A stretch of DNA of 64,000 nt, taken from positions 761,696 through 825,695 of the forward strand of contig BOKR01000001.1 in the NCBI GenBank assembly GCA_016861085.1. Reading direction: 5' to 3'. Shown here piece after piece: positions 1 to 64,000 of the stretch. This stretch comes from Patescibacteria group bacterium. GTDB lineage: Bacteria; Patescibacteriota; Microgenomatia; UBA1400; PJMF01. The notes beneath the pieces were generated by a model. It had not been told where the DNA came from. It searched no databases and saw nothing but the letters and a program-made list of their open reading frames with translations. Numbering within the stretch: the first letter of the stretch is position 1; every line of letters begins with the position of its first letter. Made by a program: the position numbers and the translations under genes.

Positions 1-408
1 CATAATCTTATTTCCACCAATTGTAATCGCCATTTCTCTGGCAGGTAGATACACTACAGTCAGTCTTCTATCAGCTATGATTTTTTCTTCTTCAGGGGTA
101 AATCGCACTTGAATTACAGAATGAATGACACTACCACCTTCGCGGACAGTATTAAGATAGGCATGTAACGAAACTCTGCTAAAACTTAATAAGACATCGC
201 ATTCACTAGAAGATGCATTTATCTTAGTATCTGAAATATCTAGCTGATAGCAAGAGTAACCACCTTTTATAAGTGAAGGATATTCTCTGTATCCAAACAC
301 AAACATTCCAACGTTCTTCAAAGCTTTAGCTAGAACTTCACCAACAGAGTTGATACCCATTCCAGATTCACCAGCCACTTTGACTACAAATCTATGTAAA
401 TATGTCAT
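1..408 (-). CDS. 2-oxoacid:ferredoxin oxidoreductase alpha(/gamma)-type subunit, N-terminal part (runs off window start)
   Basis: ATG on minus strand at 408-406 overlaps the upstream stop (ATGA). Translation MTYLHRFVVKVAGESGMGINSVGEVLAKALKNVGMFVFGYREYPSLIKGG matches the GxxGxG...FP.yPs.irGG motif of the KorA/PorA family. Partial. Confidence 0.6.
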   Translation of the reverse strand, partial: MTYLHRFVVKVAGESGMGINSVGEVLAKALKNVGMFVFGYREYPSLIKGGYSCYQLDISDTKINASSSECDVLLSFSRVSLHAYLNTVREGGSVIHSVIQVRFTPEEEKIIADRRLTVVYLPAREMAITIGGNKIM

Positions 409-893
409 GTTGCTTGTCCTTGCGCTTGTGATTCATATAAAGGGAGAGTTTCATCAGCCCATTTTTTGACCATTTCCTCTATCACAGTTTCAAATGGTTC
501 TCTGCCTATTGTTAAAGCTACACCAACAGATCTTCCTTTACTTTTTTCCCAGATTTCTTTGATTGCAGTCATACCAGAACAAAAATAGTATTTTTCATAC
601 CTCCTGTCACCCAATCCAATAAATGAGGCAGTTTTGCCTGAGAAATCAGCAGTTTTCATCTCTTTGAGTAGTGCCAAGAAAAAAGGATTAATTGCACCAT
701 GGTCCCACGTAGAAGTTGCAAATAAAAAATACTTATTGTTTGTGATCACCGAAAGTGGGGTTTGCTCTGATCTATGTAATTCAACTGTGACTCCTTGTTC
801 CCGCCAATATTGAGCAACTTGCTCCATGACGTGTTCAGTATTACCCCCAGTTGAAGCATAAATGATATGAATTGGTGCGGTTAAACTAGCCAT
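405..893 (-). CDS. flavodoxin
   Basis: IIYASTGGNTEHV phosphate-binding loop (T/S-x-T-G-x-T). The true start is probably the internal MASLTAPIHIIY at 893. ATGA-coupled to the oxidoreductase gene. Confidence 0.7.
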   Translation of the reverse strand: MASLTAPIHIIYASTGGNTEHVMEQVAQYWREQGVTVELHRSEQTPLSVITNNKYFLFATSTWDHGAINPFFLALLKEMKTADFSGKTASFIGLGDRRYEKYYFCSGMTAIKEIWEKSKGRSVGVALTIGREPFETVIEEMVKKWADETLPLYESQAQGQAT

Positions 894-898
894 AGTGG

Positions 899-1585
899 TT
901 AGAGGTAAATACCAAGCATTTGCAAAAAGCCGAGAACTCCGTGAATAATTCCTAAAATAACCGTTATCCAAACAAAGTGTTTATGCACCGAGCTCCACAC
1001 TAAATGTGTTCCTGACTCATCAAGTGGATCAGGACCAATTTTTGATCCTTTCCACGGGAGTGGAAGTTTTGCCCAAGGAAGTGCAAAGCACGTGGCAAAC
1101 GTTAGCACAAAGAAGATTCCCAAGAGAATGCCTGTCCAACCCAATAGAGAAAAGCCTGCTATTCTAATTCGCTTCGCATACCAGGCAGATGCATCCTCAT
1201 CAGATTTTTCTGAAGGCTCTTGAGTAGTTGATACTGACTCCGCATTCGGGTCAGCTTCAGGTTGTTCTGCTTGTTCTACATATCCCTCTAAAGTACCAAC
1301 TACTGTAAAACCAGCAAAAACTTCTGGACCATGTGGCGCATTTGCCATAGCCTCAGTGAGATCTATTCCCGCCTGCAACCCAAAATGTTCACCCATTGCC
1401 CATAATTTACTATCTGTAACATCGTAGACAACACCTTTGTATGAAGTATACGCTTTAGCCCCATCTTTTCCGTTATATTTGCTGAGCTCTTCAACAGTAA
1501 AGACTTTGCCCTGTGCGAACACAACTTGCACTGAAAAAATTAAGATTATGAAGCTTAAAAAGAATGTCTGTAATAACTTTTTCAT
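899..1585 (-). CDS. membrane protein with N-terminal signal peptide and cytochrome b5-like heme/steroid-binding domain
   Basis: Signal peptide, then FTVEELSKYNGKDGAKAYTSYKGVVYDVTDSKLWAMGEHFG (cyt-b5-like fold), a Glu/Pro-rich linker and a C-terminal polytopic domain. Confidence 0.55.
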   Translation of the reverse strand: MKKLLQTFFLSFIILIFSVQVVFAQGKVFTVEELSKYNGKDGAKAYTSYKGVVYDVTDSKLWAMGEHFGLQAGIDLTEAMANAPHGPEVFAGFTVVGTLEGYVEQAEQPEADPNAESVSTTQEPSEKSDEDASAWYAKRIRIAGFSLLGWTGILLGIFFVLTFATCFALPWAKLPLPWKGSKIGPDPLDESGTHLVWSSVHKHFVWITVILGIIHGVLGFLQMLGIYL

Positions 1586-1587
1586 AA

Positions 1588-2490
1588 TTACTCAGTGGCA
1601 GCTTGTTCAGGGGCTTCTCCAATGTGCCCAAATGGAACTAAATATACGACAACCTCATTGAGAGGGTCAAGCTCTAGCGCACTAGCTACTGCCTGTTTGT
1701 TGAATCCACCCGTTACAACTGTGGCCATCTTAAGTGATTCAATCTGTAGATAAATGTTTTCACCAATATGACCAGCCTCTAAATAAATGTTTGGCATTGG
1801 ATCATTATCTGGAGCTATGGCTTGCATAATAGCAGGAGCAGCCACAAGAGCAACAACAACCGGTGACTTTTGTGAGTTTTCTTGAACTTTAGCTTCAATC
1901 AATCTGTCTCCAGCATTTGCCAAACCTAAACTACCAAGAGAGTTGTCTTTAGGATTGTACAAATACAAGCCAGCTGGAATATCTTCAACATTTCTAATCA
2001 CTACATAGACAGAAAATGGATATGCACTTCTTGCAGATGGGGCTGCTCTGTGTCCAGCTTCATCGGTTATTCCCTGTGCTGACCACAAAACTTGAGACAG
2101 CTCTTGTTTTGTTACTGGCTCTTCAGAAAAATATCTTCTACTTCTTCTGCTCTGGATGGCTTGTTCTACTGACACAGAACTCTTCAACTTTGGTGCAGGA
2201 AGTTCAACTACTTCACGAACTGACTTTAGCGTAGGTAGTTCATACTTTGTTATTGCTGCAGTTGCAGAATCTGTCTCTGACATCGGACTTGCAAGCTTTG
2301 CCCGTTTTTCGTTGATAAGCAAAACAGCCAAAACGGTAGTTGCACCAATTAATAATAATGTAATAAAGGAAAGTACCTCTTTTTTCATAGGCATTCCACC
2401 TTTCATGCAATTACCACAACCGCCGGGCTTATTGCAACAATCTTTGTTTTCTATGTTACTAACTATTGGTAAAGTAGTGTCATTGGGCAT
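1588..2490 (-). CDS. SagB-type dehydrogenase / nitroreductase-family protein with N-terminal TM anchor
   Basis: RRSRRYFSEEPVTKQELSQVLWSAQG and AYPFSVYVV match the nitroreductase/SagB fold. Cys-rich N-terminus CCNKPGGCGNC. Likely start at MKKEV. Confidence 0.6.
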   Translation of the reverse strand: MPNDTTLPIVSNIENKDCCNKPGGCGNCMKGGMPMKKEVLSFITLLLIGATTVLAVLLINEKRAKLASPMSETDSATAAITKYELPTLKSVREVVELPAPKLKSSVSVEQAIQSRRSRRYFSEEPVTKQELSQVLWSAQGITDEAGHRAAPSARSAYPFSVYVVIRNVEDIPAGLYLYNPKDNSLGSLGLANAGDRLIEAKVQENSQKSPVVVALVAAPAIMQAIAPDNDPMPNIYLEAGHIGENIYLQIESLKMATVVTGGFNKQAVASALELDPLNEVVVYLVPFGHIGEAPEQAATE

Positions 2491-2528
2491 ACATATCCAT
2501 TAAAGATCTTTTTAAAACTTAAGTCAAG

Positions 2529-3779
2529 TTAGAAACGGTATAACATTATGAGGGTCTGCAATAACATATTACTGGAAAAAAATAAGAGCAACACCAAAAA
2601 AACTATTACGAATTGTTTTTTTTGCAATTTTTTTAACAAAAAATCAATAAAATAGGCAACTGCGATGCTCAATTGAGGCAAAACACTTACAAACATTCTT
2701 GAACCATATGGACCTCCAATAATTTCTGGTCCCCAGCTGGCTACAACGTAAAGCTGTAGTAAAAAAGCAATCAATGAAATAGTTCCTAATATGGTTACTT
2801 TTTCCTTCAATTTTCTAATCAAAAAAAGAACTGCAAATCCTAGTACTGGTGCGAAGAAAAACAAACCATTTTCTAGAGTAAATAATACTCTAATAAAATC
2901 AGGCTTAAACCAGTTGAGCTGCTCACCTCTCATAAGATACGGACTCCCTAATACACCAAAAAGAGTAACGGTAGTCAAAAACTGAATACCCATAACCACA
3001 AATGCACTCCCACTAAAAAGAATCGCCCAATTCAGCTTATGCAACAAACTTTCTTTTTGAACTATAAACAAGGTGATAAATATAGGTAAAACTACAACTA
3101 AATCTTGATTCCGTACTAACATCAGAAACCCCGCAGTTACTCCCATGGGAATCACATTTTTCCAAGTAATTCTTGAGTGTAGTACTCTTGAAATTTGGTA
3201 GAATAACAACGCTGATAATAGAAATGATATTGAATGGGAATTAACTGGATCAATAGCAGTGTAATAAAATAACTGTGTTGAACAAAATAACAATATGGTC
3301 GTAAATATTGTAACCTTTTTACTAAACCACATACTCATAGTTTTAAAAACAAACCATAGCCCCAAGACACTAAAACAGACTGCCGTAACACTTACAGAAA
3401 GCTGAGGCAACAAACCATAGCCATCTACTAAAAAAAGGGTTCCTCCAACAACAGTATTACTAGCCAAAGCCACTGTTTGTCCCAACACAAAACCGGGTAT
3501 CCAGAATAGGGCAGTGCCGGGTGAAAATTTGTTGGTAACCATTCCTGTTCTTGGAGAGATTTCTGGTGCATTGGGAAAACCTAAATTTTTATGAAAGGCC
3601 TCATTACTAAAATCAATATCCCGATCCATGACGATCGATCTTGTGTACGCATAATAATAAAGACTATCACCCCAAATAATACTTTTTACCCTAAGCAAAA
3701 CCAAGATATACAAAAACAGACTTACTATAAAAAGTAAAACAAAAAAATGCTTCTCGGAAATCAGATTCCTTCTTATCAC
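2529..3779 (-). CDS. polytopic membrane protein, GT-C-like (PMT/ArnT-type) glycosyltransferase candidate
   Basis: Eleven or more predicted TM helices. The hydrophilic loop near the N-terminus (YYYAYTRSIVMDRDIDF) resembles the GT-C DxD loop. Confidence 0.4.
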   Translation of the reverse strand: MIRRNLISEKHFFVLLFIVSLFLYILVLLRVKSIIWGDSLYYYAYTRSIVMDRDIDFSNEAFHKNLGFPNAPEISPRTGMVTNKFSPGTALFWIPGFVLGQTVALASNTVVGGTLFLVDGYGLLPQLSVSVTAVCFSVLGLWFVFKTMSMWFSKKVTIFTTILLFCSTQLFYYTAIDPVNSHSISFLLSALLFYQISRVLHSRITWKNVIPMGVTAGFLMLVRNQDLVVVLPIFITLFIVQKESLLHKLNWAILFSGSAFVVMGIQFLTTVTLFGVLGSPYLMRGEQLNWFKPDFIRVLFTLENGLFFFAPVLGFAVLFLIRKLKEKVTILGTISLIAFLLQLYVVASWGPEIIGGPYGSRMFVSVLPQLSIAVAYFIDFLLKKLQKKQFVIVFLVLLLFFSSNMLLQTLIMLYRF

Positions 3780-3801
3780 AATACAGGTAGAATACTATAA
3801 A

Positions 3802-4206
3802 CTACTTCTGTATCCAATACCGCGCTTCAGCTTCACTTGAGAACCATGCTAATTTTGCTCCCAGATCACCAGTAAAAGTCAAAATAAAGTTGGCAATGGA
3901 GACCTGAGCGTCTGATGAACCCAGTACCGCCACTTTAGCAATTCTCTGATCAGAAACAAACTTCATGTATACTTCTCTTGCTTTAGGAGAAATATGGCTT
4001 TTACTTCCCATTGGGCGTAAGTCTACAATTACCTTTGCCGGCGTACTAAATCCTTTTTCGGCAATCAGAGCAAAGCACTTCTCAGCACCAGCTTGTGCTT
4101 GAATTGCGTTCTTTTCATCATCATATATTGCTTCTAAAAACGAAACAATAAGAATATCATTCTTGTCTGCATTTACCACCACGGTATCTTCAATTTTTAG
4201 TTGCAT
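3802..4206 (-). CDS. hypothetical protein
   Basis: 134-aa ORF with no recognisable motif. Confidence 0.4.
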   Translation of the reverse strand: MQLKIEDTVVVNADKNDILIVSFLEAIYDDEKNAIQAQAGAEKCFALIAEKGFSTPAKVIVDLRPMGSKSHISPKAREVYMKFVSDQRIAKVAVLGSSDAQVSIANFILTFTGDLGAKLAWFSSEAEARYWIQK

Positions 4207-4305
4207 AGTTGTCTTTCTGTAGCAATAACTTTATCGCCCTCTGTACAAAGTATACGATAAATAGGGAAAATTTTTCAAGTTAAGTTTTGAGGTTTCAAGA
4301 AACCT

Positions 4306-4343
4306 ACTTATAAAAAAGGAGCCTTGCTCATCGCACAGGCTCC
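4306..4343 (-). terminator. rho-independent terminator after the LTXXQ gene
   Basis: Minus-strand RNA GGAGCCUGUGCGAUGAGCAAGGCUCC followed by UUUUUUA. Confidence 0.55.
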
Positions 4344-4368
4344 TGAAAAAGTTTTCTAGTAACAAAAA

Positions 4369-4863
4369 TTATGGTCTTCTAAAACGTTTTCCAAATTCCA
4401 TGAACACTTCAAAGTCTATTCCCTGCTCCTCAGCCCAATTTTGCATTTCATCACGAAGATCTGCTCTCATTTCTCTGAGGTCTTCCTTAGAAAGATCTTG
4501 GTCATGTAGTTCTTGCATACGTTCATACATCTCGTCATGTTTTTCAAGAATTGCATTCATTTGAACCTCTGTAAGGTTGCCTGCAGCTACCGCACGCTGT
4601 AATCTTTCTTCCATTCTTGATTCCATCTCTTGGTGTCTAGTCTCCATTTCTTGCTGGTGGTATTGCTGGATAGTTTCTTCAACTTGCGCTTGGTCCAAGC
4701 CAAACTTTTGAGCTATCACTGCTGCAAATTCACTCTTGCGATTTTCACCGCCAAATGCATTGACTTTGTCAGTCATTGACCAAGCTAAAACTGCAACCAA
4801 ACCAAGCATTGCGATTGGAATAAAAATATATTTCTTTGAGGTTTGCTCTAATTTTTGTTTCAT
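4369..4863 (-). CDS. membrane-anchored periplasmic LTXXQ-motif (Spy/CpxP-like) protein
   Basis: N-terminal TM segment. Charged helical repeats carry LTEVQ and LDQAQ (LTXXQ-type motifs). Sits immediately downstream of the HK-RR pair. Confidence 0.45.
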   Translation of the reverse strand: MKQKLEQTSKKYIFIPIAMLGLVAVLAWSMTDKVNAFGGENRKSEFAAVIAQKFGLDQAQVEETIQQYHQQEMETRHQEMESRMEERLQRAVAAGNLTEVQMNAILEKHDEMYERMQELHDQDLSKEDLREMRADLRDEMQNWAEEQGIDFEVFMEFGKRFRRP

Positions 4864-4951
4864 ATGGTTCCTTTCAATAAAACCTACTTTAATACATAGT
4901 TAGTAGAAGTATAAAAAATGAAACTGAGAATAAACTTAAAAACGTAAAACT

Positions 4952-5983
4952 CTATAAAGGTAGAGTAGTGGTAAATGTTGTCCCTTTACCAATTTCACTC
5001 TCAACGGTAATGGTACCGTTGTGGTTTGCAACTATTTGTTTTGCAACTGAAAGCCCGAGCCCGAATCCAGGTTTTTGGCTACAAGTCCTACTTGAATCGA
5101 TTCTATAGAATCGATCAAAAATATGTTGTAAGTATTTTTTATTTATCCCGATTCCGGTATCAGCTATCTTTATTGTTACTGTGCGCTTGCCCGGAATAAT
5201 CAGTACGTTAATTTTTCCTTTACAGTTGCTATACTTTATTGCGTTGTCTAACAAAATAGTAAAGAGTTGCTGTAGGCCAGTTTCTGAAGCCAGAACTTGC
5301 TGGTGCTGCAACTTTGATGTTATTTTTAACTCTTTTTCATCTGCTAATGGTTTTACAATTTTTAGCACTTTACCCATTACTTCATGAACATCGATCAGTT
5401 GCTTTATAATTGTTTTATTTTCTTGGCTAGCTAACTGTAAAAGACTGTCAATCAATTCTTTGAGTGCATCTACATCTTCTAAATTACTTTCCAAAACTTT
5501 CTTTGCCCTTTGGTCAATTTTCTTGTCTCTGAGTGATACCTCTATTGCGGTTTTCAAACTTGTAAGGGGAGTGCGCAATTCATGTGAAGCATCGGCAATA
5601 AACCTCTTTTGATCAGAGAGAACATCTTCTATTGGTTTGAGTGTCCTACCAGCAAGAGCGTAGCTTGCCACACTGCTCGCTAACAAAATAAAAGCATTTG
5701 TCATTAAAAGATGAAGTAAGACTTTCTTCTTGGATTCCTGTAATTCCTCCAAAAAGAATTGATGTAGCTCTTGCCTGTTTTCTGCTTCGTTTGAAGCTTG
5801 GCGTAACAACTGTTGAGCAAAACCCGGTGCAGTTCGAAGTCTATTTTCTGCCCGTGTGAAGCTTTGTTCAATATTCTGGGACACACCCTTATAGATTGCG
5901 TAACTAAACATTGTACTCACCACCATGATTGCGGTTACGTAGAAAACGGTCAGCTTAATTCTTGTAAATGCAAATACATTCAT
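4952..5983 (-). CDS. sensor histidine kinase
   Basis: H-box ADASHELRTPLTSL. G-boxes DTGIGI...GFGLGLSVAKQIV. Confidence 0.85.
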   Translation of the reverse strand: MNVFAFTRIKLTVFYVTAIMVVSTMFSYAIYKGVSQNIEQSFTRAENRLRTAPGFAQQLLRQASNEAENRQELHQFFLEELQESKKKVLLHLLMTNAFILLASSVASYALAGRTLKPIEDVLSDQKRFIADASHELRTPLTSLKTAIEVSLRDKKIDQRAKKVLESNLEDVDALKELIDSLLQLASQENKTIIKQLIDVHEVMGKVLKIVKPLADEKELKITSKLQHQQVLASETGLQQLFTILLDNAIKYSNCKGKINVLIIPGKRTVTIKIADTGIGINKKYLQHIFDRFYRIDSSRTCSQKPGFGLGLSVAKQIVANHNGTITVESEIGKGTTFTTTLPL

Positions 5984-5986
5984 AAC

Positions 5987-6664
5987 TTATTTGTCAGATA
6001 TTTTGTATCCAAATCCTCGAACAGTTTTAATCAGCATCTTTGATTTTTTAAATGGTTTATCGATTTTATTTCTTAAATATCCAATGTAAACTTCTACAGT
6101 ATTTGGAAGCACATCAGTATCAAACTCCCAAACTTTGGTAATTATTGTTTTTTTACTTACTGTTCGATGCTTATTTTTGAGCAAAAATTCTAATAGTAGA
6201 AATTCTTTCTTTGAAAGCTCAATTGGCATGCCTGCTCGATTAACTTCAAAAGTAGTGGTATTCAAAACTAAATTATCAATCGTAAGCACCTGGGTTTTCT
6301 GACTTCTACCTCTTCTTGAAAGAGCTTTTATCCTTGCAAGCAATTCTTCAAAAGCGAATGGCTTAGCTAAATAATCATCTGCCCCTATTGTGAGTCCAGC
6401 AACTTTGTCAGAAACTTCTGACTTTGCTGTGAGCATTAGAATGGGGGTCTGATTCTTTTTTTCGCGTAATTGCCTGCATACCGTCATTCCGTCTAACAAC
6501 GGCAGCATGAGATCTAACACTAAAACGTCATACCCGTCACTGAGAGCCATATCTAAACCAGACTCACCGTTGAACGCTACATCAACAAGAAAACCCTCTT
6601 GTTCGAGTCCTTTTTTTATCACAGAAGAAATTCTATGATCATCTTCTACCAACAATATCTTCAT
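5987..6664 (-). CDS. OmpR-family response regulator
   Basis: Receiver domain MKILLVEDD...DLMLP. Winged helix ending TVRGFGYKI. Confidence 0.9.
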   Translation of the reverse strand: MKILLVEDDHRISSVIKKGLEQEGFLVDVAFNGESGLDMALSDGYDVLVLDLMLPLLDGMTVCRQLREKKNQTPILMLTAKSEVSDKVAGLTIGADDYLAKPFAFEELLARIKALSRRGRSQKTQVLTIDNLVLNTTTFEVNRAGMPIELSKKEFLLLEFLLKNKHRTVSKKTIITKVWEFDTDVLPNTVEVYIGYLRNKIDKPFKKSKMLIKTVRGFGYKISDK

Positions 6665-6721
6665 GGAGTACTATTATACTGCTTTACCTGAGAAAAAGCT
6701 GAAGTTACAATACGACTAACT

Positions 6722-7795
6722 GTGAATAAAAAAAAATTCTTCATTATTGTCTCTATCACTGCACTCATCGTTGCCTCAGCAACTGCTACATATATCTTTG
6801 TTGGAAATAAAAAAGCAACTGTGGGGGAGACTCAATCGCAAGTTTTAGCAGCTGAAGCTATTACTTTCACACCAGATCCTAATTTTGAAAACAAAGACAA
6901 CCTCTCAATTTTGTTGCTTGGGTATGGTGGGGCTGGGCATGAAGGAGGATTCTTGAGCGATGTAATCCAAGTTGTACACTTTGACTTTGATGCAAAACTT
7001 ATCTCATTTATTTCAATCCCCAGAGATTTATTTGTAACTTTACCCAATGGCACTAACGGTAAAATAAATACTGCATTCAGTTTGGGTGATAAAAATGACC
7101 CTATCCACAGTGGTTCTCAAATAGCTAAAGAAATGGTAACTATGGTGACAGGCATTCCAATCGACACGTTCATTTCTATCGATTTTGTTGGTTTTCAAGT
7201 AGCAATTGGTGGCATCTTGGATGGATTAGAAGTTACCGTTAGTGAAACTTTAGATGATAAATGGTATCCGATCGAGGGAAAACAGCTTGAAACTTGCGGA
7301 AAAACTCCAGAAGAAGTTGCTGAGTTAACAAATACCCTAACAGGCTTCGAACTCGAACGACAATTCGAATGTCGGTACCAACGTATTTATTATCCAATTG
7401 GAATTCATCACATGGAAGGGGGAGACGCACTTGCGTATGTCCGCTCTCGTCACGGATCTGCAGGGGGAGACTTCTCAAGAAGTAAGCGACAACAAGAAGT
7501 TTTGTTGGCAGTCAGAGATAAATTATTTACACTTAAAGCACTAGAAAAAATTCCACTATTCTTTAAAACAATGATCGCTCTAACTGATACTGACCTTACA
7601 ATTGATACAATCTCCACGCTAGCACCAAAGCTAGCAACAGCAAAAGATATGAGAACACAAAGTATCACACTGAGTACCCAAAACGTATTTGAACATTCCA
7701 AATCATCGACTGGCGCATATATTGTTGTCCCAAAAACAGGACTTAATAACTGGCAAGAAACGCGAGATTTCGTTAAATCAGAACTCGAAAAATAA
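6722..7795 (+). CDS. LytR-CpsA-Psr (LCP) family cell-envelope phosphotransferase
   Basis: N-terminal TM anchor. LLLGYGGAGHEGGFLSDVIQVVHFD...SIPRDLFV is the LCP core. Confidence 0.85.
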   Translation: MNKKKFFIIVSITALIVASATATYIFVGNKKATVGETQSQVLAAEAITFTPDPNFENKDNLSILLLGYGGAGHEGGFLSDVIQVVHFDFDAKLISFISIPRDLFVTLPNGTNGKINTAFSLGDKNDPIHSGSQIAKEMVTMVTGIPIDTFISIDFVGFQVAIGGILDGLEVTVSETLDDKWYPIEGKQLETCGKTPEEVAELTNTLTGFELERQFECRYQRIYYPIGIHHMEGGDALAYVRSRHGSAGGDFSRSKRQQEVLLAVRDKLFTLKALEKIPLFFKTMIALTDTDLTIDTISTLAPKLATAKDMRTQSITLSTQNVFEHSKSSTGAYIVVPKTGLNNWQETRDFVKSELEK

Positions 7796-7848
7796 ATTTA
7801 TTTTTGCCACTAGCATCAAAAATAAACTACAATGTATAGTAAATTAAT

Positions 7849-9555
7849 ATGATTTTACTAATACTTTTTGCCTTCTTAGCTGGATTTGTAACAATTCTAT
7901 CCCCATGTATTTTACCCATATTACCTATTGTTCTAAGTGGTTCCCTTTCTGGTGGAAAAAGCAGACCTCTTGGTGTTGTTGCTGGTTTCGTAGGTAGTTT
8001 TACCTTTTTTACCCTGTTTTTATCGATCATTGTTAGAAATACAGGCATACCTGCTGACTTTATGCGAAACTTAGCAATTGTCTTAATTTTTATATTCGGA
8101 ATTTTTCTAATCTTCCCTCAAGCACAAGCAATTTTCGAAAAAATCATTAGTAAGTTATCTTCGTTACAACCAAAAACTAACCAAACTAATCAAAATGGAT
8201 TTTTTGGAGGCATTCTTGTGGGTGCTAGTCTAGGTCTTATTTGGGCACCTTGCGTTGGACCGATTTTGGCCTCTATTATCACCCTTTCAATTACTGCTCA
8301 AGTTACACTCAATGCAGTTTTGATCACATTTGCCTATTCTATTGGGACTGCAATTCCTATGCTTATTATTACGTATTCAGGAAGAAAATTGTTTGAAAAA
8401 ATACCATGGCTACTAGAGCACACCACACAAATCCAGCAGACCTTCGGGGTCCTTATGGTTTTTACCGCTATCGGTTTGTTTATGAATGTTGATATCAAGT
8501 TTCAGCAATATATCTTAGAGAAGTTCCCTAATTATGGATCTAATCTAACGAAATTTGAAGACAACTCAGAAATTCAGAAACAACTAAACCTCCTCACTGA
8601 CCCCCAAAATCCAGTTAGTGAACCAAAAAAAACTGATCAACTTCTGTTCGAGCCAGGAATCAATGCACCTGGTTTTCAAAATGAAACATCTTGGATAAAC
8701 TCTCAACCTCTTACTTTAGAAACAGACCTAAAAGGAAAAGTTGTGCTGATCGACTTCTGGACATACACCTGTATTAACTGTGTCCGAACATTCCCATACT
8801 TAAAGGATTGGTACCAAAAATACCATGACTTGGGTTTTGAAATTGTCGGGGTACACTCACCCGAATTCGAATTCGAAAAAAAATATGATAATGTTGTCAT
8901 GGCAAGCAAACAATATGAATTGCTATACCCAATCGTTCAGGATAATGATTTCAAAATCTGGAGAGCATACGAAAATAGGTATTGGCCAGCTCATTATTTG
9001 ATTGATAAGAATGGAGACATTCGTTATACCCACTTTGGTGAAGGCAAATATATTGAAACCGAGAACGCGATACGAACTCTATTAAATGAAGCTCCACTTG
9101 ACCAACCAGAAATAGAAATAAATGGAAGAAAACTAACTCCTGAGATTTACCTAGGGTATGATCGTGCGGCAAACTACACGAGTGAGAATGCAATCAAGTT
9201 AGATACCTCTGTCACCTACCCTGCAGTAGAGAAACTTCCTAATGATGCTGTAGCACTTGAAGGTACCTGGACTGTGGGACCTGAAAGTATTACTGCTGAC
9301 ACAGACGGCGCTAAACTAAAATTAAACTTTTTGGCTGCAAAAGTATTTTTAGTCCTGCACCCACCTGAAAATCAAGTGAGTCCTGTTTCCGTAAATATCA
9401 GAATCGATGGACAAGACACAGAAAAATCATTTGTCTTGGAAGAACCAAATAAGTATGATATTGTTTCACTGGAATCAAGTGAATATGGCAGACACTCTGT
9501 CGAACTTATATTTCCAAAAGGTGTATCTGCTTTTGCCTTCACTTTTGGAATTTAG
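7849..9555 (+). CDS. DsbD/CcdA-type transmembrane thiol:disulfide transporter fused to TlpA-like thioredoxin domain
   Basis: Conserved TM cysteines (SPCILP, WAPCVGP), then a thioredoxin-fold domain with FWTYTCINCV (CxxC). Confidence 0.75.
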   Translation: MILLILFAFLAGFVTILSPCILPILPIVLSGSLSGGKSRPLGVVAGFVGSFTFFTLFLSIIVRNTGIPADFMRNLAIVLIFIFGIFLIFPQAQAIFEKIISKLSSLQPKTNQTNQNGFFGGILVGASLGLIWAPCVGPILASIITLSITAQVTLNAVLITFAYSIGTAIPMLIITYSGRKLFEKIPWLLEHTTQIQQTFGVLMVFTAIGLFMNVDIKFQQYILEKFPNYGSNLTKFEDNSEIQKQLNLLTDPQNPVSEPKKTDQLLFEPGINAPGFQNETSWINSQPLTLETDLKGKVVLIDFWTYTCINCVRTFPYLKDWYQKYHDLGFEIVGVHSPEFEFEKKYDNVVMASKQYELLYPIVQDNDFKIWRAYENRYWPAHYLIDKNGDIRYTHFGEGKYIETENAIRTLLNEAPLDQPEIEINGRKLTPEIYLGYDRAANYTSENAIKLDTSVTYPAVEKLPNDAVALEGTWTVGPESITADTDGAKLKLNFLAAKVFLVLHPPENQVSPVSVNIRIDGQDTEKSFVLEEPNKYDIVSLESSEYGRHSVELIFPKGVSAFAFTFGI

Positions 9556-10061
9556 TTAATCCTTTTTGGCACCTTAATAGTAACAGTAGTTCCTTTGTTT
9601 GGATGCGTATCAATAAAGATCTTCCCGCCTAGAAACTCTGTCACTTTTTTGGCATAAAAAAGGCTTAATCCCGTCCCAAACGGTTCATATTTGAGTATAT
9701 TGCTTCCTCTAAAATACCTTTCAAATAAGTGTGGTTTCTCTTCTTCCATTACCCCATAACCTGTATCACTAATCACAAAGGTTATATCTTCGTAATCAGC
9801 ACTTAACTTAAGGTTGATTGCTCCCAAATGTGGTGTGTACTTGATAGAGTTTGATAAAATAACTGAAATAACGTCACCCAAGAACTGAGAGTCACTAACC
9901 ATAGGACTGATATCAGGCGAGATCTCAGCCATGAGTTTTAAGTGCTTTTGTTGAATCTCTCTATCAAACTTTTTAACAATGAGCGTTAATAAATCTTTTG
10001 GATGAAATAGTTTTAAATTTAAACTCAGTGTACCATGCTCAATGTTTAAGATGTTTGTCAA
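9552..10061 (-). CDS. histidine kinase catalytic (HATPase_c) fragment, probably frameshifted 3' part of the upstream sensor gene
   Basis: TTG start. LNIEHGTLSLNLKLF...SNSIKYTP...DTGYGV...GTGLSLF. No H-box of its own. Deleting one A from the GAAAAG tract near 10080 fuses it in frame to ORF 10039-11445, giving ...LKEEIHETNAILTNILNIEHG. Confidence 0.6.
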   Translation of the reverse strand: MTNILNIEHGTLSLNLKLFHPKDLLTLIVKKFDREIQQKHLKLMAEISPDISPMVSDSQFLGDVISVILSNSIKYTPHLGAINLKLSADYEDITFVISDTGYGVMEEEKPHLFERYFRGSNILKYEPFGTGLSLFYAKKVTEFLGGKIFIDTHPNKGTTVTIKVPKRIN

Positions 10062-11445
10062 GATAGCGTTTGTCTCGTGAATTTCCTCTTTTCAAAGTTA
10101 CAGCCTGCCAAAGCTGTGGATTTTCTGTTGCAAGGCTAACTCCAGTAGCCAGTTCTCGGGGACTACCCCAAACCAATTCAAGATTTGGATGCAGAATGTA
10201 ATAGCCCTCTTCATCAACAACTACAAAACCTATGTTCTTTGATTCAAACAAGACTGGTACTACTATCTTCACAATCGGGTTAAACGGTCGCTCGATTTCA
10301 GATTTATCATTTCTTTTTGGTGTTACTCTAAAGATATGTACATCTGTGATGTTCTTGAAAGTTTCAAGTTCATCTTGCGTGATTTCACCCAATTCAGTTT
10401 GAGGAATCGCTACGTGGTTTCCATCCCCCTGCTTCACGACAGCTCGTTGCTTTCCATTTGAATCGACAAATGCAATAGTGTCAACCTCTGGGTTAACATC
10501 AAGATACCTAGAGAATATCGCCTCAACTTCCACAATGGATTTTTGCTCTACCGATAACTGTAAAAACTCAGGGAGTTTGCTTAAAAATACACTGTTGTTT
10601 TTAAACTGTTCAAAAACAAATTGTAATCTATCGGCATAAAACGTATTTTCCAACTCAGTAGTTTTTTGTGCATTAGCTATTAAAATATTTCTTGAATTGT
10701 TGTACACGTAGGTGGTTCTTACAGTAAGTGGAATCAATACGAGCAATGAGATAATCAATACTAATTTTTCTTTAAATGAGGTAAGTATTCTGACCCTCTG
10801 GTCAAAATAAAGTAAAAATGAGTAAAAATACACAGACACTGATAGTGAAATAAAAATAAGATTAAGTGAAAGAGTACTTGATTCTAACTGAATGTAGATA
10901 AGCTCATAAACAATGATAATTGGTAATACGAGTCCAGATAGCAATATTACAAATAATTTTTTAGGAATAAAAAGTCTGTTAATAAAAAACTTATATAAAG
11001 TCAATAAAATAAAAAATAGTGAAGGAGATAAAGACACAAAAGCAAAGCTTGCCTGCAGCAATTGGTTATCACCCTCAACAACAGCACCAATATTAGAAGG
11101 CAATGAAAAGTAAACAGCCCACAAACTATATGCTAAGACAAAAAAGAACCTTGAAACTGTATGTTCACTTACAAGCAAATATCGGGCGACAAACAAATAT
11201 TGGAATAACAAAAAATAGTGAAGTAAAAAAACAAGAATTGAAGAAGTATAACTAGACAGAAAAGGTGGTAACAATGCAAGATTATTTGCTAATCCTACCG
11301 CAGAGAACAACCAAGTTACCACCAAAAAATTAACGAAGAACAGCAAAATTCTTCCTTGCTTTACCTTCCTGATCGAAAAAATAAAAAGCAATGTCGAAAA
11401 CGCAAGCGTGAATAAAATTAGTGGAGATATTAGTAACTCTGTCAT
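10039..11445 (-). CDS. polytopic membrane sensor domain protein (N-terminal part of a probable frameshifted histidine kinase)
   Basis: About 8 TM helices plus a roughly 230-aa soluble domain. Overlaps the HATPase ORF in another frame. Confidence 0.55.
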   Translation of the reverse strand: MTELLISPLILFTLAFSTLLFIFSIRKVKQGRILLFFVNFLVVTWLFSAVGLANNLALLPPFLSSYTSSILVFLLHYFLLFQYLFVARYLLVSEHTVSRFFFVLAYSLWAVYFSLPSNIGAVVEGDNQLLQASFAFVSLSPSLFFILLTLYKFFINRLFIPKKLFVILLSGLVLPIIIVYELIYIQLESSTLSLNLIFISLSVSVYFYSFLLYFDQRVRILTSFKEKLVLIISLLVLIPLTVRTTYVYNNSRNILIANAQKTTELENTFYADRLQFVFEQFKNNSVFLSKLPEFLQLSVEQKSIVEVEAIFSRYLDVNPEVDTIAFVDSNGKQRAVVKQGDGNHVAIPQTELGEITQDELETFKNITDVHIFRVTPKRNDKSEIERPFNPIVKIVVPVLFESKNIGFVVVDEEGYYILHPNLELVWGSPRELATGVSLATENPQLWQAVTLKRGNSRDKRYLDKHLKH

Positions 11446-12497
11446 CCCACTTTTTCATCCTTTTGCTTCTCATTTATCATCTTCTTTAATTTCACCAGTT
11501 CTAGTTCTCTATTAACCATAATATTGTTTAAGTCTTCTAATTCTTTAACTTTCTTCTGAGCAACTTGCTGGTTATCATCTACGCTCTTTGCAATTTCCGA
11601 AAGATCTCTTTTAATCTTCTGCTGTAAATTATTAATAGAATTAGCCATTGTTTCAAATTCATCTTTGGTATCGACTTGAACATAATTTTGATAGTTGCCA
11701 CTTGCAATAAAATCAATAGAAGCAGTTATCTCTTTTATTGGGAATAAGAACCAATACACAAAAAGACCAATTATTATCAAAGCTATTAAAGCTGCAACAA
11801 GTACTTGCCCGGCACTTGTTTGTGCGAACTGTTGGGTTTGACTTAAAACAACCTCTGGCGTAAATGTAATCAATAGATGAAAGTTAATCTGATCAATCCG
11901 TTTCGCAATAAAAAATGAGTCTTTTCCAAAATTTTGTAGATCAGGGGCCTCAAAAGAAAGAACTTCTTCCGAAACTTTTATTTTATCCCACTCAAGCTCT
12001 CTATCCAATGAAACTATTTCTTTTCCCAAATATTGAGACTCTTTTTTACCGATTAACTCTCTTAATTCTGGAACTTCTACTAAACTTTTAAGAATGAGAC
12101 CTTGATTTGTACCGAAAATAACAACACTTGAAGAATCAATCAAATAAATATCCCAACCCTGTTGTGAAAAAAATAACTTTTGAATATTTTCTTCACCAAT
12201 TTTGATAACTGCAACGCCAAGGAATTCTCCAGTATTCTGCCTTGAATAAATTGGATATGAAAAATAATACCCCATGTTGTTTGAAGTTATACCTAAAGCA
12301 GTAGTAATATATACTTTTTCAGACCTAGCTCTAGTAAAGTAATCCCTAAACCCATAGTTATTTCCTTCAAACGTTGGATCTGTTGATGCAAGCGTTAATC
12401 CTTCTGAATTGAGCAAATAAATACTTTCGTAATTTTGCGCCGCATTATATGAGTTAAGATGATCTATATATATCTTGGTGAAGTACACCTTGATCAC
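11442..12497 (-). CDS. Cache-like sensor / TM / HAMP / coiled-coil protein (C-terminal part; probably continuous with 12454-12768 through a frameshift)
   Basis: GTG start. A second TM is followed by HAMP (ITASIDFIASGNYQNYVQVDTKDEFETMANSINNLQQ). No output domain. Confidence 0.5.
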   Translation of the reverse strand: MIKVYFTKIYIDHLNSYNAAQNYESIYLLNSEGLTLASTDPTFEGNNYGFRDYFTRARSEKVYITTALGITSNNMGYYFSYPIYSRQNTGEFLGVAVIKIGEENIQKLFFSQQGWDIYLIDSSSVVIFGTNQGLILKSLVEVPELRELIGKKESQYLGKEIVSLDRELEWDKIKVSEEVLSFEAPDLQNFGKDSFFIAKRIDQINFHLLITFTPEVVLSQTQQFAQTSAGQVLVAALIALIIIGLFVYWFLFPIKEITASIDFIASGNYQNYVQVDTKDEFETMANSINNLQQKIKRDLSEIAKSVDDNQQVAQKKVKELEDLNNIMVNRELELVKLKKMINEKQKDEKVG

Positions 12498-12768
12498 CTT
12501 CTAGAAAATTAATTACCTTTTCATCTTGTGAAAGTATTTTTACCAACCGCTGCGAAACAGAAAATTCATAAGCCAGCCTCTCCTCTTGATAATCTGCAAT
12601 TCTTTTTAATTCATTGGTTTTATCAGTAATTGCTCTATCATTTATCCCCCTGAAAATAACCAGACTGACTCCACTTGCAATGATCGAAATAACTATCAAA
12701 CACACAAACAAGACTTTATAAATCACAGATACATAAGGCCTTCTTATCTTGGCTAAGACAGTTTGCAT
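12454..12768 (-). CDS. N-terminal TM plus start of Cache sensor (5' part of the gene above)
   Basis: Overlaps the next ORF by 44 nt in another frame. The overlap spans a (TA)4-5 dinucleotide tract at 12464-12474. Confidence 0.45.
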   Translation of the reverse strand: MQTVLAKIRRPYVSVIYKVLFVCLIVISIIASGVSLVIFRGINDRAITDKTNELKRIADYQEERLAYEFSVSQRLVKILSQDEKVINFLEGDQGVLHQDIYRSS

Positions 12769-12846
12769 GGGCAGTATTTTTTCATTTGTATACCAACAAT
12801 TTTACTCAATAAATCAGAGGAATGAAAGGGTACAAACTATATTAGT

Positions 12847-13755
12847 TTACTGGCAACTGAATCGTGCAAATACACCAGTCGATAATTGCCGGTTCGTTTT
12901 GGTCTCTTCAATGATTAGTTCTCCGGCTTCTACACTACCGTTGTAGCTCTTCATATTCTCCTGTAATAGTGAGCCTAGAGTCTGTATAGAAATTGGGACT
13001 GCATACGCATTACAAAGCACAAATAATGGCTCATCTACCAAAATCTGTGTACATAAATCCAGTAAGAGTGGAAACGACGATTTAAAATTCCAAACTTCAC
13101 CTTTTGAACCATGGCCGTATGCAGGGGGGTCCATGATGATCCCGTCATACTTCACTCCACGTTTTATCTCTCTAGTCACAAATTTGACCACATCATCCAA
13201 AATCCACCGGATAGATCTTTCATCAAGCCCAGAGGCTAATTGGTTTTGCTTTGCCCATCCAATTGATGACCGAGAAGCATCAACGTGTGTAACTTTTGCT
13301 CCCATTTTTGCACAAACAACACTTGCCATTCCTGTGTATGCAAAAAGATTTAAAATGTGGGGTTGATGCCCTGGATTTTGTTTCTTGTGTTTTTCTAGTA
13401 TATCCTGCATCCATTTCCAGTGCGCGCTTTGCTCTGGAAATATTCCTGTGTGTTTGAATGGCGAGAGGTGCACGCTGGCAACTAAGTCCTGCCAGCGTAT
13501 TGGCCATGACTCAGGCAACTGTTTTTTCATCTGCCAGAATCCTTTGTCACCTTGAGTTTTTCTAAAAGTTGCATCCGCAGTATTCCAAACCTGTTCAGGT
13601 TGTGATTTTGGCCAGTTAATTCCAGGGTGTGGACGTCGTAAAATATATGGGCCAAATCGCTCAAGCTTTTCGTCTCGACCACTATCAATGAGTTCATACT
13701 CATCCCAGCCAGTTTGTTTTATGGTAGTTAGTTTAAAGGACAAAAGATCGCTCAT
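12847..13755 (-). CDS. class I SAM-dependent RNA methyltransferase (RlmI/YccW-like, PF10672-type)
   Basis: LNLFAYTGMASVVCAKMGAKVTHVDAS...DGIIMDPPAYG. Confidence 0.65.
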   Translation of the reverse strand: MSDLLSFKLTTIKQTGWDEYELIDSGRDEKLERFGPYILRRPHPGINWPKSQPEQVWNTADATFRKTQGDKGFWQMKKQLPESWPIRWQDLVASVHLSPFKHTGIFPEQSAHWKWMQDILEKHKKQNPGHQPHILNLFAYTGMASVVCAKMGAKVTHVDASRSSIGWAKQNQLASGLDERSIRWILDDVVKFVTREIKRGVKYDGIIMDPPAYGHGSKGEVWNFKSSFPLLLDLCTQILVDEPLFVLCNAYAVPISIQTLGSLLQENMKSYNGSVEAGELIIEETKTNRQLSTGVFARFSCQ

Positions 13756-14222
13756 AGCTCAATAGTTACTTCCTTGCCTTCTTCCCACAGCTCCTCGTTA
13801 AAAAATTTGATTTTTTTGGGGATTATTTTATACATCCTGCCGCTTATCAGTTTTTTTGTCATACCCTCATAGCTGTACTCTGTGCTTGTAACTCCCAAAG
13901 TTTTTTTCCACAGATTGAGTGCATGCGTAATTTTATGTTTCCCTGAAATCTGTTGCGCTACCCCAAAAATTTGTAACCCTTTTTTGTTGCTTGTTGGATT
14001 TTGCGGAGAGTCAGCAATTGCTACTGCTACTTTTTGATTTTCATCTATTTGTTTACAGTGCAGAGTATTTGGGCTACTTAAAAAGTAAAGATTTAGTTCA
14101 TCATCAAATGAAAAATAGAGTGTGGCAATCCACGGGTATTCGGCTCCACTTGTTGCTAGAACCATTTGGTACTTATCGGTTAAATATTTTTTAATTAGGC
14201 CTCTGTGTTTTTCTTCTAACAT
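13752..14222 (-). CDS. pyridoxamine 5'-phosphate oxidase-like FMN-binding protein
   Basis: PNPOx split-barrel pattern (MVLATSGAEYPWIATLYFSFDDELNLYFLSS). ATGA overlap with the methyltransferase. Confidence 0.55.
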   Translation of the reverse strand: MLEEKHRGLIKKYLTDKYQMVLATSGAEYPWIATLYFSFDDELNLYFLSSPNTLHCKQIDENQKVAVAIADSPQNPTSNKKGLQIFGVAQQISGKHKITHALNLWKKTLGVTSTEYSYEGMTKKLISGRMYKIIPKKIKFFNEELWEEGKEVTIEL

Positions 14223-14237
14223 AGTAGAAATTATACT

Positions 14238-15443
14238 TTAAAGTTGACTTAATGCATGAACAATCATTCCAGAAGCCCATGCGAAAGGAGATTCTGACTG
14301 GTATGCCAAGCGCTTTACCGGTTCGTTCTTTCCATTTGGTTCATAACATTCATGGATTTGCTGATCTACAACTATTTTTGCTGAAATCTTTTGTGCTAAC
14401 TTTTCCGCTTCTTTTTTTCGCCCCATTTTTTGAAGAGCTGAGAGAAAACTAATAACTGGCTGCCACCAAATAACAGATTGATTTTGATAGTCACCCATAC
14501 CAATCGCTCTATGCAAGAAGTCTACTCTCCACCATGGATATTTTGGCGTATTGGTTTGAATACCAAACTGTGCCGTTGCCCCACCAACAGAATCCAAAAT
14601 TGAATGGGATTCTTCTTCATTAGTTAACCCCCATGCAACTGCTAAACAATTTCCATACGGATATAAGTAATCATGTCGTTTTATGTCATTCCAATCAGCA
14701 AAATATTTGCCATTCCACAGACGTTTTCGTAATGCCTCAGCAATATGCTGTTTTTTTTGACCAAACTCCAAACTCAACTTTTTGTTAAATCCAAGAGAAA
14801 AATGCTCCAAACGGTCATACATATACCAGTAAATCACGTTTGAATATAATAGGTTGCCAAATTTCCAAACACAATCATTCCACTCAGCCATTGGGCCATC
14901 CCAAAGTAATCCATTTTTTTCTTTGGTTTTAAGAAATTCTAGCGCACTGATGATCTTTTGTAGATGCTCTTTCCTATTCATCAAAGCTGAAAATAAAACA
15001 GTGAGTGTGGTGCCATCTAAAATATTTTGGCCAATACCTCTTAATCTATATGTAGGTTGAGGTGTTTCAAGATACGTCGGCTTGCCACGATATTTTCCCA
15101 ATGTCATTTTTGATCTCATTAGACGATATGGAAGCATCCCACTAGGTAATTGGAAAGAAAAAAACTGGTCGATCATTCGGTTAACCACTGCGAAATCTTC
15201 TTGTCCACCAAGGGTCATAGCCCCAAGCGCTGCAAAGTATCCGTCCCTTCCCCATACATCTGTGAAGTGATGCGGGCCTGCGATAATGCCTTCAGAAACA
15301 TAACAGGTTCGCAAATCTCTCTGAGCTATTTGCAATGCTTCCTTGATAGGAGTTCTCAACATATTTGGGATTATATCACCTGATTTTTCACGATAAAATT
15401 GAGCATGATCTTTGCATGCTAAATATATTGCTGTATCATTCAA
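14238..15443 (-). CDS. glycoside hydrolase, (alpha/alpha)6-barrel GDE_C/GH63-like
   Basis: HHFTDVWGRDGYFAALGA together with the acidic and aromatic residues typical of amylo-alpha-1,6-glucosidase/GH63 catalytic domains. Confidence 0.5.
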   Translation of the reverse strand: MNDTAIYLACKDHAQFYREKSGDIIPNMLRTPIKEALQIAQRDLRTCYVSEGIIAGPHHFTDVWGRDGYFAALGAMTLGGQEDFAVVNRMIDQFFSFQLPSGMLPYRLMRSKMTLGKYRGKPTYLETPQPTYRLRGIGQNILDGTTLTVLFSALMNRKEHLQKIISALEFLKTKEKNGLLWDGPMAEWNDCVWKFGNLLYSNVIYWYMYDRLEHFSLGFNKKLSLEFGQKKQHIAEALRKRLWNGKYFADWNDIKRHDYLYPYGNCLAVAWGLTNEEESHSILDSVGGATAQFGIQTNTPKYPWWRVDFLHRAIGMGDYQNQSVIWWQPVISFLSALQKMGRKKEAEKLAQKISAKIVVDQQIHECYEPNGKNEPVKRLAYQSESPFAWASGMIVHALSQL

Positions 15444-15462
15444 ATAATGCTAGTATAAAAAC

Positions 15463-16275
15463 ATGAAGATACAACCAGAAAAAATATTTAACCATTGGAC
15501 ATTGCTTGTCATAAATATATTGATCGTTATCGCAGCAGAAGCAAGTGGTACTTTTTTTGCTCGATCAGGATTAATTCATCTTCTCGCAATAATTTTTGTT
15601 GGGCTAGGATTAGTCAGATTGTGGTTTCATACACACGTCCACGATCAATATTTGGAACCAATAATTCATAGAGGAATACTTGCGTTACTTGTTTTAGCAA
15701 TTTCACATATTGTTGAATATTTTAGCTTCATGCACCTTAAATTACCCCGACAAGCAATTTATGCAAATGTGATCAACTTTTATCTTGCCGGCTTGTTGAT
15801 TATTAATTTAGGAGTAGAAGGATTTCTGAGAAAATTACGCAATGATTCCTCAAAGATTATTCCAACTTCTTGGATAGTTATTGCGGGATTCTTTGTGTTG
15901 ATTGGTATTTTATTTATGAATCCACAATCGGTGAGTCTTAGTCCTGGCAGTTGGCACGTCTTTGGGTATCTTTTAGCTACAACACTCGTTGCTACATTTA
16001 GTATTTACAGACTAACACTACTTAAAAATCACGTTGCAATTATGGTCAAATTCATTAGCTATTTTATTGCCGGTATTATTTTAATTTCAGCCTGCGCAGT
16101 GATTTCTGCTACTGAAGAATACATTGCCAAATTGGGCGTACCTACTATTCAAATCGCATTTATTAATCATTTCTTGTTTTATGGAGCATTGAGTTTAGTT
16201 TTTCTGGCGTATGAGAGATTGCTCCATTTAGGAGGTGTTTATGATGATTTAGAAAAGTTGTATGGTGCTCAGTAA
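15463..16275 (+). CDS. polytopic membrane protein, hypothetical
   Basis: Seven or more predicted TM helices. Confidence 0.45.
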   Translation: MKIQPEKIFNHWTLLVINILIVIAAEASGTFFARSGLIHLLAIIFVGLGLVRLWFHTHVHDQYLEPIIHRGILALLVLAISHIVEYFSFMHLKLPRQAIYANVINFYLAGLLIINLGVEGFLRKLRNDSSKIIPTSWIVIAGFFVLIGILFMNPQSVSLSPGSWHVFGYLLATTLVATFSIYRLTLLKNHVAIMVKFISYFIAGIILISACAVISATEEYIAKLGVPTIQIAFINHFLFYGALSLVFLAYERLLHLGGVYDDLEKLYGAQ

Positions 16276-16290
16276 ATAAGGTGTTCTGTT

Positions 16291-16767
16291 TTATTTTATT
16301 TTACATTTCTGTTTAATTACCGCCTCAACATTTCTAGGCAAATGATATGTTGTGCCAATTTCTGTAACTGGCACAAAACCACGCCACTCAATATTTTTTT
16401 CGGTTGGTTGTGATAATTCACCATCTAATGTTGCGCTGTAAAATAGTTGCAAAGTCTGATGATATTTTTTATTACTAAAATGATAAAACCAATTCGTTTC
16501 AGCATGAAGTAATTCACCAATTTTAATTTTCGCACCACCTTCTTCTAAACCTTCCCTTGCCAGTGTTTCTTCAATCGTCTCACCAAATTCAATACCACCA
16601 CCAACAATATCGTGCAACTTTTCTTTTCGATTTTTGATAATTAAAACCGTGTCATTTTTTGTAATTACTGCGTATGCAGAAACTCTCCAAGTAATTTCAG
16701 AACCATCATACATAACTACTTCTTGGTCTGCGTTTAAAAATGTTTTGTTTTGTAATCGACTATTCAT
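16291..16767 (-). CDS. NUDIX hydrolase
   Basis: Nudix box GGGIEFGETIEETLAREGLEEGG. Confidence 0.8.
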   Translation of the reverse strand: MNSRLQNKTFLNADQEVVMYDGSEITWRVSAYAVITKNDTVLIIKNRKEKLHDIVGGGIEFGETIEETLAREGLEEGGAKIKIGELLHAETNWFYHFSNKKYHQTLQLFYSATLDGELSQPTEKNIEWRGFVPVTEIGTTYHLPRNVEAVIKQKCKIK

Positions 16768-16779
16768 TATTTCCTTTTT

Positions 16780-17958
16780 TCATAACCTTTTAGGTCTTCC
16801 TACATACAGTAATACCAAAATCAAAAATAATACAGCTGAATTAAATTGCAAAGCAGCAGTCAAATTAAATTTATCTGCGATGAGTCCTAATACAGGGCCA
16901 AATCCAGCATAAATAAATCTTCTAATCAAATTCATAAATGACAAAACTGTTGCTGCACGATTTGAAGGAACCAGTGCCAATACTTTATGGGAAACTAGAG
17001 TTTGATTAATGACAAGAAACAAATTAAAAAATAGCCAGAGTGGAAAAATGAATAAACTTGGAAAAGTTCCAAGTAAAAATAATGAAATAATTGCAATTAA
17101 ACCCATCACAATAAATGGTCTCCTCACAAGCCGCTCCAAGATTTCAATATGTGCTGATCCGAATGCAGTAACAATATTAAAACTCGCAAAAATAATTCCA
17201 AAGTAAATAACTGGCACACCAAGATTTTGCAAATAAGGTTGGGAGAACCAACTTGTTGACCAAATGAGTGCATTAAATGATGCAAAAAACAATACCAACC
17301 ACAATACAGTTTTACTGTTTGTAACGATCTTCAAACTCTCTTTGATTATTTGAACATACTCTGTTTTTTCTTCCCTTGGCAGTTCTTCTTTTGTTTCTGT
17401 AAAAGTCAAACTTGTTAAAAATCCAATAAAGGTTGAAACTGCCGTTGCAAGCAACGTGTAACTAAGCGATATTGACCCAAGAACACCACCTAGCAACTTT
17501 CCTACCGCTCTAGAAATACTGGTAAGACCTCGAACCTTACCTTCAGTTTTTTTATATTCAGCTCCTCTTCCAAGTGATTTGAGAGTCTCATGAATAAATG
17601 CACTATCAGCACCAGAAATAAGAGCTGCCCCCACCGCAATAGTTAATTCGCCAACAATGAAGTGCCAAAACATAGTTCCAATTCCGTAAACAAAAAATCC
17701 AAGTGTAAAAAAAAGTGAGCCAAAAACCAAACTAATTCTTTTTCCAAAATAATCAGCTAATGCACCAGTTGGCAACTCAAGAATAATAACTCCGATAGCG
17801 TAAATAGATTGCAGCCACATGATTTGGGAAAAATTCAATCCTTTTGACTGCCAAAACAACACTATCACAGGAGCAAAAAATTCAAGACTATTAAAAAACT
17901 GAAATGAATAATATTTTTTTATGTTACCGGCTAACACCATAGAGTTTATTATATGCAT
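16780..17958 (-). CDS. MFS transporter
   Basis: 12-TM topology. GKRISLVFGSLFF loop motif. Confidence 0.7.
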   Translation of the reverse strand: MHIINSMVLAGNIKKYYSFQFFNSLEFFAPVIVLFWQSKGLNFSQIMWLQSIYAIGVIILELPTGALADYFGKRISLVFGSLFFTLGFFVYGIGTMFWHFIVGELTIAVGAALISGADSAFIHETLKSLGRGAEYKKTEGKVRGLTSISRAVGKLLGGVLGSISLSYTLLATAVSTFIGFLTSLTFTETKEELPREEKTEYVQIIKESLKIVTNSKTVLWLVLFFASFNALIWSTSWFSQPYLQNLGVPVIYFGIIFASFNIVTAFGSAHIEILERLVRRPFIVMGLIAIISLFLLGTFPSLFIFPLWLFFNLFLVINQTLVSHKVLALVPSNRAATVLSFMNLIRRFIYAGFGPVLGLIADKFNLTAALQFNSAVLFLILVLLYVGRPKRL

Positions 17959-18067
17959 TTTTTTTGCTTTTACCTTCAGTAATTTAGGATTTATATCTTA
18001 TAACTTGTTATTATAGTGATATTGTGATATAATCCTTCTATTAAAATAAAACTCAATTGGTTCAAGC

Positions 18068-19315
18068 TTGTATATTCTTGTCTTTTGCCTTTTGCGTAAA
18101 AGAAAAATATATATGTATAACCAAAGGAACTCCCGAGGTGGTTTTAACCATTCACAGGGAAATTATAGATCGTTCAATTCTCAGCAGAATCGTGGTGGTG
18201 GTGGAAGAAAGAAAATTTCTTTTGACCCTTCTATGATCGTGCAACAACATGCTGTAGCTGAACCTGAAAAACCAAAGTATCAGGCAAAGCATACTTTTGC
18301 TGACTTTCCTATTTGTGAACAGCTCAAAAAAAATATTCTTGCAAAAGGGTATTCTGTACCTACTCCAATTCAAGACCAAGCAATCCCTCATATTCTAGAC
18401 ACAAGAGATATTATTGGACTTGCAAGTACTGGAACTGGTAAAACAGCTGCTTTTTTGATTCCACTAATTAACAACATATACCAAAATTCTGGCAGAGTCT
18501 TAATTATGGCTCCAACCAGAGAATTGGCAGTACAGATCAGAGCAGAATTTACTGACTTTGTTCAAGGCATGGATCTTTATTCAGCCCTTTGTATTGGTGG
18601 TGTTCCTTTAGATAGACAGATAGCTACCGTTAAAAGAAGACCTCATTTTATTATTGGAACCCCAGGAAGATTGATTGACTTAGAAAAACGTGGAGTTTTA
18701 AACTTCAAAGATTTTTCTGCTATCGTTTTGGACGAAGTTGATCGTATGTTTGATATGGGTTTTATCGAAAACATGAAGTATGTTATTGCCCGTTTACCAG
18801 AGCAACGACACTCATTATTCTTTTCTGCAACTCTGCCTAATAAATTGACTGATATCGTTCGCAGCTTTTTGAGACACCCTATTACTGTAGAAATTGAAAA
18901 ACAAACAACTTCCGCAAACGTTAAGCAAGAGGTTATAAAAGTGAATGGAAAATCAAAAGTTGATATTTTGCATGAGTTATTAAAAACTGAAGGATTTACA
19001 AAAGTATTGGTCTTTGGCAGAACTAAACATGGACTCAACAAACTTTCAACCGCTCTAGATAAACGCGGTTTCAAAGTTGGTGCCATTCACGGAAATAAAT
19101 CACAAAACCACAGACAAAAAATATTGCAGCAATTTAAAGATGACCGTTTACAAGTTTTACTAGCTACAGATATTGCATCAAGAGGCTTAGATATTGATAA
19201 CGTTACTCACGTAATTAACTACGATCTTCCACAAACATACGAAGATTACATTCATCGTATTGGTAGAACTGGTAGAGCTAATAAAACGGGCGCTGCGTTT
19301 AGCTTTGTTGATTAA
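18068..19315 (+). CDS. DEAD-box ATP-dependent RNA helicase
   Basis: ASTGTGKTAAF (motif I), DEVDRM (DEAD-like), SAT, HRIGRTGR, plus an RGG-rich N-terminus. The real start is probably MYNQRN near 18113. Confidence 0.9.
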   Translation: MYILVFCLLRKRKIYMYNQRNSRGGFNHSQGNYRSFNSQQNRGGGGRKKISFDPSMIVQQHAVAEPEKPKYQAKHTFADFPICEQLKKNILAKGYSVPTPIQDQAIPHILDTRDIIGLASTGTGKTAAFLIPLINNIYQNSGRVLIMAPTRELAVQIRAEFTDFVQGMDLYSALCIGGVPLDRQIATVKRRPHFIIGTPGRLIDLEKRGVLNFKDFSAIVLDEVDRMFDMGFIENMKYVIARLPEQRHSLFFSATLPNKLTDIVRSFLRHPITVEIEKQTTSANVKQEVIKVNGKSKVDILHELLKTEGFTKVLVFGRTKHGLNKLSTALDKRGFKVGAIHGNKSQNHRQKILQQFKDDRLQVLLATDIASRGLDIDNVTHVINYDLPQTYEDYIHRIGRTGRANKTGAAFSFVD

Positions 19316-20489
19316 CGGTTTGTAGTAATTTTACAGTTACTGGCACAACTGTTAGTAGCGTAAAGATTCCTAAAACTGAAAACATTACTGTTATTCCGAA
19401 TTGTGAAATAATTGTCCCTGAAATTGAAGTTAACAGAATGTATACAAACCCAATTGCAAAACTCAGAAACGAAATTGCAGTTGCTCTGTATTTACTTGAA
19501 AATGCTTTGTTTGTCAGGGGTGCAAGTAAAATCCATCGCGCAGTTGTAACAACCATTGCAGCTTGCACAAATAACACGCCCCAAAAATCTTTTAGTAAGA
19601 ATCCTGGCAAATATGCGATCAGCATTACAATCGGGAAAAATAAAATTCTTCTTTTAAGATTAAATACTTTGTTATTCTGCAGTACAGATCTAATTGCCAA
19701 AATGTTAATCAATCGCATTCCTGCAGTAAGAAACCCTCTCAGACTGTCTGATGTTACAAACTCTGTCATCATAAAACCATTAAAATATAAAGTGCTTGAC
19801 CACCCAATACCAGCAACTAAAATATAAAAAAGTGAAAGATAGGTAGTGCTTTGGTCTTTGAATGCTTCCTTTGATCCATTTTTTATTTGCAACAAGTAAT
19901 TTTTAAGCGTAAAAGTTTCTGAGTCGATTCTTGGCTCTTTGTATAAAGAAATCAAAAGAGCTCCAACAGACAAACATACACCATACAATACATACGGTAA
20001 AAATACCCATTTTGAATACAGCAATCCACCAAGAGCTGTGGCTATAATCAATCCAACTTGATAAATAAAATCACTATTTCCATACATTTTTTCAAACTCA
20101 TGCTCTTTGCCTGCCTGCTTGTATGAATCATATAAAAGAGCTTCCTCTGAACCAGAACGAAACGAGTCATTGATGCCAACCATTAGTGCTAGAATTAAAA
20201 AATGGGTAAAGTTGGTTGCCAATGGGAACAAGAAAAAACTGACTGCACCAATCACCCAACCCACTAGATTTGTGTTTCTTCTCCCAATCAAATCTGCGAG
20301 TGCACCACTTGGCAATTCCAACGCCATCTGAGCAACATACTGGATTGTCACCAAATATGAAATCTCGGCAGTAGAAATTTTTCCTTGGTAATACACAATC
20401 CAAATTGGAATAGTAAAAATCAGAGAATGCAGAAACTGTGTGATATAAAAAATCCACATATTCCTTTTATAGATCGGGAGGTTTTTCAT
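19299..20489 (-). CDS. MFS transporter
   Basis: 12-TM topology. Convergent 17-nt overlap with the helicase gene. Confidence 0.7.
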   Translation of the reverse strand: MKNLPIYKRNMWIFYITQFLHSLIFTIPIWIVYYQGKISTAEISYLVTIQYVAQMALELPSGALADLIGRRNTNLVGWVIGAVSFFLFPLATNFTHFLILALMVGINDSFRSGSEEALLYDSYKQAGKEHEFEKMYGNSDFIYQVGLIIATALGGLLYSKWVFLPYVLYGVCLSVGALLISLYKEPRIDSETFTLKNYLLQIKNGSKEAFKDQSTTYLSLFYILVAGIGWSSTLYFNGFMMTEFVTSDSLRGFLTAGMRLINILAIRSVLQNNKVFNLKRRILFFPIVMLIAYLPGFLLKDFWGVLFVQAAMVVTTARWILLAPLTNKAFSSKYRATAISFLSFAIGFVYILLTSISGTIISQFGITVMFSVLGIFTLLTVVPVTVKLLQTVNQQS

Positions 20490-20543
20490 AGACTGTGTTT
20501 ATTTGTCCACATAGTGTACCATGCTTGAGTACCTTGAGCTATA

Positions 20544-21305
20544 ATGCAATGTATGAATATTCAACAGTTTTTAAAAGCCTATTATGAATTTCTTATTGAA
20601 CATACCAACCCTCAGCGAGCAAAAAAAGAAAAAGCCTATTTATATTCTGATTTCAAACATTATGGAATCGCATTTGGGTTACGGTCTCAGTTCATAAAAA
20701 AATATAAAAAAGAATTGGCTCAATTAGAAAAGACTGACGCATTAAATCTCATCGACACACTATGGCACAAAGATTCATTTGAGGAAAAAATGTTGGCATT
20801 AGATGTGTTGGGATTACATGCTAAAAAAATCGATCACACAGATATGCCATTTATTGAGCATTTACTAAGAACCTCAAAAGGATGGGCATTGCTTGACAGC
20901 TTTATTATCCAGATAATGCCGGGATTGCTGGAACGTGAACCACAAACATACGATATACTCAAAAAATGGATAACTGACTCAGACTTTTGGGTCAGAAGAT
21001 CTGCGCTGCTTTCCCAATTGTTGTTTTTTCGCAAGAATAATGGTGGAAATAAAAAACTATTTTTTGATTTTGCTGTTTCTCAGTTTGATGAAGGTTGGAT
21101 TGATTCTTTGTACAAAAATACCCTCGATAAAAAAAGGGCAAAATTTTTTATTAGAAAAGCAATTGGTTGGGCACTCAGAGAAATGTCTGTTAAAGACCCA
21201 CAGCCAGTATTTAAATTTCTGAAAAGATACAAAAATGAAATGAGCGGTTTAAGTTTTCGTGAAGGTTCAAGAAAGCTACCAGAAGAATTGAAAAAGCTGC
21301 TGTGA
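20544..21305 (+). CDS. DNA alkylation repair protein (AlkD/AlkC-like HEAT-repeat glycosylase family)
   Basis: Helical-repeat pattern ...WVRRSALLSQL...FIRKAIGWALRE... typical of PF08713. Confidence 0.65.
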   Translation: MQCMNIQQFLKAYYEFLIEHTNPQRAKKEKAYLYSDFKHYGIAFGLRSQFIKKYKKELAQLEKTDALNLIDTLWHKDSFEEKMLALDVLGLHAKKIDHTDMPFIEHLLRTSKGWALLDSFIIQIMPGLLEREPQTYDILKKWITDSDFWVRRSALLSQLLFFRKNNGGNKKLFFDFAVSQFDEGWIDSLYKNTLDKKRAKFFIRKAIGWALREMSVKDPQPVFKFLKRYKNEMSGLSFREGSRKLPEELKKLL

Positions 21306-21326
21306 TGTTACCTGTATAATTTTGAG

Positions 21327-21860
21327 ATGAAAGACACTATGCTCAATGAAATTGAGTCACCAAACGAAGAAAAAAAACTATTGCTAAGTCAAGAAATTGA
21401 AAAAGCTCAAAATGATCGAATCGATCTGTTAAAAAATATTCTTGTTAAAATCGTAAAAGATGAAAAAATTCAAAGAGTGGCTAATTCACTCGTTAATGCT
21501 ACAGTTGGCTCTTACATAACTTTATCTTTAGAAGCATGGAGAGGTAAAACAGCGATTGGAAATCAAGAATTAACACCTCTAGGTCGAATTATGGATATAA
21601 TAATTATCTCAACCGCTGCAACTGCCTATACAACTGTTTTTAATGAAAAACTAAGACCACTTGGGGGTATGTCTTATGCAGTTTCTTGGGCAGGATGGGG
21701 TGTAATGCATGGTCCTGATGTTGTGTTACCGATTATTGCAAAAATGGCTGATGCAACCAGAGAATCAAACCCCAAAACCAGCTCCCTCCTTCAGACTCTG
21801 AAAAAAGGAATTGAAAAAAGTAAAATGATATGGTTTAAGAAAGACACTAACAATGAATAA
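21327..21860 (+). CDS. hypothetical protein
   Basis: 177-aa ORF. Confidence 0.4.
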   Translation: MKDTMLNEIESPNEEKKLLLSQEIEKAQNDRIDLLKNILVKIVKDEKIQRVANSLVNATVGSYITLSLEAWRGKTAIGNQELTPLGRIMDIIIISTAATAYTTVFNEKLRPLGGMSYAVSWAGWGVMHGPDVVLPIIAKMADATRESNPKTSSLLQTLKKGIEKSKMIWFKKDTNNE

Positions 21861-22023
21861 AAATGATATGTCGATTGACGAGATAGTCAAACAACTCATA
21901 GCTTTGGGAGAAGATGCTGACGAGCTTCAATTTTGGTTAGAATTGTTCCCACATTTAGAAAACAATGACCAAACAAAATTGTATGATAATCTTGCAAATG
22001 AGTTAACCAACCTCAAGAAATAG
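21853..22023 (+). CDS. small hypothetical protein (56 aa)
   Basis: ATG at 21853 overlaps the upstream stop (ATGAATAA). MNKNDMSIDEIVKQLIALGEDADELQFW... Its 3' end overlaps the convergent APH-family gene by 11 nt. Confidence 0.3.
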   Translation: MNKNDMSIDEIVKQLIALGEDADELQFWLELFPHLENNDQTKLYDNLANELTNLKK

Positions 22024-22834
22024 TAATCGCAAGATCAAAATATTTCCTATGTTCTCTAAAATCCCCCTCTTTTCTTGCCAAGTGAATTCCCGCAGCAAGA
22101 ACTATTGCTTCTTTCATTCTTTGCTGTGAAATTTCTGGATATCTCTTAATTACCTTTTTATCCAATCTTAAAACTTTTTTGAGTAATTCATACATGAGTC
22201 TGTATGTCTGAGGAATATGAGCTGGAGCATCTGAAACCATTGCATTAACTGCTGTAAGTGCAATATCTAATGCAGGATCACCAACAAATGCATCCATCCA
22301 ATCAATTACGACAATTCTCCCTTCATCAGTTTTGATAACATTTCCATGGTGAAAATCACCATGACATAATTTTTTTGCTTTTGATTTTTTTAGCAACCCC
22401 ATAAGCACTGCCCTTTCTTGTTTGGTCAACCTGTTAGTGCTTTGAATCAATTCTGAAAAACTTTCAAGCTGCGTTGGAACACCAGCCACTTCAAAACTAT
22501 GAATTTTCCTGGCAATATTTGCTAGTACTTCTGACTGAGTAAAATACAAAACTGGCTTTTCTTGGAATAAATCCATAAATGATTTTCCAGAAATTTTTTC
22601 GAAAACAATTCCATGTCTACCATTAACGACTCTCTGTTCAACGGCATGAGGAACTAAGTCACCAACAACTCTTGAAACTGCCTGCACATTCTGAAATTCT
22701 CGAGCAATTTTTTCTTTTGGAAACCCAGCTGAGTATAGCTTTAGAATTTTACCTATGCCAATATCAAAAATTTCTGACTCTCTACCAAAAGCAATTGGCA
22801 TGCCCATATGTTCAGGATTTCTCATCATTTGCAT
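22013..22834 (-). CDS. phosphotransferase (APH/choline-kinase-like protein kinase fold)
   Basis: CHGDFHHGNVIKTDEGRIVVIDWMDAFVGDPALDIA (catalytic loop and DxD). Confidence 0.7.
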   Translation of the reverse strand: MQMMRNPEHMGMPIAFGRESEIFDIGIGKILKLYSAGFPKEKIAREFQNVQAVSRVVGDLVPHAVEQRVVNGRHGIVFEKISGKSFMDLFQEKPVLYFTQSEVLANIARKIHSFEVAGVPTQLESFSELIQSTNRLTKQERAVLMGLLKKSKAKKLCHGDFHHGNVIKTDEGRIVVIDWMDAFVGDPALDIALTAVNAMVSDAPAHIPQTYRLMYELLKKVLRLDKKVIKRYPEISQQRMKEAIVLAAGIHLARKEGDFREHRKYFDLAITIS

Positions 22835-22910
22835 ATTCTATCATCTCGAGAATTTCTTCTCACTATATATACGCTTTTTTTACAGGCATTAGTGCTAAAA
22901 TATAAAAACA

Positions 22911-23480
22911 ATGAAACGAGTATTTATTATTCACGGCTGGACCACAACTAATCAACAAGATTGGATCCCTTGGGCAGTCAAAGAAACTACCAAAAAAGGA
23001 TATACAGTTATTGCACCATTAATGCCTGATACTAATTATCCAATGATTGAAGCTTGGGTGCAAAAAATGGCAGAAGTTGTTGGAGTTGTCCAACCAACCG
23101 ATATATTTATTGGCCACTCACTTGGTTGCCAAGCAATACTTAGATATTTAGAAACACAGCCAGAACATACTAAATTTGATAAGCTCATTCTTGTTGCAGG
23201 TGCTCAACATTTATCAAGAGAAGCGTTGCCTTTGCCAGAGGATGAAGGCATCTTTGCCCCATGGAGAAATACGCCAATCAATTTTGAAAAAATAAGAAAA
23301 ATGGCAAAAAAAGTAGTAGCGCTTTTCTCTAACGATGATCCTTGGGTTCTGTTCGAAGACAATGCTCCAATTTATAAAGAAAAACTTGGCGCTGAAATTA
23401 TCCTACTAAATAATAAGGGTCATTTTATGGAAACAAATGGTGGAGTAACTAAACTACCAGAAATTTTGCAGTATCTATAA
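22911..23480 (+). CDS. alpha/beta serine hydrolase (RBBP9/YdeN-like, PF06821)
   Basis: FIIHGW...IFIGHSLGCQ nucleophile elbow. Confidence 0.7.
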   Translation: MKRVFIIHGWTTTNQQDWIPWAVKETTKKGYTVIAPLMPDTNYPMIEAWVQKMAEVVGVVQPTDIFIGHSLGCQAILRYLETQPEHTKFDKLILVAGAQHLSREALPLPEDEGIFAPWRNTPINFEKIRKMAKKVVALFSNDDPWVLFEDNAPIYKEKLGAEIILLNNKGHFMETNGGVTKLPEILQYL

Positions 23481-23575
23481 AAAGAAAAGTCAAAAAAATT
23501 GCCACTACAGCACATCTGAATATTACTGGCGTTGAACCCCCGAACGGATTTCTTCCAACACTAGGCACACTTATA

Positions 23576-23839
23576 GTGCTTTTGACCGCTGGAACTTTTT
23601 TTTATGCAACAGAAGAGGGATGGTCATACTTTGACTCGTTCTATTTCACCTTTGTAACCATTACTACAGTAGGATATGGCGACTTTCATCCGACAACAGT
23701 ACTATCAAAGACTTTTACAATTTTTTTGATTTTTATGGGAGTTGGACTTGGTCTGTACGTAATTACTTCTTTTTCTGAGAGTTTTAGATCCGGCCGTGGA
23801 AAACGAATGAAACGATTAAAGTCTCTTTTAGATGAGTAG
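23576..23839 (+). CDS. miniature 2TM potassium channel (KcsA/Kcv-like pore-only subunit)
   Basis: Canonical selectivity filter TITTVGYGD between two hydrophobic helices. GTG start. The in-frame upstream extension (IATTAHLNITGVEPPNGFLPTLGTLIVLL) has no canonical start codon. Confidence 0.6.
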   Translation: MLLTAGTFFYATEEGWSYFDSFYFTFVTITTVGYGDFHPTTVLSKTFTIFLIFMGVGLGLYVITSFSESFRSGRGKRMKRLKSLLDE

Positions 23840-23864
23840 GATTCTTTCTGTGTAGAAAATTTGA

Positions 23865-24179
23865 TCAAGCTTTTCTTTTGCCACGTCTACTAAGCACATA
23901 CTGCACAGAAGCACTGACTGCCTTATCTGTTCTGTGGATACAACCGATCCAGCAACATGGTCTGCGAGCTCCTTCTTTCAGCTGTTTAGGCACTCGTTCA
24001 ACATGTTCTTTTCTGGTCTCTGGTTTTTTAACTGAGACTGTCCAACAAATCCATTCGTTGCGGGCAAGGGGTGTAAGGCTTTCCCATAATTCGAGAGCTT
24101 TTGGATCAGAAGCCAAAACAGCCTGCAAATCAGCTGGCAAATCGTGCACCACACCACTAGAAATAGTTTTTTGAGACAT
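23865..24179 (-). CDS. YdeI/OmpD-associated family protein
   Basis: ...LTPLARNEWICWTVSVKKPETRKEHVER... pattern of PF13376. Confidence 0.55.
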   Translation of the reverse strand: MSQKTISSGVVHDLPADLQAVLASDPKALELWESLTPLARNEWICWTVSVKKPETRKEHVERVPKQLKEGARRPCCWIGCIHRTDKAVSASVQYVLSRRGKRKA

Positions 24180-24208
24180 ATGGTTTTAGTAAATACCTAG
24201 ACAGTTGA

Positions 24209-24514
24209 CTAAATAATCCCAGAAAGAAGCAGAACCAAAGCAATTATGACAATCACTGCAAACGCTCCAACCGTCTGAACAAATAAATCCAAAGATTCTT
24301 TTTTCTTCCCATTAACCAAAAGCAAAAGAGGTTGATAAAAAAATAGATATGCCATCACTGCAACAGAAAGAGTAAGTAATGATAGAAAAATGATCGGAGC
24401 AAAGACAGTATCGGGTTTATTACCTTGAGTTTCTGAAATGAAATTCATAACGCTAGCCACAACAACAATATAAGCTGAGGCACTTAAAGCGTTGACAATA
24501 GATTTTTTAGACAT
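24209..24514 (-). CDS. small membrane protein, hypothetical
   Basis: Three predicted TM helices. Confidence 0.4.
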   Translation of the reverse strand: MSKKSIVNALSASAYIVVVASVMNFISETQGNKPDTVFAPIIFLSLLTLSVAVMAYLFFYQPLLLLVNGKKKESLDLFVQTVGAFAVIVIIALVLLLSGII

Positions 24515-24535
24515 ACAACAATTTTACCTTTCTTT

Positions 24536-25156
24536 TTACTCCTGATACTGCTGCATTAGTTGCTCGAGCTGCTCTTGATTCATGGCCGGATTATCCCCCG
24601 AACCATTGCTTTGAATATTTTGCATAAAAGCACTCATGTCAGTAAACGTAATATCTGTTGGAGGGGTCAACATACTTTCATCAAATGACTCAGTTGTGCA
24701 GGTAACTGTATATCCAAGATTTTCGTATTCATCCCATGCTGATTCTTGAGAAAAATCTGGAGCCTGAGTAGCTTGTGGAGATTCAGGATTTTGATCAGTT
24801 GGTGCAGTTACTGGGAATTTGACACCTTCTTTTTTTGTCTCGTTCCAGGTATACACATACTCTGTATCAGTCAAAAATGAGCCACTCGCTTCAGGATTTT
24901 GTGGGTCAAGAGAATCAACGCGAACTTTTTTACCTTTCATGTAATACTGACCAGTTTGCTGTGTTTGAGTGTTTCTCATTTCACATTTTACTGATTTTCC
25001 AGATTCAATCGCTGCACCAATTTTTTGCCATTCAGAAAGAGATTCTGCAGCTGTTTGCCCGTCTCCAATTGTTGCCGTGGTAGTTTGTGATTTATTCAAA
25101 CATCCACTCAAAAAAAGAGCACTTCCGACCAATATAACTGCATGAAACTTATTCAT
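24536..25156 (-). CDS. lipoprotein, hypothetical
   Basis: Likely start MNKFHAVILVGSALFLSGC (lipobox LSGC). The ORF track extends it to 25234. Confidence 0.5.
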   Translation of the reverse strand: MNKFHAVILVGSALFLSGCLNKSQTTTATIGDGQTAAESLSEWQKIGAAIESGKSVKCEMRNTQTQQTGQYYMKGKKVRVDSLDPQNPEASGSFLTDTEYVYTWNETKKEGVKFPVTAPTDQNPESPQATQAPDFSQESAWDEYENLGYTVTCTTESFDESMLTPPTDITFTDMSAFMQNIQSNGSGDNPAMNQEQLEQLMQQYQE

Positions 25157-25202
25157 ATTTGTCCTTAACAGCTTACTAAGTAAATTGAGTATAGCATAAG
25201 CT

Positions 25203-25583
25203 TTACTTCTCAACGACCGCCTCAAACCCACCATATGCCATGCGCCTCATATCAAATGGTACCGACATATCTTTGTATTTGTCTTGATCTTTATTCATCT
25301 CTTCCATAACTTTTGCATTAACTTGATCTCTATGTTCTTTGGACTCAAAGACAATAAAAGAAAACCAAACTGTTTCATCGCTGCCTGCTCCAGCCATTTC
25401 AACAAAAGAGCGTGTTTTTTGATCGCCCATTTCTTGAGGTTTCAAATCATCTCCCCTGCATTCAAAATATTCTAATGCTCCTAGCCGCATCCACATATCT
25501 GCTCCATCTTGAGCCATTTTTTTATATTCTTCAGTTTTATCTTTTGGTACTACCAGAACGAAACCATCTACGTATTTAGACAT
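25203..25583 (-). CDS. DUF1428 family protein
   Basis: MSKYVDGFVLVVPKDK...VWFSFIVFESKEHRDQVNAKVM pattern. Confidence 0.6.
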   Translation of the reverse strand: MSKYVDGFVLVVPKDKTEEYKKMAQDGADMWMRLGALEYFECRGDDLKPQEMGDQKTRSFVEMAGAGSDETVWFSFIVFESKEHRDQVNAKVMEEMNKDQDKYKDMSVPFDMRRMAYGGFEAVVEK

Positions 25584-25703
25584 ATCTCCTCCATATTACT
25601 TAATTAATAGTATCGAAAATCATTATAGCATCGCTGAAATGTGAAAGAAATGTAAGAAAATGGTAAGTTTGCCGCAGGCCTTATACAGTATAATAGTCTC
25701 TTC

Positions 25704-27326
25704 ATGTTACTTGAAGCAAAACAATTATCTAAACAAATCGGAGCCAAGTACCTCTTTGAGGATGTGTCTTTTTCTATTATGCCGGGTGAAAAAGTTGCCT
25801 TGATTGGCCGAAACGGTCAAGGGAAAACCACCTTGTTAAAAATCATTAGTGGAGAAGATCATGACTATCTTGGTACTGTAACCACTGCAAAAGGTACACA
25901 TACTACACTTACTCGACAAGAGCATGAAGGTCTGGAATCACAAACACCTCTTGAATACATAATAAATAGTGTTCCCAATTATTTTACATATAAAAAAATT
26001 TTGGAAGAGTATGAAGAGGGTAAACACACTAATCTGACTCGTTATTTAGAAGTACTAGACATCTTTACTGCTAAAAAATTTTTCTATTTACCAGAGGCCA
26101 TTATAAGCACTCTTGCAGATTTTGGTATTCCTCCTGAATTATCACGACAACCATTTTCTCAGCTTTCTGGTGGGCAAAAGCGCTACGCCGAAATGACTCG
26201 CATGATGTTTTCACAGGCAGACTTGCTGCTTATCGATGAACCAACTAACCACTTAGACTATTTGGGAAAAGAGCGTTTTATCTCCTGGATGAAAGGCATT
26301 AAAAAAGCAGTCATTGTAGTTACTCATGATCGTGATGTCTTGAAATATGTTGATAAGATTATTGAACTCAAAGATAAACGACTGCACATCTTTAATGGAA
26401 ACTTTGACCATTACGTCTATCAAAATTCTTCACAAACTATGACCTCTGTTAAGCAGTACCAAGATCAATTAAATCTACTCAAAGAAGCTAAAAAGAAAGT
26501 TGATTGGGGTTTACGCATGCGAGCAAAAAGTAAAGCATGGAAAATTCGCTATGATCATTGGCAGAGAGATTATGACCGCATTAAAGCTGCAACAGTGAAA
26601 CCTTCGTTTTGGATTGATCAAGAAAGTATTGAATCATTGGACCAAAAAACAATTGACTCATATGACAAATTTAAAGAAAAAAACATTAATATCTCTATTA
26701 CTAGCAAGCGTGAACATGGTATCGAACGGCTTGAAATTCGTAATTTGGCCTTAGGGTACAAAGATCCAGTTTTTGCTGGATTAAGTTTTTCAATACATGA
26801 TAATGACAGAGTTTTTATTAAAGGTAAAAACGGAGCGGGGAAAAGTACCTTAGTGCGAACTATCTTATCGCTTTCAAAAAATCAGACACCAACAGCTAAC
26901 CAATTTGAGGGCACAATTAAACTGTCTAATGACCTTCGAATTGGTGAATATCAACAAGAAATAGACTCACGGTTTCTTAACCTTTCACTCTCGGATGCAA
27001 TTAGCACCTGCTATTTAGAAAAAGGGGTAAATGTTGCTGAACAAACCATTAAAAGCATGCTCGCTCAATACCTTTTTAACCCTACTCTTGATGCACATCA
27101 AAAGATAAAGAACCTATCGGGTGGACAAAAAGCCCGTTTCCAAATCATCACAATGTTAATTGATAATCCTAATCTATTAATCCTAGACGAACCAACCAAC
27201 CACTTAGATTTACCTTCAATTGAAGAACTAGAGAATGCACTGGGCAATTTTCAAGGTGCAATTTTGTACATTTCACATGACACCTATTTTATTAAAAAGA
27301 TGGGTGGGCAAGTTGTTGAGTTATAA
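25704..27326 (+). CDS. ABC-F family ATPase (two ABC cassettes, no TMD)
   Basis: Two Walker A sites (GRNGQGKTT, GKNGAGKST) and two signatures (LSGGQKRY, LSGGQKARF) separated by a coiled-coil linker. Confidence 0.85.
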   Translation: MLLEAKQLSKQIGAKYLFEDVSFSIMPGEKVALIGRNGQGKTTLLKIISGEDHDYLGTVTTAKGTHTTLTRQEHEGLESQTPLEYIINSVPNYFTYKKILEEYEEGKHTNLTRYLEVLDIFTAKKFFYLPEAIISTLADFGIPPELSRQPFSQLSGGQKRYAEMTRMMFSQADLLLIDEPTNHLDYLGKERFISWMKGIKKAVIVVTHDRDVLKYVDKIIELKDKRLHIFNGNFDHYVYQNSSQTMTSVKQYQDQLNLLKEAKKKVDWGLRMRAKSKAWKIRYDHWQRDYDRIKAATVKPSFWIDQESIESLDQKTIDSYDKFKEKNINISITSKREHGIERLEIRNLALGYKDPVFAGLSFSIHDNDRVFIKGKNGAGKSTLVRTILSLSKNQTPTANQFEGTIKLSNDLRIGEYQQEIDSRFLNLSLSDAISTCYLEKGVNVAEQTIKSMLAQYLFNPTLDAHQKIKNLSGGQKARFQIITMLIDNPNLLILDEPTNHLDLPSIEELENALGNFQGAILYISHDTYFIKKMGGQVVEL

Positions 27327-27341
27327 CAATATTGGTTTAAC

Positions 27342-28559
27342 TTAGTCAAAAGAATACTGAGCTTTTTGAAACTTTGCTACAAAATCTGTAACTTCTTGCT
27401 GAATATTTTCACCTTTAAATGATCTCTCAAGAAAACCAGCAATTACTTGCATTTCAGCTTCTTTCATACCTCTGCGAGTTATTTCTTGAGTTCCTAAACG
27501 AATAAAAATACCTTTATCAAATAAGTCATCAAAATTGACTGTGATGTTGTTGCTAAATAACTGACTATATAGTTGTTTGTAATCACCCAATTCAGCAGTA
27601 AATACATGAGCTTGGTGATTTTCAGAAAATCTTCCAGTATTTGCTTTTCTTAGACTATAACCTTTATCACTAAGTGCTTGAGCCAATGCATTTGAGTTAG
27701 AAATAATTTGCCTTGCATATTCTTGACCAAATTCTTTCATCTCTAAAATTGTTGTGGCGAGTGCAATTAAATGATGAGTAATTGGTGAAGAAAACAAACA
27801 GCTATTAATTATTTTGTTTGCGCGTACACCTAACTTTTCATCTTTGAATGCAATCATACCTTTATGAGGACCAGGTAATGTTTTATGAGTGTTTGCACAA
27901 ATAACGTCAGCCCCTTCTGCAAAAGGATTTTGAAAGGTTTGTCCCATGATTAAACCCATTGTGTGACTCGCATCATAAATAATGATTGCTTTTTCCCCCA
28001 GCGCCTGGCGAATTTCCCTCAGGTTATGTGGATTCAAATAATATGAAACATCCATATAGAATGCTTTTGCACCAGATTCTTTAAACTTCTTTGCCAATTT
28101 TCCGACATCAAAAGAAAGTGTTTCAAAATCATATTCAGCAAACACATGTTTGCGTCCAACCCTATCAAGAATGCCCTTTGTGGCAAAGTGCCCACCGTGA
28201 TCATGGTGCACCGTCATGACAACATCACCAGGTTCTGTTGTAGAAAGAATTGCACACATCATTGCGTGCACACCAGACAGACAGTTAAGGTTCACAATGT
28301 GCGCACCAAGCATTTCCTTAGCTACATCTTCAGCTGCCTCAATCAGTGATGCTACACCAGGGAAACCTATTGCTGTAAAAGGACCAAGGTCAACTTTAGA
28401 ATCTTCTTCAGCTCCCATAAAATATCTATCAGCAATTTTTGAGCTCATAAAAGCTCTTGCTGTTTCAGACATTAAAGGTTCATTTGCGGTTAAGTGTAAA
28501 AACTCTTCGTTTCTTTTTTCTTCTGCTCTAATTTTGGAATAAAATTGATCAATGTTCAT
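27342..28559 (-). CDS. glyA: serine hydroxymethyltransferase-like PLP enzyme
   Basis: PLP-lysine region GADVICANTHKTLPGPHKG and VHHDHGGHFATKG resemble SHMT motifs. Divergent N-terminus. Confidence 0.7.
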   Translation of the reverse strand: MNIDQFYSKIRAEEKRNEEFLHLTANEPLMSETARAFMSSKIADRYFMGAEEDSKVDLGPFTAIGFPGVASLIEAAEDVAKEMLGAHIVNLNCLSGVHAMMCAILSTTEPGDVVMTVHHDHGGHFATKGILDRVGRKHVFAEYDFETLSFDVGKLAKKFKESGAKAFYMDVSYYLNPHNLREIRQALGEKAIIIYDASHTMGLIMGQTFQNPFAEGADVICANTHKTLPGPHKGMIAFKDEKLGVRANKIINSCLFSSPITHHLIALATTILEMKEFGQEYARQIISNSNALAQALSDKGYSLRKANTGRFSENHQAHVFTAELGDYKQLYSQLFSNNITVNFDDLFDKGIFIRLGTQEITRRGMKEAEMQVIAGFLERSFKGENIQQEVTDFVAKFQKAQYSFD

Positions 28560-28588
28560 AGAACATGATTATAGCAAAGAAATTTGAT

Positions 28589-28641
28589 AAACCTTTCGTC
28601 CTTTTGGACTCATCAGTATGGATACACATCCATAGAGGTTT
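28589..28641 (-). ncRNA. type III hammerhead self-cleaving ribozyme
   Basis: Minus-strand RNA AAACCUC^UAUGGAU-GUGU-AUCCAUA-CUGAUGA-GUCC-AAAA-GGAC-GAA-AGGUUU. All conserved core nucleotides are present (C3U4G5A6U7G8A9, G12A13A14, A15.1-U16.1, C17). Stem I is 7 bp, stem II 4 bp, stem III 6 bp. It lies 30 nt upstream of the glyA start. Confidence 0.75.
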
Positions 28642-28735
28642 GCTGTACCTTTCGGTAAATTGTCCGCACGACAATCCAGAATACATTCTGCAGCAACACC
28701 ATAATCTTACTTTAGGCTGATTTAGTTAGTTGAAA

Positions 28736-30229
28736 TCAATTTCCTTCCGAGAGGTAGGCCGGGGCGAACCCGTCAAATACCTCCAGGTCTGGGAAGCCAA
28801 CGCGGTCAATGACCCCGATGTCTAGGCCGGGGAGATCAAGAAGCAGTTCTTCAGGAGCCGTCGCAATCAGAAGAGTTGACATATAGTAATGTAAACCATT
28901 CCCAGAACCAGGTTTGTAGGGGAAGTAGAGGCCAACTGCTTCAAGGCCGGATTTGCCCAGGCCGTTCAGAAGCGACATTGCGAGAGCAACATTGGCGTGG
29001 TCTGGGGTGCCAATGACTGCGTATTTGATGCCGCCACTTGTGCCAACATCAATCGTCCCGGATACGCTTCCGCCCTCTCCGCCGCTGACATTGGCCGAGT
29101 AAGGTGCGGTGTCTTTCCGCAGGTCTCCGAGCAAGTGGACCGCTAACAGTACGCCGGGTTGTTGGCCGTTGCGGATTTGGGGGTACAGGCCGACCCAGTT
29201 GTCGGACTGTTCTATAGCATCCGCCGTTTCAGGAGAGTCAACCAGAAGCACCAGCGAGCTGGGTTCGGGGCTGACCTGCGGGGTCAGAAAGACCCACGCA
29301 TAATAACGGCCGTCACTGAAGACGTATTCCAGGCGGGAAAGTGAGCCAGTGCCAATCAGGTTGGTATTGGGGCCACGGCCGAGGGTGTGCCGGTACGTAA
29401 GCTGGACGGTACCGATTTCCACACCACTGCGGAAAATATGGAAGCCAGTCTGGCGACCAATAATTTCCTTGATGCTGTCCGTGTCCACGATGAAGAGATC
29501 CGGCGTTTCCGCGCCAGTTTGCAACGTGTTACGGATTGAATCGAGGCCGACAGCAACAGTATCAAACGGCGTGCGCGAGGTTTCCCAGAAACCCCATTCA
29601 TGGAACTCGGGAGCAATAACAGTCATCGGGTTTTCCCAGACTGCCGTTGCGCCCATTGCCAGAATGTTTTCGGCGGAGGTGCCCCAGCGTTCGCCATACT
29701 GGATATCGGTCAAGTACAAAGTGCTGGCGCAGGGTTCGGTCACTTCATAGACCAGGGCGACTTCGCCCCGATCAAAGGTCCGAGCAACGCCGCGGAACAG
29801 CCACTGCCAGAGAGTTACGTCCTTCACTTCCAGGATGACCATTCCTTGAACGAGGCAATGGTTGGCATCATAGTACTCGACGACTTCAAGTGAGCCGCCC
29901 AGGTAGTCTCCCCAGGTAACCTGTTGCATTACACCAACTTTGTCGGTAGGTAAATGCCACAAGCGTTCGCTCGCCACACCGCCTGCTCCGCCCTGAGTTT
30001 CTTCGTAATTCAACTCGAAGAAAGGCGAAAGCATTTTTGATGTCTGAGATCCCAGGCCAGCGTGGTAGTTTAAAGTAACCGGGTACTGCCCATTGACGGG
30101 CGGAGGGAGAGGGATAAAGTACTGCGCCGGTGGTTTAGGGGCCGGGTCAGGGTTGCTATCGCAAGCGGCTAAAAAAGCGGCAAGCAACAGCAGGATAATA
30201 GAGATAACGGTCAATTGTTTCTTATTCAT
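28736..30229 (-). CDS. high-GC lipoprotein, hypothetical (probable horizontal acquisition)
   Basis: 497-aa ORF. Signal peptide with lipobox LAAC, then a Pro/Ala-rich linker. The gene body is about 60% GC (one line counted at 37/60) against about 30% in the flanks. Confidence 0.7.
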   Translation of the reverse strand: MNKKQLTVISIILLLLAAFLAACDSNPDPAPKPPAQYFIPLPPPVNGQYPVTLNYHAGLGSQTSKMLSPFFELNYEETQGGAGGVASERLWHLPTDKVGVMQQVTWGDYLGGSLEVVEYYDANHCLVQGMVILEVKDVTLWQWLFRGVARTFDRGEVALVYEVTEPCASTLYLTDIQYGERWGTSAENILAMGATAVWENPMTVIAPEFHEWGFWETSRTPFDTVAVGLDSIRNTLQTGAETPDLFIVDTDSIKEIIGRQTGFHIFRSGVEIGTVQLTYRHTLGRGPNTNLIGTGSLSRLEYVFSDGRYYAWVFLTPQVSPEPSSLVLLVDSPETADAIEQSDNWVGLYPQIRNGQQPGVLLAVHLLGDLRKDTAPYSANVSGGEGGSVSGTIDVGTSGGIKYAVIGTPDHANVALAMSLLNGLGKSGLEAVGLYFPYKPGSGNGLHYYMSTLLIATAPEELLLDLPGLDIGVIDRVGFPDLEVFDGFAPAYLSEGN

Positions 30230-30467
30230 GGTTTTGTTTTTGTTCCAAGTTTTGGGATTAAGGGTTGAGTCAGCCTAGTTAGCGACGTGCGGTCACCAAC
30301 ATAAGCCGACCCCACAATCAAAACCATATAAAAAATCAAAGTAAGATTTTAAGGTGCTCGAAAGTCAAAAAATCACAAATAACATAGCGACTATGCTTTT
30401 CTAATATTATCGACTTTACAGAGGGGAATTATACTACTTTTTATCTTTTTTGTCAAAATTATGGGAT

Positions 30468-30887
30468 TCAAAAATCAAATTCGTAAATCTTATCTTCCTC
30501 ACCACTCAAATCTGAATATCTCACCCACGTTGGAATTATTTTAAAATATGTTTGTTCTGGGTGGTTATGATATCCAGCTGCGCTAGGCACTTTTTTGTGA
30601 TAGAGCTCAACAAGTTTTTCTCTTTCCTGGCCAAAAATTTCGGTCGCAATTCCCTCATACTGAACTGTGATATATTCTTCATCCCAGCCAATTACTAAGG
30701 CAACTTTTGGATTTTCTTGCAGATTTTTATACTTCTTACTCGTTGTAAACGTTCCAAAAACAAGTTCAAAATCATTAGTCTCACCAAAACCAATGAGGGC
30801 AGCCTCAGGAGAGTGACTATCTCCACAGGTAGAAATAACTGCGTGTATTTTTGTTCTGATAAAAGCTAGTATGTTTTCTTTTTTCAT
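30468..30887 (-). CDS. pyridoxamine 5'-phosphate oxidase-like FMN-binding protein
   Basis: PNPOx split-barrel pattern. Confidence 0.55.
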   Translation of the reverse strand: MKKENILAFIRTKIHAVISTCGDSHSPEAALIGFGETNDFELVFGTFTTSKKYKNLQENPKVALVIGWDEEYITVQYEGIATEIFGQEREKLVELYHKKVPSAAGYHNHPEQTYFKIIPTWVRYSDLSGEEDKIYEFDF

Positions 30888-30895
30888 AAATAACC

Positions 30896-31474
30896 TTATC
30901 TATATAGCGTTACCGTCTCAAATTCATTTAGTACAATAATCGGCATTTGTGAGTTATCTCGTAAAAGGTTTAGTTTCATTTCTTTTTTATCTTCAATGTT
31001 CCAATGACAAAGTGTTTGTATTGGTAATAAACCAACTCCTTCATGAACTTCATTTTCCTTTTGATCCGATAAGGACAAAACATAACTAGATGATGCTAAA
31101 AAAGCACCCATAGAACTTCCTGCATAGATTTTCCCATCAAGTTTATGTTTTAAATCCCCTAGTTTGGCATACAAATTTTCTATTGGTTCAGCATCACCAC
31201 CAGCCACATATAAAACATCTGATTTTTCTAATTTAGAAAATAAATCTTTTGGATCTTCCGCAACAAGCATTTTAATTTCTTTGTTAGTATTCATCTTTAT
31301 TGAATTAGTATCTCTTTCAATTAAAGCATCCCAAGTTGATTTTTCTCTAGAAAAATAACACAGTAAAATTATTACTGTTTCTTTTTCGACTAGCTTAGTA
31401 AATTGAGAAAAGAAAAAGTCATTAGCTGGATGAGGCTGTGACGTTTTGCCCCCGTGCAATAGATATGTTGTCAT
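30896..31474 (-). CDS. peptidase S51 (dipeptidase E-like) / class I glutamine-amidotransferase-like protein
   Basis: LYVAGGDAEP...IYAGSSMGAFLAS nucleophile region. Confidence 0.55.
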   Translation of the reverse strand: MTTYLLHGGKTSQPHPANDFFFSQFTKLVEKETVIILLCYFSREKSTWDALIERDTNSIKMNTNKEIKMLVAEDPKDLFSKLEKSDVLYVAGGDAEPIENLYAKLGDLKHKLDGKIYAGSSMGAFLASSSYVLSLSDQKENEVHEGVGLLPIQTLCHWNIEDKKEMKLNLLRDNSQMPIIVLNEFETVTLYR

Positions 31475-31584
31475 GTTGAAATTATAACAAAGTTTTGCAA
31501 GGGTACGAGTTCAACAAGAATCAATAATATTTCTTGAGGAAAAAATGAATGCTTCATGCTATAGACCGAATGAGGAAGTGCTTT

Positions 31585-32085
31585 TTATAATTCAAATTGC
31601 TTGCCAGAAATAAAAAGATCGCAAACTTCTTGGTTCGTTTTTCCAGTTGTATCTAATATAAACCTTATATTTCTCTCATTACTTTGCAATTGGTTAAGTA
31701 ATACTAATGATCGATCTTGGTACTGCAAACCACCGTCTCTCTTTATAAGTCTTTTTTTGATTTCATCTTCCTTGGCAACTAATACGACATACTTAAACCT
31801 AATATTAAAATTTCCAAGCTCGCTAATAAACCAATCCAACTCATCTTCAACAACAAAGTCTATAACTACATCCAAATCGTAACTCAAATAATTCTTTGTC
31901 ATTTCCAAGATGTTTTTCCAGGTAACCTTCAGTCTTTGACTCCACTCCAAACTCCTAACATTCTCAAGTGGACCAAACATAGCATCACCATCAATCAATG
32001 CGTATCCATACTTTTTATTAATCAACCTGCTGAGACTACTTTTTCCTGCACCAAGTGGACCAGAAATTAAATATATTGAATTCAT
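31585..32085 (-). CDS. P-loop kinase (AAA_33-like)
   Basis: Walker A ISGPLGAGKSSL near the N-terminus, about 165 aa. ATGA-coupled to the upstream nucleotidyltransferase. Confidence 0.5.
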   Translation of the reverse strand: MNSIYLISGPLGAGKSSLSRLINKKYGYALIDGDAMFGPLENVRSLEWSQRLKVTWKNILEMTKNYLSYDLDVVIDFVVEDELDWFISELGNFNIRFKYVVLVAKEDEIKKRLIKRDGGLQYQDRSLVLLNQLQSNERNIRFILDTTGKTNQEVCDLFISGKQFEL

Positions 32086-32930
32086 ATCTTAAAACCTACT
32101 AAACTTGCCACTTTACCCTTTGCATAGTCTCTAAATTTCAAAAGCTCATCTTTGTTCCAGTCGATTCCGCCTTGTCGCCTTTGTTCAAGAGTAATCTTCT
32201 TTTCTGACCTATAAACAGATAGTGACTTTTGAACGAGTTCTAAAAATTCTTCAGGCAAGTTACGCAAACCCCATTCACCACCTTCGTCCTTACTAAATAT
32301 TTCCTGATCTCCTTCAGATAGGGTTCGAATAACTCTACAAATATTTAAAATTGAATAAAAGGGTGTTTCGATTATGTTTTCATCAGAAACTATCCAATCA
32401 AAATCGTCTAAGATTGAGTCAATGAAATAATTCCAGGGAATTGGATTAAAAGTATCTTTTATCTCTTTACCGTGCAAAACAACACCTCGTTTAATCACAT
32501 ACATCAAATGTGATGCCAAGTCTGAATCAGTTTTATTTTCGGAAAAGTCGATTTCACCTTTTTTTATCTTTTCATGCCATTCACTACCATAATGAACTTC
32601 AAATGGGCAAGGATGTTTGAATTTTTTTGCTGCAAGAGAAGTAATAACACTTGCTTCTAAATTACCAACTGTTGGACAATTTTCTGCAAGTTTAACAAAT
32701 GTTTCTGCTATTTTCTTCCTTAAGTCGGGTCTTAGCTTAGTATCAATGACTATTATCAAATCAATATCGCTTTTGGGTCTATAATACGAACCCATTGCTA
32801 AAGAACCATATAAGTAAATTCCAACTAGGCTTCTACCCAATAAATCAGATATGTTTCTGACAACACTTTGAATATACTGCTTAATATCCTCATCACAATT
32901 TATCCAAGATTGGGCTTTGCTACTCATCAT
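32082..32930 (-). CDS. aminoglycoside nucleotidyltransferase-like protein (ANT(3'')/(9) fold: minimal NTase plus C-terminal helical domain)
   Basis: YLYGSLAMGSYYRPKSDIDLIIV (GS...DxD Pol-beta NTase motif). Confidence 0.65.
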   Translation of the reverse strand: MMSSKAQSWINCDEDIKQYIQSVVRNISDLLGRSLVGIYLYGSLAMGSYYRPKSDIDLIIVIDTKLRPDLRKKIAETFVKLAENCPTVGNLEASVITSLAAKKFKHPCPFEVHYGSEWHEKIKKGEIDFSENKTDSDLASHLMYVIKRGVVLHGKEIKDTFNPIPWNYFIDSILDDFDWIVSDENIIETPFYSILNICRVIRTLSEGDQEIFSKDEGGEWGLRNLPEEFLELVQKSLSVYRSEKKITLEQRRQGGIDWNKDELLKFRDYAKGKVASLVGFKI

Positions 32931-33064
32931 GCGGAAATTATATCAAAATTCGAGTGTCCACTATGGGTACAAAAAAACTCTAACCTATCTACTTGAGTAA
33001 AGTCAGTTCGAGTCTAACGATGCTCCCTGTTGTAGACCAAATGAGGCAATGCTTCTTGTAAAGA

Positions 33065-33811
33065 CTATCTGTTTTCTAACAATTCCGTAACAGTCACAAA
33101 CTGATATTCTTTTGCTTGTAATCCATCAATGATTGGTTCAATTGCGTCTCTACTTGGTTTGCATGACTCACAAAGTGGATGAAGTAAAATTATTGATCCC
33201 GATTCAGTTTTCTCAATTGTATAGTCTATTGCAAAATCTCTTTTTTCTTCTTCCGACTCTAGCTTTGGCATAAATGTTTCTGCCTCAACATCAACCATAA
33301 TTGTTTTAATGTCATATCTAAAAAGATACCATGGCAATACGAATAGTTTTTTACCATAGGGTGGTCTAAACGTAATCTCACCTTCATAACCAACTTCTCT
33401 AATTAATTGGTTTGTCCTCTCAATCTCTAACTCAACAAAAGAGAGAGGTTTTAAGAGAAAACGCTGATGAGAATAAGAGTGGTTGCCCAATTCGTGACCA
33501 GCTTCAACAATATTTCTAGCTTCTTCTGGATATTTTTCGATATTTTGCCCGATTACATAAAAAGTAGCCACAACGCCTTTTTCAGCTAAAATGTCTAACA
33601 CTTCATCGCTATGTACAGTAGGTGCATCATCAAAAGTTAAAGCTACTATTTTTTTGTCTGTTTCTACCCTTGCAATAATCTCTCCAAAAAATTGGAAAGT
33701 TCTAGACTTACTAATACGAAACAGTGAGTAAAAGAAAAGAATGATTATTAACGAACTAAAGAAAGCCACCTTAGTATATTTTTCTGCTTTTTTGGAGAAT
33801 TTGCTTTTCAT
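33065..33811 (-). CDS. polysaccharide deacetylase (NodB homology domain)
   Basis: TFDDAP...HELGNHSYSH motifs. N-terminal TM anchor. Confidence 0.8.
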   Translation of the reverse strand: MKSKFSKKAEKYTKVAFFSSLIIILFFYSLFRISKSRTFQFFGEIIARVETDKKIVALTFDDAPTVHSDEVLDILAEKGVVATFYVIGQNIEKYPEEARNIVEAGHELGNHSYSHQRFLLKPLSFVELEIERTNQLIREVGYEGEITFRPPYGKKLFVLPWYLFRYDIKTIMVDVEAETFMPKLESEEEKRDFAIDYTIEKTESGSIILLHPLCESCKPSRDAIEPIIDGLQAKEYQFVTVTELLENR

Positions 33812-33939
33812 CTAGTTTAAGTATAACAAAGGTTCTAGCCTCTATTCTGGGTATTGAGTTATGAGGATATAGCACTTGAGGTGAAATTAAAAGCTCCCCG
33901 CTATAGACCAAGTTAGAAACCTACTTTATAATAATTACA

Positions 33940-34491
33940 ATGCAGTTGAAAATAGAATTTAATAATTTTTGGTCAAGAAAATACTTGGTTTTTCACGACA
34001 AAAAAGCATTTGCTGAAATTAATCGCTTTGGACTAATACGACAAGGAATAACTGCAAAAAAAGATAATCAAGTTTGGACATATATAGAAAAAGGTTTTAT
34101 AAACACCAGCATTATTGCGTTCGATGGTATTCATGAAAAACAAATTGGTGAATTTCCTATAAAAAACATTATCCAACTCAGTTCTATTTTGGGGAAAAGG
34201 CAAATATCACCTGGTATTTTTTACACCCCAAATGCTAACTATAAACTTGCTATCAACTTCCAAAATAAGAATATATATTCCTGGCTTGATCAAAATAACG
34301 AGACGCTAATTACTTATGACATGACTACTCGTATTAAATCACTAATAACTAGCATTAGTTTCAACCGTAAAACAACCTGTGTTGCACAGATTCCGGATAA
34401 TTATTCTGACATCGACCTCACACTCTTTTTTTTGGGAATATTTATTATAGATTTGAATTTGTCACTAGAATCTATTGGTCATACACCATAG
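33940..34491 (+). CDS. hypothetical protein
   Basis: 183-aa ORF. Confidence 0.35.
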   Translation: MQLKIEFNNFWSRKYLVFHDKKAFAEINRFGLIRQGITAKKDNQVWTYIEKGFINTSIIAFDGIHEKQIGEFPIKNIIQLSSILGKRQISPGIFYTPNANYKLAINFQNKNIYSWLDQNNETLITYDMTTRIKSLITSISFNRKTTCVAQIPDNYSDIDLTLFFLGIFIIDLNLSLESIGHTP

Positions 34492-34592
34492 CATAATCTA
34501 AAAATAACTTTATTCTCCCTGGTCAACTCATTTTTGTTTGAAATATTAAATCATCACTTACTGATAGGTACCTAATCGGATATGATAAAAAT

Positions 34593-34943
34593 ATGAATAA
34601 AAATCTAAAATTATTATTTATTTTTTTTGCCTATTTAATTTTAGCTATCGACTTATTCGCAATCATATACTTTATGTATTCTGGTGAAAATATACACAAA
34701 GAAATTGATAGCATTGGTGGCATTGTTTTCTATAAAGTTAATGGAAACACTTTACTTAATACATTTATTGTTGATTTTATTGGATTACTAGCCTACAGCA
34801 TTTTCTTTTATGGTCATTTCAAGATGGCTGGTGTTTTCTCAGAAAAAAATAAGTTGGGATTTTTCGCTATAAGTTCACTGATTATCCTTGCTTTCCTTAT
34901 ATCTTTATTGACTAGAAGATACTTAAATTTAGGGAGTATTTAA
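34593..34943 (+). CDS. small membrane protein, hypothetical
   Basis: Three predicted TM helices. Confidence 0.35.
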   Translation: MNKNLKLLFIFFAYLILAIDLFAIIYFMYSGENIHKEIDSIGGIVFYKVNGNTLLNTFIVDFIGLLAYSIFFYGHFKMAGVFSEKNKLGFFAISSLIILAFLISLLTRRYLNLGSI

Positions 34944-35034
34944 AATTAACAATAAACTTTTAATGTCTTCAGAAGGATCTTGAGTTTATTCTAAATGAAC
35001 GCTCCACGTAGTGGACCAAGTTAGGGAGTGTTTT

Positions 35035-35304
35035 TTATGATGACCACCTTTTTAATTTAGGGATATCTTTCATAAAAAAATTTATCATGAAATTAGGCAT
35101 GCCCATTCCACGCATTTTTCCAACAACTAATTCTTGCATTTCATTAGCTGTAATTTTTTTGTTTACAAATTCACCATTCTGATAACATTTACTACAATAT
35201 TCTGTTGATTTAGAACCATTTTTTTCAGTTCCACCACCTTCTTCATCTTTTTTTAATGGCATACCACAACTTTGACATTGTTTTCCTAAAAGCATTTTTA
35301 ACAT
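35035..35304 (-). CDS. zinc-ribbon domain protein
   Basis: CQSCGMP...CSKC four-Cys ribbon. Confidence 0.5.
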   Translation of the reverse strand: MLKMLLGKQCQSCGMPLKKDEEGGGTEKNGSKSTEYCSKCYQNGEFVNKKITANEMQELVVGKMRGMGMPNFMINFFMKDIPKLKRWSS

Positions 35305-35402
35305 GTTTACCTTTCGAAATAGGATCTTTTGATAACAATAATTATACCAAAGGTTCGAGCGTCCACTGAGGAGTATTTATTTTACTTTAGGAAAAAAATG
35401 TG

Positions 35403-35717
35403 CTCCCCGAGTAGGATTCGAACCTACAACCTGCCGGTTACATATAACCCATCTATTTCTAGACGGTATGGACTATCTCATTACCATATTCACCATTTGG
35501 CAAAATTAGGCACTGGGTACTCTAGGGTGTACTCACCTAGTCTCTGAACCTTCTTCGTAATATCTTACAAAGCTCGGCTGCGGATTACCATATTCTTGTA
35601 AAAAACAAAAACACAGGCTTCCCGCAATTCACCCAGTTATCATTCCAAAGTTTCCTTTGGAAGCTGCGATTTTGGAATGTTTCACAGCCGGACGCTCTGC
35701 CATTGAGCTATCGGGGA
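35403..35717 (-). tRNA. tRNA-Asn(GUU) interrupted by a group I intron
   Basis: Exons (34 + 38 nt) splice to UCCCCGAUAGCUCAAUGGCAGAGCGUCCGGCUGU|UAACCGGCAGGUUGUAGGUUCGAAUCCUACUCGGGGAG. Cloverleaf with anticodon loop CUGUUAA, U1-A72 and G73 as in E. coli tRNA-Asn. CCA is not encoded. Confidence 0.75.
35441..35683 (-). ncRNA. group I (IC3-like) self-splicing intron in the tRNA-Asn anticodon loop (between nt 35 and 36)
   Basis: 243 nt. The 5' exon ends in U. P1: exon GGCUGU pairs with the internal guide GCAGCU. P2 hairpin UUCCAAAG-GAAA-CUUUGGAA. Conserved CCGCAGCCGAGC and GGUUCAGAGACUA (P7 region). The intron ends in G before UAACC. Confidence 0.7.
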
Positions 35718-35862
35718 TCTTCACTTGTTAATCGTTGCCAAGAAAATTCGCTGCAAATAAAATAGCTTTCATCTGCAATACAAAAATACTCAACAACAGA
35801 ACCATATTGTAACAAACCCACCTCTAAAAATCCACCATAAAGATAGTGTTACAATAATACTC

Positions 35863-36646
35863 ATGTCCCAAAAATTTGCCAACATCTCCGTCGTCTTCCC
35901 CGCACTTAACGAAGAAAAAAATATTGCCAATTGTCTGAATGCCCTTTTGAATCAAAAAACCAAACCCAAACAAATTATTTTTGTAAACCACAACTCTACA
36001 GATAAAACCCTCGAAATCGCAAACACCTACAAGCCAATTTTCAAACAGCAAAATATAGAATACATCGTCCACACAGAAAAAAAGAAAGGAATTGCCAACG
36101 CCCGCAACTCCGGCTTTGCACTTGCCACTCAACCGATTATTGCCTCAACCGATTCTGATTGTATTCCCCAAAAAAATTGGATTGAAAGCATTGCTACATA
36201 CTTCAAAAAAAAATGATGTCGTTGCCTGTGCAGGAAAAATTGTGCACTACGATGCTGATCCCCTTTGGAAAGAAATGACAAAAAATGGTTCTTATAACGT
36301 ACTTTATAAATTCCTGTACCTCATCAATGGCTTTCACCCCATGACAACAGCTAACTGCGCGGTTTTAAAATCTGCATTTGAAACAGTCGGCAGATTTGAC
36401 CACCAAATTATCTCCATTGACGGCCTTGATGATATTGACCTCGCCGCCCGCTTATCTTTTGTTGGCAAAGTTAAATACAATAAAAACATGGTCGTTGAAA
36501 GTTCGTTTCGAAGATACAACGGTTTTTCAAAAGCAATTGGCAGTACCTATAGAAGATTTTTAGCACTGCTTCGTGTCAAAAGAAAATTTAGAAAAAAACA
36601 ACTAGACGTACTATACGAAAATTTGTTTCCCAAAAAAAGTAGCTAG
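35863..36646 (+). pseudogene. family 2 glycosyltransferase interrupted by a frameshift in an A9 homopolymer
   Basis: ORFs 35863-36216 and 36092-36646 are both GT2-like (VVFPALNEEKNIANCLNALLNQ...; ...DVVACAGKIVHYD...). A9 tract at 36205-36213. With 8 A the frame reads YFKKNDVVACAGKIVHYD continuously. Confidence 0.7.
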
Positions 36647-36657
36647 TCAAAGTAGAA

Positions 36658-37950
36658 TTAATCCAAGAAATCCTGCAATTTTTTGCGTCTACTTGGATGC
36701 TTTAATTTTCGTAAAGCCTTAGCCTCAATTTGACGAATACGCTCACGGGTCACACCAAATTTTTTGCCGACTTCTTCTAAAGTCATCATTTTATTGTCGT
36801 TCAAACCAAATCGCATTCGGAGTACCTTTGCCTCACGGTCAGAAAGTGCACTGAGCACTTCTTCTACATTTTCACGAAGCATCTGTTGACTGGTGGCTTC
36901 ATATGGAGACAGCTGTTGGTCATCAGAAATAAAATCACCCAACACACTGTCGTCATCACCGTCACCAACTGGGGACTCAAGCGAAGTTGTGTTTTGTGAA
37001 ATCTTGAGAATTTCGCGGACTTTGTCTGGGTCCATCTCCATTTCAACACCAATTTCTTCTGGTGTTGGCTCTCTGCCCAAATCTTGCATCAGCCTTCGGC
37101 TGGTACGCATCAATTTGTTGATGGTTTCAACCATGTGCACTGGAATACGAATAGTTCTGGCTTGGTCTGCAATAGAACGAGTAATTGCTTGGCGAATCCA
37201 CCATGTCGCGTAAGTAGAAAACTTGAATCCTTTGGTCCAGTCAAATTTTTCGACTGCACGGATCAGACCTTTGTTACCCTCTTGGATCAAATCCAAGAAA
37301 GTCATGCCACGACCAATATATTTTTTAGCGATAGAAACAACCAAACGCAAATTAGCGTCTGTTAATTGTTTTTTAGCCTCAATGTCGCCTGCTTCAACTC
37401 TTTGAGCCAAACGAATTTCGTCTTCACGATTTAACAGTGGAATTCTGCCAATTTCCTTGAGGTACATGCGCACTGGATCAGCAACGCTGCGATCAGTCAA
37501 CGTAGATAATGTTTCAAGTTCTTGGGTTAAAGTATCGTCAGAATCTTTTTTCTTTTCGTCAGTTACAGATTCAAAAACATCGATATCATGGGCAATTATT
37601 TGGCCGTAAAAATCGTCAAGCTCTTGGATGTAGTCTTCTGGCTCAACAAATGTTGCTAAAATATCATCTTGAGTGATATAACCCTGAGACTTTGCTTTTG
37701 CAAACAAATTTTCAATGTCAGTAGAAAGTGCTTTTGGAACTTTGCTAGCAGATACCTGTTCTTCAAATTGAATTTCAGAAGGTGCTTCCTGCTGTGTTCC
37801 TTCTGCTACTTCATCGCCTGTCTGCTCAACAATTTCTTGTTGGGCCTCTTCAAGCATATCAAGTTGTGCTTCCGCCTCTTTGATCTCTTCTAATTCTGAT
37901 TTTTTGACTTTTGGGGTCAGTTTTTTTGGAGCTTTTTTCGCTGTAGGCAT
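36658..37950 (-). CDS. rpoD: RNA polymerase sigma-70 factor
   Basis: Regions 1.2, 2 ([18 protein letters not shown]), 3 and 4 ([28 protein letters not shown]). Confidence 0.95.
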
Positions 37951-38034
37951 AAAAAAATGTTTCTTACTAGCTTGTCAAGACGTGATTCGCCTGGAATAGT
38001 GTATAATTATACAACAAAAGTCAAGAATGAAAAG

Positions 38035-39312
38035 CTACAAATTCCCTTTTGTGAAAGCCTCGACCTCAGCAAGAATAGTAACAGCAGAATCTTCAAATTT
38101 TTCTAAGGCCTTTACTGCATTTTGCGCCCTCACAGTCTGCAACCTCAAATCCCTTACTTCGTTTCGTAACGCTGTTATTTTTTCCTCTGGGGTTTGTCTT
38201 CCCATTTTTCCTAAAAGTGCGTTTGCAAGTGGAGCTGTTGCGTTTCCCAACACTCCTTTTCTAGCTCTTTCCTTTCGTTCGAGTAGCTTTTCCTTTTCGT
38301 CCCATTTTGCTTTCAACTCATCAGCTTTTGCCGCCAACCTTCTAGCTTCCTCCAGTTCCTCAGCGAGTACTTTCGCTGCAGCAGCAAATCTCTCGTCTAG
38401 TGGAAGTTCACGAAAATCTGACCCCAGCAGTTCAGTCAAAAAAAGACTCCCATCACGCGCTTTTCGGATATCATGAAGTACTCCATTGACCACCTTAACT
38501 ACTGCTTCGCCTATTTCAGTTTTTCTATAAGAAAGGTTCTCAGCTATACGCTCCATAATCCCTTGGGCATTCTGTAACTCTGCTAATCTCTTTAGCAACT
38601 CATAATTTTGCTGCAACTGTTGCAACCCCTCATGTGCTGCTCTAATTTGTTCCATTGTTGGTCTATAATCACTAACATCTCTAGTACTTTCCGCGACACG
38701 TTTTCCTAACTCATCAATATCCGCCGTAAAGTTAGCACCACTTTCATTAAATGCCTCAGCAAGATTTCCAATCTCTTGATATTCAGCTTGCAACTCTGTA
38801 ACATCCAATTGAGCATCAGGTTGACGCTGTAATTGCATCATCAGCTCTCTAGCTAACCGACTTTGTTCTGGATCATGAATACTTAAAGTCATCGCCTTTC
38901 GTATCTGACGCTTCTGATTACGAACATTTTGTAAACCATTTTCTTTTCTATATTGAAACCCAGCCAAAGATTCTTCAAAATTACTCAAAATAGCTTGTCC
39001 TCTCTGGGTAATTTCTGCTTTATCTTCTCCGTCAACTTGCAAAAGCATTTCTTGAAACTGTCGTTGGAATTGTGTAATAACTTCGACAGCCTGATCTATA
39101 TTTCCAGAAATTGCTCGGTCAGGGTTTCCTGTGTGATCCCAGTGGTATAGCAAACCCAACGCATCTTCTAGTGCCTCTACGTCAGGAAGTGCTTCTGCTA
39201 ACTCGGCAAGGTGTTTCTCTTTTTTATTAATTTCAGCTGCATATGCCTGCTGAGCAGCCACTGATTCCTCTATTCCACTTAAAATCTGTGCTTTATCATC
39301 ATCGATCGCCAT
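38035..39312 (-). CDS. hypothetical alpha-helical/coiled-coil protein
   Basis: 425 aa, rich in Q/E/L/A heptads. Somewhat higher GC than its neighbours. Confidence 0.5.
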   Translation of the reverse strand: MAIDDDKAQILSGIEESVAAQQAYAAEINKKEKHLAELAEALPDVEALEDALGLLYHWDHTGNPDRAISGNIDQAVEVITQFQRQFQEMLLQVDGEDKAEITQRGQAILSNFEESLAGFQYRKENGLQNVRNQKRQIRKAMTLSIHDPEQSRLARELMMQLQRQPDAQLDVTELQAEYQEIGNLAEAFNESGANFTADIDELGKRVAESTRDVSDYRPTMEQIRAAHEGLQQLQQNYELLKRLAELQNAQGIMERIAENLSYRKTEIGEAVVKVVNGVLHDIRKARDGSLFLTELLGSDFRELPLDERFAAAAKVLAEELEEARRLAAKADELKAKWDEKEKLLERKERARKGVLGNATAPLANALLGKMGRQTPEEKITALRNEVRDLRLQTVRAQNAVKALEKFEDSAVTILAEVEAFTKGNL

Positions 39313-39459
39313 AACAATAGTATGCCTCTTGCAAGAGAGGTTTACAAGTTAAAAAGAGGTAAAAACAACAAAATGAGAGGGAGGCAACTCGCACTAGGTG
39401 CATCACTATGGGGTTATACACCTACTGTAGCTTCATGCCTCCCCTCATCTTTCAAATAT

Positions 39460-40737
39460 CTACTCTTCGTTACCTCTTAAAAGCATTGTATCGACAACCT
39501 TTTTGACTGCGCTCATATAGGTCGCGACACGCGACGTAACTTTGGTATCATTTTTTAATTGCCACATTCTATCAGTGGCTTCGTCCATCAGACCTTTGAG
39601 TCTTTCAAGAACTAATTCTTTTTCCCAATAGTAACCCTGCAAATTTTGTACCCACTCAAAGTAAGAAACCGTTACCCCACCAGCATTTGCCAGAACGTCT
39701 GGAATAACAGTAATACCTTTTTTAGCTAAAATTTCGTCAGCCTCCGGAGTGGTTGGACCATTTGCCATTTCAAGCACTAACTGCGCTTTTACTTTTCCTG
39801 CATTCTCTTTTGTCAAAACATTCTCAAGGGCCGCTGGCACTAATACGTCAACGTCTAGCTCTAATAATTCAGCATTTGTAATCTGCTTGCCTTTGTATGA
39901 GCCAACTGTTCCACCTGCTTCTTTGTGCGCTAATACTTTTTCTGGATCCAAGCCGGCAGCACTATATATTCCGCCCCTTGAGTCTGATAACGCCACAACT
40001 TTATACCCTGCCTTATTGGCAAAGTATGCAAACCAGTACCCAACATTGCCAAACCCTTGCACTGCAATCGTTGCGCCTTTTTTAAGTTTCATCTTCTTGG
40101 CTAAGTTCTCAAATACATAAAACCCACCTAAGCCAGTCGCTTCAGTTCTGCCTTTAGAGCCACCAAGTAATAATGGTTTTCCAGTAAATGTAGCGATTGG
40201 ATTTTCAACCAACGTTTTGTATCGCTTTTTGGCTGCGGTTTCATACTCATCAACCATCCAAGCCATAATTTGCCCATCAGTGTTCACGTCTGGAGCTGGA
40301 ATATCGGTCCAAGGCCCAATGTGAGGTGCAACAAATAGTGCATATGCCCTTGATAAGCGTTGTAACTCTCCCTGTGATAACTTTTTTGGGTCAACAATCA
40401 CACCACCTTTGCCACCACCATAGGGGATCCCTGTGACACTACACTTCCAGGTCATCCATGTAGAAAGTGCCATAACTTCTTCTTTGGTAACATTCTGATG
40501 AAATCGGATTCCACCTTTATAGGGACCAACCGCATTATTATGCTGTGAACGATACGCTTGGAAAGTTTTAACTTTCCCGTCATCCATTCTGATTCTCAGC
40601 TTGCCTTCTATAACTCTGTCCGGAGTCTTTAATTGATCAATTGCAGCATCAAAAGATTCTTTGTCTTCATAACTCTGCCGTAATACTGCAGCTACAGTTT
40701 CAAGTTGTGTAATTGCATTTTGATGAGGATTACTCAT
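39460..40737 (-). CDS. gdhA: NAD(P)-glutamate dehydrogenase
   Basis: Catalytic loop PYGGGKGG. Dinucleotide fold GFGNVGYW. AAGGAG Shine-Dalgarno upstream. Confidence 0.9.
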   Translation of the reverse strand: MSNPHQNAITQLETVAAVLRQSYEDKESFDAAIDQLKTPDRVIEGKLRIRMDDGKVKTFQAYRSQHNNAVGPYKGGIRFHQNVTKEEVMALSTWMTWKCSVTGIPYGGGKGGVIVDPKKLSQGELQRLSRAYALFVAPHIGPWTDIPAPDVNTDGQIMAWMVDEYETAAKKRYKTLVENPIATFTGKPLLLGGSKGRTEATGLGGFYVFENLAKKMKLKKGATIAVQGFGNVGYWFAYFANKAGYKVVALSDSRGGIYSAAGLDPEKVLAHKEAGGTVGSYKGKQITNAELLELDVDVLVPAALENVLTKENAGKVKAQLVLEMANGPTTPEADEILAKKGITVIPDVLANAGGVTVSYFEWVQNLQGYYWEKELVLERLKGLMDEATDRMWQLKNDTKVTSRVATYMSAVKKVVDTMLLRGNEE

Positions 40738-40877
40738 GTATTCTCCTTTACTTGTCTGTATGATGTAAAAATATCATACTTTTTCATACCTTTTCAAGTA
40801 CCACTTTATGTTCCAAAAATCAGGCCGCCAAATATCATGACGAGATACTAGATTTTCATTCAAACTTGTACGAACTA

Positions 40878-41942
40878 TTACTCTTGCGTTTCAAGCCACC
40901 GCTCGGCATCTAGCGCAGCGCTACATCCTTGTCCTGCAGCCGTAATTGCCTGTTTGTAGCGCACATCAACTCCGTCACCAGCTGCAAACACTCCTTCAAC
41001 CGAGGTCATGGTTGGGAATGATACTAAGCCATCCTCTGAAAGAGCTTTACCTGCCAATTCCACACCTTGAATGGTGCCACTTTGTCTGGTTACCACATAC
41101 CCTTTAGTATCCATCTCAACTTGATTAGTGAAGATAAGATTCATAGGTCTGTGGCCAATCGCCATAAAAACTCCCTGTGCATCATATTCTTTTTTCTCAC
41201 CATTCTCGATAACTGAAACTTTTTCTACAGATTTTGTACCCATAATCTGTTCAAGCGTTGTGCTCCAATGGACCGTAATTTTTGGATTATGCAGTACGCG
41301 CTCTTGCATAATTTTGCTTGCTTTAAATGAATCGCGTCTGTGCAAAATATGTACTTCAGTAGCAAATTTTGTGAGAGCCATTGAATCTTCCATAGCAGAA
41401 TCACCACCGCCAACCACAAAGACTTTCTTGTCTTTGAAAAATGCGGCATCACACACAGCACAAGCACTCACGCCTCTTGACCAAAATTCTTGTTCACCAG
41501 GAATTCCAAGGGTAATTGGAGATGCGCCTGTAGCAATAATAACTGCTTTGGCCATGAGTGCAGGCTCAGATTGCTTCACTTTTTGTGTAAAATCTGCAAT
41601 TTCTTCAGGCTTAAGTTTGCCAAATTGTTGTGGATCAAATCCTTCTGGGAAGTTTGTCCAAACCTTAAAAGGACGTTCACTGAAATCAACCGCAGTTATA
41701 TACTCATCTTTGATCACTGTGCCAAACTTTTCTGCTTGGGCACGCATGCCGATCATAAGATCTGGCCCCATGATACCGTTTGGAAAACCAGCAAAATTTT
41801 CAACGTCTGTAGTATTCATGAGTTGCCCACCACTTGCAAAACCACCGTACAAAACGGGGGCTAGTTTTGCTCTCGAATTGTAAATTGCCGCAGAATACCC
41901 CGCCGGACCAGAACCAATAATGACTACAGTTGCAGTTTCCAT
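40878..41942 (-). CDS. trxB: thioredoxin-disulfide reductase
   Basis: Two FAD/NAD Rossmann motifs (IIGSGPAGYSAA, VVGGGDSAME). Redox-active CAVCDA. Confidence 0.9.
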   Translation of the reverse strand: METATVVIIGSGPAGYSAAIYNSRAKLAPVLYGGFASGGQLMNTTDVENFAGFPNGIMGPDLMIGMRAQAEKFGTVIKDEYITAVDFSERPFKVWTNFPEGFDPQQFGKLKPEEIADFTQKVKQSEPALMAKAVIIATGASPITLGIPGEQEFWSRGVSACAVCDAAFFKDKKVFVVGGGDSAMEDSMALTKFATEVHILHRRDSFKASKIMQERVLHNPKITVHWSTTLEQIMGTKSVEKVSVIENGEKKEYDAQGVFMAIGHRPMNLIFTNQVEMDTKGYVVTRQSGTIQGVELAGKALSEDGLVSFPTMTSVEGVFAAGDGVDVRYKQAITAAGQGCSAALDAERWLETQE

Positions 41943-41950
41943 ATATTCCT

Positions 41951-42301
41951 TTATTCTTCCATTGCTCCTTCAAGCATACTTACATATCCTTGTTTGCCTG
42001 CAAAACCAATTTTTCTATCAACTTCTTCACCGTTCACAAAGACTATAACTGTTGGAATTGACATCACTCCGTATGTTGCTGCCAATGAGTTTTCTGCGTC
42101 AACGTCAACTTTTGCGATCACTGCTTTGTCAGCATATTCACCAGCTAATTCCTCGATCACAGGAGCAGCCATCTTGCATGGACCACACCATTCTGCAAAA
42201 AAATCAACTAAAACTGGTTTTTGTCCGGCTGCTTTGAGCGTTTGATCAAAATCAGCTTGGGATAGGTGCAGTGCACCTGGTTTTTGAGCATTGTCTGCCA
42301 T
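41951..42301 (-). CDS. trxA: thioredoxin
   Basis: WCGPCK active site. Start taken at MADNAQ. Confidence 0.85.
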   Translation of the reverse strand: MADNAQKPGALHLSQADFDQTLKAAGQKPVLVDFFAEWCGPCKMAAPVIEELAGEYADKAVIAKVDVDAENSLAATYGVMSIPTVIVFVNGEEVDRKIGFAGKQGYVSMLEGAMEE

Positions 42302-42389
42302 ATATTCTCCTTTTATATTTCCTATTATTACTACTTTTAATTCGCAAATCAAACCAAATGTGTTTTTTTAGGTTTACTAGCTTTCCGTT

Positions 42390-42638
42390 TTAATATCGAA
42401 AAATTTCCTTCAAAATTTCATTCAGTTCATCTGCCTTGCGCTCTTTTGTACATCGAGTTGCTTCACTTGAGAGTAGAGATTTTGCTACGCTGCCCAGTGA
42501 ACTGCGTGCAGCAATTACCTGGCGAACAATATCCACACAAGTTCGCTCATCTTCATACATACTAATGATTCCGTCAATTTGACCGCGAATCCGTTTTAGT
42601 TGGGTTAGGACTGTATCTTTTTTTTCATCATTTTGCAT
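42390..42638 (-). CDS. CsoR/RcnR/CstR-family (DUF156) metal/thiol-sensing transcriptional repressor, 2-Cys type
   Basis: 82 aa, LKRIRGQIDGIISMYEDERTCVDIVRQV...ATRCTKE. Cys34 and Cys63 are spaced 29 residues apart as in CsoR C36/C65. The CsoR His position is Glu, which is CstR-like. Confidence 0.7.
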   Translation of the reverse strand: MQNDEKKDTVLTQLKRIRGQIDGIISMYEDERTCVDIVRQVIAARSSLGSVAKSLLSSEATRCTKERKADELNEILKEIFRY

Positions 42639-42692
42639 ATTGGTTTTTTGTATCAGCGGGATTATATTTTGAGTGGTGTTGATTCCCGCGTT

Positions 42693-42713
42693 CTGTGTTT
42701 TAATATACCCCCA
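42693..42713. promoter_or_regulatory. perfect 10-bp-arm palindrome ATATACCCCC-A-GGGGGTATAT, candidate CsoR-family operator
   Basis: Lies about 55 nt upstream of the repressor start codon. The TACCC...GGGTA architecture is that of known CsoR/RicR operators. Confidence 0.5.
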
Positions 42714-42739
42714 GGGGGTATATTTGTAAAGGGGGAAAT

Positions 42740-44587
42740 TTAGCCAAGTTTCTCTTTTGCATTCAAATCTGCAAGTGCTCTGAGCAACTCATCGTGCTCT
42801 GCTTGTTCTGCTTGGGTGAGATGTTGTTTTTCATCTAAGACTGAGATTGCATCAATCAATGTTTTTTTCTCATCTACAATTGTAAGTTTTTTGAGTTTTT
42901 TGATGCTCCCAAGCCATTCAGTTTGTAAGTCAATCTCTTCTATACCGGAAATAAATTCTTGGTTGGCATGTATTTCAAATAGAGTTTCTTGAATATCAGC
43001 TGGAAGTGACGCAGCAAACTTTTTAAGCTCAAATACACCTTGATGCTCGTCTAGAGCTCTCAGAATTTGTTTTAATCCAGGAGTTACAAACACAATCTCA
43101 TTGCTATGCAAACTACGCACGTGTTCAAAAATTTGCGTATTTTCAGTTTGAAACAACAAAAACATAACGTACTTTTCTAGCCGTTCTCTAGCTGTTTCTT
43201 TCTGCGGAGTTTGAGCAGTTTTTGGCTCGGTTGCGGTCGTATTTGTCGTACTCATTTTAGAACTTGCGTTAACCCCACCAATCCTTTTTTTATTCTTAAA
43301 TTGTGCAATATCCGCCTTGACACTCTCTAGTTTTACACCCAATTTTTCTGCAATTTCGCGGCTATAATGTTCAAGTTCAACTGCATGTTCAATTTCTGAT
43401 AGCACAGGCAGCAATTCGCGCATTATTGCTTTCTTGCCCTCTGGTGTTTCATGGTTATGTTGTTGAAACGCCACTTTAATCAAAAATTCATGTGCAGTGA
43501 CTGATTGTTTTACAGCCTCACGCCATAGTTTTGGATCTGTTTTGATTAATTCATCAGGGTCTTTACCACCTGGAATAATAATGACTCGCAATTCAAGTTC
43601 GGTTAATTTGAGCGCATCAATAGCTTTTTTTGTAGCCGCCACACCTGCACTATCAGTGTCAAGCGAAAGTAACACTTTTGTAACCGTTCTTTCTAACAGT
43701 TTAGCGTGATCTTGCGTCAGGGCTGAACCTTTAATAGCCACAATCGAATTCATGTGGGCTTGCGTTGAAGAAACCACATCAAATTCACCCTCAACAACGA
43801 CAACAAATCCTGCCTTGCGAATTTCTTGGTAAAGTTCAGAAAACCCAAAGAGCATTTTGCTTTTGTGATACAACATTGTTTCTGGAGAGTTAATGTACTT
43901 AGCATCTTTTTCATCTCCAAGAATTTTTCGACCAGAAAATCCGACCACTCTACCTCTGTGATCTTTGAGAGGAAAAATGATTCGGCCGCGAAACCGGTCA
44001 TAGTATTTACCGTTTCTGCCTTGAATGATCAAACCTGCTTGTTCTAACAACAGCAAACTGTATTTTTTCTTCTTATGTAAAAAGGTAAGCAAGCCTTCCC
44101 ATTGGTCAAGAGCATAGCCCATTTGGAACAAGTTGATAGATTCTTTAGTAACTCTTCGCTCTTTGAGATATTCACGGGCTACTTCTCCTGCTTTATGTTC
44201 TGTCAATAAATAGTGATAGTACTGCTTTGCTAGGCTTAACACCTCTAGAATCTGCTCACGAACGGTATCGTCTTTTGATTTTGTGAATTTTTGCAGTGTA
44301 ATTCCAGCCCGATTTGCAAGTTCTTCTAAAGCCTCGCTAAAGCTCATGCCCTCATATTTTTCTAAAAAAGTAATAACATCACCTGACTCACCACAACCAA
44401 AACATTTGTAACGCTGGAGTGCGTCGTCGACAAAAAAAGAAGGACTTCTCTCTGAATGAAATGGACAATTGGCTTTAAAATATTTTCCTGATCGCTGCAA
44501 ACTCACCTTGGCACCGATGACAGAAACAATATCAGTTGCTTCCTTGACCTCTTGTACTTGCGACATAATTACCCTAATTTTAACCAA
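42740..44587 (-). CDS. dnaG: DNA primase
   Basis: Zinc ribbon CPFHSERSPSF...CFGCGESGD. TOPRIM EGEFD...DTD. C-terminal helical domain. Confidence 0.9.
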   Translation of the reverse strand: MVKIRVIMSQVQEVKEATDIVSVIGAKVSLQRSGKYFKANCPFHSERSPSFFVDDALQRYKCFGCGESGDVITFLEKYEGMSFSEALEELANRAGITLQKFTKSKDDTVREQILEVLSLAKQYYHYLLTEHKAGEVAREYLKERRVTKESINLFQMGYALDQWEGLLTFLHKKKKYSLLLLEQAGLIIQGRNGKYYDRFRGRIIFPLKDHRGRVVGFSGRKILGDEKDAKYINSPETMLYHKSKMLFGFSELYQEIRKAGFVVVVEGEFDVVSSTQAHMNSIVAIKGSALTQDHAKLLERTVTKVLLSLDTDSAGVAATKKAIDALKLTELELRVIIIPGGKDPDELIKTDPKLWREAVKQSVTAHEFLIKVAFQQHNHETPEGKKAIMRELLPVLSEIEHAVELEHYSREIAEKLGVKLESVKADIAQFKNKKRIGGVNASSKMSTTNTTATEPKTAQTPQKETARERLEKYVMFLLFQTENTQIFEHVRSLHSNEIVFVTPGLKQILRALDEHQGVFELKKFAASLPADIQETLFEIHANQEFISGIEEIDLQTEWLGSIKKLKKLTIVDEKKTLIDAISVLDEKQHLTQAEQAEHDELLRALADLNAKEKLG

Positions 44588-44605
44588 AACTTTTGAAATT
44601 TAGTA

Positions 44606-46273
44606 GTGGGAGTTGATCTGGCGACATTGTATAGTATAACCGTGACAAAAACGCACTTAAAATTATTTTGGCCGATCATCTTGTTGTTGCTCTACTTTAG
44701 CTCTTTTTATTTGGTATACATTAACTTATTCAATTCTGATATTGGCCGGCATATTGCCAATGGACGAGTGATATGGGACAACCTTAAATCTGGTTCATTA
44801 CATTCTCCTGCGAGTGTTTTAACCACAAACTTTTATTCATTTACACAGACAGACTTTCCAACTATTAACCATCATTGGTTCTTTGGAATTTTTGCTTATT
44901 TTCTGCACATAGTTGGAGGGTTTGAATTATTAACATGGTTTAATTGGCTACTAAATACTGCAGCGTTTGCTTTGATTCTGGCCACGGCAATAGCCACTTT
45001 GCAACAAAAAAGTAAGGTTGGAATTGTGTTTGTTGCAATAATTGGTTTTTTTCTAATGCCGTTGTTGACACATCGAGATGAAGTAAGACCTGAATCAATC
45101 AGTTTACTGTTTTTTTCATTGTATTATTTCTTGTTTAGTAGTGGCCTCATTCTGAAAAAGAAGTGGCTGTTTGCAATCATACTTGGGATTCAAATCATTT
45201 GGGTAAATAGTCACTTATTTTTTATTTTGGGACCATTGTTGGCTGGGTATTTTTTATTCGAAAGAGTTTTAACTCTCCTGTTTGGAAACAGTAAAAACAG
45301 AGTAAGACTACTTTTTACTGACAAAAAAATACGACTTTGGTTTGCTCTCACTTTTGGATTATTTGCTGTGAGCATTGTCAACCCAAATGGACTTGCCGGT
45401 GCACTTGCACCACTACAAATTTTCAACAACTATGCATACAGAGTGGCAGAAAATCAATCAACTTTTTTTATGATCAAGTATGGAGCCAATGTGTTGTTGT
45501 ATTCATATTTTATAGCAATCAGCTTTATAGCTTTATTGCTGACACTTTGCACTCTAAGAAATAAAGAAGTACCTCTAGGAAAAAGAATTGCACAATTGCT
45601 TTTATTGACACCATTTATTTTTCTCGCCAATAAGATAAATAGAATGTCACCCTTTTTTGCAGTTCTTGTAATTCCATTTATCGTGCAGGTTTGCCATAAA
45701 TTTATCAACCACCTCTATGAAAAACACAAACAAAAATTTCAAGATTCTATTTTTATTATGGGAGGTTCAACTGTAACCTGTATTGTTCTGATACTTGTAC
45801 TTAAACTTGGATTTTTTGTTCCTCACATTTCAATGATAGGCGCTGGAGTACTTTCTGATACGTACATCCCCGCACATTTTTTTTTAGAAAATAATTTGCA
45901 TGGTCCAGTTTTTAATAATTATGACATTGGAGGGTACCTTGCATACAATCTTTTTCCAAAAGAAAAATTATTTTTAGATAACCGACCTGAGGCCTATGCA
46001 GGTGAATTTTTAACAGACGAATATTTAGCAGCACTCAAAGATGAAGCTGTGTGGAAAAGTCTTGTGCAAAAATATCAACTAAATGTCATTTTTTTCTTGA
46101 GGCATGACCAAATTGATGGCGCTCAACAATTTTTGTACAACCGAGTGACTGATCCGGAATGGGTGCCAGTATTTGTTGATGATTTTGTGTTAATTTTAGT
46201 CAAAAACTCTGAACAAAATAAATCAGTTATAGATAGATACAAACTTCCCCAAGAATTGTTTGTGATGAGATAG
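44606..46273 (+). CDS. large polytopic membrane protein (possible GT-C-type glycosyltransferase)
   Basis: Twelve or more TM helices plus a C-terminal soluble domain. Confidence 0.45.
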   Translation: MGVDLATLYSITVTKTHLKLFWPIILLLLYFSSFYLVYINLFNSDIGRHIANGRVIWDNLKSGSLHSPASVLTTNFYSFTQTDFPTINHHWFFGIFAYFLHIVGGFELLTWFNWLLNTAAFALILATAIATLQQKSKVGIVFVAIIGFFLMPLLTHRDEVRPESISLLFFSLYYFLFSSGLILKKKWLFAIILGIQIIWVNSHLFFILGPLLAGYFLFERVLTLLFGNSKNRVRLLFTDKKIRLWFALTFGLFAVSIVNPNGLAGALAPLQIFNNYAYRVAENQSTFFMIKYGANVLLYSYFIAISFIALLLTLCTLRNKEVPLGKRIAQLLLLTPFIFLANKINRMSPFFAVLVIPFIVQVCHKFINHLYEKHKQKFQDSIFIMGGSTVTCIVLILVLKLGFFVPHISMIGAGVLSDTYIPAHFFLENNLHGPVFNNYDIGGYLAYNLFPKEKLFLDNRPEAYAGEFLTDEYLAALKDEAVWKSLVQKYQLNVIFFLRHDQIDGAQQFLYNRVTDPEWVPVFVDDFVLILVKNSEQNKSVIDRYKLPQELFVMR

Positions 46274-46313
46274 GTTACAGTTTACGTAAGTTTTCAGCGT
46301 TATATTTGGTTTT

Positions 46314-46688
46314 ATGATAGTCAAACCAAATGATGTGCTTTCTAAAATAGAAACTGAGAGAAATGGCACGCAAAATATTTCTTGTATCTTTTTTTTAAAC
46401 GAACAGAAAGAAATTCTCAGTATCCATCGACAAATTTTTTTTGAAACAGCACAATTAAAAGTAAGTGATATTTTTATTCCGGCTTTTTATCTTTCGGCAA
46501 AAAACATTGTTCTTGTATATATAAAAAATAAAGAAAAAACTGTGTTACCAACTTTGTATGAAATCAATTTTACAAAAAAAATAATGACTGCAGGAAAATT
46601 TTTGAATGTTCAACTACTAGACCATTTAATCGTAACAAAAAATGAGTATTACTCCTTTCATAAAAGTAAGGTTATTTCACCCTTTTGA
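46314..46688 (+). CDS. RadC-like JAB/MPN-domain protein with degenerate metal site
   Basis: C-terminal ...AGKFLNVQLLDHLIVTKNEYYSF matches the RadC tail, but the HNHPSG motif is replaced by YIKNKEK. Confidence 0.45.
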   Translation: MIVKPNDVLSKIETERNGTQNISCIFFLNEQKEILSIHRQIFFETAQLKVSDIFIPAFYLSAKNIVLVYIKNKEKTVLPTLYEINFTKKIMTAGKFLNVQLLDHLIVTKNEYYSFHKSKVISPF

Positions 46689-48375
46689 AGAGTTGATCTA
46701 AATACATAACATCCAACTCCACTTCAACTGGCCTACCATGTGGACAAGTATACTTTCCTTCAGTTTGCTGCAATTTTTCTAGCAAACGTTTTCTTTGTTT
46801 TGGAGTCAATTTCTCTCCGGATTTGATTGCGGTTCTACATGCAAGGTATGCCAGAGTCCGATGCGTTCCAACATCCAGCTCTTTAGGATTTTTGTTCTCA
46901 ACACTATCATGTAAAATTTCTTGAATTAATCTTTTGATGTTTCTTGTTTTAAAGACCTTTGGAATTTGTTTCACTAAAAAATTAGTTTGATCTTTTTTTT
47001 TCTGACTTATTTCTTCTGTAATAACGAATCCCAATTTACTAAACACGGCAAGTTCCGTTTTTAAAAATTCTGCCTCTGCAACTGGGAGTTCAACTCTAAT
47101 CGGTTCCGATAAAACAATTGCATCATTTCTTTCTTTTTCAAATTTTTCTAAGAATTCTTGATACAAAATTCTTTCGTGGGCTGCATGTTGATCCACAATT
47201 AAAACACCACGCTTTGTTTGTGTTACCAAATACAAATTATGTATTTGTAAAACTTCAGCTCCAGTAGCAAGTTCAACATCTTTAATATTCCATCCATCGC
47301 CTGATTCTTTTACCAATTTTGCAATACCAGGATCCATTAAAAACTCATCATAAAATCCATTATTGCCACGCTGTTCGTACGTTAAATTTGCCTGTTCAAG
47401 TACAGATCTAATTGCACTGTTTAGTTCTTTTATAATTTCAGTTTCTATCAAAAATTTTATCCTTGTTTTTTGAGGGTCAACATTAATATCTATCAATTCT
47501 GGGTTCAAGTGTATGTTAAATAAAAAAGCGGGATAGCTTCTGGGTTCTAGCAAAGTTGAAAAAGTTTCTTTAACAATCTGGGAAATCTCTTTACTCAGCA
47601 CACTTCTCTTATTTACAAATAAAAACTGCCTCAGCTGTGATTGTGTACCAATTTGTGGCTTGCCCACAAAACCAGATAGAAAAAAATGGTCAGACTGTAT
47701 GCTAAGTGGTAATAGATTTTCGGCAATATGATCAGAGAGTAGGTGTGCCACTCGCTCCAGGATAGTTTGATCGGACGGAAGTTCCAAAACAATTTTTTTG
47801 TTATGACTTACAGTAAAACTAATCTGAGGATTTGCGAGTGCGATCTCAGTAATCACTTGCAAACAATGTGCTAATTCAGTAGTGTCAGATTTTAGAAATT
47901 TTTTGCGAGCGGGAATAACTGCAAACAATCCAGAAACTGTAACTCTAGTTCCCGTAGGCATTCCAACCGAACCAGTTTTTGTAATTATCCCACGTTCAAC
48001 TTCAATATATTTTCCGGCGAGAGATCCTGGGAGTTTAGATTCAATTCTAACCTGTGCAACAGCACACATACTCGAAAGCGCTTCACCTCTAAACCCAAAT
48101 GTCTGAATTGCGAGTAAGTCAGAAATATCAGAAATTTTACTGGTGGCGTGATGCAAAAAACACAAAGAGAGATCTTCTTGTGACATCCCAATTCCATCAT
48201 CTACAACCACAATTTTCTTTTTTCCAGCTGATTCAAGCTCAATGCGTATATGTTTTGCACCGGCGTCCAGTGAGTTTTCAATGAGTTCTTTCACCACACT
48301 CGCTGGACGCTCAACTACTTGCCCTGCTGCAATTCTCGCAATTAGTTCCTGTGGTAGTTTTTGTATCTGTGCCAT
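46672..48375 (-). CDS. mutL: DNA mismatch repair protein MutL
   Basis: GHKL ATPase N-terminus (VVKELIENSLDAGA, VDDGIGM, GFRGEALSS). C-terminal dimerisation domain. Confidence 0.9.
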   Translation of the reverse strand: MAQIQKLPQELIARIAAGQVVERPASVVKELIENSLDAGAKHIRIELESAGKKKIVVVDDGIGMSQEDLSLCFLHHATSKISDISDLLAIQTFGFRGEALSSMCAVAQVRIESKLPGSLAGKYIEVERGIITKTGSVGMPTGTRVTVSGLFAVIPARKKFLKSDTTELAHCLQVITEIALANPQISFTVSHNKKIVLELPSDQTILERVAHLLSDHIAENLLPLSIQSDHFFLSGFVGKPQIGTQSQLRQFLFVNKRSVLSKEISQIVKETFSTLLEPRSYPAFLFNIHLNPELIDINVDPQKTRIKFLIETEIIKELNSAIRSVLEQANLTYEQRGNNGFYDEFLMDPGIAKLVKESGDGWNIKDVELATGAEVLQIHNLYLVTQTKRGVLIVDQHAAHERILYQEFLEKFEKERNDAIVLSEPIRVELPVAEAEFLKTELAVFSKLGFVITEEISQKKKDQTNFLVKQIPKVFKTRNIKRLIQEILHDSVENKNPKELDVGTHRTLAYLACRTAIKSGEKLTPKQRKRLLEKLQQTEGKYTCPHGRPVEVELDVMYLDQLFKRVK

Positions 48376-48383
48376 ATGTTTTT

Positions 48384-51005
48384 TTATTTTTTTGAAGCAA
48401 TCTCTTGTAATCTTGCTAGTTCCTGTAATGCTTCAATTGGGGTCATACGTTCAATAACAATCGCTTGTAAATCTGCAACAATTTTTTCACTCAAATCACT
48501 TGTATTAATCTTTTTATTTTCGCCCTTAATTTCTTCAGCTTTTTTTTCTAAATTTGATAAAATTTTCACTGCTTTTTTTGTCACAATTTCTGGCACCCCA
48601 GCAAGTTTAGCAACAGCCACACCAAAACTATGTGAAGCACCACCAGGAATTACCTTGTGCAAAAAAATTGGCTCACCATTGTCATTCTCAATTGCCACCT
48701 GGAAATTCTGAATTTTTTCTGGATATTGTTCTGCCAGTTTTTGCAATTCATGATAGTGAGTTGCAAACAATGTTTTGGCATGAAGGCCACTTGTAACCAA
48801 ATATTCCGCAACTGCCCATGCAATGCTAATTCCATCATAAGTACTCGTACCTCTACCAATTTCATCCATGATAATTAAACTATTCTGAGTGGCGTGATTC
48901 AAAATGTGAGCGGTCTCTACCATCTCAACCATAAATGTTGATAAACCACTCGCAATAATGTCTGAAGCCCCGCTACGAACAAAAATTCTATCAACCAAAC
49001 TAATTTGTGCTGATTCTGCCGGTACAAAACAACCAATGTGAGCAAGCAAAACAATCAATGCAGTCTGGCGCATATAAACAGACTTACCAGCCATATTTGG
49101 GCCAGTTATTAACAAAAGTTGGTAATCAGTTTCATTCAAATAGGTATCATTGGGAACAAACTGGCTCTCATCCAAAACAGTTTCAACTACGGGGTGTCTG
49201 CCTTCTCGAATCAGTATCTCGCCAGTAGTAATCAGTTCTGGTTTTGTGTACCTATTTTTTTGAGCCAGCACAGCAAAAGAGGAAAGTACATCTGTGACTG
49301 ACATAGCATGTGCAGTATTTTGTAAAACTTGTGTATGTTGAACTACTTTTGAAACTGTTTCTAAAAATAACCGATGTTCTAACTCACCAATTTCCTCTTC
49401 AGCATTAAGAATCATGTCTTCATATCGCTTTAAGTCATCGGTAATAAACCGCTCTGCATTTACGAGTGTTTGTTTACGATAGTAATCACTTGGAACATGG
49501 TCTAAGTTTGCTTTGCTCACTTCAATATAATAACCAAACACTTTGTTATATTTTACTTTTAGTGAAGAAATTCCTGTTCTTTCACGTTCCTTTTGTTCAA
49601 GTTCTTTCACCCATGATTTCCCACCACCAGAAATATTTCTTAATTTGTCTAACCTCTCACTAACTCCTTCACGAATAATGCCTCCACTACGAATGTCAAT
49701 TTTGGGATTATCTAATATCTGTTTTGCAATCCATTCAATTACCACGGTGATTTCTTCGGTAATCTCTTTACTTAATTGGACAGCTAGATTATTTTTTAGT
49801 TCCAGCAAAAGTTTCTTAACTTCAAGTGATTTCTGCAAAGAGAGTTTGAGATTGAGCAGATCACCAGGATTTGCTAAACCCACTGAAAGCTTTGCTACAA
49901 TCCTTTCAATATCATATATTCCACTTAACTCCTCAATAACTTTTGATCTAAGGTTACGGTTAAATACACATTCTTCTACAAAGTCTAACCGCTGCTCAAT
50001 ATTTTTTTTATTTTTTAGTGGATGAATAAGCCAATTTTTTAGTAGACGCCCCCCAGCTGCACTCACTGTTTTATCTATGACTTGTAACAATGAGCCTTGC
50101 TTTTCGCCTTCACGAATTGTTTCAAATAGTTCCAAATTAACCACTGTAGAGCGATCTAAAATAACAAACTCATGAGGTTTATACGATTCGATTTTTTTTA
50201 TATGAGAAACTGTTTGTTGTTGGGTATGGTTTAGATATCCAAGTAGCACGGCGCTAGCAACCTTCGCATATGTTTTTGTTTCTATTCCGAATCCTCGTAA
50301 ACTAGAAATACCAAAATGATTTTTTAAATAATTGGCCGCATCACTTTCAAATACTTCCCATTGATCAAACGGGAAAATATTGAGCGAGGATACCTTTTTA
50401 AGTAGACCAAGAAACTCTCCTTCATTATATAAATTGTTTGGCAAAATACATTCACTGGGTTGAAATCGTAACAACTCAGTTAATAAAAGCTGTTCAAATT
50501 CTTGTCTGTTTTGAGCAGTAACCTGTGTTGTGACAAATGATCCTGTAGAAATATCAGCAAATGCAAGTGCAATCACTAACTCACCTTTTTCTTCACCTCT
50601 GCTAATACTCACAATGTGATTATTTTCTTTTTGTTGTAATGAGTTTTCATTCAAAACAGTACCAGGAGTTACAATTCTTACCACAGCTCTCTCAACAATT
50701 CCTCTTTTATCTGGCTCTGTAATTTGCTCACAAATTGCAACTTTATATCCGGCCTTCACCAATTTTGCAAGGTACTGTTCAGATGCATGATATGGTACCC
50801 CTGCCATTGGTACATCGCCGTCTTTACCTCTTGGACGAGCGGTTAGTGTAATGTTTAAAACTTTTGCACCAATTAGTGCATCATCTAAAAATAATTCATA
50901 AAAATCACCTAAACGAAAAAATAATAGGCAATCTGGATATTGCCTTTTGATTTCCATATATTGGAGCATCATTGGAGTTGAAAATTCTCTGTCCATAGTC
51001 ATCAT
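48384..51005 (-). CDS. mutS: DNA mismatch repair protein MutS
   Basis: Mismatch-binding N-terminus (MMLQYMEIK...GDFYELF). Walker A GPNMAGKS. TFMVEM and DEIGRGTSTYDG. Confidence 0.95.
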   Translation of the reverse strand: MMTMDREFSTPMMLQYMEIKRQYPDCLLFFRLGDFYELFLDDALIGAKVLNITLTARPRGKDGDVPMAGVPYHASEQYLAKLVKAGYKVAICEQITEPDKRGIVERAVVRIVTPGTVLNENSLQQKENNHIVSISRGEEKGELVIALAFADISTGSFVTTQVTAQNRQEFEQLLLTELLRFQPSECILPNNLYNEGEFLGLLKKVSSLNIFPFDQWEVFESDAANYLKNHFGISSLRGFGIETKTYAKVASAVLLGYLNHTQQQTVSHIKKIESYKPHEFVILDRSTVVNLELFETIREGEKQGSLLQVIDKTVSAAGGRLLKNWLIHPLKNKKNIEQRLDFVEECVFNRNLRSKVIEELSGIYDIERIVAKLSVGLANPGDLLNLKLSLQKSLEVKKLLLELKNNLAVQLSKEITEEITVVIEWIAKQILDNPKIDIRSGGIIREGVSERLDKLRNISGGGKSWVKELEQKERERTGISSLKVKYNKVFGYYIEVSKANLDHVPSDYYRKQTLVNAERFITDDLKRYEDMILNAEEEIGELEHRLFLETVSKVVQHTQVLQNTAHAMSVTDVLSSFAVLAQKNRYTKPELITTGEILIREGRHPVVETVLDESQFVPNDTYLNETDYQLLLITGPNMAGKSVYMRQTALIVLLAHIGCFVPAESAQISLVDRIFVRSGASDIIASGLSTFMVEMVETAHILNHATQNSLIIMDEIGRGTSTYDGISIAWAVAEYLVTSGLHAKTLFATHYHELQKLAEQYPEKIQNFQVAIENDNGEPIFLHKVIPGGASHSFGVAVAKLAGVPEIVTKKAVKILSNLEKKAEEIKGENKKINTSDLSEKIVADLQAIVIERMTPIEALQELARLQEIASKK

Positions 51006-51026
51006 TACTATAACAGCCCGATCACT

Positions 51027-51704
51027 TTACTCAAAGTCTTGTGTGTTAATCTTCTTCAATTTAAAGTTGATTCTCTTTTTTGCAAGTAATTCCTCAAGCT
51101 GACTATTCTTTTGGTAAGAACTTAATAGATATATAGTAGTATCACCATTTTCAGCTTCTTGAGCCTGTTCTCTAATGGCCAGCTGTTTCATTAGTGTCAA
51201 AACTCTATTCAAGTTTTTTGTTTTAATGCTTAATACATATGGTTTCGATTTAAGCCCAAAGATGAACTGTAGTTTTGCTATTGGTTCAAGCAATAACACA
51301 AACCCTAACATTGCCAGAGAGACTAAGTAGAATCCTGAACCAATTGCAATACCCATAGCAGCAGCAACCCAAATCATGGCTGCAGTTGTGACTCCCAATA
51401 CTTTTCTATCACTTTTCAAAATCACCCCTCCACCTACGAATCCAATTCCTGTCACGATTTGTGCCATCAGTCTTGCTGGATCAGCATTGGGAGAAACATA
51501 AATGTCTTTGAGGTGAATGGAAATTGCAGTTAACAGGGTTGAGCCAACACACAGTAACATTTGAGTCCGAATGCCAGCTGGCTTGCCACTCATTGTCCGG
51601 GTATACCCCATGATACCGCCCACAATAAAAGCAAAGATCAGTTTAAAAATTATTTGTAGTTCAAAAGGGTAAACATACTGATAAAATATATCAAAGAAGT
51701 CCAT
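51027..51704 (-). CDS. MgtC/SapB family membrane protein
   Basis: MgtC N-terminal 4-5 TM domain plus a C-terminal ACT-like domain. Confidence 0.7.
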   Translation of the reverse strand: MDFFDIFYQYVYPFELQIIFKLIFAFIVGGIMGYTRTMSGKPAGIRTQMLLCVGSTLLTAISIHLKDIYVSPNADPARLMAQIVTGIGFVGGGVILKSDRKVLGVTTAAMIWVAAAMGIAIGSGFYLVSLAMLGFVLLLEPIAKLQFIFGLKSKPYVLSIKTKNLNRVLTLMKQLAIREQAQEAENGDTTIYLLSSYQKNSQLEELLAKKRINFKLKKINTQDFE

Positions 51705-51756
51705 AGTAGTAGCACTATACTACTATGATTCGTAAATTTCAAAGACCCTTTTTCAT

Positions 51757-52152
51757 TTGGTGCTGTATACTAAAACCATGCAATATAACCAAAACACCAA
51801 GATTGCCGTAGTTGGCGTTTCTGCAAACCCAGATAAGTATGGACACAAAGTGTTCCGTGACTTACTACGATCTGAGTACAACATTGTTGGAATCAATCCA
51901 AAAGGTGGAGTTATTTTGAACCAAAAAATCTATCCTTCTCTACTCGACCTTCCAGAAATTCCAGAATTGGTAATCCTGGTTGTTCCACCAGAGGTTGGAA
52001 TGTCAGTTTTAGAAAGTGCGCTAGACTTGGGTGTAACTAATGTTTGGCTACAGCCTGGTGCCGAATCTGATGAATTAATCAAGTTTGCACAAGACAATAA
52101 CCTTGATATAACACACCATGCTTGCTTCATGACTACACAGGGAATATGGTAG
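51757..52152 (+). CDS. CoA-binding domain protein (YccU-like)
   Basis: IAVVGVSANPDKYGHKV...NIVGINPKGG...VILVVPPE. Confidence 0.65.
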   Translation: MVLYTKTMQYNQNTKIAVVGVSANPDKYGHKVFRDLLRSEYNIVGINPKGGVILNQKIYPSLLDLPEIPELVILVVPPEVGMSVLESALDLGVTNVWLQPGAESDELIKFAQDNNLDITHHACFMTTQGIW

Positions 52153-52923
52153 ATGATGAAAACTGTAGCTTTTCTTAAATCAGGTTTTGATGTTGAACGG
52201 TTTCGAAAAAAACTTCTGTGCAAAAAAAAATATAAGACTCTGCTAGAAACGTATTTCAATGATTTGCCCGAAATTGAAGATCAAAATTCTCCAAAATTTT
52301 GGGATGAAAAATTTGCTACGGAAACTGAAAGTGATTTATTCCCAATGTCCACAGACAGAAATAGAATTGTGGGCTCATTAATTCAGCCAAACACAAAAGT
52401 GCTTAATATTGGTGCTGGAATGGGGTACCTAGAAGAAGTTGTTTTTAACACTATTGGTGAACATATTGACTGGACTGGAACAGATATCACCAACCAAACA
52501 CTAGAAAAATTAAAAACAAATTTTCCAAAATATCATTTTGTGAAATCAAAAATAGAAGAGTTGCCTTTTGAGAGAGACACTTTTGATATTGTTTGTTTAC
52601 TAGAAGTTCTTGAGCATATTTCACCAAGGCACACATTTGGGGTGCTCAAAAAAATCCATACTGTTTTAAAGCCAGGAGGTACAGCAATTATCAGTGTGCC
52701 AGTGAATGAAGGTTTAGAAATGATGCCAAACAATCCAAATTCACACCTACGCGTTTATTCCAAAGAATTGCTTTCTTTTGAAGCCAGAATTTCTGGGTTT
52801 AAAATCAAAAGAATAATTGCTCTAACGGCATTCCCAAATTGGTATTTTGTTAAAAAAATAATCAACTCAATCTTCAATCTAAGAAAACCAAACAACTATA
52901 TTTTTATTTTAGAAAAAAAATAA
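52153..52923 (+). CDS. class I SAM-dependent methyltransferase
   Basis: Motif I VLNIGAGMGYLEE. Post-I acidic DITN. Motif II FDIVCLLEVLEH. Confidence 0.7.
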   Translation: MMKTVAFLKSGFDVERFRKKLLCKKKYKTLLETYFNDLPEIEDQNSPKFWDEKFATETESDLFPMSTDRNRIVGSLIQPNTKVLNIGAGMGYLEEVVFNTIGEHIDWTGTDITNQTLEKLKTNFPKYHFVKSKIEELPFERDTFDIVCLLEVLEHISPRHTFGVLKKIHTVLKPGGTAIISVPVNEGLEMMPNNPNSHLRVYSKELLSFEARISGFKIKRIIALTAFPNWYFVKKIINSIFNLRKPNNYIFILEKK

Positions 52924-53487
52924 TTATCGTAATACAGCTGGAAACTTCTTCTTTGCCAACTCCCATGCTGCAATCGTCTGACCACACCAAATTTCATTGG
53001 CTTCAATTAGTCTATCCATTTCCTCAAAACTCAACTTTACAATCTCAATATCCTCTGTTGAATCAAAATGCTGTTGAGAATTAAACTCACAATCTTTTGC
53101 TAAATACACAAACACAATTTCTGTTGCCTTAGTTGAAAAGCCAGAAAGCCTTGCAAACTGCGTTAATTGGCTTAGTTCAACTTTGACACCAGTTTCTTCT
53201 TCAAGTTCATGTTGAGCTGTTTCATCCATATTTTTGTGAGTATCTTCGATTCTTCCGGCTGGGAACTGCATAATAACTTCATCGACTCCTGGTTTGTATT
53301 GATTCACAATAATGACTTTCTTGTCTTTCGTTATTGGAACAATCATGGCCACATCAGCCAAAGTAGTTACAGTAAAATCATCAACAATTCTTCCGTTTGG
53401 CAACTGATAGGTACGCTCTTCAATTGGAAACCATTTACTTGGTGAAACATCTTTTTTCGAAAGTAACTTCCATTTTTTAGGTTGCAT
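52924..53487 (-). CDS. NUDIX hydrolase
   Basis: Nudix box GRIEDTHKNMDETAQHELEEETG. Confidence 0.75.
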   Translation of the reverse strand: MQPKKWKLLSKKDVSPSKWFPIEERTYQLPNGRIVDDFTVTTLADVAMIVPITKDKKVIIVNQYKPGVDEVIMQFPAGRIEDTHKNMDETAQHELEEETGVKVELSQLTQFARLSGFSTKATEIVFVYLAKDCEFNSQQHFDSTEDIEIVKLSFEEMDRLIEANEIWCGQTIAAWELAKKKFPAVLR

Positions 53488-54244
53488 TTTTTACCTCTTT
53501 TTCTCGTTCTGCTAATAATTCTTTTGCTTTATTCTTACCAATGTCAGTGACAAAATAACTGTCTAAGTCGTTTCGCAAATTTTCTAAGTACTCTATTGGT
53601 ATAACTCCCTTTCTTATTGTATCTTGCCAAAAGTTGAGGTGGGTAAATGACCAAACATGATCCAAATCGACAAGCAACTGAACCTCTGTTGGCATCTCAT
53701 TTCCCGCACCAGCAACTGCTTCTGGTTTGTCATGAAATAAAATTGCCTTGCAAATAAGTTCAATTTCAGAATTTGTTAATCCAAGTTCATCTTGTTTTTC
53801 TGTTAAAATTCTCCTTGCATTTTGTTCACCTAAAATTGCATGTTTTTCTTTCGGAGCAAGAGCTTTATTAGTTATCCTCAAGCCTAAAACACCTAAACTA
53901 TATGCAATTTCTTGCTCAGTCATTTGACTCCAACCAGAATCATGTAACATAAGTGCATAAGCTAAAACATTTCTGTTAACATTTTTACCAGTAGATTCTG
54001 CTTTTGCAATAAATTCATTTAAATACTGCATACAAACTGCTGTGTGAACATCTGTAGTTCTTGCGGATAATAGTGGTAAAATTTCGGAGTAAAAAGATCG
54101 AAAATCTTTCGGAATTAAATCAAGATATTCGTCACTCCACGGCAAAAAAATAAGAAAGTGCTGTTCAGACTCTGGTAGTTGTGAATTATCTGGCAATGTA
54201 ACCAAGACATCTTTTGGAAAATTCGCTGGCACAGTTACTCGCAT
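53477..54244 (-). CDS. HD-domain-like metal-dependent phosphohydrolase (putative)
   Basis: The H...HD...D pattern (DVHTAV, LMLHDSGW, ILFHDKPE) is suggestive only. Confidence 0.4.
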   Translation of the reverse strand: MRVTVPANFPKDVLVTLPDNSQLPESEQHFLIFLPWSDEYLDLIPKDFRSFYSEILPLLSARTTDVHTAVCMQYLNEFIAKAESTGKNVNRNVLAYALMLHDSGWSQMTEQEIAYSLGVLGLRITNKALAPKEKHAILGEQNARRILTEKQDELGLTNSEIELICKAILFHDKPEAVAGAGNEMPTEVQLLVDLDHVWSFTHLNFWQDTIRKGVIPIEYLENLRNDLDSYFVTDIGKNKAKELLAEREKEVKNAT

Positions 54245-55101
54245 AATATTTCCTCCCAGTATGTTACTCTATCATTTCTAATGGCCAAAATATTTTGAAA
54301 TGCAAAAATTTCATGGGTCACTGGTGAGTATTTCTGTAATGGCAACAATCCATTTTTGCTAACTCTATAAAGAGTATAACCATTCAAAATATCAACGAAA
54401 TCTTTAAAAAACACCCGTTGGAACACATTCATTTGATTAAACTCAAATTGAATTAACTCTATTTTTTTATTTTCCAGTAATTCAAGCGCCCCACGCAAAA
54501 CTTCCAACTCAAATCCTTCTACATCTATTTTTAATAATGAAATATTTTTTATTTTCTGTTCTTTTACAAACATATCCAAAGTTACACAGTCAACCATAAA
54601 TGACTGTGCCTTTTGACCATGTAAATTTTCAATCACAGTTTTATTCAAGCTTGCTAAAGTTGATGTTGGTTGCGTATATTTTAATTCACTATCTTCAGCA
54701 AAATCCCACAGTTTAACCTTTTTGTTTTCAGAACCTACTGCTAAATTGTGAGCAGTTATTTTTGTTCCAAACCGATTTTTTTTAGGAGCATTTTTCAAAT
54801 ATTTCTCAAAAATTTTTGGGTGTGGCTCAAATGCAATAATTTCTTTTGCGTGTAAAGAATTGGAACCAAAAACTACTGTATTAGCACCAACATCTAAAAT
54901 CGTATCAAGTTTCTTTTGTGAGATTTTTTCAATCAACCATCCTTCACCAGTTACCTCATCACTACCAGCATTTAAAACACCCATGCCACGAAGAGAAAGT
55001 TTATAGATGGTAACCCATAATTTTTGCAATGATTTTCTTGTTACCACTGAAGTTAATAGTAAGGCTAGGCGGTTTTTCAGGTCTAAGAGTAAAGTATCCA
55101 T
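54235..55101 (-). CDS. FkbM-family methyltransferase
   Basis: VGANTVVFG...FEPHP...LLKIDVEGFELEVL. Confidence 0.65.
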   Translation of the reverse strand: MDTLLLDLKNRLALLLTSVVTRKSLQKLWVTIYKLSLRGMGVLNAGSDEVTGEGWLIEKISQKKLDTILDVGANTVVFGSNSLHAKEIIAFEPHPKIFEKYLKNAPKKNRFGTKITAHNLAVGSENKKVKLWDFAEDSELKYTQPTSTLASLNKTVIENLHGQKAQSFMVDCVTLDMFVKEQKIKNISLLKIDVEGFELEVLRGALELLENKKIELIQFEFNQMNVFQRVFFKDFVDILNGYTLYRVSKNGLLPLQKYSPVTHEIFAFQNILAIRNDRVTYWEEILCE

Positions 55102-55121
55102 GAGGAAAATTATAACACTAA

Positions 55122-55206
55122 GGCGGAGGTGGAGGGGTTCGAACCCACGAATCCCGAAGGATCACGCTTTCCAGGCGTGTGCAATTGACCACTATGCGAC
55201 ACCTCC
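55122..55206 (-). tRNA. tRNA-Ser(GGA)
   Basis: Type II tRNA GGAGGUG...CACGC-CUGGAAA-GCGUG. Long variable arm AUCCUUCGGGAUUC. T-loop UUCGAAC. One U-U mismatch in the T-stem. CCA is not fully encoded. Confidence 0.7.
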
Positions 55207-55234
55207 TCAAAAAAAGCTACAAATTAGAGATCTA

Positions 55235-55753
55235 TTATAACACTAAATTCTCGACAGCTTTCACCATATCATCATTACCAAGCAGTGTGTCTTTTTGAGA
55301 CAATATTTCTTCTCTCGTGTACCATTTTGCATCATAAATTTCTTCGTCTGATGGATTTTTAGTGACATCAATTTTTTGCTCGCCAACCAATGTGCATTGG
55401 TAACCGATACAAACAATATGGACACCGCTTTTTTCTGGGCTGTCATGCTCTTTTTCTCCTAAGACAAAATCCCAAGCTCCAATTACTTTACCAACTTTTA
55501 TGTCTAGCCCCGTTTCCTCTTTTACTTCTCGAATCAGTGCTAGATCTAAACGCTCACCAAACTCTATCCCGCCTCCTGGAAAATCAACAATTTCTACAGG
55601 ATTTCCGTCGCGATGCACTAATTCATGAATCATCAAAATTTTACCCTCATGAACTATGAGCGCTTTCACCCCGGGACGCATTCTTTGTTTTGGATTTAAG
55701 TGATCTGTTGGCATATGGTTTATAATACCAGGCAAATGAAAAAAATTATACAT
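55235..55753 (-). CDS. NUDIX hydrolase
   Basis: Nudix box GGGIEFGERLDLALIREVKEETGL. Confidence 0.8.
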   Translation of the reverse strand: MYNFFHLPGIINHMPTDHLNPKQRMRPGVKALIVHEGKILMIHELVHRDGNPVEIVDFPGGGIEFGERLDLALIREVKEETGLDIKVGKVIGAWDFVLGEKEHDSPEKSGVHIVCIGYQCTLVGEQKIDVTKNPSDEEIYDAKWYTREEILSQKDTLLGNDDMVKAVENLVL

Positions 55754-56431
55754 CCTGAAAGTGGTACTGCGACTAATTTATTTGCGTTGCCAGAACTTCC
55801 AACTCAGCTTCAAAAAAGTATTGAGTTAGTGCAAAGACAAAATGGAATTCTAACTATTTTAATTCATCCTTTTTTCCAACAACTTGGTTCACAGCAGTTT
55901 GATTCTTTTTCAACTCCTCAATTAATGAAATATCTTCTTGAACACGACACAGCTTCAACTAAGGGCCTGAGTGCTCGATCAAGAGGTTCATTACACAGAC
56001 AAATAATCACAAAAGATGTGACGGAGTTAGGTACAATGGCTTATTTTTTTCGTCTGAAAAATCTGCTTGAAAAATCAAACATGATGATCCTTGCACTTGG
56101 AGAATATGGGCCACACGTGGGAGCTTCTATAGCTTTACTCCGTGAGTTTGGATATAAAGGTGACCTGCTGGTATATGAAACAAAAATTGCCGACCCAAAA
56201 CCTGACCCTCGTGAAGGCACGTGGGATGATTTAGCAAGAGCTATAGCATTACTTGCTCCAAAAAAGCTTGTTGTAGGCGGTCAAATGAATAGATGTCCTG
56301 CAGAAAATATGTCTGTTCGTAGAGGTTGTATTCCCGGGTTCGTGACCGATATCAGTGCAAGACTACCCAAAGATAAAAAAACTCAAATTATTATTTCACC
56401 AGTTACTTATCCAAATTGGTGGAAAAAGTAG
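55700..56431 (+). CDS. hypothetical protein
   Basis: Start is probably MKKIIHPE near 55736. Confidence 0.35.
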   Translation: MICWHMVYNTRQMKKIIHPESGTATNLFALPELPTQLQKSIELVQRQNGILTILIHPFFQQLGSQQFDSFSTPQLMKYLLEHDTASTKGLSARSRGSLHRQIITKDVTELGTMAYFFRLKNLLEKSNMMILALGEYGPHVGASIALLREFGYKGDLLVYETKIADPKPDPREGTWDDLARAIALLAPKKLVVGGQMNRCPAENMSVRRGCIPGFVTDISARLPKDKKTQIIISPVTYPNWWKK

Positions 56432-57521
56432 ATTGAAACTTGTTTAAAACTTCACAAACCCATTGAATGTCATCGCTCCTCACATGCAACCCCATCGGTA
56501 AGTACACAATTTTTTGCTTTTTGCTCCAAGGGCTATCGTTAAGTTCAAACCTCAGTAACAGACCGTTTTCACGAACAAACCGCAAAAAAAATTCAGCATA
56601 CTGCAACTCTAAGCCTAACGGAAATCCTCGCAGCTGAGAAAAATCTGGTTCAGAAATTGGAATGTAAAAAAAGTATTTTGATTTTTTTGTTTTCTGCAAA
56701 ATATTTTTGTATAGCTGTGCTTGTTTACGCTTTAGGTCATATATTTTTACAATATTTAGCCTGTTTGACATCCATGCCATTCCAGGAATTCCACATGCAG
56801 GTAACTGTTGATCACCAATAACGTCATAACCCTTTTTCATAGCAAACTCAGCACAAATATTTCCGTATTTTTGAATTACCTTACTTTTTGTGTAGTAAGC
56901 AATATTGAGGAATAGCTCCATTAGCACCCACCAAAAAAATACTTGCAATCGATACCAAGCTGTTAAAAGATTAGTTTTCATGGGAATTTTTGGAATTGGA
57001 TGAACCGAATATACCCAACTGCCCTGCACTGGAACCACTTTTCGCAAACTATCTATAACGTAATGGTTTTTCGTAGCAAATTTGATAGCTTGAGGATCAA
57101 CAACTTTGTGCACACAGTCTTCAATCAAAATAGTTTTTTTTGGCAAAAACTCTAACCATTCCTTTGAATTTTTTAGCAAAGGATTTGTAATTCCAATTGA
57201 ATGAAAAATAACAACAACCGCTGGATTATTTTTTTGTAACTTGTTAATAAAATCAGATTCGTTTGGCTGCAAATATTTGTCTACATTGTAATGAATGTGC
57301 TGCAATCCGTGAGAATTCATGTTATCTGTCACATCACCACAAAAAAATTCAGGAACTAAAACAACTGCATTTTTCTTGATTTTGTGGATTTTGAGCAAAT
57401 GCCACAAAGCGTCCTCCCAAGAAAGAAAAAAACTCCCACTAATTTTTTTTGTTTGAGAAGACAGTTGACTTGAGCGATTGGTAAAATACGTAGGAATCAA
57501 TGGTGGCTGAATAGGGAGCAT
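56403..57521 (-). CDS. hypothetical protein
   Basis: 372-aa ORF with no confident motif. Confidence 0.4.
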   Translation of the reverse strand: MLPIQPPLIPTYFTNRSSQLSSQTKKISGSFFLSWEDALWHLLKIHKIKKNAVVLVPEFFCGDVTDNMNSHGLQHIHYNVDKYLQPNESDFINKLQKNNPAVVVIFHSIGITNPLLKNSKEWLEFLPKKTILIEDCVHKVVDPQAIKFATKNHYVIDSLRKVVPVQGSWVYSVHPIPKIPMKTNLLTAWYRLQVFFWWVLMELFLNIAYYTKSKVIQKYGNICAEFAMKKGYDVIGDQQLPACGIPGMAWMSNRLNIVKIYDLKRKQAQLYKNILQKTKKSKYFFYIPISEPDFSQLRGFPLGLELQYAEFFLRFVRENGLLLRFELNDSPWSKKQKIVYLPMGLHVRSDDIQWVCEVLNKFQSTFSTNLDK

Positions 57522-57843
57522 GATTTTTATCTAAAATAGAGGATTTATATGGGTTCATTTTATCATATTTTGATCTGGTTTACCACTTGTAATATAGCAT
57601 CATTGTGATATACTATTATAGGTTGTTTTGATTTCGTTGCTATGCGCGATGAATAATCAAAAGAGCCACTGTTCTTTAACATACCGCGTGATACTAGATT
57701 TTTTGAAATAAGGTTCGCCCTTGTTGATTATATATGGTTCGTATATTTAGATATGGTACTTTGTGTGATCAACTAGGGCGAGCAAAATTCAAAAATTTAA
57801 TTTAATGCTTGTCCTTTATTCTTTCCCTATAGGTGAAAAACTT

Positions 57844-58188
57844 ATGAAACGTTTGAAAACCATTCTCATCATCGCCAGTTTCTTGATTGGGCTGGCCCTC
57901 CTGGTTGGGTGCGCAAGCGCCCCAACCTCCGCGCCGGCGGCTCCGGCAACCACAACATACGTTGTCACAAATGAAGATGCCCGCTCCGTTGACACCCCGG
58001 CCATCACGGCCGAAGTCACCTGGGACGGCTCTTCCTGGACCTGCAACGTCCAGAACTGCGCCCAGAACAAGCAGATCAATGGCAATACCATGGAATTCTG
58101 GGTTTCCATGGTCAAAATCGCCACGGAAGACGTTGACAACCCCGGCCAACTAATCCCTGAACCCGGCTTTACAGTCTCGGTTAAATAG
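57844..58188 (+). CDS. high-GC small lipoprotein, hypothetical (probable horizontal acquisition)
   Basis: MKRLKTILIIASFLIGLALLVGC (lipobox LVGC), then an Ala/Pro/Thr linker. One 60-nt line counts 42/60 G+C, against AT-rich flanks. Confidence 0.6.
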   Translation: MKRLKTILIIASFLIGLALLVGCASAPTSAPAAPATTTYVVTNEDARSVDTPAITAEVTWDGSSWTCNVQNCAQNKQINGNTMEFWVSMVKIATEDVDNPGQLIPEPGFTVSVK

Positions 58189-58199
58189 TTTGAGTAGAA

Positions 58200-58229
58200 C
58201 TTAGGCACCCTCAACTTGAGGGTGCCTAA
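58200..58229 (+). terminator. rho-independent terminator
   Basis: Perfect 14-nt inverted repeat TTAGGCACCCTCAA-C-TTGAGGGTGCCTAA, then GGTTTCT. Confidence 0.6.
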
Positions 58230-58279
58230 GGTTTCTGCAAATTAAAGCACAGCAACAAAAATCACGCGGTATATAACTT

Positions 58280-58702
58280 TTAATGAGAACTCAACAAACC
58301 AGGATGCTCAGCAGCAATTTTTATAATTTTTTTAAGCGTTGGCAGATTGACTTGTTCTATTTTCTTGAATCGAATGCAGCTTTTACCAACACTGACTTTA
58401 CCTAGTTCGTTCTTATATTTTTCAGCTACATACTCATTATCAACTACGCTACAAATATATACACTCACATAGTTTTTTTGATTAGCTAAAGCAATCACAG
58501 GCCATTCACCTTTTTCTTTTTTGTAATTGGTGTAAGGAAAAGAACCATACCCAATCATATTTGAAGCAAAATGAGGTTTTAGTGTTGGGGCATTTTCTTG
58601 GATAAAAGCGTGAAGAAAATTGATTATTTCTTGACGATCTTCAGGGACTGCATCTATATAAGATTTAATTGATGCAGCTTTGATGGATTTAAACATGTTC
58701 AT
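58280..58702 (-). CDS. DUF1801-domain protein
   Basis: ...YIDAVPEDRQEIINFLHAFIQE... pattern. Confidence 0.55.
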   Translation of the reverse strand: MNMFKSIKAASIKSYIDAVPEDRQEIINFLHAFIQENAPTLKPHFASNMIGYGSFPYTNYKKEKGEWPVIALANQKNYVSVYICSVVDNEYVAEKYKNELGKVSVGKSCIRFKKIEQVNLPTLKKIIKIAAEHPGLLSSH

Positions 58703-58740
58703 TTGTAACTATTGTAACAAATAACTGTTATTGGCGGAGC

Positions 58741-58857
58741 ACCCGGGTCTGGAACCCGTGCGGCCTTATAACCGCTCACTCCACTATGGGTAATTATACT
58801 CAAAATGAGACAAATGGGACACTATAAAAAAGGAGCGTCTTGTTTTTATGAAACAAA
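58741..58857 (+). repeat. repeat family copy 1 (part A hairpin GCGGAGCACCCGGGTCTGGAACCCGTGCGG, part B GACAAATGGGACACTATAAAAAAGGAGCGTCTTGTTTTT)
   Basis: Shares 30-40-nt blocks with the copies at 60154-60210 and 61050-61193. Confidence 0.55.
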
Positions 58858-58862
58858 ACTAT

Positions 58863-58899
58863 TGACAACAAATTAGCAGTCTGATAATATGATTGCTAA
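58863..58899 (+). promoter_or_regulatory. sigma70-like promoter overlapped by a CIRCE-like inverted repeat upstream of the Hsp20 gene
   Basis: TTGACA (58863-68), 16 nt, TAATAT (58885-90). TTAGCAGTC-N9-GATTGCTAA (58873-58899) versus CIRCE consensus TTAGCACTC-N9-GAGTGCTAA. Confidence 0.45.
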
Positions 58900-59028
58900 T
58901 AAGGTGCAAAGGATGTACACATACGCTTTGAGCAGCGAAGTGGTCCTAAATAAGACATCTTGTATTGTGATACATCAGTTTCACCTTTTGATAGTTAGTA
59001 AGTATTAATTAAAAGAAAGGAAAAGACT

Positions 59029-59469
59029 ATGTCACTCGATTTAGTTCCAAGAAGATTACTTTCATTCCCATCTATGGTACCTTCAATTTGGGATAATGAT
59101 GATGATTGGTTTACTGCTCCATCTACCCAAACAGGTTTGTCAATTTCTGAGGATGAGCAGAAAGTGTATGTAGAAGCTGCTCTCCCAGGAATTAATCCAG
59201 ACAACATTGAAGTTACCTATCAAGACGGTTATGTTTGGATAAAAGGAGAACAGCAAGAAGAAGAAAGTGATAAGAAAAAGAAGTATTATCGAAAAGCCTC
59301 AAATGCTTTCTCATACAGAGTTGCTGTTCCTGGTGAAGTTGATTTAAATAAAGAACCAGAAGCAACTTATGAGCATGGAGTGATGAAAGTATCCTTCATG
59401 AAATCTGAGGCAAGCAAGCCAAAGAGAATTGCTATTAAGCAGAAAAAGCAGCTTGGTAGTGGGAAATAA
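59029..59469 (+). CDS. Hsp20/alpha-crystallin family small heat-shock protein
   Basis: Alpha-crystallin domain ...VYVEAALPGINPDNIEVTYQDGYVWIKGE...YEHGVMKVSF. Confidence 0.85.
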   Translation: MSLDLVPRRLLSFPSMVPSIWDNDDDWFTAPSTQTGLSISEDEQKVYVEAALPGINPDNIEVTYQDGYVWIKGEQQEEESDKKKKYYRKASNAFSYRVAVPGEVDLNKEPEATYEHGVMKVSFMKSEASKPKRIAIKQKKQLGSGK

Positions 59470-59577
59470 TCTTGTAGCTTCTGTTTGTTGGGCAGAAACA
59501 TTTTGTTTCTGCCCAAATAAGAGAGGTTAACCATTAATTTCTCTAATTAATTAAGGTTTTCTGAATGTTTTCGCGAT

Positions 59578-60114
59578 ATGAATAAAAAAGTTGGTTTATA
59601 TAATTATCCAATCAGAAGTAGCACCATTGTTACTGCAATGGGAATAGGTTCTGTAGTGCTTTTTGGTATTTTGTTGAGTCTTGTTAGTTATATACCTTTA
59701 ATGTTGCTAAAAGAAATCCTTGCTCCTGAAATTTCTATTACTTTTACCTCCATACTTATACAGATAGCTATTCTTGTTCTAGTGAGTTTTGGAATCATTT
59801 CACTCCTAATGAAGTGGGTTGGAACTTCTTATGTGATTAAAGACAATGAAATTATTGTTCAAAATGGACTATTTAATATCAAACAAAAAATTTATCCACT
59901 TGAGGGTCATGAAGAAGTTAAGATTTATAAATCATTCTTTGGAAAAATTTTTGATTATGGAACGCTATCAATTTATCAGCCCATGCTTCAAAAGTATGTC
60001 ACACTAGAGAATATCCAAGATCCTGATTTATTTGCAGAAGTAGTTAGACAAACTAAGTCAAAAGAATCACTTAGTTCAGAAAAGGTTATTTTTTCAAGAA
60101 AAAAGAGAAAATAA
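59578..60114 (+). CDS. membrane protein with bacterial PH (bPH_2/YdbS-like) domain
   Basis: Two TM helices, then YVIKDNEIIVQNGLFNIKQKIYPLE...LSIYQP. Confidence 0.6.
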   Translation: MNKKVGLYNYPIRSSTIVTAMGIGSVVLFGILLSLVSYIPLMLLKEILAPEISITFTSILIQIAILVLVSFGIISLLMKWVGTSYVIKDNEIIVQNGLFNIKQKIYPLEGHEEVKIYKSFFGKIFDYGTLSIYQPMLQKYVTLENIQDPDLFAEVVRQTKSKESLSSEKVIFSRKKRK

Positions 60115-60153
60115 ATTTGTTTTACAAATATCAACTTATACTTGGATATCCCT

Positions 60154-60210
60154 GTAGTTCGAATCCTGGGATGCGGAGCATGTGGGTCTGGAACCAGTGT
60201 GTCCCCTAGC
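60154..60210 (+). repeat. repeat family copy 2 (GTAGTTCGAATCCTGGGATGCGGAGCATGTGGGTCTGGAACCAGTGTG)
   Basis: Same hairpin with conserved loop TCTGGAA and a partly compensatory stem. Abuts the cupin gene stop. Confidence 0.5.
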
Positions 60211-60213
60211 ACA

Positions 60214-60543
60214 CTATCTAGCCATAGTGAGCAACATCTTGAACTGTTTTGCTGCCTGCAAAGCATGCGGTGTATTGGCAGGTAAAATAAGTACCTGACC
60301 TTCGTTAACTTCGTATTTTTTTTCATCAACTGAAATAATTGCTTCACCATCTAGAATTTGCGCAAAAGCAGTAAAAGGAGTTGTATGCTCACTTAAACCT
60401 TGTCCTTTAGCAAAAGCAAATGCAGTGATAGTAGTTTTTGTGGTTTTAATAAGTTCCCTGCTCACGATAGAGCCACTTTGGTACTCGACGACATTTTTTA
60501 GAACATGCGGCGATATGGTTAGATTATATGTTACTTCTGTCAT
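60214..60543 (-). CDS. cupin-domain protein
   Basis: ...GEAIISVDEKKYEVNEGQVLILPANTPHAL. Confidence 0.6.
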   Translation of the reverse strand: MTEVTYNLTISPHVLKNVVEYQSGSIVSRELIKTTKTTITAFAFAKGQGLSEHTTPFTAFAQILDGEAIISVDEKKYEVNEGQVLILPANTPHALQAAKQFKMLLTMAR

Positions 60544-60565
60544 AATAATATCCTATCATGAAAAC

Positions 60566-61012
60566 CTATTTCAATTGGGTGAGTATACTATCTGCCCATT
60601 GTCTACTTTTTTGATATGTAGCCTGGTTTGGGTAGCCATCAATTTGAAGAACTGGTTCAAGAATATTTCCTTGCATTGGCTCAATTTTTTCACTACTTAT
60701 TTTTCCGCTTGTTGCAAAATGGGGATAACTAGAATCACCAAGTGAGAAAAAAGCAAAATGTGTATTGTTGCAATTATGATTTTGTTGATCAGCTGTTGAA
60801 AAAAATAATTCAGTAATTGGGTTTAAGTCTCCATCCCCATACGTAGAGCTACCAAAAAAAACCAACTCATGCTCTTTTAGTTGATCGGGATTGGTATTAA
60901 TAACATCAAATAACTCTGCTTTGTGACCATTATTATTTAGATAATCAACGAGATCATTAGCTACAAGCGCCGTATTTCCCGATAGAGTAGAAAATGTTAC
61001 TGCAATTTTCAT
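60566..61012 (-). CDS. flavodoxin-like fold protein
   Basis: MKIAVTFSTLSGNT...FFGSSTYGDGD. Confidence 0.6.
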   Translation of the reverse strand: MKIAVTFSTLSGNTALVANDLVDYLNNNGHKAELFDVINTNPDQLKEHELVFFGSSTYGDGDLNPITELFFSTADQQNHNCNNTHFAFFSLGDSSYPHFATSGKISSEKIEPMQGNILEPVLQIDGYPNQATYQKSRQWADSILTQLK

Positions 61013-61049
61013 ATGACTTTTATTTTAGTTTCACAAGTCCTCGTCACTG

Positions 61050-61204
61050 TAGTTCGAATCTTAGGATGCGGAGCACGCGGGTCTGGAACCCGTGCGTCGT
61101 TATAACTGTCCCATTCCAGGATCGAGCTTCCAGGGTAATTCTACCAAAAACGGGACAAATGGGACACTATAAAAAGAGAGTGTCTTGTTTTTGAAGCTCG
61201 ATCA
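61050..61204 (+). repeat. repeat family copy 3 (part A and part B, with flanking 11-nt inverted repeat GATCGAGCTTC/GAAGCTCGATC)
   Basis: Part A GTAGTTCGAATCTTAGGATGCGGAGCACGCGGGTCTGGAACCCGTGCG. Part B GACAAATGGGACACTATAAAAAGAGAGTGTCTTGTTTTT. Confidence 0.55.
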
Positions 61205-61445
61205 TTTTGCTATTTTCACCACAAGCATTCGTTATATTATTTTGCCTATTCATCCAACCTTTGGTTGGAATCAATTAAAGAAATGTTTTACAATTTGTAC
61301 AGATAACTATTAGAGAGTTTGGAGCTAGCTTCAAAAAGAACTGTTAGGCTTAACACAAGATTTTAGTTATAATGGTTTAGCATATCTTGCAACTCAAGTA
61401 TTTATTTCGTCATTCTGAGTAAAGAATGGTAATTGAATTTGCCCT

Positions 61446-62408
61446 ATGGTTAACAACCTACTACTACAAACAATAATTTATATCGTATGCTTTTTTTTGG
61501 TATGGATTGGAGCTGGCCTAGTTGTTTCTCCGATATCCGATCTCTCCAAATCTTGGAGGCTTCCACGATTTATTATCTCTTTTTTCTTACTAGGTATTCT
61601 TACTTCGCTCCCTGAAATCACGATTAGTACCATAGCCATCCTGAACAACGACCCGGTCATAGTCGCTGGTAACTTATTAGGGGGAGTTATTGTTATGTTC
61701 TTGGGAGTAATTCCTCTTTTGGGTTTAGTGGGCAATGGAGTAAAAATGCCCACTCAGCTCAACAAGAAACAACTCATCATTACTCTTTTAGTTGTGGTTG
61801 CTCCGGCTTTCCTAACTGCTGACCAAAAAATTGGCCAATACGAAGCGATTTTCTTGATTTTGCTTTATCTTAGTTTATTCGTCATGTTTTCTTTCAAGCA
61901 ATCATTTTTTGAAAAGATCAAAACTGGAATAATCAGCAGGAAAAAGAATAGCATGGGACATCTCTTTAAGATTGTGCTTGGGGTTTTAATTTTAATTGGA
62001 GCTAGTAATCAAATTGTTAATTCGACTCTGTTTTTTGCAGATATGTTTAAAATATCTCCATTTTTTGTTAGTTTGATTGTAGTTGCTTTGGGGACCAACA
62101 TACCTGAAATCTCAATTGTTTTCCGCTCAGTTTTGAGTGGTAAAAAAGACATTGCACTAGCTGATTATCTTGGCTCTGCTAGTGCGAATACATTACTTCT
62201 TGGTATTTTCACCCTGATGCATGGAGAAACCATCCAGCTGCCCAACCACTTTTTTCAACGATTTTCTTTCTTAGCAGTAGGACTTATCTTATTTTTCTTC
62301 TTTGCTCGATCTAGAAACACGCTGTCTCGAAAAGAAAGTGCCATTTTACTCTCGCTATACCTGGGATTTATCATGTTTGAGATGCTGCTTATAGCACGTT
62401 TGAACTAA
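61446..62408 (+). CDS. CaCA-family cation/calcium exchanger (YrbG-like)
   Basis: Two alpha-repeat regions (LPEITISTIAIL...GNLLGG; GTNIPEISIVF...LGSASANTLLLG). Ten TM helices. Confidence 0.65.
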   Translation: MVNNLLLQTIIYIVCFFLVWIGAGLVVSPISDLSKSWRLPRFIISFFLLGILTSLPEITISTIAILNNDPVIVAGNLLGGVIVMFLGVIPLLGLVGNGVKMPTQLNKKQLIITLLVVVAPAFLTADQKIGQYEAIFLILLYLSLFVMFSFKQSFFEKIKTGIISRKKNSMGHLFKIVLGVLILIGASNQIVNSTLFFADMFKISPFFVSLIVVALGTNIPEISIVFRSVLSGKKDIALADYLGSASANTLLLGIFTLMHGETIQLPNHFFQRFSFLAVGLILFFFFARSRNTLSRKESAILLSLYLGFIMFEMLLIARLN

Positions 62409-62516
62409 CTTACGCGGCTGTTGAAGCGAAAAATGTTCAAATCAAGGGAATTTAGCAAGCCACATCAACCCATTTAACGCTATTAGACGGGTCTATCAGG
62501 GAAAAATCAATATATG

Positions 62517-62601
62517 CGGAGGCAGTGGGATTTGAACCCACGAACCAGAAACCTGGTACGGGTTAGCAACCCGTTGCAATCGGCCACTATGCGATGCCTC
62601 C
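62517..62601 (-). tRNA. tRNA-Ser(GCU)
   Basis: GGAGGCA...ACGGG-UUGCUAA-CCCGU, long variable arm ACCAGGUUUCUGGUUC, T-arm GUGGG-UUCAAAU-CCCAC, acceptor UGCCUCC-G. Confidence 0.8.
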
Positions 62602-62688
62602 ACTCTCAGATTAGAAATGAATTATAACATTAAACAAACCTCAAAAAAATCTTGATATCTTGTATTCATAACAATCTGTGTGTCATAA

Positions 62689-63066
62689 TTGACTGATATG
62701 CCCAAAAAAAATGTTCTTTTAGTTGAAGACGAAATAGTATTAGTTAAGGCTTTAACATCAGCATTCTTAAATACAGATTGCAACTTAACTGTTGCCTATA
62801 ACGGTGAAGAAGCATCAGAATTGATTAACAAATCTATCCCAGACCTTATTCTTCTTGATTTACTTCTCCCCAAGAAAAATGGTATTGAATTACTTAAGGA
62901 GATCAGAGCGTCAGAAAAAACCAAACACATTCCTGTCGTGGTGCTTTCAAATTTCAATGAAGCATCCCAAGTTGAAACACTTGATCAACTGGGAATAAAA
63001 GAATTTATCACAAAGGCGGATGCTGACCTATCGCAAATAGTTAAATCAGTCGAGAAATATTTATAA
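62689..63066 (+). CDS. single-domain CheY-like response regulator receiver
   Basis: VLLVEDE...DLILLDLLLPKKNG...VVVLSN. Confidence 0.85.
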   Translation: MTDMPKKNVLLVEDEIVLVKALTSAFLNTDCNLTVAYNGEEASELINKSIPDLILLDLLLPKKNGIELLKEIRASEKTKHIPVVVLSNFNEASQVETLDQLGIKEFITKADADLSQIVKSVEKYL

Positions 63067-63068
63067 AA

Positions 63069-64000
63069 ATGTTCAAGAATAAACTTTCGATTCGATATAT
63101 TTTTACAATTCCCTTTATCATATTTATTTTATTTACTTCAAGCTTGACAGCTTTTATTGCGTACCAAAGCAACAGCCAATCAATCCAGTCTCTTTCAGCC
63201 GAGCTTTTTTCACATTCAAGTAATCAAATAAAAGACAAAATAACGGCCGTTTTAAGTGCCCCTCAAAATATAAATAAGATTAATAAAGACGCTATAGAAA
63301 GTGGTGCTATCTCAATCACAGAAAAAGAGAAAATGGGAAACTTGTTCTTTTCACAATTACTCACCTATGACTCTGTAGGTTCCATAGAATATGAGGATAT
63401 AGATAGCAACAATGTTGGTGTTATCAGAAACATTTTTAACTTTGACTATGGCATTGGAATGTCTGGCCCAGAAACACAATACACCTTTACTCTCTATGAA
63501 AAAAAACTTGATGGATCTGTTGGGGAAATAATTTTTGAACTACCAAATTATAATGAATTCGAGAAAAGCTGGTTTGATCTTGCAATTAAAGCTGATAAAC
63601 CAATTTGGACCCCAGTATATCTGTGGCCGAATGGTGATGTCGGCTTAGACGCAGTAACAACAGTTAAGAATAAAGAAAAAACTATCGGAGTGCTTGACGC
63701 ATCACTCACACTCAAGGAGCTTTCTGATTTTTTGATCAATGCTAAAACATTTGATTCAAGTACCATTTTTATTATAGAAAAATCTGGGCTTCTTATTGCA
63801 ACATCTGATACAAATGAGAATTACAAGAAAAATGGAGAAATGTTGGAACGGCTCCATGCTTCTGAATCAAAAAATGAGACAGTTAGAGCAATATTTGAAT
63901 TTTTTACTACCCAATATGGCGATATCAATAACATTACTGCTGACATTTCAACTACATTTACAAAGAATACTACTGATTATTTTGTCAATGCGTATCCAGT
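63069..64000 (+). CDS. Cache-domain sensor protein (probable sensor kinase), 5' partial, runs off window end
   Basis: ATG at 63069 sits 2 nt after the receiver-gene stop. N-terminal TM, then a double-Cache-like extracellular region. Confidence 0.55.
   Translation, partial: MFKNKLSIRYIFTIPFIIFILFTSSLTAFIAYQSNSQSIQSLSAELFSHSSNQIKDKITAVLSAPQNINKINKDAIESGAISITEKEKMGNLFFSQLLTYDSVGSIEYEDIDSNNVGVIRNIFNFDYGIGMSGPETQYTFTLYEKKLDGSVGEIIFELPNYNEFEKSWFDLAIKADKPIWTPVYLWPNGDVGLDAVTTVKNKEKTIGVLDASLTLKELSDFLINAKTFDSSTIFIIEKSGLLIATSDTNENYKKNGEMLERLHASESKNETVRAIFEFFTTQYGDINNITADISTTFTKNTTDYFVNAYP

Follow-up and report, generated by a model that had tools for sequence, protein, structure and literature searches.

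A type III hammerhead ribozyme predicted in the 3' UTR of a lipoprotein gene in Patescibacteria

Between a GC-rich lipoprotein gene and a gene of the SHMT family, both read from the minus strand of a Patescibacteria chromosome, lies a 53-nt element with the sequence of a hammerhead ribozyme. To which of its two neighbours does this element belong, and what would self-cleavage do for the RNA that contains it? Hundreds of bacterial hammerheads have been known since 2010–2011. Those that flank genes have been proposed to process long transcripts into gene-length mRNAs (Perreault 2011, PMC3088659), and the element considered here is another of that already known class. A 2019 review, which lists the effects of ribozymes in 3' UTRs, calls the roles of bacterial hammerheads "largely elusive" (PMC6765202). 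The first-pass annotation of the locus had placed the ribozyme in the 5' leader of a glyA-like gene. Coordinates refer to the window, the whole stretch of 64,000 nt that was analysed, and the loci compared with it are designated by L numbers. Related loci place the host among the Patescibacteria, or candidate phyla radiation (CPR), with a genome of about 1.1 Mb, and NCBI lists the lipoprotein of the window under "Patescibacteria group bacterium BroJett025".

The hammerhead at 28589–28641 and its relatives

On the minus strand, positions 28589–28641 read AAACCTCTATGGATGTGTATCCATACTGATGAGTCCAAAAGGACGAAAGGTTT, in which the hammerhead core is complete: the CUGAUGA and GAA segments, the A15.1-U16.1 and G10.1-C11.1 pairs and C17. 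Three perfectly paired helices surround it, namely stem I (UAUGGAU/AUCCAUA, 7 bp) with a GUGU loop, stem II (GUCC/GGAC, 4 bp) with an AAAA loop, and stem III (AAACCU/AGGUUU, 6 bp); sequence, invariant core and stem lengths are exactly those first reported. Cleavage is predicted 3' of C17, between C28635 and U28634, where the C-U-C triplet fits the NUH consensus. The element lies 94 nt past the lipoprotein stop codon (28736–28738) and 29 nt ahead of the ATG of the SHMT-like gene (28559). Its spacing, the common strand of both genes and its position at the edge of a GC-rich gene had likewise been read correctly.

Against the Rfam family Hammerhead_3 (RF00008, clan CL00010) the window copy aligns at all core positions and scores 45.6 bits, with E = 4.8e-9 in a 351-nt search and E = 8.7e-7 when both strands of the entire window are searched with all 4227 Rfam families. 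The match is thus significant, though 2.9 bits short of the gathering score of 48.5 that Rfam annotation demands, which explains why the motif is missing from a default scan. Rfam reports one group I intron as the only other ribozyme-like match in the window. A family covariance model, R1, gives the window copy 76.9 bits, a score to be read with the window copy being one of the model's training sequences. With R1, no other copy is detected in the window.

In an isolated 61-nt segment, the minimum free energy and centroid structures are both the canonical hammerhead (−14.7 kcal/mol, z-score −1.96), with stems I and II capped by their loops, stem III open and the G10.1-C11.1 pair closing stem II. 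In a 182-nt context fold (28557–28738) an alternative pairing competes with stem III. The hammerhead sequence is identical across five independent metagenome assemblies. From its sequence and predicted fold, the 53-nt element is a genuine type III hammerhead that is predicted to cleave itself.

Relatives were gathered by an exact-pattern scan of metagenome contigs in which only the core and stem II were fixed. At least 120 contigs matched, and among the matches listed about 110 of 126 instances have the same architecture. In this pattern-derived set the core and stem II are conserved by construction, and only loci ascertained by way of a protein, described below, are independent in that respect; stem II, being invariant among the matches listed, is also uninformative for covariation. 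Stems I and III carry the evidence. Among 95 distinct relatives in the matches listed, stem I is 99.7 % paired with double changes at 6 of its 7 pairs, and in stem III pairing at the four inner positions reaches 97–100 %. The covariation score of these relatives is 0.648, as against 0.186 for shuffled alignments (0 of 500 reach the observed value) and at most 0.106 for slid registers. Two core positions left free by the pattern behave as a hammerhead should have them: among 96 relatives in the matches listed, position 17 is C in 69, U in 20, A in 7 and G in none, and position 16.1 is U in 95. The first-pass annotation had judged a chance match unlikely, and both the window-wide E value and the covariation among the 95 relatives bear this out.

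The loops are conserved as well. Among the matches listed, the first nucleotide of loop 1 is always G, with U.G or U-A as the closing pair, and loop 2 is RAAA, a consensus partly imposed by the search pattern; this conservation suggests a tertiary contact between loops I and II. At physiological Mg2+, fast cleavage depends on contacts of this kind. Compared with RF00008, the relatives have the same type III catalytic core, NUH site, G10.1-C11.1 and A15.1-U16.1 pairs, capped stems I and II and open stem III. They differ in their compactness (a 7-bp stem I with a Gnnn tetraloop and a 4-bp GUCC/GGAC stem II with RAAA), and the window copy differs in its host, which is a member of the Patescibacteria and not a viroid, a satellite or a eukaryote. 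All 15 members scanned with RF00008 score between 26 and 45.6 bits, below the gathering score, so that this compact type III subfamily, of which metagenomes contain at least 120 copies, is invisible to standard annotation. Searchable literature yielded no report of hammerheads in Patescibacteria or CPR, and hammerheads are apparently noted here for the first time in Patescibacteria, which extends the range of the motif to this group.

Lipoprotein gene or SHMT-like gene

The upstream gene (28736–30229, minus strand) encodes a protein of 497 aa with an N-terminal lipoprotein signal peptide (...LLAAFLAAC) that contains the lipobox LAAC. Pfam and NCBIfam gave no match to it. Its AlphaFold model (pLDDT 81) is rich in beta structure, and a Foldseek search of the PDB returned generic beta-sheet matches at TM <= 0.3 and no meaningful fold match. 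The GC content of the gene is 55–57 % in a genome of about 35 %, and in six genomes it lies 10–20 GC points above its flanks. The first-pass annotation called the gene foreign as well as high in GC; the GC excess holds in all six genomes, whereas a foreign origin is unproven, the 15–16 homologs found being all from Patescibacteria.

When the contigs that encode homologs at 65–77 % identity were examined, the genomic neighbourhood proved to differ nearly every time, the downstream neighbours being Band_7, rpsB, a hydrolase, an unknown gene, a convergent ORF or SHMT. The ribozyme stays with the lipoprotein gene regardless of what follows (rpsB, an unknown gene or a convergent one): Rfam finds an RF00008 hammerhead 55–70 nt past the stop codon of the homolog in L090, L091 and L092–L094, and in L215 the start of a hammerhead is present after the stop, at the end of the contig. 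Stem I changes in a compensatory manner, from UAUGGAU/AUCCAUA in the window to UACGGAU/AUCCGUA in L090 and CACAACU/AGUUGUG in L091, as does stem III, from AAACCU/AGGUUU to CACCCU/AGGGUG in L092. Compensatory change, named by the first-pass annotation as a possible refutation if absent, is thus present both here and in the 95 relatives. The core position N7 varies among the lipoprotein loci, as it is permitted to. Since these loci were ascertained via the protein, the conserved core that they share counts as independent evidence. The more distant homologs in L006 and L089 end in ordinary terminators without special UTRs; as these two loci and L216 manage with plain terminators or hairpins, the ribozyme is dispensable.

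The downstream gene (27342–28559, minus strand) belongs to the SHMT family by profile and homolog searches, as its label "glyA-like" had it, but it scores 207 bits against an NCBIfam SHMT cut-off of 335. By that measure it is not a typical housekeeping glyA and may be the lineage's own SHMT. It has 26 orthologs in CPR genomes, with 52–89 % identity. The search of related genomes upstream of glyA, proposed with the leader assignment, speaks against it, a hammerhead core being found within 400 nt upstream at none of the 26 orthologous SHMT loci. The window instead has an extended −10 box, TGCTATAAT (28576–28568, minus strand), 12 nt past the 3' end of the ribozyme and 8 nt ahead of the SHMT-like ATG, which has no Shine-Dalgarno sequence before it. 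A −10 box with at least 5 of 6 matches, ending 5–10 nt before the start codon, occurs at 16 of 25 loci (the window and 15 of 24 orthologous ones) and is TG-extended in 12 of these 16; a Shine-Dalgarno-like sequence occurs in only 3 of the SHMT loci compared. The closeness of the −10 box to the ATG and the lack of a Shine-Dalgarno sequence suggest that the main SHMT-like mRNA is probably leaderless and starts from its own promoter, downstream of the ribozyme. Furthermore, the window resembles L006, its closest relative, in nucleotide sequence only from about 10 nt 3' of the ribozyme onwards, so that the ribozyme falls on the variable side of the junction, that of the lipoprotein gene. The features that would mark the ribozyme as an SHMT 5'-leader element therefore appear to be absent.

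The same preference for the upstream gene is seen in the subfamily at large. Among the matches listed, 58 of 114 copies lie 30–180 nt (median about 80) past a gene on the same strand, while the gene that follows has the same orientation in 43 and is convergent in 36 of the 114; the element thus goes with the upstream gene. Neighbours were assigned by greedy calling of the longest ORFs and are approximate, 26 cases of "overlap" being probably due to spurious ORFs. Naive calling of all ORFs was dropped because GC-rich contigs made it too noisy. Among the matches listed, hardly any of the upstream proteins are related to one another and the contigs span 0.32 to 0.67 in GC; the subfamily is not restricted to CPR or to the lipoprotein gene. 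Intrinsic terminators are rare in their vicinity, being found within 150 nt upstream of only 13, and within 150 nt downstream of only 15, of 104 copies among the matches listed. A scan of 2.9 million viral contigs with the ribozyme pattern gave only one match, so a phage origin of the subfamily is not supported.

The two ends of the lipoprotein transcript

Lipoprotein 3' UTRs have a common layout. The stop codon is followed by about 15 nt, a conserved motif ((GG)CCAGCCUAAG...) and a GC-rich hairpin whose loop is often GCAA. In the window the corresponding 3'-UTR arm is UCAGCCUAAAGUAAGAUU, followed by GGUG (28697–28720, minus strand), and where the homologs carry a single GC hairpin the context fold predicts three small ones (CAGAAU..AUUCUG, AUUGUC..GACAAU and UACC..GGUA; 28646–28690, minus strand), closed together by UUGCUG/CAGCAA, a helix that ends at stem III. 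According to this fold, the cleaved mRNA would have this cluster as its terminal structure at the 3' end.

What comes after the conserved hairpin differs between loci: a hammerhead in L090–L094 and L215, a U-tract in L086/87 and L088, where hairpin and U-tract score as an intrinsic terminator with a stem of 11–12 bp. L086 and L088 have the promoter, 5' UTR, 3' arm and GC hairpin in common with the hammerhead loci. On the minus strand of the window, neither an intrinsic terminator nor a U-tract is found in the interval that separates the lipoprotein stop from the start of SHMT (28736–28559). The interchange of hammerhead and terminator at one and the same position is the best available evidence for function. 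It amounts to a natural experiment, in which homologous units with a common promoter, 5' UTR, 3' arm and hairpin end in either one or the other, and such pairs argue that the ribozyme makes mRNA 3' ends.

At the other end of the unit, a sigma-70 promoter with 12 of 12 consensus matches (TTGACA-17-TATAAT; 30428–30456, minus strand), with equivalents in L086 and L088, gives the lipoprotein transcript a predicted 5' UTR of about 190 nt. This UTR contains a long conserved hairpin of about 21 bp (30269–30310, minus strand). In an RNAalifold comparison of 7 loci, compensatory changes occur at 16 of 27 consensus pairs and G.U pairs are found on the sense strand only, which indicates that the hairpin acts as an RNA and not as a DNA structure. 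Upstream of it lies a conserved motif, CACCUUAA, and directly after this motif comes the 5' arm, AAUCUUACUUU (30338–30356, minus strand). The motif, whose conserved form is GCACCUUAA(C)A, is locally unpaired, and in its extended form occurs once in the window. No Rfam family matches the 5' UTR of the window, RAGATH-10 (RF03147) is not found in the window at E <= 0.5, and in the lipoprotein loci Rfam detects neither a further known ribozyme nor another known RNA family in the 5' UTR.

The two UTRs are complementary to each other. The 3' arm can pair with two separated segments of the 5' UTR and with the CACC of the conserved 5' motif. In the window, the 5' arm AAUCUUACUUU has a perfect 11-nt complement, AAAGUAAGAUU, in the 3' UTR, and the 3' strand of the 5'-UTR hairpin, UAGGCUGA (30270–30277; AGGCUGR...), is alternatively complementary to the start of the 3'-UTR arm. 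Elsewhere each 5' arm is perfectly complementary to its own 3' UTR: CAACUUACUUU to AAAGUAAGUUG in L088, AAUUGCUUAGG to CCUAAGCAAUU in L090, GUUAAUGGUUA to UAACCAUUAAC in L121, UUUGCGAGUUA to UAACUCGCAAA in L129 and AUAUUCGGUU to AACCGAAUAU in L216. The arms thus covary across at least six arm types, and the 5' motif covaries with the 3' UTR in the combinations CACCUU/AAGGUG, CACUUU/AAAGUG and UACCUU/AAGGUA. At a fixed offset, the longest exact complement averages 9.8 nt for cognate UTRs and 6.1 nt between sequence groups; the probability of an 11-mer by chance is about 2e-4 per locus, a rough estimate made by hand rather than computed. In a comparison that does not depend on ORF calls, a complement of at least 11 nt is present upstream of the ribozyme at 32 of 91 loci among the matches listed, compared with 6 of 57 in the downstream control. 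Energies of whole-UTR duplexes (duplexfold, 200 nt of 5' and 65 nt of 3' UTR), by which the window reached a z-score of only −1.0, were discarded; the measure is too permissive because shuffled sequences already reach −25 to −40 kcal/mol.

A second class of ribozyme-tagged genes carries a different 5' motif, TTGACAAG (...CUU-UGACAAGCAG...), which is found upstream on the same strand at 27 of 114 loci among the matches listed and at 1, 2 and 4 loci in three controls. In class-A loci, where the 5' motif contains TTGACA, a role as an internal promoter was considered and rejected on inspection by eye, there being no −10 box at the right spacing. In about 18 loci of this class among the matches listed, the 3' partner ends 0–2 nt from stem III, so that the helix would stack on the ribozyme. 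Counting local and long-range helices together, about 35 loci among the matches listed have one that ends 0–3 nt before stem III.

Complementary and covarying 5' and 3' UTRs suggest, from sequence comparison, that the mRNAs of ribozyme-tagged genes may form a "panhandle". A broader proposal is that the hammerhead is the 3' module of an undescribed two-ended mRNA architecture used by many unrelated genes, consisting of a 5' motif (CACYUUAAC... in the class of the window, ...CUUUGACAAGCAG... in the second), the pairing of an arm with the 3' UTR, and a cleavage that would release a panhandle mRNA with paired ends and a 3' cyclic phosphate. We offer this tentatively, as a possibility of which we are not yet persuaded. 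In the part of the literature that was covered, no published description of such 5'-3' UTR pairing on ribozyme-tagged genes was found, and the pairing is possibly new.

Proposed role and competing explanations

The best explanation of the locus, and in our judgement a probable one, is that a functional type III hammerhead resides in the 3' UTR of a Patescibacteria-specific lipoprotein mRNA, where it would make the mRNA 3' end and insulate it from downstream transcription. Most likely, the ribozyme frees the lipoprotein mRNA in place of an ordinary terminator. Transcription would start at the consensus promoter (30456–30428), and the polymerase would cross the structured 5' UTR of about 190 nt, the 497-codon gene and the 3' arm, without meeting an intrinsic terminator, before it transcribes the ribozyme. 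The latter would fold and cut itself after C28635, leaving a lipoprotein mRNA that ends in the cluster of hairpins and a short tail bearing a 2',3'-cyclic phosphate, and that may be tied by this end to its own 5' UTR. Because a ribozyme does not halt the polymerase, cleavage would also sever the mRNA from the read-through RNA that enters the next gene. The ribozyme body would remain on this read-through RNA, which would start with a 5'-OH and have no ribosome-binding site before SHMT, and SHMT would be expressed mainly from its own leaderless promoter. The processing of read-through transcripts envisaged by the first-pass annotation is thus retained, as cleavage would cut them, whereas the 5'-OH leader it gave to glyA is not, since the main mRNA of that gene probably starts downstream. 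That cleavage takes place in vivo, and that it serves 3'-end formation, stabilisation and insulation, is what we infer from these features. Loss of the downstream RNA might lower rather than raise the stability of the mRNA.

The assignment to the SHMT gene, by which the hammerhead would be a cis element of its 5' leader that provides a defined 5'-OH end and controls expression, has position in its favour: the ribozyme is on the same strand 29 nt ahead of the SHMT start, and with no terminator between the genes SHMT-bearing read-through RNA must exist and would be cut. We regard it as very unlikely. No SHMT ortholog among the 26 has a hammerhead, the −10 box near the ATG and the missing Shine-Dalgarno sequence point to a leaderless mRNA (16 of 25 loci), homology with L006 sets in only about 10 nt past the ribozyme, and elsewhere the ribozyme accompanies the lipoprotein gene even when the downstream gene is convergent. 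Still harder to sustain is the view that the motif is a chance resemblance or a decayed, inactive relic. An Rfam score under the gathering threshold and a fold z-score of only −1.96 could be cited for it; every invariant core nucleotide is nevertheless present, the E value is 8.7e-7 window-wide, five independent assemblies agree to the letter and relatives show compensatory changes. The covariation data refute this reading for practical purposes, and we give it next to no credence.

Two further explanations accept a ribozyme that belongs to the lipoprotein unit and disagree about what it is for. The hammerhead might be a module of a mobile or exchanged cassette made up of promoter, 5' UTR, cargo, 3' arm and ribozyme, in which it would process an RNA intermediate or mark an end, the arms being inverted repeats in DNA. 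The lipoprotein gene indeed changes neighbourhood while keeping its own promoter and UTRs, it exceeds its flanks by 10–20 GC points in six genomes, conserved 5' motifs and ribozymes flank unrelated cargo (TTGACAAG at 27 of 114 loci among the matches listed, against 1, 2 and 4 in controls), tRNA or tmRNA genes adjoin some copies among the matches listed, and hammerheads are frequent in prophages (PMC3088659). On the other hand, no integrase, transposase or reverse transcriptase adjoins the unit in the window, the arms lie within transcribed UTRs, a hairpin whose G.U pairs on the sense strand only speak for RNA rather than DNA interrupts the 5' arm, at no locus is the gene inverted relative to its promoter, and a single match was obtained in 2.9 million viral contigs; we find the cassette unlikely. 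The ribozyme could also be a down-regulator, its cut in the 3' UTR exposing the lipoprotein mRNA to 3' exonucleases and so tuning a surface protein that is strongly transcribed. A ribozyme engineered into a 3' UTR alters expression in bacteria (PMC6765202), and damping is plausible behind a perfect consensus promoter. This reading is nonetheless improbable in our view, as cleavage removes no terminator and leaves the upstream hairpins and possibly a 5'-3' helix in place, and as the ribozyme alternates in homologs with a terminator hairpin, which is stabilising. In general, moreover, RNA ends with a 2',3'-cyclic phosphate are poor substrates for exonuclease and polyadenylation pathways. A destabilising role is possible and fits the alternation with terminators less well than does the formation of a 3' end by the ribozyme.

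The element occupies the same position after a conserved GC hairpin as an intrinsic terminator does and would, like the latter, place the mRNA 3' end past that hairpin; it differs in lacking a U-tract, in not releasing the polymerase, in its predicted cyclic-phosphate end and in the continuation of the RNA downstream. The hammerheads of prophages likewise sit in intergenic sites and flank single, varied genes, but they are described as mainly of type II, with pseudoknots, and near integrases (PMC3088659), whereas the window has a single type III copy without nearby phage genes, after a chromosomal lipoprotein gene of a CPR bacterium, and of a kind that alternates with an intrinsic terminator in homologs. 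Tandem copies, also known from prophages (PMC3088659), do occur in the present family, where several contigs (L140, L111, L193 and L202) carry two same-strand copies 0.7–5 kb apart.

The family context makes the long-open question of what bacterial hammerheads do approachable by experiment. If the proposal is correct, the covarying pairing of UTRs would reveal a new principle in how the ends of bacterial mRNAs are designed, with use as a ready-made part for synthetic biology, and the panhandle would provide a ribozyme-based alternative to terminators that yields stable, insulated single-gene mRNAs, and thereby a concrete function for a hammerhead. Pairing of the flanks as such has precedents in the 5'-3' UTR pairing of bacterial mRNAs and in the processing stalks of rRNA, which are linked to end protection or processing; here, by comparison, a self-cleaving ribozyme stands immediately 3' of the helix, on many unrelated genes. 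A further parallel is offered by the RAGATH RNAs, whose name stands for [quoted passage not shown]. Like the 5' UTR described above, they (e.g. RAGATH-10, RF03147) are structured 5'-UTR elements on genes that carry hammerheads, although the 5' UTR of the window matches no Rfam family. Among the loci scanned, RAGATH-10 itself occurs in the 5' UTR of one hammerhead-tagged gene of the second class, that of L170, with a score of 69 bits.

Promoters and 5' ends

A conserved CCTATAAT-like box lies directly upstream of the -35 hexamer in the arrangement CCTATAAT-nn-TTGACA-17-TATAAT, both in the window (30428-30465) and in four of the lipoprotein homolog loci (L086, L088, L091 and L092). Since in a further homolog locus, L090, such a box precedes the next gene, past the hammerhead, it is apparently shared by promoters of these bacteria in general.

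In the window (28559-28576) and in most of its orthologs from the candidate phyla radiation (CPR; L006-L030), the SHMT-like gene lacks a Shine-Dalgarno sequence, and a -10 box, TG-extended in many of these loci, precedes the ATG by only 5-10 nt. The short distance between box and start codon, together with the missing Shine-Dalgarno sequence, suggests that the leaderless state of this mRNA is conserved.

Structured elements in lipoprotein 5' UTRs

In the 5' UTRs of the homolog loci L090, L091, L092 and L215, CUAGGCUGGCCAACCUAG followed by a U-run is located directly 3' of the long 5'-UTR hairpin, about 60-90 nt before the ATG; the element is not present in the window, L086 or L088. It resembles a weak terminator, with the long hairpin tying up its 5' half, and may for this reason act in these four UTRs as an attenuator or switch. 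In L170, a small lipoprotein gene has a RAGATH-10 RNA in its 5' UTR (RF03147; 1446-1527, minus strand, 69 bits), the closing stem of which contains the Shine-Dalgarno sequence. The 3' end of the same gene bears a hammerhead of the window's subfamily.

Possible ribozyme arrays and genomic setting

Two hammerheads of this subfamily occur 0.7-5 kb apart in each of seven contigs (L140, L111, L193, L202, L186, L167 and L187), on the same strand in all of them except L187, where they lie on opposite strands. This spacing and orientation suggest arrays of ribozyme-delimited genes. In L197, L120 and L107, class-A ribozyme-tagged units have a tRNA or tmRNA gene as neighbour; genomic islands typically integrate at such genes.

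The lipoprotein gene exceeds its flanks by 10-20 points of GC in six low-GC CPR genomes (the window, L006, L086, L088, L089 and L216), with a different neighbourhood in each, and GC3 in the family reaches 0.74. Neither a known domain nor a solved-structure relative was found for the protein.

Neighbouring tRNA intron and resistance-like genes

A tRNA gene at 35393-35717 (minus strand), not called by ARAGORN, is interrupted in its anticodon loop by a group I intron (35449-35693; RF00028, 79.8 bits). The flanks supply the acceptor stem (UCCCCGA/UCGGGGA), D arm and T arm. GUU (Asn) is the probable anticodon, although a different splice boundary would make it GUG (His).

Antibiotic-resistance-like accessory genes cluster around the ribozyme locus (24000-34000). 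Among them are genes for a protein of ABC-F ribosomal-protection-like type (25704-27326), which scores 343 bits where the cut-off is 380, and for an ANT(9)/AadA-like nucleotidyltransferase (32082-32930). An APH-family kinase, which lies just beyond in L001, also belongs to the cluster.

Follow-up and report, generated by a model that had tools for sequence, protein, structure and literature searches.

The locus under study is a tRNA-Asn(GUU) gene on the minus strand, at positions 35403-35717 of the window (the whole 64-kb stretch of DNA that was analysed). The gene is interrupted between anticodon nucleotides 35 and 36 by a 243-nt group I intron. The 34-nt 5′ exon (35684..35717, -) comprises tRNA positions 1-35, position 17 being absent; read along the minus strand from 35717 to 35684 it terminates in ...GUCCGGCUGU, that is in ...GGCUGU, and its last base, U35, supplies the U for the U•G pair at the splice site. 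The intron (35441..35683, -) starts with GAAAC and ends in ...UAUAUG, with GAAACAUUCC at its 5′ side and GGGUUAUAUG at its 3′ side. Its first base is G35683 and its terminal omega-G is G35441, immediately 5′ of UAACC. The 38-nt 3′ exon (35403..35440, -) starts UAACCGG (UAACCGGCAGG), comprises tRNA positions 36-73 and ends in UCGGGGAG with the discriminator G73. The CCA end is not encoded in the gene, the bases after G73 being CAC.

The limits of the 5′ exon are set by sequence and by ARAGORN in its intron mode, those of the intron by RF00028, ARAGORN and the family alignment, and those of the 3′ exon by sequence and by the match of the junction to uninterrupted genes. Once joined, the exons form a cloverleaf of 72 nt that has U1-A72, G73 and the anticodon loop CUGUUAA, and the spliced junction region, assembled in silico, reads ...GGCUGUUAACCGG.... 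The sole flaw of the cloverleaf lies in the uppermost pair of the anticodon stem, where U27 and C43 are mismatched. With introns allowed, ARAGORN calls tRNA-Asn(gtt) with a 243-nt intron, and the boundaries are identical for the genomic and the in-silico spliced sequence. In its default mode on the 64-kb window, the same program reports two tRNA-Ser genes only and misses the split tRNA-Asn. A second tRNA-Asn gene is not seen within the window.

The original prediction had proposed a search with the Rfam family RF00028 (Intron_gpI) as a check. The match runs from 35693 to 35449 (-) and covers positions 1-253 of the 253 in the model; its score of 79.8 bits (E=1.2e-18) exceeds the gathering score of 50. 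Apart from tRNA, no other RNA family is found in the 64 kb. The intron carries no open reading frame, its longest stop-free stretch being 47 codons on the antisense strand, which agrees with the earlier claim that a homing-endonuclease ORF is absent. Taken together, ARAGORN, RF00028, covariation and the junction place the gene and its 35/36 insert exactly where they had been predicted, to the base, and the cloverleaf features given above are as described. A possible promoter (TTGGCA-17-TATTAT; 35854..35882, -) lies about 137 nt upstream of the 5′ end of the tRNA and is suggested by its match to the consensus. The identical 315-nt gene is present in three independent read-archive assemblies (L001-L003), beyond which no further exact copies were found.

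Fold of the intron and covariation within its family

We drew the group I fold by hand on the sequence of the window, and every helix pairs in this copy. P1 is formed by exon bases G30-U35 and intron bases G1 and A2 with the guide UCGCAGCU (35689..35682 with 35669..35662, -), closed by a 12-nt loop. The pairing GGCUGU/GCAGCU puts the U35•G wobble at the splice site, as had been proposed from the sequence. P2 is the expected GAAA-capped hairpin UCCAAAG-GAAA-CUUUGGA (35644..35661, -; read from 35661 to 35644). P3 pairs ACUGGGU with ACCCAGU (35637..35631 with 35518..35512, -). P4 pairs UGCGGG with UCCGCA (35626..35621 with 35584..35579, -) and encloses a U-rich, extended P5 (35617..35588, -). P6 (GCC/GGU) and P6a (CUUUGUAA-GAUA-UUACGAAG) occupy 35548..35578 (-).

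P7, the guanosine-binding site of group I introns, pairs GACUA with UAGUC (35542..35538 with 35475..35471, -). Between P7 and P3′, that is between GACUA and ACCCAGU, the window holds a 12-nt hairpin, GGUG-AGUA-CACC (35526..35537, -), and a 7-nt linker. We call this hairpin P7.1-like after comparing the intron with two of the IC3 type and four from Patescibacteria. In the classification of Michel and Westhof, a hairpin at this place is reportedly a mark of subgroup IA. A P8 stem-loop (35483..35511, -) and a P9 hairpin, CCGUCUA-GAAA-UAGAUGG (35449..35466, -), complete the fold. After P9 an 8-nt tail, GUUAUAUG, has omega-G 35441 as its last base (-). This is the terminal G before UAACC that had been pointed out beforehand, and it is invariant in the family. 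Inspected by eye, the UAACC of the 3′ exon has no convincing P10 partner in the …AAAAUC that precedes the guide. Moreover, across the family the base that would lie opposite U36 changes together with the first intron base, which means that P10 cannot be a general feature.

Homologues were retrieved with a 20-mer spanning P7 and the hairpin (AGAGACTAGGTGAGTACACC), which was scanned against one genome for each of 185,579 species. The scan yields 54 loci. The window's own intron gene is not among these species representatives, its best match there being L048, with 77% identity over tRNA and intron. Both boundaries could be placed in 46 loci; in the other 8 a boundary lies past the contig end or the regular expression does not match. 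All 46 placed loci show a tRNA-Asn 5′ half ending in CUGU, an intron ending in G, and UAA followed by a tRNA-Asn 3′ half. Very short versions of 173-191 nt that lack P9, such as L015:31-220, occur among the loci of the family.

The MAFFT alignment A1 contains 33 sequences, namely that of the window, those of 30 loci with a short intron, and two introns already published; L018 and L035 were excluded, as their 5′ intron boundary had been set wrongly, inside HNH ORFs. Standard pairs make up 90.0% of the 2,066 cells, whereas shifting the 3′ partners by 1-3 columns lowers the share to 34-46%; the reference sequence of the fold itself belongs to the alignment. Changes on both sides are found in 40 of the 66 pairs among the 33 sequences, as counted on the MAFFT alignment, in which distal P5, P6a and P8 are imperfectly aligned. 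The covariation score is 0.438 versus 0.138 in shuffles, and the observed values were reached by 0 of 500 shuffles.

Compensatory changes are seen in P2, P3, P4, P6a, P8 and P9. Changes on both sides affect all seven pairs of P2 (with pairing in 93.9% of cells), all eight of P6a and all nine of P8, the latter with 70.8% of cells paired in a distally poor alignment. In P3, 3/7 pairs are compensatory (84% paired), and in P9 6/7 (93.3% paired). P4 covaries as a block, being of the GCGGG/CCGCA type in some members of the family and of the CAGGG/CCUGA type in others; one of its pairs is CG in 17 sequences and GC in 16, and another is AU in 17 and CG in 16. P7 and P7.1 never vary (33/33 for P7), and covariation is uninformative for both because the homologues were retrieved by a motif spanning them.

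The splice-site U•G is kept in 33/33 sequences, and UG/UAA at the 3′ junction is invariant in all of them. The first intron base varies with the base 5′ of GCAGC (G-C 11, U-A 6, A-U 5, C-G 1), and this covariation with its P1 partner fixes the 5′ splice site after U35. In total, 61 alignment columns are invariant, including the U•G, P7 and omega-G, and the window's copy keeps all of them.

The 22-nt spliced junction, CGTCCGGCTGTTAACCGGCAGG, was also searched in uninterrupted form in metagenome contigs, where it has at least 120 matches. ARAGORN calls an intron-less tRNA-Asn(gtt) in 114 of the 120 junction contigs retrieved and another isotype in 0; the rest are cut by contig ends. These natural intron-less genes share the U27:C43 mismatch, which is therefore no defect.

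Genomic neighbourhood, descent and endonuclease genes

The G+C content of the window is 36.9%. A gene for RpoD (36658..37950, -; 430 aa) lies near the split tRNA gene. Its product matches a 370-position short RpoD model from end to end, whereas against a 631-position proteobacterial RpoD model it matches the C-terminal part only. When the proteins of the window are compared with the homologous loci by tblastn, rpoD adjoins the intron-bearing tRNA-Asn in about 30 of the 54 loci, and a 608-aa protein (42740..44566) is matched in 16 of the 54. An RpoD identical to that of the window is encoded on one contig of more than 1 Mb. The window's RpoD is 96% identical to that of L048, 82-85% to those of L016 and L013, 69-73% to those of Woesebacteria and Beckwithbacteria MAGs, and 58-62% to those of Daviesbacteria and Shapirobacteria MAGs. 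The rpoD/tRNA-Asn-intron neighbourhood is common to the window and to Woese-, Beckwith-, Davies- and Shapirobacteria MAGs. Judged by its G+C content, its short RpoD, this neighbourhood and its nearest published intron, which is from Microgenomatia, the window probably belongs to Patescibacteria, near Microgenomatia.

Divergence of the intron tracks that of RpoD (Mantel Spearman r=0.735, 0 of 2,000 permutations, 13 loci), which argues for mainly vertical descent. The most similar intron cores are those of L053 (76%) and L034 (74%), and the closest RpoD relatives are different loci, L022 and L036; occasional transfer is therefore possible.

About 25 of the 54 loci, the closest included, are titled ‘uncultured Gammaproteobacteria’ or ‘Pseudomonadales’. 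Those so titled in which the gene is whole (n=10) encode an RpoD of 361-432 aa and have 34-49% G+C. In about 15 of the loci with these titles, rpoD adjoins the tRNA. Judged from their sequences, these MAG titles look mislabelled.

Endonuclease genes are found in part of the family. The introns of five relatives (L016, L007, L055, L032 and L033) measure 501-558 nt, and each of their P1 loops contains an ORF extending into the guide. The ORF of L016 passes the Pfam threshold for HNH (24.2 vs 21.4 bits), and that of L033 appears to be frameshifted. L016 is closely related to the window, with an RpoD 82% identical and the same anticodon stem, and it carries the HNH gene that the window's intron lacks; an endonuclease has therefore been gained or lost recently in the group. 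The HNH-bearing relatives with P1-loop ORFs show how the intron lineage spreads. Since the window's intron is without a homing-endonuclease gene (HEG), this copy would not be independently mobile.

Predicted splicing and alternative readings

We give a probability of roughly 90% to the reading that the locus is a tRNA-Asn(GUU) gene of a Patescibacteria-type bacterium, most like Microgenomatia, split between U35 and U36 by a 243-nt IA-like self-splicing group I ribozyme. The two-step, guanosine-initiated chemistry of splicing is established for group I introns. On this model the gene would be transcribed as a 315-nt precursor, in which G30-U35, the six bases that close the 5′ exon, would pair with the guide GCAGCU to form P1, with U35 in the U•G wobble. 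Free guanosine or GTP, bound in P7, would attack after U35. G35441 would then take the P7 site, and the freed 3′-OH of U35 would attack after G35441. In this way U35 would be joined to U36 and the intron released, and the product would be an ordinary 72-nt tRNA-Asn with the loop CUGUUAA.

Experimental data come from a recent study of the same class of introns (Nakagawa, Amikura, Omae, Suzuki, mSystems January 2026, PMC13011429; preprint July 2025, 10.1101/2025.07.03.662931). In vitro, the tRNA-Asn intron of GCA_016700035.1 yields ligated tRNA together with linear and circular intron, and sequencing of the product showed precise excision at 35/36 (PMC13011429). When its omega-G was mutated to C, exon ligation was blocked and an intron-3′ exon intermediate accumulated (PMC13011429). 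By analogy with this homologue, we infer that the window's copy splices as well. The gene is presumably also the only tRNA-Asn gene of the organism.

The same junction can be read in another register, as a tRNA-Thr(UGU) gene with its intron two bases upstream, at 33/34 (...GGCU / GU...UAUA / UGUAACC, the slashes marking the splice sites). The pair U1-A72 and G73, by the E. coli identity rules that we take to apply here, fit Asn and not Thr. ARAGORN calls Thr(UGU) 33/34 in about 17 of the homologous loci, ARAGORN and tFind often do so for the class, and the Thr/Asn ambiguity is reported in PMC13011429 too. [quoted passage not shown] We rejected the Thr register: the intron would end in A and not in G, and U33 before the 5′ splice site would stand in a U-A pair instead of a U•G. 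Furthermore, ARAGORN itself calls Asn 35/36 for the window, the Asn junction is found uninterrupted in natural tRNA-Asn genes, and the sequenced in vitro product of the homologue shows the 35/36 junction (PMC13011429). A Thr gene is thus extremely improbable. The intron could also be a dead relic in a tRNA pseudogene, with tRNA-Asn supplied by a gene elsewhere in the genome. Such a reading would suit a copy without a homing endonuclease, and the 64 kb in view are a part of the genome, so that another gene may lie outside them. Against it, the core elements are all intact, the 61 family-invariant columns are kept and all helices pair; the cloverleaf is perfect save for the 27:43 mismatch, which natural intron-less tRNA-Asn genes have as well; and three independent assemblies contain the gene in identical form. 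Intron-bearing and intron-less copies of the same anticodon, moreover, rarely co-occur in one genome (PMC13011429). We consider a relic very improbable.

A further alternative concerns ancestry, namely that an intron of the classical IC3 lineage (Azoarcus Ile, Anabaena Leu) has moved to a new tRNA and a new position. Core motifs around P4′/P6 and J6/7-P7 do resemble those of IC3 introns. The global identity to two IC3 introns (63-72%) is not clearly below that to Patescibacteria introns (67-71%), so this measure gives no separation. However, alignment scores reach only 114-119 for the two IC3 introns versus 185-198 for three Patescibacteria Asn introns. In both IC3 references (Nostoc tRNA-Leu and Acidobacteriota tRNA-Ile2), P7 (GAGACUC/U) runs straight into P3′, whereas the window has its 12-nt hairpin there; of the four Patescibacteria 35/36 introns compared, three have a P7-P3′ hairpin and a tRNA-Asp intron has no comparable insert. 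The published survey assigns 25 of 28 introns at 35/36 to subgroup IA and no Patescibacteria tRNA intron to IC (PMC13011429). The original prediction had labelled two motifs as P7/J6-7 and held that they also occur in the Azoarcus and Anabaena tRNA introns. That label fits GGUUCAGAGACUA; CCGCAGCC, on the other hand, belongs not to P7 but to the 3′ strand of P4, which continues into P6. The stated presence in Anabaena does not hold, as CCGCAGCCGAGC and GGUUCAGAGACUA are both absent from the tRNA-Leu intron of Nostoc/Anabaena PCC 7120, in which the homologous places hold CCUGAGCCAAGC and GGUGCAGAGACUC. From the sequences compared, the likeness to the Azoarcus and Anabaena introns appears to be only that common to all group I cores. 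An IC3 origin is accordingly very improbable, and the window's intron likely belongs to subgroup IA.

Under the preferred reading of a self-splicing tRNA-Asn intron, several consequences can be considered. Default tRNA finders miss the gene, with the result that such a genome would be scored as lacking tRNA-Asn and its completeness would be underestimated, a point also made in PMC13011429. Among draft Patescibacteria genomes the class is spread far more widely than one would judge from the 15 cases in complete genomes, since a single 20-nt motif recovers 54 species-level loci. About half of these 54 loci lie in public MAGs titled Gammaproteobacteria/Pseudomonadales, apparently mislabelled. The HNH-bearing, HEG-less and very short forms offer material for studies of the homing-endonuclease cycle and of minimal ribozyme size. 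The short P9-less forms, the series of endonuclease gain and loss and the mislabelled MAGs may merit more attention than the intron itself.

It is also conceivable, if unlikely, that in this Microgenomatia-like lineage a HEG-less intron has been kept beside rpoD in the sole tRNA-Asn gene over class-level time because it is useful, coupling the supply of tRNA-Asn to GTP and energy. If so, guanosine-dependent splicing would tie translation to the GTP/energy state in a cell from which most protein regulators have been lost. RNA-level control as an idea has been raised by Nakagawa et al. (PMC13011429). An intron for which precise loss is impossible would show the co-divergence (r=0.735) and the synteny just as well.

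Relation to known tRNA introns

The intron in the window is a new sequence in a published, experimentally validated class, whose insertion site and self-splicing are already known. Group I introns at 35/36 of tRNA-Asn(GUU) occur in 15 of 95 complete Patescibacteria genomes (PMC13011429), so the earlier description of an Asn tRNA with an insertion at 35/36 as unusual has to be abandoned. In these 95 genomes, tRNA-Asn is the commonest intron-bearing tRNA, accounting for 15 of 22 such genes, and standard tools overlook or mis-call these tRNA introns (PMC13011429). According to the authors, the site was first listed by Williams 2020 (10.1101/2020.01.27.920355), under the name ‘Asn.4Ug’.

The window shares with the Patescibacteria Asn 35/36 class the tRNA, the insertion point, the U-1 and omega-G ends, the UG/UAA junction and, probably, the kind of host. 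They also have core blocks of 14 to 20 nt in common, as well as the hairpin between P7 and P3′. With the experimentally studied intron of GCA_016700035.1 the window has the blocks ggtgaattgcgggaagcct, atggtaatccgcagcc, aaggttcagagactag and gatgagatagtcc in common, and it aligns throughout with the two published members included in alignment A1. The nearest published intron is that of the complete Microgenomatia genome GCA_016700135.1. Both genes have the acceptor stem UCCCCGA; the published intron starts GAAAG.UCGCAGC, and its AGAGACUAGGUGAGUACACC is identical to the window. It has a second hairpin, UCCGCCAGUUGGCGGA, after P7.1, whereas the window has P7.1 only.

At the level of sequence the window differs from all 15 published examples, the nearest of them being about 71% identical where the two align. 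Its P5 is U-rich and extended, unlike that of the published Asn introns. HNH genes are found in four of the published Asn introns (PMC13011429), and the HEG-bearing relatives of the window likewise carry an HNH gene.

The introns at 35/36 of tRNA-Asp(GUC) are a further point of comparison (PMC13011429). They lie at the same site, after U35, in Patescibacteria, and they splice in vitro. However, they reside in another host tRNA, measure 184-256 nt and have a more divergent core, with an alignment score of 137.5 to the window.

Compared with the IC3 introns, the window's intron is likewise small, free of a HEG and located in the anticodon loop, the IC3 introns being self-splicing; P1 is built from bases of the anticodon stem-loop in both, and the P4/P6 and P7 motifs are similar. 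The insertion points differ. The introns of Anabaena/Nostoc tRNA-Leu(UAA) and Azoarcus tRNA-Ile lie at 34/35 and 36/37, respectively, and the insertion sites of bacterial IC3 tRNA introns are 33/34 in fMet and Ile2, 34/35 in Leu and 36/37 in Arg, whereas the window's intron is inserted at 35/36.

The tRNA-Asn gene and its flank

In the tRNA-Asn of the window, the uppermost pair of the anticodon stem is a mismatch, U27:C43 (positions 35692 and 35433). Among the matches listed, over 100 natural tRNA-Asn genes that have this anticodon arm and no intron show the same mismatch, and the intron-bearing family contains further 27:43 mismatches of other kinds. It therefore looks like a trait of these genes and not damage.

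Upstream of the gene, on its strand, a single promoter-like site is found. This candidate, a consensus match (TTGGCA-17-TATTAT, 35854..35882, minus strand), lies about 137 nt from the tRNA 5′ end and overlaps the start of a glycosyltransferase gene in the opposite orientation. The latter, a family-2 gene located between rpoD and the tRNA (35863..36646, plus strand), is broken into two overlapping ORFs of 117 aa (35863..36216, plus) and 184 aa (36092..36646, plus). In two read-archive assemblies which are elsewhere identical to the window (L002 and L003), it forms one gene of 260 aa. The split is a frameshift, reflecting either a true pseudogene or an assembly error.

Titles of intron-bearing MAGs

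About 25 of the loci recovered by the intron-motif scan (L004-L057) come from public MAGs whose titles read ‘uncultured Gammaproteobacteria’ or ‘Pseudomonadales’; these loci carry the Patescibacteria-type tRNA-Asn intron. Examples are L048 (CAZUHV010000001.1), L016, L013, L018 and L049; the record types are TPA_asm, SRP*_co* and binchicken. In about 15 of these loci rpoD adjoins the tRNA. The 10 loci with the complete gene inside encode an RpoD of 361-432 aa, with a GC content of 34-49%. Identity to the RpoD of the window is 57-96%, a range equal to that of MAGs bearing Woese-, Beckwith- and Daviesbacteria names. The gammaproteobacterial and pseudomonadal labels are probably erroneous.

Long and short forms of the intron

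Long forms of the tRNA-Asn intron (501-558 nt) are present at five loci: L016:1275-1849 (+), L007:4858-5426 (+), L055:82-627 (-), L032:882-1399 (-) and L033:6877-7416 (+). In these, an ORF in the P1 loop extends into the guide sequence GCAGC. The ORF of L016, at 24.2 bits, scores above the Pfam HNH threshold (PF01844). That of L033 comprises 78 aa and is apparently frameshifted. Together with the window copy, which has no homing-endonuclease gene, these introns look like a series of endonuclease gain, decay and loss among close relatives.

Very short tRNA-Asn 35/36 introns (173-191 nt), of the same class as that of the window, occur at eight loci: L015:31-220 (-), L037:5387-5577 (+), L012:2275-2470 (-), L030:2021-2220 (+), L040:34-235 (-), L014:1191-1393 (-), L056:385-591 (-) and L025:1192-1399 (+). 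The 5′ junction is CUGU|GUUAGCAGC. P2, P3, P4, P6, P7, P7.1 and P8 are retained, and P5 is present but short. Since the 3′ junction (...GAGAUAGUCCAAAGAG|UAAC) follows just 6-9 nt past P7′, the P9 hairpin is absent. The shortest of these putative introns, at 173 nt, falls below the smallest length given by Nakagawa et al. 2026 (PMC13011429), 184 nt.

Follow-up and report, generated by a model that had tools for sequence, protein, structure and literature searches.

Repressors of the CsoR/RcnR family are known as sensors of metals, formaldehyde and persulfides. RcnR and FrmR act at "type 1" operators of the form TACT-G6-N-AGTA. The operators of the family are defined as pseudo-palindromes in which a run of G or C carries TAC and GTA flanks (PMC10318464). 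Among the members closest to the regulator considered here is CstR, found in Firmicutes (S. aureus, E. faecalis, S. pneumoniae/S. mitis; PDB 7MQ1-3), which represses in its reduced state and is associated with genes for rhodaneses, CoA-persulfide reductase, persulfide dioxygenase and SQR. Oxidation of the CstR cysteine pair abolishes DNA binding (PMC8643695). In TTHA1953, a non-metal sensor of the family that regulates sulfur oxidation in Thermus thermophilus, an inter-monomer disulfide, formed by oxidation of the cysteine pair, lowers DNA binding (PMC10318464). The Cu(I) sensor CsoR (2HH7; 4M1P; B. subtilis; S. lividans 4ADZ) provides the third point of comparison. According to a 2024 review, no CsoR-family sensor specific for H2O2 has been characterised, a gap that blocks side-by-side comparison of the specificity of dithiol sites for persulfides versus reactive oxygen species (PMC11672702).

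Thiol switches controlling thioredoxin genes have been described in protein families unrelated to CsoR. They include RsrA-SigR, acting on trxBA in Streptomyces, Spx in Bacillus and OxyR, acting on trxC and grxA in E. coli. Another is RexT, an ArsR-family protein of Nostoc (PMC8960804). In each case, a cysteine sensor steps up expression of the thioredoxin system and is itself reduced by that system.

The locus described here lies in a 64-kb stretch of Patescibacteria DNA (the window) and comprises a CsoR/RcnR-family gene followed by trxA and trxB. We consider it fairly probable that the three genes form an autoregulated operon under an x-C-E-C repressor, in which a Cys34-Cys63' thiol switch derepresses the thioredoxin system and is subject to feedback from it. 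Such a system would resemble RexT, RsrA-SigR, Spx and OxyR in its logic but differ from them in having the sensor encoded at the head of the trx operon itself and in drawing it from a family otherwise associated with metals, formaldehyde and persulfides. No paper linking CsoR proteins to thioredoxin in CPR/Patescibacteria was found in a literature search that left many subscription-journal papers outside its reach; the main text of Fakhoury et al. (2021) never mentions thioredoxin.

The regulator and its sensing site

The features of the locus are as follows.

42725..42730, minus strand: -35-like hexamer TTTACA, starting 10 nt past the dnaG stop codon
42702..42724, no strand assigned: predicted operator, a perfect palindrome with core TACCCC-N3-GGGGTA, filling the promoter spacer and overlapping the -10 box
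42702..42707, minus strand: -10-like hexamer TATATT, formed by the promoter-proximal palindrome arm
42639..42701, minus strand: leader of 63 nt, lineage-specific, no Shine-Dalgarno sequence before the ATG
42390..42638, minus strand: CsoR/RcnR-family repressor gene, 82 aa, W-X-Y-Z motif x-C34-E59-C63, PF02583
42302..42389, minus strand: regulator-trxA spacer of 88 nt, no terminator, strong Shine-Dalgarno sequence GGAG at 42310-42307
41951..42301, minus strand: trxA, thioredoxin, 116 aa, active site WCGPC (PF00085, E 2.7e-28)
40878..41942, minus strand: trxB, low-molecular-weight thioredoxin-disulfide reductase, 354 aa, active site CAVC (PF07992, E 3.9e-44)
40825..40843, minus strand: weak terminator-like hairpin 3' of trxB, 6 base pairs (3 G-C), then a T-rich tail
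39460..40737, minus strand: gdh, glutamate dehydrogenase, downstream neighbour 140 nt from trxB, with promoter-like sites of its own

The trxA and trxB products also exceed the cutoffs of TIGR01068 (116.6 bits against 96.8) and TIGR01292 (343.6 against 343.45), respectively. A search for a second CsoR-family gene in the window found none.

The regulator matches PF02583 (formerly DUF156) over residues 7-77 with 71.2 bits (cutoff 22.8; E 9.7e-20). Its AlphaFold monomer model (pLDDT 82.7) predicts three helices (3-29, 34-66 and 69-80) and puts the X cysteine where helix 2 begins, with the Y and Z residues close to the end of this helix, as in the CsoR/RcnR fold; by homology, the protein would assemble into a dimer-of-dimers tetramer. 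The best PDB matches of the model in Foldseek were 4m1p (CsoR), 7mq2 (CstR), 4adz, 5fmn and 2hh7. Cys34 and Cys63 align with both copper-ligand cysteines of G. thermodenitrificans CsoR (4m1p) and M. tuberculosis CsoR (2hh7), and with the corresponding cysteines of S. pneumoniae CstR (7mq1) as well. Glu59 aligns with the ligand His of the two CsoRs and with the wedge Asn, N55, of 7mq1. The initial annotation of the DNA had described an 82-residue DUF156 protein with two cysteines at CsoR-like spacing and Glu in place of the copper-CsoR His, and these alignments bear it out.

Throughout 47 orthologues the two cysteines are invariant, and 46 of the proteins have the full C-E-C combination. Position 33 is occupied by A, S, T, G, V or other residues but never by Tyr, no His is conserved at W, Y or Z in the clade, and the N-terminus (MQND... 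in the window) varies in length and sequence, with no conserved Pro2. The NCBIfam models for FrmR (36 bits, cutoff 133; E 5e-9) and RcnR (20 bits, cutoff 138) score the regulator well below their thresholds. Comparison with CstR, CsoR and FrmR, whose alignment had been suggested as a way of classifying the sensing site, sets x-C-E-C apart from all three. The protein has the x-C-x-C motif of CstR. It has neither the x-C-H-C or x-C-H-H motif of Cu(I) CsoR, with its Tyr before the first Cys and copA/copZ in the operon, nor the Pro2 and Cys35 of FrmR (P-C-H-x), nor the H-C-H-H or H-C-H-C motif and N-terminal ligand of RcnR and InrS. Comparative data (operator, gene order and residue motifs) place the regulator in a distinct x-C-E-C clade of the CsoR/RcnR family which is, by its defining features, neither CstR nor copper CsoR. 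This assignment would correct the labels "metal-sensitive", "copper-sensing CsoR" and "FrmR family" that homologues currently carry.

The order regulator, trxA, trxB is found in 45 of 46 genome loci, the remaining one being truncated. Distant C-E-C subfamilies, 35-45% identical, occur in Microgenomates, Beckwithbacteria and Dojkabacteria; there, the upstream genes differ, yet the regulator is followed by trxA in 8/8 loci and by trxB in 6/8. The operator in these subfamilies is of the type TATACT-N7-AGTATA with a G or C tract (for example TATACTAGGGGGGAGTATA), reminiscent of the RcnR/FrmR operators, whereas the window operator is of the TACCCC/GGGGTA type and C-E-C proteins lack the sensing residues of RcnR (H-C-H-H) and FrmR. 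A third set comprised 120 metagenome loci that share the promoter-operator cassette of the window. Within it, C-E-C proteins precede trxA or trxB in 10/10 loci, a pairing exclusive to them but for the two contigs L108 and L109 (see below), while C-H-C and C-H-H proteins, which carry YC...H...C/H, go with CopA/HMA genes, and C-Y-C proteins with FlpD/Fdh/Hdr-like genes. That a repressor gene heads trxA and trxB on the same strand, as originally proposed, therefore holds well beyond the window. Part of the conserved order could be inherited synteny, since in the close family dnaG and gdh, too, have kept their places beside these genes. An apparent trxA-trxB fusion in one locus (L014) was discarded as the artefact of a masked run of N.

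The resemblance to CstR goes beyond family and fold. Both proteins have conserved X and Z cysteines at an identical 29-residue spacing and no His at Y, the x-C-x-C motif is that of CstRs (PMC8643695), and the window operator, AAATATACCCCCTGGGGGTATATTAAA, is nearly the same as the experimentally used S. mitis cst operator, AAATATACCCTTATGGGGTATATTAAA (23 of 27 positions identical; PMC8643695). The regulator might then be a functional CstR, specific for persulfides (reactive sulfur species), with the thioredoxin system serving as persulfide/polysulfide reductase; S. aureus thioredoxin-like proteins are reported to reduce protein persulfides (PMC6196236). We regard this as unlikely. Genes for rhodanese, persulfide dioxygenase, CoA-persulfide reductase, SQR or TauE adjoin the regulator in none of about 64 loci, the neighbours in the clade being trxA, trxB, gdh and sometimes malic enzyme. 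The residue at Y is Glu, whereas the characterised CstRs of clusters 4 and 10 have the wedge Asn. Identity to CstR is about 36% in the Foldseek alignment, no closer than to copper CsoRs, and the family profile matches 7mq1 (E 2.6e-12) no better than 4m1p (E 2.5e-14). Moreover, the reaction of CstR itself with H2O2 is also fast in vitro (PMC11672702), and the motif alone therefore gives no persulfide specificity. The CstR-type pattern recognised in the initial annotation is thus present as far as x-C-x-C is concerned, but not in the wedge Asn or the sulfide/persulfide detoxification neighbourhood. TTHA1953, for its part, differs in operator (TACNNTACNNNNGTANNGTA, without a G/C tract) and in its regulon, the sox genes rather than the thioredoxin system.

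Copper CsoRs are the top matches in sequence as well as in structure, and environmental CsoRs beside copA use the same autoregulated cassette (TTGACA-N5-TACCCC-N3-GGGGTA) with C-H-C or C-H-H sites. A sensor of Cu(I), or of a harder metal with Glu59 as ligand, inducing trx under metal stress could be imagined on these grounds: a conserved Glu could act as a metal ligand, two cysteines can bind Cu(I), as they do in CstR (PMC8643695), and on two GC-rich contigs, L108 and L109, a CC-H-C CsoR is paired with trxA-trxB. The sensing site and the neighbourhood nevertheless make it very improbable. The allosterically essential His at Y is Glu in nearly every orthologue, the preceding Tyr is never present, and the variable N-terminus means that the N-terminal ligands of RcnR and InrS are absent. 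No CopA, CopZ or HMA gene adjoins any C-E-C locus, including that of the window; in the same scan, CopA/HMA genes were common beside His-containing types (29/64 loci, L108 and L109 excluded). Furthermore, CstR that has bound Cu(I) stays on its DNA (PMC8643695). Even less credible is an FrmR-like sensor of electrophiles or aldehydes, in which alkylation or cross-linking of one Cys would induce thioredoxin for thiol repair. The family is shared and many databases apply the FrmR name, but FrmR needs Pro2 together with Cys35, the clade has two conserved cysteines rather than one, and no frmA-like or frmB-like genes adjoin.

Operator and promoter

Upstream of the regulator, TTTACA and TATATT at a spacing of 17 form a sigma-70-like promoter that, at 10/12, is the top promoter match in the interval 40400-43000. 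The spacer is filled by the palindrome AATATACCCCC-A-GGGGGTATATT (11+1+11), whose arms, 42702-42712 and 42714-42724, are 100% complementary. A perfect palindrome had been reported some 55 nt upstream of the start codon; it is indeed present and perfect, but slightly longer than described, and it ends 63 nt from the ATG. Position 42713, originally taken as the limit of the locus, is the centre of the palindrome, which that limit would cut in half. Its 15-nt core is found a single time in the window, free of mismatches, where even a search tolerating three mismatches would be expected to yield only about 0.36 hits, and no further TACCCC-N3-GGGGTA cassette was found elsewhere in the 354 kb searched.

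All 47 related loci have TTGACA-N4/5-TACCCC-N3-GGGGTA upstream of the regulator in a fixed register, with TTGACA where the window has TTTACA. The core is perfect in 39 of them and has a single mismatch in the other 8. The -10 box follows the pattern TA-T---T (T in 47/47, A in 47/47, T in 46/47 and the final T in 41/47). A run of at least four G or C flanked by TAC/GTA and overlapping the regulated promoter is characteristic of CsoR/RcnR operators, and the initial assignment to the TACCC...GGGTA class is upheld by the embedding of the motif in the promoter of every one of these loci. The palindrome arms stay invariant between loci even though protein identity is down to 45-60%. Because the sequence is kept without covariation or compensatory changes, and because four loci have an unpaired GGGAGTA arm, the element has the marks of a protein-binding site and not of an RNA hairpin. 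Judged from its sequence and position, it is the predicted operator of the CsoR-family regulator, to which we infer that the protein binds.

Least probable of all is that the palindrome is a 3' hairpin or terminator of dnaG, with the regulator acting elsewhere and trxA-trxB transcribed from their own promoter: the palindrome does begin 15 nt past the dnaG stop codon, its RNA form can fold into a 10-bp hairpin (z-score -2.9) and the 88-nt spacer contains a weak promoter-like match, but there is no U-tract after the hairpin, the conservation pattern just described opposes it, the motif keeps its register to TTGACA, supplies the -10 box and precedes CsoR-family genes whatever the upstream gene, and the regulator-trxA spacer has no conserved promoter and measures 8-24 nt in nine loci. 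The palindrome was rejected as a dnaG terminator on these grounds. dnaG has no terminator in the window, and transcripts reading through from it could extend into the operon. Scanning 40400-43000 with Rfam returned nothing near the threshold of any family.

A candidate thiol-redox circuit

In the autoregulated thiol switch that we favour, the thiol-reduced repressor, as a tetramer, would bind the G/C-tract palindrome, which occupies the interval from the -35 box to the -10 box and takes in the first bases of the -10 box, and would thereby exclude RNA polymerase. Repression in the reduced state would be a further likeness to CstR. Once the intersubunit Cys34-Cys63' pair was oxidised or sulfurated, to a disulfide or polysulfide bridge, the affinity for DNA would fall, as it does in CstR and TTHA1953 on oxidation of the cysteine pair. 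The promoter would fire, and more thioredoxin, thioredoxin reductase and repressor would be made. The induced NADPH-TrxB-TrxA chain would restore the thiol redox balance and probably re-reduce the repressor, closing a homeostatic loop. The promoter-regulator-trx unit recurs in many ultra-small Patescibacteria and therefore probably represents the circuit by which they control thiol redox state, of a kind for which we found no earlier description.

A broader proposal, which we advance tentatively and hold at somewhat less than even confidence, is that the x-C-E-C clade represents the first sensor in the CsoR family to respond to thiol oxidation in general (peroxide/disulfide stress) and the principal, perhaps sole, regulator dedicated to redox stress in much of the Patescibacteria (Microgenomates, Beckwithbacteria, Dojkabacteria), forming a self-contained homeostat. 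If this is true, the sensor would come first in the operon, in most cases on an mRNA without a leader, and would be followed by the genes for its own reductant, the thioredoxin system. The NAD(P)H-generating dehydrogenases that come next in many genomes (gdh, malic enzyme) could fuel the system, and the invariant Glu near the reactive cysteines would tune their reactivity towards oxidants at the position held by His in CsoR and by Asn in CstR. The clade offers a natural third state of the site, Cys-Glu-Cys beside Cys-His-Cys and Cys-Asn-Cys, with the operator almost unchanged, so that single-residue swaps at position 59 (E59H, E59N) would be directly informative. Patescibacteria are uncultured and genome-reduced, with very few predicted regulators and a poorly understood response to oxygen. 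For these organisms, the conserved and easily recognised promoter-operator-regulator-trx unit would provide a concrete, testable regulon and a marker for metatranscriptomic studies of redox stress.

Leader, spacer and downstream genes

Among 44 relatives, 29 have their start codon just 5-9 nt past the -10 box; this predicts leaderless mRNAs and marks the leader of the window as an insertion. The leader could form a 6-bp stem (42689-42684 with 42661-42656). It also contains a perfect TATAAT at 42666-42661, with no -35 partner, which might provide an unregulated start downstream of the operator.

The gaps between the genes had been thought too short to hold promoters. This is so for trxA-trxB, at 8 nt, but not for the 88 nt between regulator and trxA, which can accommodate one. 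With a single weak promoter-like match in this gap (42352-42324, 9/12), some independent transcription of the trx genes is possible in the window. As a general feature, an internal trx promoter was rejected: only scattered 9-10/12 matches turned up, in AT-rich sequence, at 11 of 46 loci, and these 46 loci share neither a conserved promoter nor a conserved -35 box in the spacer. The same gap has a median of 51 nt and a minimum of 8 nt among the 46 relatives. From the gaps of 8-24 nt in nine of these loci, together with the missing conserved internal promoter, we infer that regulator, trxA and trxB are co-transcribed.

The operon probably ends, in this genome, at the hairpin that follows trxB. 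Directly 3' of trxB, gdh is present in 30 of the 38 loci where this position could be seen, with a gap of at most 60 nt in 16, and it is possibly an accessory member of the regulator-trx module. As a minor point, the motif AAGTA is about 6-fold enriched in the regulator-trxA spacer and turns up at 23 of the 46 loci with varying flanks and at varying distances; intergenic base composition may account for the enrichment.

Regulator protein, promoter and operator

The unit is encoded on the minus strand, and its genes are arranged as follows.

44587-42740, minus strand: dnaG
42638-42390, minus strand: regulator gene, encoding an 82-aa PF02583 protein (CsoR/RcnR, formerly DUF156)
42301-41951, minus strand: trxA (WCGPC site)
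41942-40878, minus strand: trxB (CAVC site)
40737-39460, minus strand: gdh

By every testable criterion the regulator is a member of the CsoR/RcnR superfamily. A protein search found it 100% identical to a "hypothetical protein" of BroJett025 (Patescibacteria group bacterium), and no second CsoR-family gene was found in the 64-kb window, where it is the sole family member. HMMER alignment with solved structures bore out the initial annotation: Cys34 and Cys63 align with both cysteines of the CsoR/CstR site, and Glu59 with the ligand His of copper CsoRs (4m1p, 2hh7). Glu59 also aligns with the wedge Asn of Streptococcus pneumoniae CstR (7mq1). The AlphaFold model (pLDDT 82.7) comprises three helices and finds its best Foldseek matches in CsoR, CstR and InrS structures. 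The window's TrxB carries two insertions (residues ~96-126 and ~296-318) relative to the shorter orthologues of two related loci (L027, L042) and, as a result, only just reaches the TIGR01292 cutoff, as two matched stretches.

Upstream of the regulator, the inverted repeat at 42702-42724 is indeed perfect (11+1+11 nt), and its core occurs once in 64 kb. It lies 63 nt from the ATG, rather than the ~55 nt first given, and is bisected by the end coordinate originally assigned to the unit. A promoter scan identified TTTACA (42730-42725), a 17-nt spacer and TATATT (42707-42702) as the best sigma-70-like site of the region. The palindrome falls exactly within this site, so that the spacer is taken up by the operator, whose proximal arm doubles as the -10 box; judged by sequence, such placement is classic for a repressor predicted to act by occlusion. 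The operator, AAATATACCCCCTGGGGGTATATTAAA, shares 23 of 27 positions with that of the S. mitis cst genes, the DNA used in CstR binding assays (PMC8643695), and agrees with how CsoR/RcnR sites are described in general, a G/C tract with TAC/GTA flanks (PMC10318464).

The window's 63-nt regulator leader, which has no Shine-Dalgarno sequence, is a lineage-specific insertion. The -10 hexamer lies 5-9 nt before the regulator start codon in 29 of 44 related loci (e.g., L033, L038, L040 and L044), where the regulator mRNA is predicted to be leaderless. Leader length varies widely in the window's closest relatives (6, 23 and 145 nt). The window leader contains (42656-42689) a 6-bp inverted repeat, GCGGGA...TCCCGC, and a perfect TATAAT (42666-42661); its sequence AATATAATCCC resembles one operator arm and is 82% complementary to the arm at 42702-42712. 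The leader may have arisen by partial duplication of the promoter-operator followed by decay.

Conservation of the unit in close relatives

Both cysteines are present in all 180 close homologues of the regulator found by protein search. Scanning a single genome for each GTDB species yielded 46 loci (49-88% protein identity), 45 of which show the regulator-trxA-trxB order on one strand seen in the window; the remaining sequence ends 89 nt past the regulator. With the window counted, A-TACCCC-N3-GGGGTA-T lies upstream of the regulator in 47/47 loci, perfect in 39 and with one mismatch in 8. Its register is fixed, 4-5 nt after a TTGACA-like -35 box, its last two bases beginning a TAnnnT -10 box, and the motif was found nowhere else in the 354 kb that these loci span. 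It is the sequence of the arms that is kept; compensatory changes are absent, and in four loci one arm reads GGGAGTA and is unpaired, as fits a protein-binding site. The palindrome could fold as RNA; a hairpin reading was rejected in view of the missing compensatory changes, the unpaired arms and the lack of a following U-tract.

The proposal that intergenic gaps are too short for promoters holds for trxA-trxB (8 nt) but not for regulator-trxA (88 nt in the window). The latter gap contains one weak 9/12 promoter match and no terminator. In the window genome, trx transcription may escape the repressor via this spacer; the terminator-less dnaG and the TATAAT-containing leader may be further sources of such transcription. 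Across the 46 genome loci the median regulator-trxA gap is 51 nt (8-24 nt in nine), no conserved internal promoter was found in it, and a strong Shine-Dalgarno sequence precedes every trxA. The pentamer AAGTA is ~6-fold enriched in this spacer (window 42302-42389 and L001-L046), occurring in 23/46 loci, mostly 30-50 nt upstream of the trxA start codon; intergenic base composition may lie behind part of the enrichment. A small hairpin that covaries (UGGGU...ACCCA or UGGGC...GCCCA) comes after the pentamer in L004, L005, L006 and L009.

In the close family dnaG and gdh are likewise conserved neighbours. gdh directly follows trxB in 30 of the 38 loci where it could be seen (gap ≤60 nt in 16, 140 nt in the window), and a gene for a ~430-aa malic enzyme (PF00390 and PF03949) lies between the two in 8 loci (gdh/malic enzyme region: window 39460-40737; L004 5607-6911; L026 5622-6929; also L005, L013, L014, L021, L029 and L032). 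Either enzyme is able to produce NAD(P)H, so the thioredoxin system and the source of its reductant may be coupled through this cluster. Many MAGs with the typical Patescibacteria locus bear the title "uncultured Pseudomonadales bacterium" in public records (L001-L003, L007, L008, L011 and many others), and one homologue (P0055) is entered as "Vitreimonas sp."; both are apparently taxonomic mislabels.

Proposed switch and relation to known systems

In the proposed circuit, the reduced repressor would occlude the promoter, and modification of the intersubunit Cys34-Cys63' pair would release it from DNA. The whole operon, repressor gene included, would then be expressed; the induced NADPH-TrxB-TrxA system would restore thiol balance and probably re-reduce the repressor. 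Two precedents support a cysteine switch in the family: CstR, when oxidised or persulfidated, loses about three orders of magnitude in DNA binding, reversibly with TCEP (PMC8643695), and a disulfide between monomers lowers DNA binding by TTHA1953 (PMC10318464).

A broad thiol-oxidation signal is favoured as the candidate inducer, because a general disulfide-reducing system constitutes the only conserved targets. The main rival is a persulfide-specific inducer, as in CstR. Assignment of the regulator to the CstR type stands as regards the x-C-x-C pattern only; the two defining features of CstR that were tested, the wedge Asn and a sulfur-detoxification neighbourhood, are missing in its clade. 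Nor does the clade match the sensing residues of copper CsoR, FrmR or RcnR/InrS, and profile comparison places the Cys-Glu-Cys (C-E-C) clade about equally distant from copper CsoRs and CstR. A metal inducer is unlikely: the copper-sensor His and Tyr are absent, the N-terminus is variable and no metal-efflux genes lie nearby. FrmR-like chemistry is unlikely because Pro2 is absent.

Thiol-switch control of thioredoxin genes is known from RsrA-SigR, Spx and OxyR, which follow a like circuit logic with unrelated protein families. The same is true of RexT of Nostoc (PMC8960804). Thioredoxin is nowhere mentioned in the published sequence-similarity network of the superfamily, in which clusters 6-9 are left uncharacterised (PMC8643695), and a 2024 review records no characterised H2O2-specific CsoR-family sensor (PMC11672702). 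Within an incomplete coverage of the literature, no account was found of trx genes regulated by a CsoR-family protein, nor of such a unit in CPR bacteria. The fold and operator logic are familiar; the sensing triad, regulon and host lineage are new.

Sensing triads, neighbours and distant subfamilies

An exact-pattern scan of metagenomes for TTGACA-N5-TACCCC-N3-GGGGTA returned at least 120 loci, and a CsoR-family gene adjoins the site in 88 among the 120 matches listed. Among these matches, there is a clean partition of the X-Y-Z sensing motifs according to the adjacent genes. CopA-type ATPases and HMA proteins accompany the C-H-C and C-H-H proteins, each of which has a Tyr-Cys pair; the C-Y-C proteins are divergent from FlpD/MvhD, formate-dehydrogenase-like (molybdopterin oxidoreductase) and HdrA-like genes (9/12 loci; L052, L124, L126, L151, L067 and 7 others were inspected), a triad and regulon pairing that appears uncharacterised. 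C-E-C proteins are followed by trxA in 10/10 cases and also by trxB in 9/10, wherever the contig is long enough. The exceptions listed are two contigs (L108, L109; GC 62-69%, not Patescibacteria) in which a CC-H-C protein is divergent from trxA-trxB and the cassette lies directly upstream of trxA, apparently a second, independent link between the family and thioredoxin. As the cassette is common to several triad types, the palindrome by itself indicates no more than binding by some member of the CsoR family; what tracks with the thioredoxin genes is the Cys-Glu-Cys site, rather than the operator.

When 1.84 billion cluster representatives were searched with a profile, a graded C-E-C clade emerged, to which 41 of the 150 best-matching representatives belong, as do almost all of the top 35. 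Two more distant subfamilies were sampled (35-45% identical; annotated Microgenomates, Beckwithbacteria and Dojkabacteria). Here trxA comes directly after the regulator in 8/8 contexts, with trxB following in 6/8, and the upstream genes, which include LGT, peptidase S51, a radical-SAM protein and Trp repressor, are unrelated to dnaG. The operator is TATACT-N7-AGTATA plus a G or C tract, e.g., TATACTAGGGGGGAGTATA (L167-L174, ~2950-3000), and resembles RcnR-type ("type 1") sites. Its position on the promoter is offset by half a site as compared with the close family: the left arm, not the right, forms the -10 box, 17 nt after TTGACA. That the regulator-trx link outlasts turnover of both flanking genes and operator type argues for a functional coupling, against mere inherited synteny.

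Cysteine patterns vary in the wider C-E-C clade. In some members a Cys follows the Glu at a distance of two residues (QESCQL), and some of these keep the second Cys too; others are without the first Cys altogether (atypical homologues: P0410, P0149, P0155, P0158, P0171 and P0187; P0135, P0136 and P0138). P0410, from Beckwithbacteria, still precedes trxA-trxB-gdh (L174).
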